From Macrostomum lignano (taxonomy: Eukaryota), in the NCBI GenBank assembly GCA_002269645.1, contig NIVC01003161.1, forward strand, positions 14,743 to 78,742: a stretch of DNA of 64,000 nucleotides, given 5' to 3'. Positions 1 through 64,000 of the stretch are shown here, one piece after another. The first letter of the stretch is position 1. Every line of letters starts with the position of its first letter. The position numbers and the translations under genes are program-made. The notes beneath the pieces are model-generated. The model worked only from the letters and a program-made list of their open reading frames with translations. It ran no database searches and was not told where the DNA came from.

Positions 1-163
1 CATAAATATTCCTAAAACTGTTTTTACTTTAAATGTCCAATTCAGCGCTGCTTTGTTGTAAAAATATATCTAAATAAATCATAACGATATTTTATCGGAC
101 TTTACTTGTATGCATAAAAGTACATCATATCAAATTATATTCTAGTGAACAGCATATACATGT

Positions 164-206
164 CAAGGACGACTAGGAACACTTCGTTATAGTCTAGTAG
201 TCCTTG
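164..206. mobile_element. 43-bp hAT-like micro-MITE with 8-bp TSD
   Basis: TIRs CAAGGACGACTAG (164-176) and CTAGTAGTCCTTG (194-206) match at 12/13; flanked by the perfect direct repeat ATACATGT at 156-163 and 207-214. Confidence 0.8.
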
Positions 207-1626
207 ATACATGTACAGTGTGTATAGTACAATAAGTGTAAAATACTGGGTAATTTAGATTCCCTAATATTATTATTAGCACGAAGTACGCTCGTAATAT
301 AATAATTACTTGGTTTCATATACATATTGTTTACTATTAAACATCATATCACAGTGCAGAAATTTTTAAGGATTCATAACATTACATAAAACAACAAATA
401 CAACTTTGCTGAAAAATTTAGGAAGTGCCACGAATAAGAGAAAACAAATGATTTGGACACATGAAAAATAATGATTTGCCATTTTCGAAAGAACTAAAAC
501 TAAAATTTTATTCAAAATTCAGCAACAAAAGTATCCAGGTCGATACAGCGAATTTTCAACGCATCACAAAGCCGGAAATTCCGGTATCATAGATTTGTTA
601 TAAATAGCGAAATAAGCCTTGAACCAACAACAGACTGCGCACAAACAACGAGGCAATTAATACAACAATCTAGTACTGATGGGTAAAATCGCCCTCTCCG
701 ATTTTACTATTGACAAAATTAACTACACGAAATCCGAGTCCAACTTTTTCCGGCTTTTTTGGTGTCTCTTTTTGGTTCACACGGACATTTTCGACAACGA
801 GAGAGAAGCCCATTTAAACATAGAATAAGTTTTTTTAAACGACACTAATTATTACACCGAGTAAAGTGGGTTTTCTCCAATATTAAAAAAATACGTACCT
901 GGTGCTTAATAAACTGCCGTTGCTGTGCAGGTGAGGTGGCCGCGGCTTTGAGAAACGAAACACCAATCGCGAACACAATAAAAACCTCGATTTGAGCGAA
1001 CAGAAGCAGAGCAGCGCGAAGCAAAAAAAATTAAATTGCTTTGCTTTTCTCTAGTTTTATCCGACACCAAAAATTAGAAAATGATAGTGCATGGCTCGTA
1101 TGAAACCCAAAAGTTTTATGGTACGTGATAGTTAGAAATAAGAAAGAAATTACCGAGTGTGCTCTCTAATGAAAGCGACGCGTTTTAGATTGACATTCAT
1201 TTTGCCCCTCCATTTTGCTTAAAAAGGCATTCCCTACGTTTTTATCAACGGATTTGACACCTAAACTGTGCAAATTTTACCATAAAATAGGTTGGGTAAC
1301 TACACCATTCAGAATGATCTTACTAAGTAAGCTCAAAATTATATAGTAAGGAAAATATTGAAAGGTTAAAAATAATAAATAAATTTCTATGAAAATAGTG
1401 AAAGAATAAAACAAGAATCAGTTTCTGCTCGGCTAGAAAAGTCGTTAAATTTTTCGAAACTTCTCCACACTTCGTATCGTATTGAGCAAATTAATAAAAT
1501 CATTAAACAAATGGAACTAGTTGACCCCAACTAAAGTCTAAAGATCCCCATTACAAATATATGGCTCGATGGCTTTTTGTCCATAAATAGGTATATTTGT
1601 CGCAAAAATATATGGATAGAATTAAT

Positions 1627-19560
<17,934 letters not shown>

Positions 19561-19695
19561 TTGAGCTCGAAAAAGGAATACAATAATTAGACTGCGACTT
19601 TGCTGTCAGATGCATGCAGTAGGTTTTTTAATTTATTAGTCAGGAAAATTTTAAGTTTGAGTAAAATTTTTGTCAGCTGATTGCTTATGAATTAG

Positions 19696-19738
19696 CAAGG
19701 ACTCTAGTGTTTCAAATAGATATTTGAAACACTAGAGT
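19696..19738. mobile_element. Palindromic micro-element (18-bp perfect arms), probable truncated member of the CAAGGAC micro-MITE family
   Basis: CAAGG + ACTCTAGTGTTTCAAATA-GA-TATTTGAAACACTAGAGT; the right-hand CCTTG end and a TSD are absent. Confidence 0.55.
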
Positions 19739-21479
19739 ATAATTTTTGGAATAAAACAGTTGAAAATTAATTTGTTCACATAAAATATTGTGTATATTGA
19801 TTGATTGATAAGAGGCATTGGGCTGAACTCTTAGTATATATCTTAAATATAGTTTTTGTGTATATATAATTTAACTGAAAGGATAAGCTAACAATATGTA
19901 TATGCGTTAATTTTTTAGGAATCTTTTTTAAAATATTGTGAGAAATTTAGTCCTAAAATATAATTTTATTACGAACCATAATCAATAATGTATATTTTAT
20001 TTAAATACAAAATGCACTAGATTGCAGGGGAAAAATAAAGAATGTTTGGCAAAAAATGAATGACAGAATAAAATTAAACTGGCTATTTAAATTTTTAGAA
20101 ATTTTATCTACAGGCAAAACTATAGTTAAATAAATGATTATAATGTAAAATTTGTAAAATTATTGCTTTTCTTGGCCTTCATTTTAAAAAAGTCAAAATC
20201 AGATAGTCTAATAGAAAGGTGTAATTATATCATTTCTCCTTTTATATAGCTTGGCCCGATTTCTAAGTTTTGAATACAATAATTAACACCACCATCCACC
20301 AATTAACTCATTAACACTCTTGTCAGGACTGGTTTCTTTCATAATATAGTATTTCCAATATACATTTGTATTATACAGTGATTTTATACTATAAAAATGA
20401 ACCTGACGAGGGAGGAGTTTTGTAAGATTATGCTATTTTTTCGTTTTTTTAACCTACTGTACGCTCGTAGACGGAACATGCGGCACATGCAAATTCATTT
20501 CTAAGGACAAATTACAAGTTAAAAATGTAACATTTCTGGGCTACATAGCCGCCAAACAAATTTAAAAATAACTGTTTTAAAGTTTATTAAAAAACCGTTT
20601 TAAAAAAAGTTCTATAAATAAGGTTTAACTTCGATGGTATTTTAAAGCAACATTTTTTTCTAGGGCAAAACCGTTTTGTTTTATCTTAAAGTGAGCACGA
20701 AAAATGAAATAAGATTTTACGCGACTATTTTTACTACCGCGGCTCGTTACATTCTGATTATGTAATTACAACAGTAGGCTTCCTAGCAGTAGTATGCACG
20801 TATGATCACGCATTAGTTAGTCCAGTGTACCTGTTTTAAACTACGGACTTACATGTAAATAGAATTATTATTCACTTCATTTTCTATTTCTTACCCACGG
20901 TTATTTCATAAAAATCTCAGAAAAGGCTAATTGAAAACTTGTTCTTCTGGCCTTCACGGATGCAAATATAAAATTCACGTTTGCAGTCAGTCAGTCAGTT
21001 TTTAGGAGAGCAGATTCTGCAGCAATTGAATTTTTCACTTTGTTAATGCAAATTATGGACAATTTCAAAAGCCTTTTATGATAAATGATTATGGGAAACT
21101 TGGAGACTTTCATCGATTGTTTTTTATTTAAATTTACCTATTTCATCTCAGGACTGATAACTTACCTAACAAAAAAATCACTGTGCAATGCAATTTTTAT
21201 GCATAAAATACACTGTACACAGTGTAAAGTGTATGGAATACACGTGCAAAATTTACAAACAGATAACAATGTAGAGCTTCTCGACGAATTTTTCTATGAA
21301 GGCTTCTAAAATCTGTCAAAAGGGAAAATTAGCCATAAGTATTTAAGTCTTACTCATTGTATTTTACGATCGTATCGAAAGATAATTTACAAGAAGTATT
21401 TCCTTTGAAACGATAGTACGATTAATTGCTATAAAATTAATGCTAATAGTTTTTACGTCATAATCCAGCTAATTGACTG

Positions 21480-22675
21480 CTAAAAAGTATCGTCAATCCA
21501 TGATGCCTCACACTCAGTAACAGTGGCCTGACCAATAGCAGTACTGTTGGCATCCATAATTTCTTTACGCCTCAATGCAGCGGATCTAGAAGCGGTAAAA
21601 ATTAAATCGCGATTCGCAAAGCGTCGCGACAGGCTATAACCGGTGTAGTCATGGAAACGAACCCGGTGGCAATAGAGCGAATTAGACAAAGACGCAGACT
21701 GAGAAGACCCGGCTGCTCGAGGATCGCCTAGTCCGCAGCCCCGAAGCAGTTCGCATAGTCGCCAAGGCTTCAAACGCCGTCGTTTTCTTGACTTGCCGGT
21801 CCCCTTGTCCATTTCGGCTCCTGAGGAGCTGTCCTCCCTCAGGTCGTTGGTGCTATCGCATCTGCTACTGCTGCTACTGCTTCTGCTGCTACTCTTCCCT
21901 CGGTAGGCTTTGTTTCCACACGTACTTTCGACTACGGGCGTTTTTATACGCAATCTTGATCGCCTTGGTGAGTGTCTACTATCTACTTCTGTCGTCTTGG
22001 TAGTGCGCGTCTTCGTAGAGTAGGCAGTACTGGCTGCAGGTCGGTCCTGGGGTCTCTCGCGCGACTTAAGTCGAGTTGGGTAGCGATGGCATAGGCTGGC
22101 GTACTCTAGCTGCGTTGAGACTCTCTACGCGTGGTTCGGTATGAGAACAGAATTTTTTTACATTTGAAACAATAAGCCAAGCGAAAAACTTTCCGTTGTT
22201 AGTTTTCCGAACTAAAATAACTTTTTTCTAAATGGAAACCTCATTAAAACAAACATACATGCACATACGCTCGCATCAAACCGTAAAAAATAAGTTTTAG
22301 CGTCCTTGGACAAAACGCATAGATTCTCTGTTGTTTTGTGATTCATAAAGCCGGATAGATGTACGTCGTATTAGGAATAATGCGATTGCAGCTCAATGGC
22401 TGTAACCATTACATGTATATACAATAAATAAAACAAACATATTTCTTACATGCAGCGTGTAGGTTGGCAAAAGTGGAGGGAGTCTAACGTCAGTAAACCT
22501 GACATTGGGAGACCGAATCTCCGACATGACGTCGACTTACTGGACTAGTTTCTTTCAAACTCCTAAAGCTGAGTATTTTCTGCCTATCCATATAAATAAA
22601 TTGGGGATGAAATGAACCACAGCTCAAGGCGACTGCCACAGTTTCGGGATAGGCAGAGACGCAGCACTCATTCAT
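21480..22675 (-). CDS. Possible two-exon gene for an unknown Ser/Arg/Thr-rich protein
   Basis: The frame stays open from about 22105 to the stop at 21480 behind a CTAG acceptor. A possible upstream exon 22551-22675 (ATG ... ETSP, then GTAAGT) is in matching phase 0. No recognisable domain. Confidence 0.3.
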
Positions 22676-22950
22676 TCATCAAGTTCCATCGCGCAGTTTG
22701 CGGAGACGTATTGTTACACTATGCGCGGGAAAAGGAAGTTGAGATGCTCTGCTCTTCTCTTGCTTTTCTTTCTTCTGCTGCAATGCAAATTCTGCATTGA
22801 GTCTGCTGTCTGAAATTTGGCAGGTCTGCGAGTGGCAGTCAATGGCAACCTTTGAGAGGGCTGTGCGATGGAGCTTTTCTCTGGCCAACATATGGGCCAT
22901 TTAGGTCAGTGAAATACCGTTACTCAAAAAGCAATGTGCCGCCTAAAGGT

Positions 22951-23535
<585 letters not shown>

Positions 23536-24419
23536 TTGTGTAATGTATTAAATAATCGATTTAATAGTCACTGATAATAGAGTAAATTCATTAAGTATAG
23601 AATTATTTCCTAACCGCAGGAATAATGATTTAACAGATTTGTTTTGAAATGTAGGATTTTAACAGCTATACTTCATAGTGTAATAAATTTTTTAGCTGCA
23701 GGTCGCGTGGTCATAGGCAGTGGTCGATCTTGTACCAAATTGAATGAGTTAGTTTGTGCTATGAGTGCAACAAGTAAAGAAACATATTTCTAGTAAAGAA
23801 CAAAAAACCCTAGCAAAAACGGATCATGGAATTGAATTTTTCGTTAACAACGGAATTGAGGATGTAAGGACAAAATATTTCATTGAACAACTCAAGAGCT
23901 TGCGGTACAGATGTTCACGGATTCAACCAGAACAAACTGGAACGCACCAAGCACTAGCGCTCATCCCTGCTGATAAACGGACTCGAATGGCGGCCGCGGT
24001 CCGATATTGTAACCCCGATACCGGCAAAACAAAAACGTGGCTCCAACGCTCACGGCAGCCAGAACGCAGGCCAAAGTAGCCGACGAAAGCAGGAAATGCC
24101 CCCTCAGCCGGAAGCTCTTCGACACTGGCTGGTCGCCGCCGAGCCAACACGCAGCCGGATCGCAATTCGTCCATCGCTGCGCTTCGCCAACGCAGAAGTC
24201 GTGCGGCGTAACGTTGCCCAGCACGCGTTTGTTGATGCAGCTGCGCAGCGAAATGGAACGCCTGTTGCCGTTGGCGTTGCCGCACTCCGGCCGGCAGCGG
24301 TCCCACTGCGACCAGGGACTCCAAATGCCAGTCCATTGTGCGCAAGTTGGCCCGCTGTAGCCAGAGTTACATTTGCAACGACCTGAATAGCAAGCAGGCG
24401 TGGAAATGCACATATTTCC

Positions 24420-25410
24420 ACCTAATGACCACCTAATGACCAGACACATCTAATGACCACAGAGACACAGGCACCGAGTGCAAAGACACAGCTAATGACC
24501 GCAGAGACACAGGCACCGAGTGCAAAGACACACCTAATGACCGCAGAGACACAGACACCGAGTGCAAAGACACACCTAATGACCACAGAGACACAGACAC
24601 CGAGTGCAAAGACACACCTAATGACCACAGAGACACAGGCACCGAGTGCAAAGACACAGCTAATGACTGCAGAGACACAGGCACCGAGTGCAAAGACACA
24701 CCTAATGACCGCAGAGACACAGGCACCGAGTGCAAAGACACACCTAATGACCACAGAGACACAGGCACCGAGTGCAAAGACACAGCTAATGACCAGAGAG
24801 ACACAGACACCGAGTACAAAGACACACCTAATGACCACAGAGACACAGACACCGAGTGCAAAGACACAGCTAATGACCACAGAGACACAGGCACCGAGTG
24901 CAAAGACACACCTAATGACCACAGAGACACAGGCACCGAGTGCAAAGACACAGCTAATGACCGCAGAGACACAGGCACCGAGTGCAAAGACACACCTAAT
25001 GACCACAGAGACACAGGCACCGAGTGCAAAGACACAGCTAATGACCGCAGAGACACAGGCACCGAGTGCAAAGACACAGCTAATGACCGCAGAGACACAG
25101 GCACCGAGTGCAAAGACACAGCTAATGACCACAGAGACACAGGCACCGAGTGCAAAGACACACCTAATGACCACAGAGACACAGGCACCGAGTGCAAAGA
25201 CACACCTAATGACCACAGAGACACAGGCACCGAGTGCAAAGACACACCTAATGACCACAGAGACACAGGCACCGAGTGCAAAGACACACCTAATGACCAC
25301 AGAGACACAGGCACCGAGTGCAAAGACACATCTAATGACCACAGAGATACAGGCCCCAAATGCAAAGACACATCTAATGACAACAGAGACACAGGCACCG
25401 AACACACATG
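24420..25410. repeat. 42-bp minisatellite, about 23 copies, filling the last intron of the EGF/TSP1 gene
   Basis: Unit CTAATGACCACAGAGACACAGGCACCGAGTGCAAAGACACAC; its length is a multiple of 3, which explains the 324-332 aa ORFs. Confidence 0.95.
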
Positions 25411-25774
25411 AGCTCACCATAGAGACACTTCTATCAAGTCATTCATAAGTCAGAACTTTGCCTTCTACCCTAATAAACATAAAAAAACGCAATGAACTTG
25501 CTTAAATTTCCAATTTTCGACGAAATGAAATATCCATTGATGCAGTTCATTGACAGGCACACGTTCCTATAGGCAGCGCAGTTATCGTAGGCTAGAGCTA
25601 GGTCCCGAGCTCGTTGAAACGAGCAGACGCACTCCCAATTGGGGATCGAGTTACTCATTTTGCTCCTACGACAAGTTCCCAGGTCTGAAACATCAAGGAA
25701 TGGATGAAAGCTTTCAGAAGAGATAGAATTCATGTCTCACTAGGATTCATAGTCAGATAGGATTCGCGTCAGAT

Positions 25775-26690
25775 CGTGCTTCTTCATGTACCGATGGAAG
25801 TTGTGTCAGCTTCTTCATGTACCGATGGAAGTTGTGTCAGCTTCTTCATGTACCGATGGAAGTTGCGTCAGCTTCTTCATGTACCGATGGAAGTTGTGTC
25901 AGCTTCTTCATGTACCGATGGAAGTTGTGTCCGCTTCTTCATGTACCGATGGAAGTTGTGTCCGCTTCTTCATGTACCGATGGAAGTTGTGTCAGCTTCT
26001 TCATGTACCGATGGAAGTTGCGTCAGCTTCTTCATGTACCGATGGAAGTTGTGTCCGCTTCTTCATGTACCGATGGAAGTTGTGTCAGCTTCTTCATGTA
26101 CCGATGGAAGTTGTGTCAGCTTCTTCATGTACCGATGGAAGTTGTGTCCGCTTCTTCATGTACCGATGGAAGTTGTGTCCGCTTCTTCATGTACCGATGG
26201 AAGTTGTGTCCGCTTCTTCATGTACCGATGGAAGTTGTGTCAGCTTCTTCATGTACCGATGGAAGTTGTGTCCGCTTCTTCATGTACTGATGAATTGTGT
26301 CAGCTTCTTCATGTACCGATGGAAGTTGTGTCCGCTTCTTCATGTACCGATGGAAGTTGTGTCAGCTTCTTCATGTACTGATGATATTTGTGTCAGCTTC
26401 TTCATGTACCGATGGAAGTTGTGTCCGCTTCTTCATGTACTGATGATATTTGTGTCAGCTTCTTCATGTACTGATGGAAGTTGTGTCAGCTTCTTCATGT
26501 ACTGATGATATTTGTGTCAGCTTCTTCATGTACCCTTCATGTACCGATGGAAGTTGTGTCAGCTTCTTCATGTACTGATGATATTTGTGTCAGCTTCTTC
26601 ATGTACCGATGGAAGTTGTGTCAGCTTCTTCATGTACCGATGGAAGTTGTATCAGCTTCTTCATGTACCGATGAAAGTTGTGTCCGTTTA
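25775..26690. repeat. 31-bp minisatellite (TTCTTCATGTACCGATGGAAGTTGTGTCAGC), about 29 copies, intronic
   Basis: Direct tandem repetition. Confidence 0.95.
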
Positions 26691-27207
26691 TTTATGTCCC
26701 GATGGTCACATCACGTGCATCAAAGCCTAATAAAATCTGGCAAAGCAAATTTCACACGCACTTACCATCATACGTGGCGCATGCGAAGTTCCCTGACACC
26801 CTGTGCAACGGATGCCGATCGGTGCACGGATCCGCCTGGCAAAGCAAATTTCACACGCACTTACCATCATACGATGCTGACACCCTGTGCAACGGATGCC
26901 GATCGGTGCACGGATCCGCCAGACGTTCTTAGCCTTCTTTACAGACGCAGATCGTCTCGGTTTCTCCTTCCGCCTCCGTGCCGTTCTTTCCAACTTTGGT
27001 CAGGCGACTCTCGCAGTACAGTGTGTATCGTGGCGAACAGGGATACTCAGAGGAGTCGCGCGGCCGGTTGCACAGCAGCTGGGGAACGCAATCGTGAGTG
27101 CTTCTCGACCAGTAGTGACCAGCCTTGCATACGCACTCGTATGAATCGGCCCACAAGCCTGACTGGCTGATTGTGCATCTGCTCGGGTGCAAGGTGGGAT
27201 AAAGTGG

Positions 27208-27208
<1 letters not shown>

Positions 27209-27299
<91 letters not shown>

Positions 27300-27341
27300 T
27301 AGACAGACAGACAGATATACACTAAGACAGACAGACAGACA
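27209..27341. repeat. (GACA)n microsatellite, intronic
   Basis: Direct. Confidence 0.95.
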
Positions 27342-27794
27342 GTATGGCATAATTAGTCTCACTGTCCATTCTCGGAGTTCTTCACCCGCTTGCAGCGGGC
27401 ATTGGCGCAAGGATCGGGGCAGAAGGCCTCCAAAAACCAACTGAACATGAGCGGCACAATTTCGTCAGAAGCGTTAAACTTATTGGCCAACGAAGACAAC
27501 CGGTGGGCCCAGTGGCAGGAGATAAAGCAGATGTGACCATTGTAAAATAGGTCCGATCGCAATTTACTGTCCGTCGGTACCCTTCTCGAGTAGATGTTGT
27601 GCCGAAAATAGTGCAGCAGTGAAGCTTTAAGCTGATCCTTCGGATGAAATCTGTGTTGTAAGAGGCGATAGAAAAAAGTAAAATTTCATACACTTTGACG
27701 CGTGTTACGTTTTCAGACTTTTGCATCGATAAACATCCGGTTCGAGTAAACAAGTAGAACAGATATCCAATTAGATCCACTCTCCACTCTCGGA

Positions 27795-28587
27795 TAGAGC
27801 AAACATCCGGTTAGAGCAAACATCCGGTTAGAGCAAACATCCAATTAGAGCAAACATCCGATTAGAGCAAACATCCGGTTAGAGCAAACATCCAATTAGA
27901 GCAAACATCCGATTAGAGCAAACATCCGGTTAGAGCAGATATCCAATTAGAGCAAACATCTGGTTAGAGCAAACATCCAATTAGAGCAAACATCCGGTTA
28001 GAGCAGACATCCGGTTAGAGCAAACATCCAATTAGAGCAAACATCCGATTAAAGCAAACATCCGGTTAGAGCAAACATCCGGTTAGAGCAAGCATCCGGT
28101 TAGAGCAAGCATCCGGTTAGAGCAAACATCCGATTAGAGCAAACATCCGGTTAGAGCAAACATCCGGTTAGAGCAAACATCCGGTTAGAGCAAACATCCG
28201 GTTAGAGCAAACATCCGGTTAGAGCAAACATCCGGTTAGAGCAAACATCCGATTAGAGCAAACATCCGGTTAGAGCAAACATCCAATTAGAGCAAACATC
28301 CGAGTAGAGCAAACATCCGGTTAGAGCAAACATCCAATTAGAGCAAACATCCGATTAGAGCAAACATCCGGTTAGAGCAGATATCCAATTAGAGCAAACA
28401 TCCGGTTAGAGCAAACATCCGGTTAGACCAAACATCCGGTTAGAGCAAACATCCGGTTAGAGCAAACATCCGATTAGAGCAAACATCCGGTTAGAGCAAG
28501 CATCCGGTTAGAGCAAACATCCGGTTAAAGCAAGCATCCGGTTAGAGCAAACATCCGGTTAAAGCAAACATCTGGTTAGAGCAAACA
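27795..28587. repeat. 17-bp minisatellite (TTAGAGCAAACATCCGG), about 46 copies, intronic
   Basis: Direct tandem repetition. Confidence 0.95.
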
Positions 28588-31196
28588 AACCAAGTAAACA
28601 AAATATATAGGCACAAATGCAAAACTACTCACTGCGTCATCATATAGGAAGTCCAGTTAAGCTTGAACTGGATTGGATCCCGTCTAACGGTGACTTCACC
28701 GCCCCAACTTTTTAGGAAATCTTCCGCTAAATTGGCTAGCACGTTGAGTATGTAGTCAGGTATGTCGGGTTCCATTGAGCTTTTAACGAAATTCTGCACC
28801 ACTTTGGTAATGCTCTTTCTGTAACTAAGCTGAGTGACCCGGATGGTTTCACGAGTGTAATTGCAAGCCCGATTAGTGATTTCCATGTACGGGTTTTGAC
28901 GCAAATCTGGTAGATAGCATGCTCTGTTTACATCCAGCAGTTTCGTTACGCTGATATTTAATAGATCATAGAAGCGACCCATCTGGCTCATGTCCAGCTT
29001 GTACGGTCGCAAATTGGCGCTGACAAACTCCGGAGTGAAGCCCCCATATTGACTGGTTGGACAGGCGAATGACAGGTAGGCTGGCGGGATGCCACCCACC
29101 GGCTTTTGGCTCACTCGGCGATAAGCTTGGATGTCGAAAATTTTTAGAGGCTTGGTCGACCTGAAAGCGGTTGGAATTAGGCGAATGAGGTTTGTTTTGT
29201 ACTTTAGTCTTTAACTACTGCCATTTTTGTCACACCGCTGACGTTGCTTGTTGTGATAGACTCCGTTCTGTCCCACGTTCAATTAAGCGCGAGGGGCGCA
29301 GCCTTCCTTTTAAATAACCTTCTGCCCTACTAGCGCTCAGTAACTACAGTTTGTTCTTGTGCATGCGTGGTTGGTTGCAGAAATTTTCGATTCTACGTTC
29401 GCCTGGCATAACACATTAATGTCGATAAAAGCTTTACAAGACTCAGTCAGTGGAATCTTTTAGTGCTATATTTGAGCTCTAACGTATCTTCGGCCAAACG
29501 ACGTCAAAGAAAATCAGCGTTGCAAACTATTAATTTAAAACAAATTTTACTCTCACCGAATTGCCAGAAAGAGCGCGTGCTGCGATCTGCAAGCTTGATT
29601 CAGCATGATTTCTTCCATTCCAATTGTAGTTCTGGTCAACAGGTTGGAAAACCTGCCGCAGACTGTCCAGTACTTCCAGGATATTAACTTATTGTACCAA
29701 TCGACCTTTTTGTTCGCTGATTTGAATTGGTACCGCCTGCCAGAAGCTGAGGTAAACAGTGAGTCAGGTGTGCTTGTCATATCCGCCGCGGCTAACAGCT
29801 CAGCGCCTTCCAAGCCCTTCAAACCAAAGTCAGATTTTTCCAAGGTTTGTGGTTGTACCAAAGCTTGCAGCTGGTCGTTTTTTCAGTAATCACCGTCTGC
29901 AGCTTCTTCGACTTCTCAGAAGAACGAAACGTCCTCGGATCGACGCTTTTGCCAACAATGCACATGAATCCTTTGTTAAAGTAGCGACCGACTATCATAG
30001 TGAGCGTTCCTATTAGGTAGAGGTCAGATTTGGCGTAATCCTGGCATACAACGGAATCGTTAACCGACAATACCTGCCAGTCAAGAAGATAAACTGTAGA
30101 AACTCTAGTCTTTTTGCTGTAGTTGATTCGATCAAAATCTTTACGTTTCATGTCCCGCAATAAGGTTGGACTGATTGAACGAACGGAACGTGAGTGACTA
30201 GAGCTTGGTAGGGTAGTTCAATTATTATCCAATGGTAGCCTGCATCCACGGCCGAATACTTTTTCTCGTGCGATGCGTAAGTATTGACGTCATCGTCCAC
30301 GGCCATCTGCGGCCCGTACTGTAATAGCGACTCATCCGAGACGCTTGACATCCAGGCGCGTGTATTTAACAGAGGTACCTCCTCGTACTGGATGCCCGCA
30401 TGGTCAATCTTTCGTTGATCTATTTTCTGTCGACAGGCTAGCGAGATGCAGGCCCGGGCAGTGTAGCCCATAGTGCTGCAACCCGAGCCATAGGCTATAC
30501 GCTGAGGAGACGGCAACTCCTCGTACAGTAAATAGCACTTATGACAAACGCACTGGTTAGGATCGGACAGCGACAGAAAGTGCACGCTGACGCACCTCTT
30601 GTCGTAGGCGCACCAATTTAAGCGGTCTTGCAAGAATATACTATTGCAGTAGTGCTTGCCGGCTTTTGAGAGTCGTGTTTTCGTAAACGGCGTCTCCTGG
30701 CCTAGTCCGGGCATGCACGATAGCTGAATTAAGTCGCTGTGATCGCATGTGAAGATATTGTTAGTTGTCTGTTTCGCTTGCAATAAAATAAGTGATTGTG
30801 CCGCTAAAAATGACCACAGTAAGAACATGGTTTAATAGTATCAAGTCAACTTGGCTTAGCAAAGAAGTAAAAACTGATCTGTCGGGTCGTACAAACTTTC
30901 GCACCATAATAAATAGCCAGTGTCTCTGCTTTATAACCATAGACAACTCGGGACTCCGTATGTTAAGGCGGATACAAGTCACTCTTGCTGAGTCCAATAG
31001 GAATGAGCCATGTGTGCATGGTACCAAGAATTTCGACCATAGACATGTGTGGCTTGTAGCAAAAGCCTCACCTCCTTGGTGCAGATTGGCGCATAAAACT
31101 ATAATACAAGTAATACAAAACTTTGCAAAGCTGCTGTACTTTTTGACTTTATAGAACTGTTCTACTCGTAGAATGCATACAAAGCTTTATATATTA

Positions 31197-32220
31197 TCTC
31201 TACATATAAAAATCAAAACTCTGTCTGTCTGTCTGTCTGTCTGTCTGTGGACAAATTAAAATTTCCTAAATTTGAGTCTTCCTACCTAAAAGTACAAAAA
31301 ACTGCTCAAAATGCGCGATTTTTTCACTTAATCCTCCATAGCGCCGCTCCACTTCTACCGATCCTCTTCAAATTTGACACAATCAATTTTCAACTATTTT
31401 GACACAATCGTGTAAAATTTCGAGTCTCAAAGTTAATCCTGAACGGCGCTGTGCACTTTTAAAGTTTGGCTGTTTTTTCAGCGAGACAGCCACCCCAACC
31501 TCCGCCCGCCTGCCTTTCTTTCTTTCTTGGATGAGGAAGATGGCAATCGATAAGACTAGCATAGTTGTCTGTGGTACAAAAAGCGATACGATGCAATCCT
31601 GATTCCTGAATTAGTCACACAAAATAGAATTTGTTACACTAAGTCCTATTTAAAGGCACTTTAAAATTCAAATGCCCCCAAAGAAAAGCGCATTGGGTCG
31701 TTTCACTGCTGCAGCTAGACGATGGAGATCTACAAGGCAAAGCAATGCGGCTGAAGCAGGAACATCACATAGCACAGAGGAAGCAGACAACACAGGTAGC
31801 TCTGCCCAGGCCAGATCGAGTGCAAGTGCCTTAGGAGAACAAGCCCAGAAAAGAAGCCTTCGACCACCGACAAGATCATCGACATCAGCAGCCGGCGCCA
31901 GCACTTCCGATGGAACTGGAAGTACACAGGTTCCTCTCAGGGCTGCAAATTGGGAAGAAAGACGACGTGAACAAAATAGACAGCAAACAGCCGAGGCACG
32001 ACGCAATGAAACGACTGTTCAGACTCAGCAACGACAGGAACGGGACAGAGATCAGACCGCAGAGGCACGACGCAATGAAACGACTGTCCAGACTCAGCAA
32101 CGACAGGAGCGGGACAGAGATCAGACCGCAGAGGCACGACGCAATGAAACGACTGTCCAGACTCAGCAACGACAGGAGCGGGACAGAGATCAGTGTTTAG
32201 GTCTAGAAGAAAAGAACTAG
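31197..32220 (+). mobile_element. Helitron-like 5' fragment with a truncated N-terminal ORF (31672-32220)
   Basis: Begins A|TC (TCTCTACATATAAAAATC) followed by a (CTGT)n tract and an ACCGATCCTCTTCAAATTTGACACA motif, as in invertebrate Helitron 5' ends. The ORF MPPKK... has a 69-bp/23-aa repeat (QTAEARRNETTVQTQQRQERDRD) resembling RepHel N-termini. No Rep/helicase domain and no CTAG hairpin end was found. Confidence 0.55.
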
Positions 32221-33085
32221 AAGATTGATTTGCAAAGAAAGTTGGCAGAATAAAGCTTGGTACTTCTACTGTTAATTTGCAGTTTGAATACTAAAATGTT
32301 TTTTATCACTCCCCAAATATGTTATTGTTCCTTATCGGTTTTGCTGTTGTCCTGCATATTCACTCTGCTTAGTTTCTCTAGAATAGCCTACTTAAACAGT
32401 ACAATTACTTTTCTTTTTTTACTTAGTCTTAGACAGCAACTGCTGTACAGCTTCTTTTTTGTTATGCTTGAAAGCTACGTATTAATCCCATCTCCTTTAC
32501 TTAAAAATATTCAGACAGATTCTATACTGTCCTAATGCTGTAAGCGTTTGTGTAGTCTTAGTTTCTATTCTGTTCTGCTGTATTCTATTCTAGAAATATA
32601 CTTTTTAATACACATTTATATCAAGTTTCGTTCACACCTCTATCCAACTATTAACAAGTTTTGAGTATGACTTTGGATTTTAAAATACATGCAAAAATGG
32701 TTCCGGGGATTTGAATTCCCCAGGTTCAAAATCCGCGGGTTTCAACAGCTTGTGCTTAATAAGACTGGTATTGCTAAGCTTTTTTGCTGAAGAAACCACG
32801 CAACAGTATTCCTTCTGCTTCCCTGCCTTATTAAGGAACCAATTCCAGTAAAACAAAAGGCCCTCCGCCATCGCTTCTCTGAAATATTCACCCAATTAAA
32901 GAGAAAATGCATCACTTCTGCTTGTTTAAAGAGCTGTTTTTTCAGAAAATTGGCTCCACATTTTGCAGAATAGATTATTAGGAGTAGAATTGGTGTCTGT
33001 ACAGCACTGGCGCGCTTGCATGTGCTCAAGATGTAGAGTGTTCTACCTCCCGTAAAAAGTAAAGTGTTAATCATAGAATGCTATA

Positions 33086-34361
33086 AGTAAGTCAGCCAAA
33101 AGTTTCCGGAATTTTTTAGAATCGAACTTTTAGTTAATTTTTGTCTATGGAAAAGCTTAAAAGCAGCAACCATCTACTATGCTGTTGGCCAGCCTTATCA
33201 TCACTCTTTAGCTTAACATTGCTCAGTTTCCCAGACCCTGCCTACTTAAGCCAGCAAGCGCATCCAATGGAACTGCCAAGAACTGAATGGCGAGCAATTC
33301 TGCTCAACCACTTTCATGCGGGACGCAACGCAGCAGAAGCACATCGCGAGTTGTTGCAGCTGATGGGCCCACATGCACCCTCCAAGTCGTCGGTGTACGA
33401 CTGGTTCTCTTGCTTTGCTGAGGAGAACTATGAGCTGAAGGACAAGCCGAGGTCAGGCCGACCCCCTGCTGCTGATGGCGATGCCGTTCTCCAAGCCCTT
33501 GAGGACAATCCGGACTACAGCGTGCGCAAGCTGTCAGCCGCTACTGGGGTGTCCTATGGCACGGTCCGGCGGAGCCTGCATGCTGCAGACAAGGTGCCGA
33601 AGAAGCCAACTCTGGTGCCCCATGAGCTGACACCTCAGCAGCTGAGAGCCAGGGTGAATGTGGCAACTTCGAATCTTCGCCAGGCCGGTTCGCCAAACTT
33701 TCTCAAGTCGATAATCGCTCAAGACGAGAAGTGGGTCTGCTATGAGAACCCAAGCACATCAGCCGTCTGGGTCGATGCTTCTGAAGAACCACCCAGCTGC
33801 CCAATGCGGAACCCCCACTGCGGCAAGGAGCTGCTCTCTTTCTGGTTCTGTTCGTCTGGCCCTGTTTTCTGGGAGGTCATCCCGCATGGCATGGCTGTGA
33901 ACGCGGAGGTGATCTGCAGCGAACTGGAGCAGGTCGCCCGTTTGCTGCGATCCGTGTGCCCGGGACACCGCGACAAGGTGCTCCTCTTCGACAATGCGCG
34001 GCCTCACAAAGCAAGACTCACCCAGGCCAAGCTGGCAAGCCTGGGCTTCAGTGTTTTGCCCCACCCACCATACTCGCCAGACCTCTCGCCATGCGACTAC
34101 CATGTGTTCAGGTCTCTCCAGAGCTTTTGTGATGGACAGCGGTTCGCCAACAAGCAACATGTGGAGCAGGCAGTGCAGAAATGGATTGATTCAAAGCCTG
34201 CGAGCTTCTGGAGGGAGGGGATTGACGCATTGCCAGCAAGATGGGAGAGGGTCAAGGCCTTGAATGGCAACTACATCACATCGCTGTAAACTGTTTGTTC
34301 TTGACACTATTTGTTATAGTTTTAAAATGTTCAAATTCCGGAAACTTTTGGCTCACCCTAA
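33086..34361 (+). mobile_element. Full-length mariner (DD34D) transposon, about 1276 bp
   Basis: The inner 21 bp of the TIRs are perfect (AGCCAAAAGTTTCCGGAATTT at 33094-33114, reverse complement at 34333-34353); TA flanks at 33084-85 and 34362-63; the outer 8 bp differ between the ends. Confidence 0.92.
33267..34289 (+). CDS. Mariner transposase, 340 aa, uninterrupted
   Basis: HTH N-terminus (DKPRSGRP), LVPHEL, QDEKW, FDNARPH and YSPDLSPCDY; 34 residues between the second and third catalytic Asp. Confidence 0.95.
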   Translation: MELPRTEWRAILLNHFHAGRNAAEAHRELLQLMGPHAPSKSSVYDWFSCFAEENYELKDKPRSGRPPAADGDAVLQALEDNPDYSVRKLSAATGVSYGTVRRSLHAADKVPKKPTLVPHELTPQQLRARVNVATSNLRQAGSPNFLKSIIAQDEKWVCYENPSTSAVWVDASEEPPSCPMRNPHCGKELLSFWFCSSGPVFWEVIPHGMAVNAEVICSELEQVARLLRSVCPGHRDKVLLFDNARPHKARLTQAKLASLGFSVLPHPPYSPDLSPCDYHVFRSLQSFCDGQRFANKQHVEQAVQKWIDSKPASFWREGIDALPARWERVKALNGNYITSL

Positions 34362-34392
34362 TAAGTGCACGCATGCGCACCTAAACTTTAAG

Positions 34393-34560
34393 GATGATTC
34401 ATGTTGCTATTTATGGCAGCAGAATGATTCATGTTGCTATTTATAGCAGCAGAATGATTCATGTTACTATTTACAGCAGCAGAATGAGTCATGTTACTAT
34501 TTATAACCACACGATGAATCATGTTACCCCTTATAGCGCAACACGTGAATCATGTTACTA
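34393..34560. repeat. 30-bp degenerate tandem repeat (ATGATTCATGTTGCTATTTATGGCAGCAGA), about 5 copies
   Basis: Direct. Confidence 0.8.
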
Positions 34561-34978
34561 TTTTTGGCCCACAAAATCGTCTATAAATACAAGCGGTCCA
34601 AAGCGGTACCGGAGTCAACTCCCGACGACAGGAGAAGCTCCGAAGAGGTTGTCTTTAGGAAGACTCCCTAGCTCACCAGTCGAACGAAAGACTTGATCAA
34701 GTGTTGCGGTTAGCCTTTCTTATTTGCGCCAGTTGTTGTTGAGACGTCTCGCTCAAGTCTAGTGTGTCTTGAGTCTATTTGAGTCTGTTGAGACTCTTGA
34801 GTCTGTTTGGACTCCCTTGGCAGTAGTCGCCCCGAAGGACTACCCTAGTAGATCTTAGAGGAGCTACTAGAGATATCCGGAGCATTACCTAGAGTGCATC
34901 GAGGCACTACTAGAAGAAGAAGGCTTAATTGATACCGCTATTCGGCGCAGGGTACCCATTGTTGATACGAGGCCTCTG

Positions 34979-35504
34979 GGGGGGTGTTTATCGAAACTCA
35001 CGTAAGTTCTATGGTAAGTTAGATCGTAAGAAAGAAGTTTACGTGTAGCGTAAGTTTGCTCGTAAAACGCTTTCTCAAAACTCACTTAGACTTTGCGTGG
35101 CTTACGCTGTTCGTAAGTCGTATCTGAAACGAAAATTTGCATGTCTATGGTCATAAATCTGTAAATATCTTTACTTAGTCTATCGTAAGTTGCTTTCGAG
35201 AAAGACCCACCTTCGATAAAGTTTAACTTGACTTGGCTTGACTAAAGCTTCACGTACTATGCGATTAGTGCTTAAGTGCGTCTTACGACCCATACCGAGC
35301 AGTCGTAGGGTTAAGATCAACCTTACGAAAGACCATAGACATACGAACGTTTCGAGAAACAGTCTTTTGCGCAAAGTTACGAACTCGTAAAGTTGCGATC
35401 GATCTTACGCATAGCTAACTTGCGAGCCCTTCGAGCAACCCGTAAGTGTAGCTTACCCAACTTACGTCTATGGTCGATCGTAAGTTGCTTTCGAGAAAGA
35501 CCCC
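34979..35504. mobile_element. MITE-like element (PIF/Harbinger-like) rich in CGTAAG/CTTACG motifs
   Basis: Imperfect TIRs GGGGGGTGTTTATCGAAA and TTTCGAGAAAGACCCC; CTG on both flanks as a candidate 3-bp TSD; an internal copy of the right end at about 35185-35210. Confidence 0.55.
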
Positions 35505-36130
35505 CTGATTGGTCCTGACTGCAGATACCGGCCGGAAGTAACTTCATTGGAAATACAGTACAAGAAGCACCAGGACCAGAGAAGCGGATCCAAGACAGTG
35601 ACCAGATCTACACGAGATCTACTGACGAGTTCCTAGCGAGAACTACTCAAGAAATTCAAATCCGGATTGAAGGTAATTAACTACCTTCATTTGATTACTG
35701 GGTTGCCTAGCAAAGAGCTAGAAGTGATTGTTCCTTGATTATCAAAGGACTGGTAGTAAGGAACACATCAAAGAGTCAGTGGAGTTGGCCGGATTGCGTC
35801 AGCACTCACAGCCTTCGATTTATTGATTTTATTGATTTATTTTTAGACCATATAAAACAAAAGACTGTCTGAATCACTCATTTTAGTGAGCGCTGAAATG
35901 GAGGATATTTCACTCATTACAGAAGTCTTTTTCAACAGGGCCTCTAGTGTACTCGCTAACATACGGTAAGAGAAGCAGAATTTCCAGCCAATAGAAAGCA
36001 GCAAAATTTACTGGCTAACGGGAGGCTAAACAACGCATTACAATATATATAGCTAACTGTAAGCACCATGACAAATTCTAATAGACTGCAAGCTACTGTC
36101 ACTCGGAAATTGCTAACTCTTTTCCAGGCA

Positions 36131-37188
36131 ATGCCTCCAGGTAAAAGATAAAACTTCTTAACTGCACAGGGGCCCTTTTTAATCTACAGAAAGTATCAAT
36201 TATCATTTTAGAAAATTGGATTTTCCTTGTCCTACAACTGCTGGGTTTTCTGACTGTCTGCCAGTGCAGGTCCGGAGACACCTGGACTCAGGTGCAGGTG
36301 CAGTGCCTGTCTGAGGCCGCCGCGATTTACCGAGCGCAGGCGAGCAGCGATGTGCACTGCTCTGTGATCGCGTCCAGCAAGCAGAAAGTCGGAATCATTT
36401 TGGCCCAGTTCGAGCCGGCCTCTCTCCGCTGCAGTCTCTTCCGCTACCAGTCCGTGTGTCGCGACCTTGTCTCTGGCGGTGCGAGCAGCGACTGCCGAGT
36501 GCTCATCCGATTTCCGATCAAATATCCGGCTCAGCTCAACCCGAAGCTCACAAACGTGTGGCTCGGAGACGACATGTCTGCATTTGAGAATGTCGTGTGC
36601 CAGGCTGACGAAGAGACCAACCGAATTTATCCGGTCGGAGTCCAGTGGACAGAGGAGGGCGCCGCGTTCGATGGGAGCAGCTCGTTTCTGGCCATGAACA
36701 AGAGCGACATCGGGTTCGGCACAGGCGTCACGGTGCTGCTCAGGATGAAGCGGCAGCCGCAGGTGCAGCCGCTGTTTGAGTTCCTGGACTGCGCCAACTT
36801 TGCCACAGGACCTTACTACCACCACATCTGGGAGTATTCCTCAGTATCAAGGTTCTATGTCCTCTTCTACGATACTAATTCAGTACGTAACAGAATCATG
36901 TCGTCAGCCCTTCTTACCGCGAACGCCGGCGAGTGGATTGACCTCGGATTCACGTCGACACCGACAACAGACTCTTATGGAATGTTTGTGAACGCCTCCT
37001 TCTTGCCGATGTCTGCCATCGATTTTCATACTGTAACTGCTTCTATTTCGGTGTCAAAGTTCTGCTTTCGGTTCGGCAAGCGGTACAATCATGCCACCCT
37101 ATTCAAGGGCTCGGTCAAGGCCATCGCAATCGGCAACAGCTTCATGAACGAAACCGAGATTCGAGACTTCTTTGCCGCCCTGCCGTGA
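36131..37188 (+). CDS. Secreted Apple/PAN-like + Laminin G (concanavalin A-like) domain protein, intact copy 1
   Basis: Exon 36131-36140 (ATG CCT CCA G, then GTAAAA) plus exon 36212-37188 gives MPPENWIFLVLQLLGFLTVCQC (signal peptide). A Cys-spaced PAN-like region follows, then LamG motifs FDGSSSFL, GEWIDLGFT and LFKGSVKAIAIGN. Confidence 0.75.
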
Positions 37189-37949
37189 GGAGCAGCTCAG
37201 CAACTGGTGGACTCGCTGCAGTTTAAACTGTGAACTCACGACGATTTTTAGGTTTCTAAGCTTACACTTAAGTCAATAGGTGTTACCTTTTTGCGTCTTA
37301 ATTCATCTGATTTGTGCAGGAATAAATTTCTTAAGCAGTGTTTGAATTTCTATTGACTTTTTCCTGTCGCTGTCTCTGATTTCTTTACTCGATTTACGGA
37401 TATTTACAGACATGACGTGCAAATTGTTTCTTCGGCTAAAGCAGTGACACCTAAAGTTTCTGTAGTAAAGATTCGATTAAAACTCTCTTCAAACGTTGTG
37501 GTTTTCTTCTTAGCAGTCGAAGTCTATACTGTTTTACTTAAAAATTATTATTAGGTAATCTAGGCGTCCTTTGTCGTATCATATCCATATCAGATTCTGT
37601 TCGAATGTTTATTAAGAAAGAAAGTGCTTTACTCTTTCAAAGCTGTTTCTAACTCTTAATCAGAGTTATACTTTAAAATTTTATTGCGATTAGATAGCAA
37701 ATTTAATATAGAAATGTACGTAAGTATTTTAGTATTTGTCAATATACTTTTCAACAACGTTCCATAACAATAGTCTTGCTTATTAACTATCAGATTAGGA
37801 CAAAGACAATGAGAATTTGGATAGGTACAGAGAGTTACCCTAGCTTACCAAACCATGCAGATTTCTGGAAGCCGGCTCCGATTCAAATTTGAAAATAATA
37901 TCCTGATACAAACTGGAAGACCGCCGCCACTTCTTCATGAACACTGGCT

Positions 37950-39345
37950 TGCTAGCGCGTCGCTTATCGCATATCGCATATCGAGGTATCGCATATCTCC
38001 GTCGAAATCTATCGACACCAGCAAAATGTATCGGCCGCTCAACGCCGTCTTGGATCTGGGAGGAATTCGTCGCTGGTGTCGCTGATGACGATCGCGTCCG
38101 CGCTCAATCAAAGTGCGCCAGGCTTGGTGGATTGACGTTTGCCTCCTTCAACGCCTGGAACGCTCGCTCGCTCGCTCGCATTCGGCTGTCTAATTTGAAC
38201 TCGGCGTCCCTCATGAGCAGAAGCCTCTGAGGCGCCGTGACTTCGGCAAAGTTGGGCACGGACCGCATCAGGTAGTTGGAGGATCCCAGAAACGCCTGCA
38301 GTTCATTCTTTTTTGCCTGTGCGTGCAGCTCCTTGAAGGCCTTAGTTTGAGACACTGACAGTCGCATGCCGTCAGCCGAAAATACAAAGCCGAAGAACTC
38401 GATCTCGGTCCTCCGCAGCTGGCATTTGTCCATTGTTGGCCTTCAGGCCGACTTCTTCCAGTCGCTTCAACAGAGCGCAGAGCATTGAGTCGTGCTCGGC
38501 CTCCATTGCTCCGTAGAAGATAAAGTCATCCAAGATGTGCTCCACTCCGGGCAGGCCGGCTACCAGGTGGCTCAGCATCCTTCTAAGGCCGCTGGCGCTG
38601 ACGCTAGGCCGAACGGCACTCGGAAGAATCGGTAAGCGCTAGGCCGAACGGCACCCGGAAGAATCGGTAAGCGCTGGGCCGAACGGCACTCGGAAGAATC
38701 GGTAAACGCTAGGCCGAACGGCACCCGGAAGAATCGGTAAGCGCTAGGCCGAACGGCACCCGGAAGAATCGGTAAGCGCTGGGCCGAACGGCACCCGGAA
38801 GAATCGGTACAAGCTCTAGTGTGTTATGAATGTCCTCAGTTCATGTGATGACTCGTGGAGCTGCATCTGCATGTAGCCCGTCTTGTGGTCGATCTTGGAG
38901 AACACCTGACCGCCGGCTGTCTTGCTCATCACCGAGCATATCTCGTCCAGCTGAGGCATCGGGCGCCGGTCGATTACGAGCGACTTGTTCAGCTCGCGAA
39001 CGTCGATTCAGACTCAAATCTAGCCGTCCTTCTAGTTAGCGACCAACAAATTAGAAATCCAAAGGCTGGAGTTCACTCGCTCGATGATGCCTACTACTTT
39101 CATACGGTGCAGCTCTTCACCGACTTGTTGCTGCTTTGCCAGAGGCAAGTGGCACAGTGGCTGCTGTACTAGCGGCACCGCCGCGTTGATCTTCGGTTGG
39201 TGTACCGCTCCTTTGCCCGATTGAGCCACTGAAGACCGCTGGGTACTCCTTTGCGATATCGATGCTGGCAAATGAGGTGCAAATGACGAGTGAAGCATTC
39301 TGTGTAGAGAAGTTTAAGTGATTGACTTGAATTAGCAGCAATTGA
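37950..39345 (-). mobile_element. Degenerate Ty3/Gypsy pol fragment (RT and start of RNase H)
   Basis: Motifs across frames: ELHRMKVVGIIERV, IDVRELNK, FSKIDHKTGYMQM, YRFFRVPFGLASAP, ILDDFIFYG, KCQLRRTEIEFFG, LQAFLGSSNY. Many stops and frameshifts; no LTRs identified. Confidence 0.9.
38601..38810. repeat. 35-bp x6 minisatellite derived from the Gypsy RT coding sequence
   Basis: Unit GCGCTAGGCCGAACGGCACCCGGAAGAATCGGTAA; its reverse complement encodes YRFFRVPFGLA. Confidence 0.9.
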
Positions 39346-39479
39346 CTTCTTCAACTGGAACAGATTCTTTGAAACGAGGCAAAAGAACCGAAGAAAAATT
39401 TGCTGCTCACATAACTTTTGAGTCAGCCGTCAAGACTGGCAGCATCGCTCTACTCAGAAAGTCATACTTAATTACTGAG

Positions 39480-40690
39480 GGGGGGGGGGCAGGACGCCGC
39501 GATTAGGCCGTGAGGCCCCTATCGCAACCCCCAGCTAAAAACAGAAAGGCGTTAGCCTTGGGGCTGCACCCACCTTGCCAGCAGCAGAAGAGCTCGCGAG
39601 GGTGGCGTCCGCGATCTTCATCCGTCCAGAGTCCCGAACGAATGCGCGTAGGTCCCGGATCCGGTCCGGAGTGGTGAGCTCGTTCAGCCCTAGCGGGCGA
39701 CCGAGGTGACGTCTCCGCGCCTCGTTGAAGTGCGGGCAGAAAGTGAAGTGGTGCGTCGAGGTTTCCTCCTCTAAATCACAGAAGGGGCAGATAGGGGAGC
39801 AACCACTTTGTAGTGAAATATGTCTCTGGAAGAAGCCATGGCCAGAAATTACCATGCACATCTCCATGAGGTCAGTTTTACTTAAGGAGATTAGATAGTC
39901 AAATACTTTCCGGTTTATGGCAGGCATTGCCGTTCGTGTTTGCCGACATTCGGAGCAGCTGTTCCAGTGCATCTGGTGTTGGTGGTTCAGCCATTCTTGA
40001 TGGCGCGGTTGACTGATGACTTCGGAGAAGGTAACTTGACCGAGCGTTGCGCTCCATCCGGGATGCTACCCCGTTTGGTGAGTTGATCCACTAGCTCGTT
40101 GCCGAGGATGTTGCTGTAACCTGGTGTACAGATAACATTGATCCTGTTGAGAATCGCCATGGTCTGCAAGCTTTTGAAGCAGTCTGAAACTGACTTGGTT
40201 GAGAGCTTGATGAAAGACAAGGCCTTAATAGCGGCCTGACTGTCAAAGTAAAAATTTATGTCCAAGCTGCTGATGCCAGCTTTGTGCTAATGCTCAGCGC
40301 ACTGTTTGATGGCCATAACTTCGGATTGAAAAACTGAGACATTCTCACCAAGATGAAGACTCTCTTGTAAGATCGCCTCACCCTTGTGGAAAATGGCTAT
40401 GCCCGCGCCAGCCAGGTCGTCACACAGGGATCCGTCAGTGAAGCAGTGAATGCCATGGCTTCTCCGGTTGATGCCCACGTTCATTGGGTGCATCCCTCGC
40501 GGCGGAAGGGTACACTTGAAGCCCTTCCTGAGAATGAGAGTGTGGGGTTTACAGTCCATCTCGTCTAAATTGAGTTGGATGTGTTGAAGGTCGCAACGGA
40601 TGTAATCCAGATGTGGGATGGGAGTCTTCTCAGGCATGAAGCCCGATGGGCTCAGAAAGTCATGGTGACGGGTCTGTTTGATGCTGTATG
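39480..40690 (-). mobile_element. 5'-truncated non-LTR retrotransposon 3' end (RNase H + Cys/His finger; I/Loa/R1-type group)
   Basis: CFTDGSL...[40 protein letters not shown] and [19 protein letters not shown], interrupted by stops. Confidence 0.88.
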
Positions 40691-41782
40691 TGTTACTCTC
40701 GGCCGGTTAATGATGCAAACGTCCTATCTCTGAATATGGTTTCTAAATGTCTTTTGTTCCTTCGCCTTTTGCTCCTAATTGCACTTCTTGCAGTGCTTTG
40801 CTTAACTACATGCATGTACGTCTTGTCTTAATAAACTATCGTACTGGTATTTTGTGGTCCCTGGTCTGGAGTCTTCTGCAACTCTTCTGTTGCTTTTTCA
40901 TCGTTATATCTGCAATTTAGCGTAGATCAAAGCATTGCCGAGTGGGCCTAAGCCACGTTAATGATGCTTCGTAAAATAATACGCAATCTTGAGAAGATTC
41001 AAGTAAAAGCCATGTTGACAAGACATCGGAGACATTTAACTTTTCTATACGAAGATGAATTCTTCATCAGAACTCTGCGTGGAATTTTTACTCCTTACTT
41101 TTGTCTATCTCTCCATCGCCACTTCTTCCAGCAGCGAATGATTCAGTGGAAAACCTTAGAACTCAACTTCTTTGCATTGTCTGCAAATCCAATTTAAAAA
41201 TTCAAGCGAAACGGTGGATGAGAGGCCACTGCAAGCGGCTGCAGTCACGCAACTGAGACGCCAGCATCAGGGGATAGGCTTGCTGTGTCTCATTAACGGT
41301 TTTCAGATCTGCCAAAACGCAGCTTCACTTGCTAAGGATGGGGCGTAGGCTGTATTGGCTGTTTTATTTGGAATTAATTGGCAAATGATTCTTCCAAACG
41401 CTGGAAGAAGTCTTGAAGCAGAGTTTCAGCCAGACCCATTTCGCTATTCACCTGCCGCTGAAGAATTTTTTCAGAGTTTTGGGGACAATGTCAGCCTCAT
41501 TAAAAATGCATCCAGCTGATGAGGCGTAGTGGCAAGCAAAATTTGTTTAAATTGACAATGGTAGCCCAAAGCAATGGGAAAGAAATGAAACACTTTTTTA
41601 GAGAGGTGCCTTACAATACTTCCATCAGGCGCGCAAGCACTCGACTATATACATGCATGTGGGGCCGGCTCAGAGTCTGAGGGAAGTCAAACAGAGTCTA
41701 AAAGCCAGACGGACTGTGCAAAATTTCTGATTGAACATTGAAAAAAATCTAGCAATACTGGACACCAAAAATTGACGTCAAA

Positions 41783-42250
41783 ATGTGTACAGGTAAGAAA
41801 TAAGCACAAGCATCCTGTTTCATTCGAATCCATGATTTAAAAGTGTAATTTGACCGTCAAAACCTTCAGTTTCTTTTCTGCTTGCGTGGCTTGAGTTGAT
41901 GGCTTTTATGACTGGCTGCCAGTGCAGAGCCGGAGACACCTGGACTCGCATGCAGGTGCAGTACCTGTCCGATGCTGCCGCATTCCGCATCTCCGAGGCG
42001 GTCAGCCACCAGCACTGCTGCATGCTGGCATCCAGCTCTGTCTTATCCGGCATTCTCATTGCCCAGTTCGAGCCGGCCTCTCTCCACTGCAGTCTCTTCC
42101 GCTACCAGTCCGTGTGTCGCGACCTTGTCTCTGGCGGTGCGAGCAGCGACTGCCGAGTGCTCATCCGATTTCCGATCAAATATCCGGCTCAGCTCGACCC
42201 GAAGCTCACAAACGTGTGGCTCGGAGACGACATGTCTGCATTTGAGAATG
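41783..42250 (+). pseudogene. Apple/PAN-LamG paralog copy 2, 3'-truncated
   Basis: ATG TGT ACA G then GTAAGA (41783-41792), acceptor at 41870, giving MCTVSFLLAWLELMAFMTGCQC. Homology to copy 1 stops abruptly after TTTGAGAATG (~42250), before the LamG domain. Confidence 0.7.
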
Positions 42251-43209
42251 CATTTGTCAAATTCGCTCATTCCTGCCCTCAAATCCATAGTCAGAACTAT
42301 GTTGTTTCACGATTGGCCATAGACTAAAACAGCGGGCACGGAATCTGCCGTCTTGCCCGCGAAATCGTGAGACAACACCAGAAGTTCCAGTAGTACTTCG
42401 TATATATATAGTACCCTAAATTCTGCATATGGAAATTACGTAGCCATCATAAAAATTAATGTGCAAATTATTGCACAAGTTAGCCTGACATAGCTCGTAA
42501 TGTGTTTCTGCATTCTCAGAAATTACCTCGTAAGACGCTACGCACTCGAATTCGTGCAAATGTTCGTTGTGGCCTGGTTTTATTCGCTGTACATTACGTT
42601 AGCGAGATAAGAAGTTTTCAGTTTTTCACTCAAGTTCACAATATATCCACCTTCTGGACTTCTGGATCTTTGAGCCTCTGGGACTAATCCATAGCCAGAT
42701 TTATAAGTACCACCGGGCTAACACATGATAATCAAAACTGACCGAATTAAAAAAACGTTCGCAGAAAAAGACCCTATATAGAGTGCGGTGTTGGCACTAA
42801 CCGTTTTTTTCCTAATATTGTGCTGATAGTGCAGGTGGGAAAAGCCAAGCTGCTCACCAAACCTGGTAGTTTAAGTGGTAGCTAATTACTAGCCTCAAGT
42901 ACTCCAGCAATGCTCATTAGCTCATTTATCCTGAGAGTTGTCCCTAATTATTTCAATATTTGACTATCGCTAAGAAAAGCTAATAGAAGAGGAGACGATG
43001 GATATAGGAAAGTCAGCGTGATATCTTTAAATACAGCAGTTTAGCCTTGTCAGAAATTCTGCATTTGAAGACATTAAATTATTATATATGAATTCCTACT
43101 CTTATTCATTCTTGCAGCATATTTTGGACATGAACTGCTGTCAGACAGTCAATAATACCTTCACTTTTAAAATTTCAAAGGTTTTAATTTCATTTCAGAT
43201 TTTTTTATT

Positions 43210-44230
43210 TTATTGATACAACTGCTGTAGGGCTTTTTGAAATGCTGTCTGGGCAGGTCCGGAGACACCTGGACTCAGGTGCAGGTGCAGTGCCTGTCTG
43301 AGGCCGCCGCGATTTACCGAGCGCAGGCGAGCAGCGATGTGCACTGCTCTGTGATCGCGTCCAGCAAGCAGAAAGTCGGAATCATTTTGGCCCAGTTCGA
43401 GCCGGCCTCTCTCCGCTGCAGTCTCTTCCGCTACCAGTCCGTGTGTCGCGACCTTGTCTTTGGCGGTGCGAGCAGCGACTGCCGAGTGCTCATCCGATTT
43501 CCGATCAAATATCCGGCTCAGCTCAACCCGAAGCTCACAAACGTGTGGCTCGGAGACGACATGTCTGCATTTGAGAATGTCGTGTGCCAGGCTGACGAAG
43601 AGACCAACCGAATTTATCCGGTCGGAGTCCAGTGGACAGAGGAGGGCGCCGCGTTCGATGGGAGCAGCTCGTTTCTGGCCATGAACAAGAGCGACATCGG
43701 GTTCGGCACAGGCGTCACGGTGCTGCTCAGGATGAAGTGGCAGCTGCAGGTGCAGATCTTCTTCGATTTTCTAAACTGTGCTGACTTCGAAACCGGACCC
43801 TTCTACCACCGTATCTGGGAGTTCGCCGCTGCTTCTAAACTCCTTTTCGTGATCAAAACCGAAGCCGGTGCCACTCCCACACGTTATCAATCCAAGGACC
43901 ACTAGAAGTTGCCGAAAGACAACGGTCACTTCTAGTGGTCCTTGTATCAATCTTCGACAACTCCGCGGACTTCGAACGCCAACGAGTGGGTGAACATCGG
44001 CTTCACATCGACTCTAGCGGCTGACTCGACTCCAGCGGAGCGTTCGTGAACGACGCCTCTTGCCGACAGCCTCCTTCAGCCTGATAGCTAATTCTAGCTA
44101 TACTCTGCTGCCTCAGTTCTGCTTCAGATTTGGCAAGCGACTCAGTAATGACCGAATGTTCAAAGGCACAGTGAGGGCAATCGCCATGAGCGGGGCTTCA
44201 TGTCCAAAAGCGAGATCCGCTAATTCTTCG
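43210..44230 (+). pseudogene. Apple/PAN-LamG paralog copy 3, disrupted
   Basis: About 480 bp nearly identical to copy 1 (43253-43736 vs 36266-36749). In-frame TAG in the signal-peptide region, a 52-bp insertion carrying a stop, and downstream frameshifts; a remnant FCFRFGKRLSNDRMFKGTV is present. Confidence 0.8.
43893..43944. mobile_element. 52-bp hAT-like micro-MITE with 8-bp TSD
   Basis: Perfect 17-bp TIRs CAAGGACCACTAGAAGT / ACTTCTAGTGGTCCTTG; TSD TATCAATC at 43885-43892 and 43945-43952; removing it restores a continuous LamG frame locally. Confidence 0.9.
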
Positions 44231-44499
44231 CTGCTATTCATTGATTTAAACTGTGTTACATGTACAATCGCAATGTCAGCAATCATTATCTCTGTTTAAC
44301 GTAATGGCAAGTAATGCGTGCCGGTGAACTCTGTTTGGCATCTGTGTAACTTCTATTCCATTCCACTAAACTGCACTGCACCAGTGTCAGAACAAATTTC
44401 TGCTTTGTACAAAAACTGTTATGGCTAGATGATGACTCTTCAGCAATATCTATAGAGACTTTCAAAATCATTACGTGACTATATGACAGCTCATGCACC

Positions 44500-44650
44500 C
44501 AAACCTCATGCAGCAGCCTCCAATTAATGCGAGAGTTAAGTGTCTTATTGCTCAAGGACACAAATTGTTTTAGTGGGATGGGGAATCGAACCCACTTTCC
44601 TTTAAGTCGTGAGTCCGACGCTCTAATCACTAGGCTACACCCCTCCCCAT
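44500..44650 (-). mobile_element. tRNA-derived SINE (tRNA head + GTGTCCTTGAGCAA...GACACTTAAC core)
   Basis: A-box TAGCCTAGTGAT and B-box GGTTCGATTCC are present, but the anticodon stem does not pair. The downstream core resembles the conserved central domains of invertebrate tRNA-SINEs. Confidence 0.75.
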
Positions 44651-46520
44651 CACAGTGATTAAAACATCATGTCACATACAAAAAAGTGCATACGTATACG
44701 TAGTGTACAGCTGACAGTTAAACAGTTTTTCGGGTTAAAATAATTGGGCGCAGACCATTAATGAACAGAGCATTTAGAAGGACACATCGCTAATAATGTT
44801 TGAGATTAAATTAAATGAAGTAAATATTTAAACTGAACTTCAAAAAATTCTTTATTTCAACTTTTTTTGTGAACTAGCTACTTGTTATACCGCAGGATGT
44901 TTTGGCGAAATTTCATAAATAAAGCATTCCAGGAAACAGACGTTTTGAAAATGTCAAATGACAAAAACCTCTACTCTACTTACACTGTGATTAGCTTACT
45001 AGCGACGATTTTTAAAGAATTTTTTGATATAGCTTTGAACACTACATTCTAGTTCTAAAATTATATTAAACTACATAAACACCTCATTTTTAGTCATTTT
45101 GATGATAGTTTATGCTTTAATTTTTTATGATTGTTGATTATTTGATATTTCCACTGTTTTTTAGGCGTAGTAGTATATAGGAAGTAGCTGATATTTGTTT
45201 TGCTGAACTTAATCAGTTTAGAAAACTTTCTAGGCTTTTGATTTTAGCAAAGTATTTTATAATAGCAATTTTAATAATGAAAATATTGACATTTGAAATT
45301 TGGCATTTGCAGCTTAAGAAATTTTTATTAACTTTAACTAAGTAAGTAGAGAAAAAGACATTCTTTAACCTTTGGCTTTAGATTATTTTGTATATCTAAT
45401 TTAGTATACTTTTAGTAGGCCCTAGCCTTATTTTAGTGCATGTTTTGTAGTAGTATTTTTATGTCTTATGCATAAAATTACATAATCTATTAAACAATGT
45501 TGATGAAATAAAAAAATAATTTAATCATGACATAGGTATCTCAGCTCCTAGAAAAGGTAGATGACTAGGTAAATGCATGTATAACTTCCTAAATTTTACC
45601 CAGCCAGTGCTACATAGTTATTTTTATTAAAGATATAGTATCTCTACAGTGTAGGCTATCTTATAACTTAGTCAGTCTCTATAGTACAAAAGGTAGCCTT
45701 TATGCCGGAAAATTCTGGCATATTTTTGCTCTTGCTGACAATCTTGGCATGCACTTGGTGTATATAATTTTCAGGTCCAACATGAAGTGTACACAGTTGG
45801 CATACAAAACAATAGCCAAGTTCAGGGCTAATGTAATCTTGTAATTAAAGATCAACCAACAAAAGCTCCTAATATTTAAATTTTACATTGGTCTAAAATT
45901 GAAAAAAAAACATGAATTTTCTTTCGAGCATATGCCTACCATGATCCAGTCCAGACTATAGCCTAGTCTTAAGTCCTAGCTGTGCATCTGCAGTATAAAT
46001 ATTTTCTCTTTCTATTTTTTATCTTTAAATATGCCTTTTATAATATGATTGATTGGTTCTTTTGTTTAATTATATTTGTCTTATATATCCCATTTATAAT
46101 TTTTTGGTACTTAGTTGATCAGTTTTGCAACATTACCCACCTTAGCTATCTTGTTACCCAACTAGGTTAGCTAGGTCAGCTAGGTATTCCACATATATAT
46201 CTGGTTAGATGATTGCCAAAGTTTCTGCCATTAGGCATTAAGGCTTATTGCATTTCTGCTAAATTTTAAACAATATTTAGGCTTTCAAATTCTTATTAGC
46301 TAATGATAATCCAAACAAAATATCTTCCTTTAATAAGTTTTTTTGAATATTTTTAGAGAAAGTATATTTAAAACATCAAATATGAAAGAAAAAAGCATAT
46401 TATTGTATGCCTTTTTACACCTTTGCTATAATAATTTGGTTGTATTTTTTATTTAAAAACATGGCACAAAGCATCAGAATGGTTTCTTATCTTTAACTTG
46501 AGTGTCCATTCTTTCTTCAG

Positions 46521-46789
46521 AAGCATCAGAGCAAGCAGCAGAGCTCAGCAAGTGGCAAGAGAGCCACACCATTGGCTGAAGCCGATGCACATCTGCGAGA
46601 GAAGCGCTATGTCGAAGCCATGCTTGCTTACTCCATGCTGATTGACAGCCCAGATGGACAGCAGTCAGGCTTTCTGCCTGACGCCTATGCTGGTGAGTCT
46701 GACAGGCTGGCATAACAGTGCTTGGTGAGCTTTTAATCAGTGGATCATATATATTTGGCTACTTCTTCCCTGGTAAATCTGGCTTTATA

Positions 46790-46846
<57 letters not shown>

Positions 46847-46847
46847 G

Positions 46848-46922
<75 letters not shown>

Positions 46923-46977
46923 GTGTCTGTGTGTCTGTTTGTCTGTCTGTCTGTGTCTGTCTGTCTGTCTGTCTGTG

Positions 46978-47016
<39 letters not shown>

Positions 47017-47045
47017 GTGTCTGTCTGTCTGTCTGTCTGTCTGTG

Positions 47046-47076
<31 letters not shown>

Positions 47077-47135
47077 GTGTCTGTGTGTCTGTTTGTCTGT
47101 CTGTCTGTGTCTGTCTGTCTGTCTGTCTGTCTGTG

Positions 47136-47224
<89 letters not shown>

Positions 47225-47239
47225 GTCTGTGTGTCTGTG

Positions 47240-47278
<39 letters not shown>

Positions 47279-47360
47279 TTGTCTGTCTGTTTGTCTGTCT
47301 GTCTGTTTGTCTGTCTGTCTATTTGTCTGTCTGTCTGTCTGTCTGTTTTAGTTTCTGTCA

Positions 47361-47402
<42 letters not shown>

Positions 47403-47418
47403 TTTAGTTTCTGTCAGT

Positions 47419-47466
<48 letters not shown>

Positions 47467-48033
47467 TTTAGTTTCTGTCAGTCTGTCTGTCTGTTTTAGT
47501 GTCTGTCAGTCTATCCACCTCCAATGGTCCCGCAGGCCGCAGCGAGTGCCTCCGCCAGCTGGAGCAGCTGTACCACAGTCTGGAAGACGCCGATCGGGTC
47601 TGCCTGCTGCGGCCCCGCTGGCCCCGCGGCCACGCTCTCCGTGGCGAGGCCCTGCTAGCCGGCGTCAGCCAGCCGAGGCTCTGGCAGCTTTTCGCGAAGC
47701 GGCCCGTCTCGATCCCGGCGACGAGCTGCTGCTCGATCGGGCGCGTCGTTCAGTGGAAGAGATTCGCAGCGAAGCGTCAGCAACCAGCCGGCTGATGAGG
47801 CGGTCAGTTCTGCTGGCTGCCGGAGTGGCGCTGCTGCTGGCTCTGCTGGATTTGGCGGCGCTGGAAGGCCGTCTGCACTCGCTGCTGCCAGCGTGGCTGT
47901 TATACAGCCTGGCCTACTGTCTGTCATTTTGCTGCTGTTTCGGCATTGGCTGGGCGTACAGATGGCTGCTACGACAGCATAAGCGAGACCTGTTAAAAAA
48001 ACCCATTGATTTGTTGGAGCACCTCAAGCAGAG

Positions 48034-48037
<4 letters not shown>
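46521..48037 (+). CDS. TPR-repeat protein with two C-terminal hydrophobic (TM-like) segments; 5' exon(s) not located
   Basis: Exons 46521-46692 and 47536-48037, GT-AG, phase 1. TPR-like helices: [50 protein letters not shown] single missing base at about 47660 is needed to join the frames. Confidence 0.75.
46790..47510. repeat. (TCTG)n microsatellite with variants, about 720 bp, intronic
   Basis: Direct. Confidence 0.97.
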
Positions 48038-48097
<60 letters not shown>

Positions 48098-48120
48098 GAG
48101 AGAGAGGGGGGGGGGAGGGA
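48038..48120. repeat. (GA)n tract starting immediately after the TPR gene stop codon
   Basis: Direct. Confidence 0.95.
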
Positions 48121-48126
48121 GAGGAG

Positions 48127-48369
48127 CAAGGACCACTGTAGAAAATACGACGTAAAACTCAAAGATTGTGCTACTTTTTTGGACTTCGATTTCGTGGAAA
48201 AAATAGACTGCAGAAGATAAGAAAAAAATCGTTCATATTAAATCACATAATCAATGACTGCATTAATTTGATCAGGGGCAGTAAAGATCACATTTTTGCA
48301 GGAAATCGGCCTCGGAAAACACTACACGATCTTTGAGTTTTACGTTCTGTTACTCTACAGTGGTCCTTG
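48127..48369. mobile_element. 243-bp MITE of the CAAGGAC TIR family
   Basis: Ends CAAGGACCACTGTAGA and TCTACAGTGGTCCTTG, plus subterminal CGTAAAACTCAAAG / CTTTGAGTTTTACG; the 8-bp flanks GAGAGGAG and AAGAAGAG match at 6/8. Confidence 0.8.
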
Positions 48370-49074
48370 AAGAAGAGCTGAGAAAAGACGCAAACCTTTA
48401 ACGGGTCGGATTGCTGCTATTATTGTGAAGTTTCAATGGACCCTAAGGCCGGATAAAGAGGCTTCGTGTGCTGGAGTTTGCCGTTAATTTGATGGACAAG
48501 CCGGAACAATCATGCGTTGGCATTTTTTAGACAATTGTTTCAATTTAAACTGATTTATTCTGATTAATTTTTCGGCGCTGATTTGACTAACTTTAAAAAG
48601 AAGTGCTTTTTATTGTATTATGTTTTAGTTTCAACTTTACATGTAGCTTGATGACTCAGTCTTGCAATTTGTTTTCTTGTTTATTATGAATATATTAAAC
48701 AAAATAATTTTTTGCCTAAATGAATAATATGATTGTAAGTTTTTAATATTTGATAGCTACACATTTAATTTTTAGTAATATCGTCTTGTCTAAATTGTAA
48801 TTAATTATACTAAATTATAAATTACAATTATGGACTTAAAGTGGGTTTTATCAAGAGATTTTAGTATGACTAGCTAGTTACTAGATATGCCACTCTTAAT
48901 TGAGGTTGTTAAAAACTAGACCATACTCTTATTTTCAGTAGTTGGTCAGTTTAAATTTAATGACGCAGTCTAAAATTTCCTCTCCTTCCTCGGTGGCTTG
49001 CAGCCTCCGCAGCATATGGGGTTAATAATGAACAGCACACATTTAACTCGATGTACACCAGTGAACGCAAGTCC

Positions 49075-49390
49075 GTCGAAACTTAGCCTAGGCGGAGGGT
49101 CCAATCCGGCTCAGCCAATGAGAGAGCAGTAAGGAGAGATGTGAAAGTCAGAGGACGTAACTCAGCCTAGGCGGCAGGTCCAATCCAGCTCAGCCAATGA
49201 GAGAGCAGTAAGGAGAGATGTGAAAGTCAGACGGACGAAACTCAGCTTAGGCCAGGCCCAAATAATCTAATTCAGCCAATGAGAGAACAGTAAGGAGAGA
49301 GGTCAAAGTCAGACACAAGCGGGCAAGAGAAAAGCCAAACTGTTTATTGACCTGAGCTTGCTGGGACTTTGGGAGTTGAGGCGCCGTCTC
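49075..49390 (+). repeat. Dispersed element with ~79-bp tandem units each containing CAGCCAATGAG (3 units + unique tail)
   Basis: Homologous, including the tail AAGCCAAACTGTTTAT...GAGGCGCC, to 61510-62035 in inverted orientation. Confidence 0.8.
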
Positions 49391-49773
49391 ACCTCTTGCA
49401 CACGCACTGGATTTTTCCAGTTTCCCTGCAATCAAGACGAAGGAAATCTAGATGAAGATGAATATGCTAATTAAACGGATCTGCTTGTAGAAAGCCAGAG
49501 TCGATTGTCGCAGCGTCGAAGACGAAACAAATTGTAAAATTTGTTAGTCTTAATTTTACAAATTTGTAAGGGGAAAGCTCAATAAACTAGTAAAAAGAGA
49601 ACATTATTTTAAGAGTAACTATAGAGTAACATCGAGCTGTTGTTCTACGAGTAGTAACTGCAGGTTTACCATAGATAAACTTAATCGATAAAATATCGAT
49701 TTTATTGCAGCACTTATCACTACTGCAAGTATTAAAACTATCAAATTTTTCGTTTAAATTCACAGCGACCAAG

Positions 49774-51640
49774 ATGCAGCAACACATCAGCCTGTCTGAC
49801 TGGGATTTATCCAGCGGTAAATCTGTTGTAGTAATGACCGCCACAACTCCCAGAGATCCCTACTATGGAAAATACTTCAACGAGATTTTTAACTTTCAAA
49901 TCGATTTGGGCAAGAAGATTCTGTACGATGGCGGAGATAATTTCCTTGTACTGGCTGACCCCAGCGTGGCGGACAAGTTCCGGTCTGAGTTGCCGGCCAA
50001 ATGCGTGGCCGAGTACTTAATCGATGACATCTGGGTTAGAGATTTTGCGCCCATTGGCTTGGTGCGACACGCTTGGTTTAAGTGCGTTTATCGTTAGAAA
50101 CCTCTAATTGTAAAAATCTCGCCAAGCCGTGTCAGCCTTTCAGATCCTCAATTGCTGTGCCAGCCTTTCAGCTCCTCAGTTGCTGTGCCAGCCTCTCAGA
50201 TCCTCAGTTTCTGTGCCAGCTTCCCAGATCCTCAGTTTCTGGGCCAGCGTCTCATATCCTCAGTTGCTGAGCCAGCCTCTCAGGTCATTAGTTGTTAGGC
50301 CAGCCTTTTATTGCTGAGCCATGCAGCCTCTGAAATCCTCACTTGCTGGGCCAGCCTCCCAGATCCTCAAGTTGCTCGGCCAGCCTCCCAGATCTTCAAG
50401 TTGCTCGGCCAGCCTCCCAGATTCTCAGTTGCTGGGCCAGCCTCCCAGATCCTCAGTTGCTGGGCCAGCCTCATAGATCCTCAGCTGCTGCGGGCCATTG
50501 CCGCTGCCCTCAACACAGATACCCATACAGACAAGCATTTATAAAAACCGCCACCCGCAGGTACCAGCCCAGCTACTTAAACAAGTCGGAAGCATCCAGC
50601 GTTCAGCAGCAGTTCCGCAGATTTCTCAGCCTGAACAGTCACCTCTTCGGCGACTTGCACTCAGCTGCAGCCGGAGACCCCACAGCTGCATCTCTCCGAC
50701 TCGACGGCGGAAACGTGGTAGACAATCAGCCAGCTGCAGCGCCTGCCGACTCCTTAGCCGTGGTAACTCGTCGAGTAGTTCGCGACAATCGACGTCAGCT
50801 GACTGAGGATCGCCTGATGGCTGTTTTGCGTCGTCAGCTGGATTGTCGGCGTCTGGCAGCGATCCCCGAGCCAGAGAATGACACGACAGGCCACGCCGAC
50901 GGTCTGGTGGCTTTCATTGACGAGAATCGGTTGGCTGTGCAACTGCAAACTGACGCGGGCAGCGATAGAGACGATGCTGAGAGTCGCCTGCTGATGCAGG
51001 AGCTCGCTGATCAGCTGGGCAGCGGCGTGCGGCTTGTGAAGCTGGAGGCTTCGGCACCCGTTAGACAGGTAAGAATGTGTACGAGATTCCCTCACATCCC
51101 ATCAGATCCTCAGGTTGATTCGGCATCTACCATATCTCAGTTGCTGGGCCACAGACTCCCAGATCCTCAGTTGCTGGGCGACAGACTCCCAGATCCTCAG
51201 TTGCTGGGCGACAGACTCTCAGATCCTCAGTTGCTGGGCGACAGACCCCCAGATCCTCAGTTGCTGGGCGGTGACTCCCAGATCCTCAGTTGCTGGGTGG
51301 TGACTCCCAGATCCTCAGTGGCTGGGCTCGTGTTCAAAGCAAATCCCCTTATCACTGCCAATCCAACTGTTGAATCCATCAGACCTGGCGTGGATTCGAC
51401 TCAGCCTGCGGCCTCCACGTCAACCTGCTGGCCACCAGGCGCAGTCTATACGTGCCGGTGTTCGGCTCGGATGAAGCCAACAGGAAGCTGGGCCAATCAG
51501 CGGAGCTGGACAGTCGAGTGCTAGTGGCAATCCGAGCGAATACAAGCAAAACAGTGGTGCCAGTTGATGTACCGAATGCGATCTGCCGGATGGGCGGCAG
51601 CGTTCGATGCCTGACTTGGGCTTTCGCGCAGTCTTTGTAG
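49774..51640 (+). CDS. Agmatine deiminase / Porphyromonas-type peptidylarginine deiminase family protein, 357 aa, 3 exons
   Basis: Exons 49774-50081, 50561-51068 and 51383-51640 total 1074 nt with no frameshift. Motifs DDIWVRDFAP, LDGGN, TTGHADG, SACGLHVN and MGGSVRCLTW carry the Asp, His-x-Asp, Asn and Cys catalytic set of this family. Confidence 0.9.
50130..50490 (+). repeat. ~27-28-bp minisatellite (CCAGCCTCCCAGATCCTCAGTTGCT core) in deiminase intron 1
   Basis: Direct, degenerate. Confidence 0.9.
51105..51320 (+). repeat. Same CCCAGATCCTCAGTTGCT minisatellite family in deiminase intron 2
   Basis: Direct. Confidence 0.9.
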
Positions 51641-51692
51641 ATAGATATTGCCATGGCGTGTACATACATGTACTATAAATGTTGAAGGACCA

Positions 51693-51915
51693 ATTAGGCG
51701 CCAAGGTCAAGATTTTAGCGCCACGGTCAAGATTTTAGCGCTTATTAGGCGCCATGGTCAAGATTTTAGCGCTAATTAGGCGCCATGGTCAAGATTTTAG
51801 CGCTAATTAGGCGCCACGGTCAAGATTTTAGCGCTAACTAGGCGCCACAGTCAAGATTTTAGCGCTAACTAGGCGCCACAGTCAAGATTTTAGCGACTAT
51901 TAGGACCCACAAACA
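51693..51915. repeat. 31-bp minisatellite (GGCGCCATGGTCAAGATTTTAGCGCTAATTA), about 7 copies, just 3' of the deiminase stop
   Basis: Direct. Confidence 0.9.
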
Positions 51916-52584
51916 AGATTTTTTACAATAAACAATAAATAACTTATTAAAACATTCCAATAATATTTCTTTGATTTCGTAAGATTTATTATGAATTATG
52001 CATTCAAATATAATATGTTAGCAATCAGGCTTCGCATAAGAATTCATAAACGAAGCTAAATATGGTCATGAAGAATCAAAATAACTAAGCTTTGAGATGG
52101 AATTGTTTTCTTTTCTCTAACAACAAATAATCAAAGCAGAAAAGACACAATTAATATTACAACGCAAACTGACAACACACGACAGGAGACAAAGGATTCA
52201 AGTCAAAACAAAGGAAACAAAAAAGCGCAGGTAAAACTTGTTCATGCCGCTTTTTTAGAAAATGTACTATTAATGACTAATAAGACAATAATTAAAGTTT
52301 ATTGGAATTCGCCTTGATGGATAATTAGTCTGAAAAATTTATGGAAGAAAGGAAAGCATTGACCACGAAATTTAGCGGCGTAAAACAATATCATTTATAA
52401 CAAAGCAGATTGAAAATCAAAAGTAAAAAATAGTTCAAACCTGTGTACACAACGAAAAATCTAATAGATCAGTTCTAATGACCGTTGGTGGATAGTCTGC
52501 TTAATTTATAGAATTTACAAGCAAAATGACAGCAAAACGGGAATTGCGAAATTTTGTTAACACTTACTGTCTAGAGGCTGCTAT

Positions 52585-52945
52585 AGCAACTGAGGATCTG
52601 GGAGGCTGGAATAGCAACTGAGAATCTGGAGGCTGACATAGCAACTGAGGATCTGGGAGGCTGGCATAGCAACTCAGGATCTGGGAGGCTGGCATAGCAA
52701 CTCAGGATCTGGGAGGCTGGCATAGCAACTCAGGATCTGGGAGGCTGGCATAGCAACTGAGAATCTGGGAGGCTGACATAGCAACTGAGGATCTGGGAGG
52801 CTGGCATAGCAACTCAGGATCTGGGAGGCTGGCATAGCAACTGAGAATCTGGGAGGCTGACATAGCAACTGAGGATCTGGGAGGCTGGCATAGCAACTGA
52901 GGATCTGGAAGGCTGGCATAGCAACTGAGGATCTGGGAGGCTGGC
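52585..52945 (-). repeat. CCCAGATCCTCAGTTGCT minisatellite family, inverted copy, intergenic
   Basis: Reads AGCAACTGAGGATCTGGGAGGCTGGC on the + strand. Confidence 0.9.
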
Positions 52946-53741
52946 AGGAAGGAAATAGGAAAAGTAATCTAATTATTATACTTTTTATGAAGGTAAAATT
53001 TATGGACAGAAAGTGAGGAATGCTTAAGCCATGAAATGAGTTTAATCAATATTCTATAATAATTTAGTGCATTATAATATGATGACAGCAAAACTTCATT
53101 GCAGCGAGTAACGAGTATCATATTGGGGATTCCTCATTAGCTCAAAATATAGTATTGATCATAAGTGGAAGAAATAAACGACACAACTGTAACAATATAT
53201 CAATCAATATGTAGTAGATTTACGTGTGTGAGAAGGCACAGCATAACAGTAAACACTAATTTAGATCAATTATATCAGGTCTGACAATTAAAATCACTGG
53301 AACGAAAAATGTCAACAAGAAAAGAAAAACTTCAACCATAAGAAATTGGGAAACTGATTATCAATATTAAATATACTAATAATAATACAGCACCAGACGG
53401 CACAACAGAAAATATTATAAATTTTCACTTATAATATTACTAAGACTTCAATTAATGCAGGGCTGTACTAAAATAAAGTAATCACAATTAGTTCAATAAT
53501 AATAGCGTTAACACGAACAATGACTATTTTAAACTTTTGATAAGCTTATCTATCTAGGGGATTATAATTACTAAATTAACAATAACTTACAGTTATTAAT
53601 TACGCAATCAATCATTTGTATCAACTAATTTACAATAAAAAACCCCGACACAAAGACAGACAAATAAGAAATCGCAAATAAATCAGCCCTAGTTGCTACA
53701 CGCTACTCGTGCTAAGCAGTAGTAGTAATAGCAGTGAGTGA

Positions 53742-56700
53742 CTATTTCTTAGACGCGGCGGCAGCGATGCCAGAGCACAGGTCGCGATGCAGCACGCTGC
53801 CCAGAGTCATCTGTTCGCAGTGGACTCTCAGCAGATTGGCCTGCCGATCCAACGCCACGTAGACTGGAATTGGCCGACTGGCACAGGACCGGCCGGCGAA
53901 CCACAGCTGTCCGGTTGGGGCGCCGGACACTGCCACCAGATTGGCGCTGGATCGGACAGCTTCGGCCAGGTCCGAGTCGCTTAGCTGGCTGGCGGCTTCG
54001 GGTAGGCGGCCTAAAGAAGGACACGGTGTACTATTGCAGCTCAATTTAGGTCTATATGTACTTTTGTAGACTAATCAGGGACACATGTACTTTTTTATGA
54101 TACAAAAACGTGTAATTTTTAGCAGGATTAAAACAATATGCACTTTTGAAGACTAATTAAAAAAAATATTTTGCAGCCTAATTAAGGACAGTACATGTAC
54201 GAAGTATGTACCTTTGTAGCATAATTTAGGTCCATATGTACTTTTGTGAGACTAATCAGGGACACGTACTTTTTTAGCACAATACAACATGTGTACTTGT
54301 GTTACCCCATGAAGGACAATAAGTACTTTTGTATGAAAAAAACCGTGTACTTTTTAGCCTGATTTAAACAATATGCACTTTTGAGGACTAATTAAAACAA
54401 TTTTTTTGCAGCCCATTAAGGACAGTATATGTATGTACTTTTGTAGCATAATTAAGATTAGTATGTACTTTTGTAGCCGAATTTAGGACAACCTGTACTC
54501 TCGTAGCGCATTACAAGAAGCATATGTACTTATAGCTAAATAAATTGAAGACTTAGTGTACTTTTGTATTTTAGTTAAGAACAATATGTACTTGACCATT
54601 TAAGGATTATAAAAATCAATCTACTAATCTACCTTTCTCCTCATTAAGTCCTTTTAGCTTGCCAGACTCGGCAGTAAACTGCTGAGCAGACATAGTAACC
54701 GGGGCCAGCAGTTCCCCAACCGGAGGCTGGACGCTAGCCCGAATCTCCTGGGCGCCATTGTCCCAGCGCAGTAACAGCTGACAGGCTGTGGTTGAGTCGC
54801 CCCAGGCCACTTCAGCCTGTCGGGTGGTATTAACGCCAGGCTCCAGGGTGTCAATGGGTTCCGGCGGTTGCAGAGCCGGTCCGGCGGCGTGCTGCAGGGT
54901 CACGTGACGCATCGCGGCGCTGCTGTGATTGGTGAAGACTAGGCTAAGAGCGATTCGACCGCTGGCTAGGCAGGTGCGAGGGAAGGAGTAGTCCACCTGG
55001 GGGATTAGATGGGGCATAAGTGTTATATTATGTAATTCGCTTTTACAAGCTCACTCAATTTATATACAGGTTAGTAGTCGATGTAGCCTGTCAATAAGAA
55101 CCCATTTTGAGCTTCAATTAGACGTTAATTAGGGGAAAAAATAATTATTAGGCGACAATTAGAAGCCAAATTGGGCGACAATTAGAAGCGAAATTAAGCG
55201 CCAATTAGAAGTCAAATTAAGCGACAATTAGAAGCCAATTTAGGGACAATTAGAAGCCAAATTAAGTGACAATTAGAAGCCAATTCAGGGACAATTAGAA
55301 GCCAAATTAAGTGACAATTAGAAGCGAATTTAGGGACAATTAAAAGCCAATTCAGGGACAATTAGATGCAAAATTAAACGACAATAAGAAGTCAAATTAA
55401 GCGACAATTAGAAGCCAATTTAGGGACAATTAGAAGCCAAATTAAGTGACAATTAGAAGCCAATTCAGGGACAATTAGAAGCCAAATTAAGTGACAATTA
55501 GAAGCCAATTTAGGGACAATTAAAAGCCAATTCAGGGACAATTAGATGCAAAATTAAACGACAATAAGAAGTCAAATTAAGCGACAATTAGAAGCTAAAT
55601 TAAGTGACAATTAGATGTTAAATTAAGCGAGAATTATAAGTCAAATAAATCGTCAATTAGAAGCTAAATTAAGCGATAATTAGAAGCCAAATTAAGCGCC
55701 AATTAGAAGCCAAATCGAGCCAAAATTAGAACCTAAATTAAGCGACAATTAGAATTCAAATTAGGCGACAATTAGAAGGCCAAATTAAGCACCATTTGGA
55801 AAGCTAAATTAAACGCTAAATAGAAGCCAAATAAATCGTCAATTAGAAGCCAAATTAAGCATTAATTAGAAGCCAAATTAGGCGCTAATTAAAAGACAAA
55901 TTAAGCACCTTTTAGAAGCCAAATTAGGCATTTTTTTAAACCAAATTAGGCGCCAATTATTAGCCGTTTTTTCTAAAGACAAAAGAAAAAGAAACAATAC
56001 GTATATACGCACCTGCAAGCCAGAAGCGCTGTACTTATTAACCAGACTGTACATCCTGCTAGGCGTGGGCAGAAGCAGCAGATCATCCGGCATCAGACCG
56101 AACGGATCAACTGGCCGACTGGTAGACTTCGACGGAGCAGCTGGGGCAGCGGTTGGATTAGTCGGGCCGAAATCTAACAGGCTGGCTTCCGCCGGCTGTT
56201 GCTGCTTCTGCTTGGATTTCTGCTCTTTCGGCTTGACAGTCACGGCTGGTTTTGCATTTTGTTGCTGCTTAGTTTTAGGCGGCGCCGCCACTGAAGAGTC
56301 TGATGAGTCTTCTTCTTCTTCATCTGAATCTTCATCTTCGTCTGAGTCGTTTTCTTCTTCTTCAGAAGATTCCTGCGTCTTCACGGGCTTTTTCTGCTGA
56401 ACGATCGGCTTCTTTTTAGTATTCTCTTCCTCGCTGGAATCCTCTTCTTCATCATCATCTTCCTCTTCTTCTTCTTCTTCATCTTCATCTTCCTCCTCAT
56501 CTTCTTCATCATCTTCCTCATCTTCGTCTTCATCTTCTGATTCGTCTGAGCTGCCGGAAATCCTGTCGACGCCGCCGCGAGAATAAGCGGCCATAGACGA
56601 TGGCGCCGGAGCGGGCGCGGCCACAGCCCGAACGCTCGAATCCGGCTGCTCAGCAGGCCAGTCTGGCAGAGCCTGGTAGCCCGGCAGTCGGAGATTAAGC

Positions 56701-59700
56701 AGGTGCGACAGGCTGCCCAGCTGGAATGGCGACTTTTCGGCGAATCTAGACTGAACCTCCGGAGCGGGCTTCGGCGCTAATAGTATCTTCTTCACTCGCT
56801 TGCCGGCTAGCAGTGTCGGTTCAGCGACGCTCGGATCCGGCAGGACTAGCGGGCGTAGGAATCTGCTGCGATCGCGGATGTCGTAGTTCTGATCGTATTT
56901 GGCCAGGTTCAGCACGTACTGGGCTAGCAGACGGGCCTGCTTGGGATTGCACACACACAGCTTGGCGGCCAGGTTCACGATCTGCAGCTTCACCTGCGGC
57001 GATGAAGCGGTATGCTAATCTTGAGGATCAGGTAAGGTTTTCCCAGCAACTGACACTCTGGGAGGCCGTGGCCCAGCAAATCAGGATCTGGGAGGCTGGC
57101 GGCCCGGCAACTGAGGATCTGGGAGGCTGGCGGCCCGGCAACTGAGGATCTGGGAGGCTGGCGGCCCGGCAACTGAGGATCTGGGAGGCTGGCGGCCCGG
57201 CAACTGAGGATCTGGGAAGCTGGCCCAGCAACTCAGGGTCTGGGAGGCTGGCCCAGCAACTCAGGATCTGGGAGACTGGCATAGCAACTGACACTCTGCA
57301 TGGGAGGCTGTTCCAGCAACTGACACTATGGGAGGCTGGCCCAGCAACTGACACTCTGGGAGGCTGGCCCAGCAACTGACACTCTGGGAGGCTGGCCCAG
57401 CAACTGAGGATCTGGGAGGCTGGCTCAGCAACTAAGGATATGGGTAACTGAGTGACAAACCCTCACCTGGTCCTCCTCCTCCAAGAATGACTTGGCAAAC
57501 TTGCGCAGCACGTCAGGCGCAATCTTCGGTATGCGATCGCAGTACTCGCCAATCAGCCACAGAATAGAGGCCCTGGCCCTAGGTATGGCGATGCCATCAA
57601 CCAGCCTGGCGAGGTCAACAATCATGTGACTGTGATCGCTTGTTTGCACCTGTAGTAGTTTCTTAATTACTACTATAGCCTCAGCAACAACAGATTCGTC
57701 TTTTTTAGCCAGCAGACTGACAAGGTTATTCAGGCAGGTGTCGGTGGTGTCGGGCAGCTGGGAGGCGCATCGACCGATGGCGCGTACAGCGGCGCTTGCC
57801 AGTTCAGAGTCTGGCGACGATACGTAGGCTTGCAGTTCGCGGAGCAGAACCTACAGTATGTGAACGAATAATGGGATTGAAATAGCCATTCATGAGCTTA
57901 CAGGGCCAATGTAAAAACCAGTCACCAAGGTCTAGAAGGTACATGTACAGGGTACACCCTGTGCGAGCGAGAGTTCTTAATGGCTCATTGGGTCTGCGAA
58001 GTGGAATGGCTCTTAAGTCGCCAAGGCTTATAAGAGGAGAATTGCTACTGAGATCCCAAGGCTTAAAAAACACATCAAATAGAACTAACTCTTTACAGAC
58101 TATTATTATGTTTGTAAGCTTTGATCCCCCAAAGGGGGCTTCGTGCGCTAGTCCACATACTAAGTTGATAAAAGTCTAATTACTGTCAATTAGACAATAA
58201 AACTCACCGGAAAATTAGAATCGGTAGCCAGATTAGTAAGAATATCCAGTTTCACCAATTTCACACTACTCGAGTCGGTGCTATGAATGTAGAAACACTT
58301 CAAATGACCGGATAGCAGATGCGGCGAACTGGCCGACAGGGCCGACAGACTGGTCAGTACGCAGCTTTGCACTTCGGGCGAGGCGCGTAACAAGCGAACT
58401 AGATGACGGATTACAATATTCATGTAGCCGGGAGGGGCGCAGTGGTAATACAGCTGGGCTACAGCCATCACTACAGCCGCGTTCTGGCTTTGGAATAGCG
58501 GTCGAACTGTCCGCAGTAGCAGCTCGTGATCCGGGTCTAGCGGGTTTTGCCTCTCCTGCTTTTGGTTCTGCTGGGCTGGATCTAGGAACTGCGTGCGGAC
58601 GTACCTGGATTGGGACAGGGTGGGGACAGATGGATAGATAGGTAGATAGAGCAACAGTATCCACGTTGGGGTAGAATGAGGGTAGACACTGGGGTAGAGT
58701 GAGAGAGTAGACACAGTGGGGTAGAGTGAGAGTAGACACAGTGGGGTAGAGTGAGAGTAGGCACAGTGGGGTAGAGTGAGAGTAGACACAGTGAGGACGA
58801 GGTAAAGTGAGATAGTAGTAGACACACTGGGTAGAGAGAGTAGACAGAGAAGTAGAGTGAGATAAGAGTAGGCACTATGGGGTAAGAGTGAGAGAGTAGA
58901 CAAAGTGAGGTAGAGTGAGGGAGTAAACACAGTAGGGTAGAGTGAGAGACTAGACACAGTGGGGTAGAGTGGATAGTAGACACAGTGAGGTAAAGTGAGA
59001 TAGTAGTAGACACACTGGGTAGAGAGAGAGAGTAGACAGTGAAGTAGAGTGAGATAAGAGTAGGCACTATGGGGTAAGAGTGAGAGAGTAGACACAATGG
59101 GGTAGAGGGAGAGTAGAAGAAGTGATAGTGAGATGGTTTGCACAGCAGCAGGGGGCTCACCTAGTCAGCATATTGATAATGACAACCTGTCCCCAGTCTT
59201 GCACATCGGCTAGCAGTTCGCACAACTTCCTATAATTCTTGTGAATCAAATCGATTCGATTCGGACAAATCTCTTCAAAAGCTTGTATAGCAACGCCAAC
59301 AACTAGTGTGGTTTTATCGGCTAGCAGTTTCTCAATAACGCCCATTAACTGTGGCTTAGTCTCTGGGTCTAGGCTATAGATTTTCGGTATGGCCAATGCG
59401 GCAGTTTTACGAACGTAGGCTGACATATCGGACACAGCGTCTTGCAGAGCGAGAGTCTGTATTGGCAGGATCACGGGCACTCGAATACTAGTTAAGACTC
59501 GAAGAGCGCTAGCCCTAATCAGCTGATTAGGATCTTTCAAAGCGCGCTGGAATGTAGCAATAGACAGCAAAGCCAAGTCTTGCTGCTCCTCGGCGTAGCG
59601 AGTCAAGTAAACGTAAACCAATTTTTTCACTTCCGAATTTTTCGATACGACATTTTTAACAACAGACGGAAACAAATCCGAGCAATCTTTGCCCTTAGCA

Positions 59701-59945
59701 ACCATAGCTATGATTCTGCGCATAGCTTCGAGTTTCTGCGAATCTTTGCTAGACTCTAACATCGCTCTTAGGTCGTCGTGCTTTTTGAAATCGCCGGAGA
59801 AGAACGCGGAGCCAGCTGGATCAGCGGCGCTACTCCGGGTGCCTCGGTCGCCATCCTGACTGCCCGTTGATGAGGCGTGATCTGGCGGGGGCAGGCCCAG
59901 CTGGTCCATGGGCGAATTGTAGGGTTGGAAACCGCCGTTGCTCAT
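53742..59945 (-). CDS. AP3B1: AP-3 adaptor complex subunit beta, complete, about 1059 aa, 6 exons
   Basis: Exons 59161-59945, 58208-58604, 57467-57850, 56013-56993, 54633-54996 and 53742-54010 are all phase-consistent (3180 nt). Signature sequences: [58 protein letters not shown] and [12 protein letters not shown], an acidic hinge, and a C-terminal ear domain. Confidence 0.97.
54050..54600. repeat. Degenerate ~30-bp ATGTACTTTTGTAG-type array in AP3B intron 5
   Basis: Recurrent ATGTACTTTT motif. Confidence 0.7.
55150..55960. repeat. 22-23-bp minisatellite (ACAATTAGAAGCCAAATTAAGCG) in AP3B intron 4
   Basis: Direct. Confidence 0.92.
57025..57432 (-). repeat. CCCAGATCCTCAGTTGCT minisatellite family in AP3B intron 3
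   Basis: Direct; same sense orientation relative to transcription as in the deiminase introns. Confidence 0.9.
58640..59110. repeat. ~25-27-bp purine-rich minisatellite (GAGTAGACACAGTGGGGTAGAGTGA) in AP3B intron 1
   Basis: Direct, degenerate. Confidence 0.85.
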
Positions 59946-60169
59946 TTTGCTGGCGCTGCTGCAGAAAGGTGCAGATCACGACAGATGAGTTGCGGCGTAC
60001 AATTGCTACTGTATGACACGCTGATATTCTCTGTATCGTATGGGGCTAGCCTAGGGTTCAATCAGGGTGTGGGATTAATCATGGGATACTTAAATATATG
60101 GGGTCGCTTAGATCATGGGGTATTGCTTGGTCTGGAATAGATTAGAGTGGGCTTGCTTTGAGGGAGATC

Positions 60170-60560
60170 AATCAGAGTATGGATTGAGGTATGGGATCAA
60201 TCGGGGTATGGGATCAATCGGGGTATGGGATCAATCGGGGTATGGGATCAATCAGTGTATGGGATCAATCAGTGTATGGGATCAATCAGACTATGGGATC
60301 ATTCAGTGTATGGGATCAATCAGTGTATGGGATCAATCAGACTATGGGATCAATCAGTGTATGGGATTAATCAGTGTATGGGATCAATCAGACTATGGGA
60401 TCAATCAGTGTATGGGATCAATCAGTGTATGGGATTAATCAGTGTATGGGATCAATCAGACTATGGGATCAATCAGTGTATGGGATTAATCAGTGTATGG
60501 GATCAATCAGACTATGGGATCAATCAGTGTATGGGATTAATCAGTGTATGGGATCTATCA
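60170..60560. repeat. 17-bp minisatellite (GTATGGGATCAATCAGT) with higher-order variants, upstream of the AP3B ATG
   Basis: Direct. Confidence 0.92.
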
Positions 60561-61509
60561 GGGTTTGGAATCACCCTAGGGTGCGAGATCAATATTTAAT
60601 TATAGGATTGCAAACTAAACCCTGTATAATCATAACTTTCTAACTAAAAAAAGTTAGCAAAAAAGTCAGAAATACTCCAAAGCGTTACACACTGAGACCA
60701 AAAGAACTCAACAAAATAAGCGCTGCACCCATCCCCAAAACAGCAAACCGCTTTCCAGCAGAGGAGGAGCAGGTAGGCTGGCGCGGAAAAAAAGCTACGA
60801 CTCTCGTTCACCCTCTCTCCCAAACCGCCAAACGTTTGCCAATGTATTTATTTGCCAAGACAACTTTAAACAGCTATAACCAAACTGAACGCTCTCTGTG
60901 AAGCAAGAGGGGAATCACTGGGGACGGGTATAACACGTCAAGCAGACACTGGGACAGACAGAGTTAATCGTCAAGCAGTTTCAGTCGAGCACAAATCAAA
61001 CAACAAAGAATTTTTTTTAGCCACTCGCGCACTTTTTGTCGAACTCTTTCAAAGATCGATTTGGAAAAGAACCCCAATAGCGACGAAGAAATTTCATAAA
61101 ACGAAAACAATATGATGGCATTCCAATCCCCGAACGTAAGGGTATTAAAAGATTAAATTTAGACTTTAAAAAAGAGGAACAAAAAATAATAGAGCAAACA
61201 GCTGTAGTTAAGCATGGTAAGCCTACAGTTACTAGAATAGCTAGATTTCACTCACAAAATACACTTGCATACTTTTTTTCAGTAGCAAAGTTAGCTTTTA
61301 TTCTTTGTTTTAGCAAAATGAAAAAATATTGAAGTTTCCAAGATACTAAAATTTATTTTCTGCAACAATCGTCTCTGACTTTCTACAAGCAGACCCATTA
61401 AACAAGCTTCTTCCCCCTGTTTTACAGACTCTAGACTGCCTCAGACTTGAAATTATTCAAAAGCAGTGTTTGAAACGTCGCTTCTGCATTAGTAGGCAAG
61501 AAAGAAAAA

Positions 61510-62035
61510 GATTGGCGCCTCTTCCCTCCAGCCAGGCCGATAAACAGTTTGGCTTACCTTTTGCCTGCTTGTCTGAGTTTTTCCCCTCCTTACTGCGCTC
61601 TCATTGGCTGAGCCAGATCGGGCCTGTCCCCTAGACTGAGTTTCGTCTGTCTGATTTTGCCCTCTCTCCTTACTGCTCTCTTATTGGCTGAGCCAGATCG
61701 GGCCTGTCCCCTAGACTGAGTTTCGTCTGTCTGATTTTTCCCTCTCTCCTTACTGCTCTCTTATTGGCTGAGCCAGATCGGGCCTGTCCCCTAGACTGAG
61801 TTTCGTCTGTCTGATTTTGCCCTCTCTCCTTACTGCTGCTCTCATTGGCTGAGCCAGATCGGGCCTGTCCCCTAGACTGAGTTTCGTCTGTCTGATTTTG
61901 CCCTCTCTCCTTACTGCTCTCTTATTGGCTGAGCCAGATCGGGCCTGTCCCCTAGACTGAGTTTCGTCTGTCTGATTTTGCCCTCACTCCTTACTGCTCT
62001 CATTGGCTGAGCCAGATTGGGCCAGATCAGCCAGA
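61510..62035 (-). repeat. Dispersed element with ~80-bp CCAAT-containing tandem units (about 5.5 copies)
   Basis: Period 80 (CTAGACTGAG at 61631 and 61711); homologous to 49075-49390. Confidence 0.88.
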
Positions 62036-62394
62036 TTTTCATTCGTTTTCATTCGTTTTCATTCCCAAAAGAACGAAATTTTAGACTCCCAAATTAAATT
62101 TAAATGACAATGCGCAGACAAACTACTGAGAACAAGAGAATACATACTACTGTTTATGACTTTACTGCGAGTAACATACCTAGTTATTCTAGTATCTGTG
62201 GATAAAACCTAGCAAAATAATAACAATTCTAACAACACGCCCAATTTACGTAAGTAAATACCGGTGGATATACTTAGTATTATCAATTCCTATTTAATGC
62301 AGCCGAAACAGATGACAATAGACAGAGTCGCTGAAAATCGTACGCAAGGGCGCCAATTTCCCGTTTAAGGAGTTTATCGAATAAATAATTGCTA

Positions 62395-63725
62395 TTAACC
62401 GGAAATCTTGACGGATTCCACAGCGCTGGCCAGATCTCCAGCCGCCTTCTTCTTGGCCTTCTTCTTTTGGGCTTTCTTGTTCAGCGCGCCAGTGATTACT
62501 TTCAGTAGTTCGGCGTCCTCAATTTTATTATCGGATTTGTAAGCGGCGGTATCGAATGGCAGGCCCGTGATGCGCATTTGGCCTGTTGGGGGGGGGGGTT
62601 ATTCAATATATCATTTTAATTAAAGTACATTAAACAATTGAAAATCTACAATACTCGAAGTGTTGCTCAGATTTCCCATGGGTTCATTTTTGTTAATTAG
62701 AGGGGGTATTTTTAGATTCCTATTGGATATTTCCGCTAAGTAAAATGGAATTTGCCATCCAATTTTTAGCCCCCCCCCCACATTTTTCCGCTAGATAAGA
62801 AGGGGAATTTCTCGCTAGATAAGAAGGGGAATTTCTCGCTAGATAAGGGGAATTTCTCGCTAGATAAGAAGGGGAATTTCTCGCTAGATAAGGGGAATTT
62901 CTCGCTAGATAAGAAGGGGAATTTCTCGCTAGATAAGAAGGGGAATTTCTCGCTAGATAAGAAGGGGAAATTCTCGCTAGATAAGAAGGGGGTTTTTTGC
63001 TAGATAGGAAAGTAATTTCTCGCTAAAAAGAAGGGAATTTCTCGCTAGATACGGAGAATTTTTCGCTAGAATAAAGGGGGAATTGTTCAATAGAAAAAGG
63101 AAATTTCTCAGATAGCTGACAAAGGATTTTTTTGTCAAAAAATCGACAAACTTGGTGCAGATGCAGACTTTTCAAGTCGATGTATGCAGGGGAATTTTCC
63201 CTTAATTTCATCTGATTTCTTATCCCCACACAGCTCACCGTTCGGCATCAGCAGCAGAGTAAATTTGAACTGAGCAACAAACTCTGCGTCCTTCTCCCAG
63301 TAGACAGTCAGCGGCTCAACCAGAGAATGCTTGACGCATTCGACAACGCCCATACGAGCCTTGTTCTCGTCTTCGAACGAGCGCAACGAGAACGGATAGG
63401 CCTGGAACTTGGCGTTCATCTCGGAAAAGAACTGACGAGACGCTTTCATCTTCAAGCTGTAGACCGTCTCCTTCTTCCTGAACACCGTGGTCTTGGTGTC
63501 GCGCTCCTTGGCCTTGCCATCGCCAGTCGACACCAGCACATCGACGTTCCAAACTTCGTGGACGTCGAATTCGCATTTTTCAACAGCTTTCTTAACAGTC
63601 TCGTCCGGATTCCAAACAACTGACTTGTCCGCTTCTACAACGTGCTGTTTGGCCAAGTGGCACTGCATGTTCTCAACCATTTTGCACTTGTAGGCGCTGG
63701 CAATTTTCTGGGCCGTGTCAGCCAC
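62395..63725 (-). CDS. PA2G4: Proliferation-associated 2G4 (EBP1, metallopeptidase M24 fold), last two exons; the 5' part lies beyond the window
   Basis: Exons 63239-63725 and 62395-62582, phase 1. Sequences include [62 protein letters not shown] and a Lys-rich KKAQKKKAKKK tail. Confidence 0.97.
62800..63110. repeat. 21-24-bp minisatellite (AGGGGAATTTCTCGCTAGATAAGA) in the last PA2G4 intron
   Basis: Direct. Confidence 0.92.
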
Positions 63726-63899
63726 CTGAGTCAATGCGCGATTTCATTATGAAGAATGGGATTGATGAAGCATGTACTAGCTGCTTAACGTAACTTAGAT
63801 TCAGTGGCTACCTGTGCATCTTACAGTGGCTACCTATACACCTACAATGGCTACATGTAGATCCTTCATTTACTTATCTATAGATCACTTATTAGCTAC

Positions 63900-64000
63900 C
63901 TGGAAGTCCCTCAGTAGTATCACTAGTTACCTATTATCCCCTAGATCTCTCAGCAGCTAATCCCCTAGATCCCTCAGCAGCTAATCCCCTAGATCCCTCA
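63900..64000. repeat. ~24-bp minisatellite (CCCCTAGATCCCTCAGCAGCTAAT), running off the window edge, intronic
   Basis: Direct; about 3 copies visible. Confidence 0.75.

What the first reader, a model, noticed from the sequence alone, without database searches (positions are those of the whole stretch)
49774..51640. Intact, spliced bacterial-type agmatine/peptidylarginine deiminase in an animal genome
Seen: three phase-consistent exons give 357 aa with DIWVRD, GGN, GHADG, HVN and GGSVRC. Known: these correspond to the Asp / His-x-Asp / Asn / Cys catalytic set of agmatine deiminases and Porphyromonas PPAD (PAD_porph family). The family is typical of bacteria and plants, is not part of canonical animal polyamine metabolism, and is structurally distinct from vertebrate Ca-dependent PADIs. 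Inference: a domesticated, possibly horizontally acquired, enzyme. It could provide an agmatine-to-N-carbamoylputrescine route or an invertebrate protein citrullination system. Spliceosomal introns and flanking animal genes argue against contamination.
Basis: partly seen in the sequence, partly recalled or inferred. Interest (0 to 1): 0.75.

Follow-up and report, generated by a model that had tools for sequence, protein, structure and literature searches.

The report
Flatworm deiminase gene of bacterial type
The flatworm Macrostomum lignano carries an intact, spliced and transcribed gene for a guanidino-group deiminase of a mostly bacterial family; it is already in GenBank, is neither a true agmatine deiminase ortholog nor a Porphyromonas-type PAD, and sits in an old animal clade shared with nematodes rather than being a recent acquisition.

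Summary

The window is Macrostomum lignano or a sibling species. Two GenBank scaffolds carry collinear copies of the gene, 98-99% identical in protein. Their transcriptome-derived gene models use the same two splice junctions.

The protein is a single-domain PF04371 member (69.9 bits). Its predicted fold is a pentein propeller closest to agmatine deiminases (TM 0.64-0.71, 13-18% identity). The Cys/His/Asp catalytic set and all agmatine-contacting residues of plant AIH are conserved. It fails the AguA equivalog model (16.5 vs 381.8 bits) and lacks PPAD and PADI architecture. It belongs to an uncharacterised, mostly prokaryotic subfamily found in 380 GTDB species, all ≤36% identical to it.

An 11+1-residue insertion groups it with three nematode lineages, with unidentified intronless marine eukaryote sequences (44-46% identity), and with one plasmid-like bacterial contig. 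Any transfer from bacteria is therefore ancient and its direction is unresolved. Intron positions are not shared with the nematode or coral homologs.

The substrate is unproven; agmatine or a similar small guanidino amine is most likely. Interest is moderate.

The parts
49764..49765 (+). Probable spliced-leader trans-splice acceptor (AG after the tract ttttcgtttaaattcac). The mature mRNA would start at about 49766, leaving 8 nt of 5'UTR.
   Evidence: This is an inference. The GenBank CDS of the paralogous copy (P0420) is marked 'partial' and begins TK-MQQ, 6 nt before the ATG, although the frame stays open upstream to 49705. The gene is named 'g4' of transcriptional unit Mlig000004, and such units were cut at mapped trans-splice sites (PMC5730564).
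49774..50081 (+). Exon 1: ATG to codon 103 (phase 2). It encodes the DIWVRD motif (Asp85, Trp87, Arg89, Asp90).
   Evidence: same junction in P0420
50082..50560 (+). Intron 1 (479 nt, GT..AG). 358 nt of it is a 28-bp minisatellite at 50133-50490.
50561..51068 (+). Exon 2: encodes DGGN (151-154), Arg174, and D210-TTG-H214-A-D216.
51069..51382 (+). Intron 2 (314 nt, GT..AG, phase 0). 192 nt of it is a 30-bp variant of the same minisatellite at 51136-51327.
51383..51640 (+). Exon 3: encodes HVN (Asn286), the clade-specific insertion (aa 300-310 plus Asn337), GGSVRC with the catalytic Cys348, and the TAG stop at 51638-51640.
51641..51950 (+). Probable 3'UTR, with a 31-bp x 6.6 tandem array (51718-51922) and poly(A) signals AATAAA at 51927 and 51934 and ATTAAA at 51946.
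   Evidence: The extent is inferred; no read data were available.
54616..59945 (-). Context: AP-3 complex beta subunit gene, convergent with the deiminase gene. It shows that the locus is animal DNA.
   Evidence: Adaptin_N, Cnd1 and AP3B1_C Pfam hits. 70-81% identity to AP-3 beta of many metazoans. The same neighbour is present at both M. lignano paralogous loci.

Best explanation
The gene encodes a cytosolic, single-domain, cysteine-dependent guanidino-group deiminase (pentein fold, PF04371).

By homology, Cys348 attacks the guanidinium carbon of the substrate, which is held by Asp90 and Asp216. His214 protonates the leaving ammonia. Water then hydrolyses the S-alkylthiouronium intermediate to a ureido (N-carbamoyl) product.

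Every residue that contacts agmatine in plant agmatine iminohydrolase is identical here. The most likely substrate is therefore agmatine or a very similar small guanidino amine, giving N-carbamoylputrescine plus NH3.

The protein is not an AguA ortholog. It belongs to a distinct, uncharacterised subfamily with the signature DIWxRD...DGGN...TGHxDG...VN...GGSVRC. About 40% of the subfamily proteins retrieved (most of them prokaryotic) have an N-terminal hydrophobic stretch, which suggests export.

Within that subfamily the flatworm gene lies in an indel-defined clade made almost entirely of eukaryotic sequences: nematodes and unidentified marine eukaryotes. If the gene came from bacteria, this happened long before Macrostomum arose. 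The two introns, rich in minisatellite, were gained later.

What is shown: the gene structure, family membership, fold, residue conservation, transcript-based models, multi-copy synteny and phyletic pattern. What is inferred: catalytic activity, substrate, cytosolic location, trans-splicing, and the direction and age of any transfer.
For: Gene model and motifs. PF04371 at 69.9 bits against a cutoff of 25. AlphaFold model with pLDDT 91.3 and pTM 0.92. The best Foldseek matches are all agmatine deiminases (C. jejuni, A. thaliana, M. truncatula, H. pylori, E. faecalis), with TM 0.64-0.71 and probability 1.0.

Profile alignment to PDB chains places D85/D90, H214/D216 and C348 on the DxWxRD, GHxD and catalytic Cys motifs of H. 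pylori and E. faecalis AgD. MtAIH contacts agmatine through Asp89, Trp91, Asp94, Asp220, His224, Asp226 and Cys366 (PMC6447857). These correspond to window D85, W87, D90, D210, H214, D216 and C348, all identical.

All 17 subfamily signature columns are at consensus (DWRDGGNRDHDNTGGRC), as in 193 of 202 full-length members for the Cys column. The crude scan found no N-terminal hydrophobic stretch.

The transcript-derived GenBank models P0420 and P0279 use the same two junctions. Between homeologous copies the exons are 4-10 times less diverged than flanks and introns (0.65% vs 2.6% and 6%; Fisher p=0.004 and 7e-12).

Clade evidence: in the NJ trees the window groups with P0001/P0002 (bootstrap 65-69) and with Plectus and P0237 (73 in the first tree, but only 25 in the second, larger tree). 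The 11+1-aa insertion is shared only with Plectus, Romanomermis, Aphelenchus, contigs that look eukaryotic, and one bacterial contig; it is absent from all 80 GTDB loci.
Against: The curated agmatine deiminase equivalog TIGR03380 scores only 16.5 bits against a cutoff of 381.8. Sequence identity to any solved agmatine deiminase is 13-18%. The AgD motifs EGGS and HC are replaced by DGGN and RC. Arg174 and Arg347 are subfamily-specific near-invariant residues of unknown role.

No polyamine-pathway partner (N-carbamoylputrescine amidase or putrescine carbamoyltransferase) lies next to the gene, either in the window or in 80 prokaryotic loci. No member of the subfamily has been characterised, as far as the literature searches show.

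Among the three recent copies, 9 of 12 substitutions are nonsynonymous, which equals the neutral expectation. One copy carries a frameshift and another has G276R at a conserved Gly. Tree support for the clade is moderate and comes from NJ only.
Confidence: 0.55

Rival explanations
1. The fold and chemistry are the same, but the physiological substrate is another free guanidino compound that carries an anionic group. Candidates are L-arginine, guanidinoacetate, 3-guanidinopropionate, 4-guanidinobutyrate, and taurocyamine- or lombricine-type invertebrate phosphagen precursors. The enzyme would then serve nitrogen salvage or catabolism rather than putrescine synthesis.
For: The subfamily is far from AguA. 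It has its own near-invariant arginines, R174 and R347, where agmatine deiminases have E/Q and H. About 40% of family members have N-terminal hydrophobic stretches or lipoboxes, which suggests action on extracellular compounds. The subfamily occurs in ammonia-oxidising Nitrosopumilaceae and many environmental heterotrophs, with no linked polyamine genes.
Against: All residues that bind the amine end of agmatine in plant AIH are conserved, including the acidic D210 four residues before His214.
Confidence: 0.2
2. It is a peptidyl-arginine deiminase that citrullinates proteins or peptide C-termini. This would be an invertebrate citrullination system independent of PADIs.
For: It belongs to the same Pfam family as PPAD. 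Foldseek matches PPAD structures with TM about 0.62 and E of 1e-10 to 1e-11. The catalytic residues are shared.
Against: All agmatine deiminase structures match better than PPAD (E of 1e-15 to 1e-17, against 1e-10 to 1e-11 for PPAD). The protein is a bare 357-aa catalytic domain with no IgSF or C-terminal domain and no signal peptide. A conserved acidic, Trp-lined narrow channel is typical of small-amine substrates.
Confidence: 0.07
3. The copies are functionally decaying remnants. After the recent genome duplication in M. lignano they evolve neutrally, and the protein no longer has a selected function.
For: Over the three copies there are 3 synonymous and 9 nonsynonymous substitutions, matching the neutral expectation. 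L090 has a 1-nt deletion in exon 1. L085 has G276R at a Gly that is invariant among the seven sequences of alignment A2. Nematode relatives include clear pseudoenzymes with Cys348 replaced by Ser and His214 lost.
Against: The window copy keeps an open frame, both splice sites and all 17 signature residues. Exons are 4-10 times more conserved than flanks and introns. Transcripts exist. The catalytic set has been kept at 39-46% overall identity to Plectus and the marine relatives. The frameshift may be a long-read assembly error. Twelve substitutions give no statistical power.
Confidence: 0.1
4. It is a recent horizontal acquisition specific to Macrostomum, or bacterial contamination of the assembly.
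For: The family is overwhelmingly prokaryotic: 380 GTDB species loci. It is missing from most named animal proteomes among the hits.
Against: No prokaryotic sequence exceeds 36% identity. The closest relatives are eukaryotic. The gene has two spliceosomal introns, GC3 and codon usage near those of the neighbouring AP-3 beta gene (GC3 0.62 vs 0.54; RSCU r=0.52), and the same synteny at three homeologous loci.
Confidence: 0.02

Closest known systems
Agmatine deiminase / agmatine iminohydrolase (AguA, AIH; EC 3.5.3.12; e.g. PDB 6B10, 3H7K, 6NIB, 3HVM, 2JER)
   Same: Same Pfam family and pentein fold, and these are the best structural matches. The Cys/His/Asp triad, the second guanidinium-binding Asp, the channel Trp and the acidic residue four positions before His are all conserved. 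It is a single-domain protein of about 350 aa.
   Different: Sequence identity is only 13-18%. It fails the TIGR03380 and NF010070 curated models by more than 350 bits. It has DGGN and RC where AgDs have EGGS and HC. No N-carbamoylputrescine amidase or putrescine carbamoyltransferase is linked in any genome examined. Activity is untested.
Porphyromonas gingivalis peptidylarginine deiminase (PPAD; PDB 4YT9, 5AK7)
   Same: Same Pfam family (which is named after PPAD) and the same catalytic residues. The fold match has TM about 0.62.
   Different: PPAD is a secreted multi-domain protein: catalytic domain, IgSF domain and type IX secretion C-terminal domain (this architecture is from general knowledge). 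It is specific for C-terminal Arg. The flatworm protein is a bare catalytic domain with no signal peptide, and it is structurally nearer to agmatine deiminases.
Vertebrate Ca-dependent PADIs (PF03068, PAD_N, PAD_M), acquired by animals from cyanobacteria (PMC8826395)
   Same: Same guanidino-modifying superfamily. PADIs are also a precedent for a deiminase entering animals from bacteria.
   Different: There is no Pfam match to any PADI domain. hPAD4 is only a weak structural match (TMq 0.50, E 2.5e-4). That paper treats pPAD-type proteins as a phyletically distinct group.
GenBank PAA91538.1 / PAA82243.1 (Macrostomum lignano BOX15_Mlig000004g4 and BOX15_Mlig025637g2; UniProt A0A267G880, 'Agmatine deiminase')
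   Same: These are homeologous copies of this very gene: 98-99% protein identity, the same exon junctions and the same AP-3 beta neighbour.
   Different: The window copy differs at 6-7 coding positions. It lacks the exon-1 frameshift seen in the NIVC01000484 copy and the G276R change seen in the NIVC01000084 copy.
Nematode homologs (Plectus sambesii A0A914XFY3; Romanomermis culicivorax A0A915JB91; Aphelenchus avenae KAH7729845.1)
   Same: They share the 11+1-residue insertion before the last strand and group with the flatworm sequence.
   Different: Identity is 39% or less. The Romanomermis and Aphelenchus proteins have lost Cys348 and His214 and are pseudoenzymes; the Romanomermis protein begins with a hydrophobic, signal-like stretch. 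Intron positions are not shared.

Membership tests
Pfam PF04371 (PAD_porph; agmatine deiminase / PPAD family of the pentein guanidino-modifying superfamily) | Score above the family's gathering threshold | tested here: met
   69.9 bits against a cutoff of 25, E 2.8e-19, aa 58-351 on profile positions 49-318 of 321
Pfam PF04371 (PAD_porph) | Five-bladed alpha/beta pentein propeller fold | tested here: met
   AlphaFold model with pLDDT 91.3 and pTM 0.92. The top 30 Foldseek PDB matches are all agmatine deiminases or PPAD, each with probability 1.0.
Pfam PF04371 (PAD_porph) | Catalytic Cys, His and Asp plus a second guanidinium-binding Asp | tested here: met
   C348, H214, D216 and D90 align to the catalytic motifs of H. 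pylori and E. faecalis AgD and to MtAIH Cys366, His224, Asp226 and Asp94
Agmatine deiminase AguA/AIH (EC 3.5.3.12) | Match to the curated equivalog model TIGR03380 (or NF010070) above its cutoff | tested here: not met
   16.5 bits vs 381.8, and 15.1 bits vs 483
Agmatine deiminase AguA/AIH (EC 3.5.3.12) | Residues that contact agmatine in solved complexes (MtAIH Asp89, Trp91, Asp94, Asp220, His224, Asp226, Cys366) | tested here: met
   The window has identical residues at D85, W87, D90, D210, H214, D216 and C348, by sequence alignment. The three-dimensional pocket geometry was not inspected.
Agmatine deiminase AguA/AIH (EC 3.5.3.12) | Pathway context: linked or co-occurring N-carbamoylputrescine amidase or putrescine carbamoyltransferase | tested here: inconclusive
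   None is found in the 64-kb window or as a conserved neighbour in 80 prokaryotic loci. The rest of the flatworm genome could not be searched.
Agmatine deiminase AguA/AIH (EC 3.5.3.12) | Hydrolysis of agmatine to N-carbamoylputrescine plus NH3 | not testable with these tools
   Needs an enzyme assay.
PPAD-type peptidylarginine deiminase | Secreted multi-domain architecture: signal peptide, catalytic domain, IgSF domain and C-terminal sorting domain | tested here: not met
   The protein is 357 aa with a single Pfam domain and no N-terminal hydrophobic stretch. The PPAD architecture itself is taken from general knowledge and from the PDB chain lengths of 420-438 aa.
PPAD-type peptidylarginine deiminase | Citrullination of peptidyl (C-terminal) arginine | not testable with these tools
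   Needs an enzyme assay.
Vertebrate-type PADI | PAD (PF03068), PAD_M and PAD_N domains | tested here: not met
   No such Pfam hit at E<=1. hPAD4 is only a weak fold match.
Horizontally acquired bacterial gene in an animal | Physically integrated in the animal genome and expressed | tested here: met
   AP-3 beta lies about 2-3 kb downstream. Three collinear loci exist. The gene has spliceosomal introns, and the GenBank models are transcriptome-derived.
Horizontally acquired bacterial gene in an animal | Nested with support inside a prokaryotic clade, with an identifiable donor | tested here: inconclusive
   The subfamily is mostly prokaryotic. However, the gene's immediate clade is eukaryotic apart from one plasmid-like gammaproteobacterial contig (P0280) and a partial Albibeggiatoa sequence. 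Bootstrap support is 33-58% and the trees are NJ only.
Horizontally acquired bacterial gene in an animal | Patchy distribution among animals that vertical descent does not explain | tested here: inconclusive
   Named animal hits come only from Macrostomum, three nematode genera, an octocoral and a bdelloid rotifer, in at least three separate clades.

The most novel reading that the evidence does not exclude
The indel-defined animal clade could be a previously unrecognised metazoan enzyme family. Its members are the flatworm, nematodes of three orders, and abundant unidentified marine eukaryotes. Its real substrate may not be agmatine. It could be peptidyl-arginine, which would give protostomes a PADI-independent citrullination system, or an invertebrate guanidino metabolite. 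The nematode derivatives with Cys replaced by Ser, some of which begin with signal-like hydrophobic stretches, would then be guanidino- or arginine-binding pseudoenzymes.
Probability: 0.1. Interest if true: 0.75.

Novelty: new member of a known kind. Interest (0 to 1): 0.4.

Why it matters
Animals are generally said to lack the agmatine deiminase route, and protein citrullination outside vertebrates is an open question. An active PF04371 deiminase in a genetically tractable flatworm, where RNAi and transgenesis are established, would allow direct tests. One test is whether some invertebrates make putrescine or salvage nitrogen from agmatine-like compounds. Another is what this large, uncharacterised and often exported bacterial subfamily does. 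The shared-indel clade with nematodes, including catalytically dead paralogs, is also a clean case for studying ancient inter-domain transfer, later intron gain and pseudoenzyme evolution. The gene itself, however, is already deposited and carries an automatic name.

Tried and rejected
- The alternative exon-1 donor at 50075 (355 aa) was rejected, because homologs and the GenBank model read FKYQPSYL.
- Rfam and tRNA scans of the window, run to identify the organism, found nothing. The organism was instead identified through the exhaustive protein search.
- Gene-neighbourhood analysis of 80 prokaryotic loci, looking for functional partners, found only within-genus synteny (Acinetobacter, Saprospiraceae) and no polyamine genes.
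- A metagenome-contig scan with a clade-specific alignment found nothing above 36% identity and no new clade members.
- Literature searches for this family in animals, flatworms and nematodes found no paper on it.
- The dN/dS comparison between the homeologous copies rests on too few substitutions (12) to be informative.
- Shared intron positions were tested as evidence of vertical descent. The nearest Aphelenchus intron is 2 codons away in the same phase, and the Dendronephthya intron is about 3 codons away in a different phase. None is identical.
- Many long ORFs elsewhere in the window are artefacts of micro- and minisatellites.
- Pocket geometry in the AlphaFold model could not be inspected, because coordinates are not exposed.
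Full report
**1. The observation.**
Reading the sequence and testing splice combinations gives one frame-consistent model. Exon 1 is 49774-50081, exon 2 is 50561-51068 and exon 3 is 51383-51640, all on the + strand. The boundaries are TTAA|gtgcgt...ccgcag|GTAC (phase 2) and ACAG|gtaaga...atcag|ACCT (phase 0).

Unspliced, exon 1 runs into a stop at 50097. A second in-frame donor at 50075 is excluded, because homologs and the deposited gene model read FKYQPSYL across the junction. Similarity to homologs stops exactly at the exon borders, and there is no second copy in the window.

**2. The organism, and the fact that the gene is already deposited.**
The downstream, convergent gene (54616-59945, - strand) is AP-3 complex beta. 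It is 70-81% identical to orthologs from vertebrates, molluscs, rotifers, insects and nematodes, so this is animal DNA.

An exhaustive phmmer search found P0279, which is 98% identical over aa 189-357. Cluster look-up identifies it as PAA82243.1 (BOX15_Mlig025637g2; UniProt A0A267G880, auto-named 'Agmatine deiminase'). Its cluster-mate P0420 is PAA91538.1 (BOX15_Mlig000004g4). Both are from Macrostomum lignano (Platyhelminthes, Macrostomorpha).

P0420 is my 357-aa model preceded by 'TK', with 6 amino-acid differences and identical junctions. Its locus (L085; GCA_002269645.1, NIVC01000084.1) is collinear with the window, including AP-3 beta, at 93-95% non-coding identity. A third locus (L090; NIVC01000484.1) is 96.7% identical upstream and has the same neighbour. 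The window is therefore M. lignano or a sibling species, and the gene exists in at least three homeologous copies. This fits the assembly's known redundancy: 180 Mb of it lies in duplicated blocks at least 95% identical (PMC5730564).

**3. Expression and splicing.**
The GenBank annotation of this assembly is built only from RNA-seq and de novo transcript assemblies. Transcriptional units were cut at experimentally mapped trans-splice and poly(A) sites (PMC5730564). The deposited models therefore show that spliced mRNA with these two junctions exists, although reads cannot be assigned to a particular copy.

The deposited CDS is '5'-partial' and begins only 6 nt before the ATG, yet the frame is open upstream to 49705. 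The mRNA thus appears to start right after the AG at 49764-65, which follows a pyrimidine-rich tract. Together with the 'g4' name within unit Mlig000004, this suggests a spliced-leader trans-splice acceptor. This is an inference. AATAAA signals lie at 51927 and 51934.

**4. What the protein is.**
Pfam gives a single hit, PF04371 PAD_porph, at 69.9 bits against a cutoff of 25. The curated agmatine deiminase models fail by a wide margin: TIGR03380 scores 16.5 bits against 381.8, and NF010070 scores 15.1 against 483.

An AlphaFold model built on 40 homologs is confident (pLDDT 91.3, pTM 0.92). Foldseek against the PDB returns agmatine deiminases first (C. jejuni, A. thaliana, M. truncatula, H. 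pylori, E. faecalis; TM 0.64-0.71; 13-18% identity). PPAD comes next (TM about 0.62), then DDAH, arginine deiminase and hPAD4 much further away.

A profile of the subfamily aligns to PDB agmatine deiminases over nearly the whole length. The motif correspondences are:
- DIWVRD aligns with NDTWARD / NDAWVRD.
- TGHADG aligns with DSHTD / NGHVD.
- VN aligns with VN / MN.
- GGSVRC aligns with HGSLHC / GGNIHC.

For Medicago AIH, the guanidine moiety is held by Asp94, Asp226 and His224. Cys366 is the nucleophile. The amine end is held by Asp220 and, through water, by Asp89. Trp91 lines the channel (PMC6447857). The window has the identical residue at every one of these positions: D90, D216, H214, C348, D210, D85 and W87.

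The chemistry is therefore almost certainly that of a Cys-dependent deiminase, and an agmatine-like substrate is plausible. The protein also differs from agmatine deiminases. It has DGGN where they have EGGS, and Arg347 where they have a His before the Cys. Arg174 is near-invariant within the subfamily.

**5. The subfamily.**
Homologs form a coherent group with invariant D85, W87, R89, D90, G152, G153, N154, R174, H214, D216, N286, T290, G343, G344, R347 and C348. The window protein matches the consensus in all 17 signature columns checked.

The group is mainly prokaryotic, with 380 loci in GTDB species representatives. These include Anaerolineales, Saprospiraceae and Chitinophagaceae, Roseivirga, many Acinetobacter species, Nitrosopumilaceae, cyanobacteria, Verrucomicrobiota and Acidobacteriota. 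All are ≤36% identical to the flatworm protein.

About 40% of full-length members have an N-terminal hydrophobic stretch and some have lipoboxes, by a crude scan. The flatworm protein has none. No conserved neighbour beyond within-genus synteny was found, and none is a polyamine gene. I found no paper characterising any member, or discussing the family in animals.

**6. Relatives and origin.**
The closest sequences are P0001 and P0002, at 44% and 41% identity by BLASTP (up to 46% in the later alignments). They come from marine (TARA and ENA) metagenomes and sit on AT-rich, gene-sparse contigs that look eukaryotic. One contig has a Sulfotransfer_2 neighbour, and the gene is intronless there.

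The next closest are Plectus sambesii (39%) and a cDNA-like contig. NJ trees group the window with P0001/P0002 (bootstrap 65-69). The first tree groups them further with Plectus and P0237 (bootstrap 73; only 25 in the second, larger tree).

A rarer character supports the grouping: an 11-residue insertion (aa 300-310, G-x-D-x-E-N...G-Q-S) plus one extra residue before the CRMGG strand. This insertion is found in:
- the three Macrostomum copies;
- the P0001 cluster;
- Plectus;
- Romanomermis culicivorax (Enoplea);
- Aphelenchus avenae;
- two further contigs that look eukaryotic: L088, with Surp/DRY_EERY and cystatin neighbours and three tandem paralogs, and L089, with an MMACHC neighbour;
- several fragments;
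- one bacterial-looking contig (P0280 on L086).

The insertion is absent from all 80 GTDB loci. P0280 has a signal peptide, and the ParA gene on its contig is 64% identical to that of a Thiothrix plasmid. A partial Albibeggiatoa protein (P0322) has a shorter version of the insertion and is the nearest named prokaryote in the C-terminal half, but with only 33% bootstrap.

Other eukaryotic members fall elsewhere in the tree. There is an octocoral group (Dendronephthya and relatives). The bdelloid Adineta sequence lies inside a Bacteroidota/Saprospiraceae group. The diplonemid Artemidia is also separate.

Codon usage of the flatworm gene is close to that of AP-3 beta (GC3 0.62 vs 0.54; RSCU r=0.52).

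Taken together, the gene is not a recent, lineage-specific acquisition. If it is bacterial in origin, the transfer predates the divergence of the lineages in the indel clade, or else involved eukaryote-to-eukaryote spread. The single bacterial member could be either donor-like or a recipient. With NJ trees and moderate support I cannot decide among these.

**7. Introns.**
The nearest relative is intronless. Aphelenchus has seven introns and Dendronephthya has one. None coincides with the two Macrostomum introns. The nearest Aphelenchus intron is two codons downstream of intron 1, in the same phase. The Dendronephthya intron is about three codons upstream of intron 2, in a different phase and inside an insertion. 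This fits independent intron gain in a formerly intronless gene, but intron turnover in nematodes weakens the argument.

Both Macrostomum introns consist mostly of one minisatellite family (core CAGATCCTCAGTTGCTGGGC). The same family also fills an AP-3 beta intron and an intergenic block.

**8. Constraint.**
Between the window and L085, the exons differ at 7 of 1074 sites (0.65%). The flanks differ at 10 of 384 sites (2.6%), and the introns at 41 of 652 ungapped sites (6%). Fisher p values are 0.004 and 7e-12.

However, of the 12 distinct coding substitutions among the three copies, 9 are nonsynonymous, which is the neutral expectation. There is no power at this sample size. L090 has a 1-nt deletion in exon 1, which is either a real frameshift or a long-read assembly error. 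L085 has G276R at a conserved Gly. The window copy is the cleanest of the three. Long-term constraint is shown by full retention of the catalytic signature at 39-46% identity to Plectus and the marine relatives.

**9. Verdict.**
This is a genuine, expressed animal gene for a PF04371 deiminase, but it is not an AguA ortholog or a PPAD, and the horizontal-transfer reading survives only as an ancient and unresolved event.

The most likely function is hydrolysis of agmatine or a similar small guanidino amine in the cytosol (confidence about 0.55). The alternatives are another free guanidino substrate (0.2), peptidyl-arginine (0.07) and decaying duplicates (0.1).

It is a new member of a known enzyme kind, in an uncharacterised subfamily, and it is already present in public databases under an automatic name. 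Interest is moderate (0.4). Its main value is as an entry point, in a tractable flatworm, to an unstudied subfamily and to an animal clade that includes nematode pseudoenzymes.

Noticed in passing
window 50133-50490 (+), 51136-51327 (+), 52574-52946 (-), 57042-57444 (-): One 28-30-bp minisatellite family (core CAGATCCTCAGTTGCTGGGC; 36 hits against 0.01 expected) fills most of both deiminase introns, an intergenic block, and what appears to be an AP-3 beta intron. In all three intronic cases the array is in the sense orientation of the host gene. This raises the question of whether a repeat-bearing element created or expanded these introns.
   Followed up: partly
window 49077-49314 (+) and 61586-62023 (-): A 79-80-bp tandem repeat family containing a GCCAATGAGAG motif occurs in inverted orientation. 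One array lies about 0.5 kb upstream of the deiminase ATG and the other about 1.6 kb upstream of the AP-3 beta start. Each convergent gene therefore has it upstream in the same relative orientation, so it may be promoter-associated.
   Followed up: partly
window 51718-51922: A 31-bp x 6.6 tandem array (GCGCCACGGTCAAGATTTTAGCGCTAATTAG) lies inside the probable 3'UTR, just before the AATAAA signals.
   Followed up: no
L090 (NIVC01000484.1), position equivalent to window 49980; L085 (NIVC01000084.1), position equivalent to window 51392: Differences among the homeologous copies. L090 has a 1-nt deletion (CC to C) that frameshifts exon 1, and GenBank accordingly calls only a 169-aa C-terminal ORF there. 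L085 has G276R at a conserved glycine. These could reflect decay after polyploidisation or assembly error.
   Followed up: partly
P0290 (Romanomermis culicivorax), P0333 (Aphelenchus avenae; L091 3001-4802), P0328, P0289 (L089 4628-5722): Nematode and other members of the indel clade have the catalytic Cys replaced by Ser, and most have also lost the His and other active-site residues. Several begin with hydrophobic, signal-like stretches. They look like a family of deiminase-derived pseudoenzymes, possibly secreted.
   Followed up: partly
L088 1366-2391, 2871-3707, 4869-5843: An unidentified eukaryote (36.5% GC, with Surp/DRY_EERY and cystatin neighbours) carries three tandem paralogs of the indel-clade deiminase, 61-76% identical to each other. 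In copies 1 and 3 the active-site motifs read in the translations (DIWIRD, DGGN, TGHSDG, GGSVRC) are intact. Copy 2, as called, lacks the N-terminal DIWxRD region and reads EGGN and GHADE, though GGSVRC is kept.
   Followed up: partly
L086 1645-2781: This is the only bacterial-looking carrier of the animal-clade insertion. It is a signal-peptide-bearing homolog on a plasmid-like contig whose ParA is 64% identical to that of a Thiothrix plasmid. It could represent the donor lineage or a bacterium that received the gene from a eukaryote.
   Followed up: partly
window 8421-14453: A 6-kb satellite of a 26-bp unit (GGGTCAGTGACCAACAAGAGGTTGCA, about 239 copies). Large (AGAT)n and (TCTG)n microsatellites also lie at 15779-17253, 18353-18742, 22952-23535 and 46790-47512. 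These repeats produce many long spurious ORFs.
   Followed up: no
window 33141-34289 (+): An intact-looking 382-aa ORF of a mariner/Mos1-type transposase (HTH_48, Transposase_1 and DDE_3 Pfam hits).
   Followed up: no
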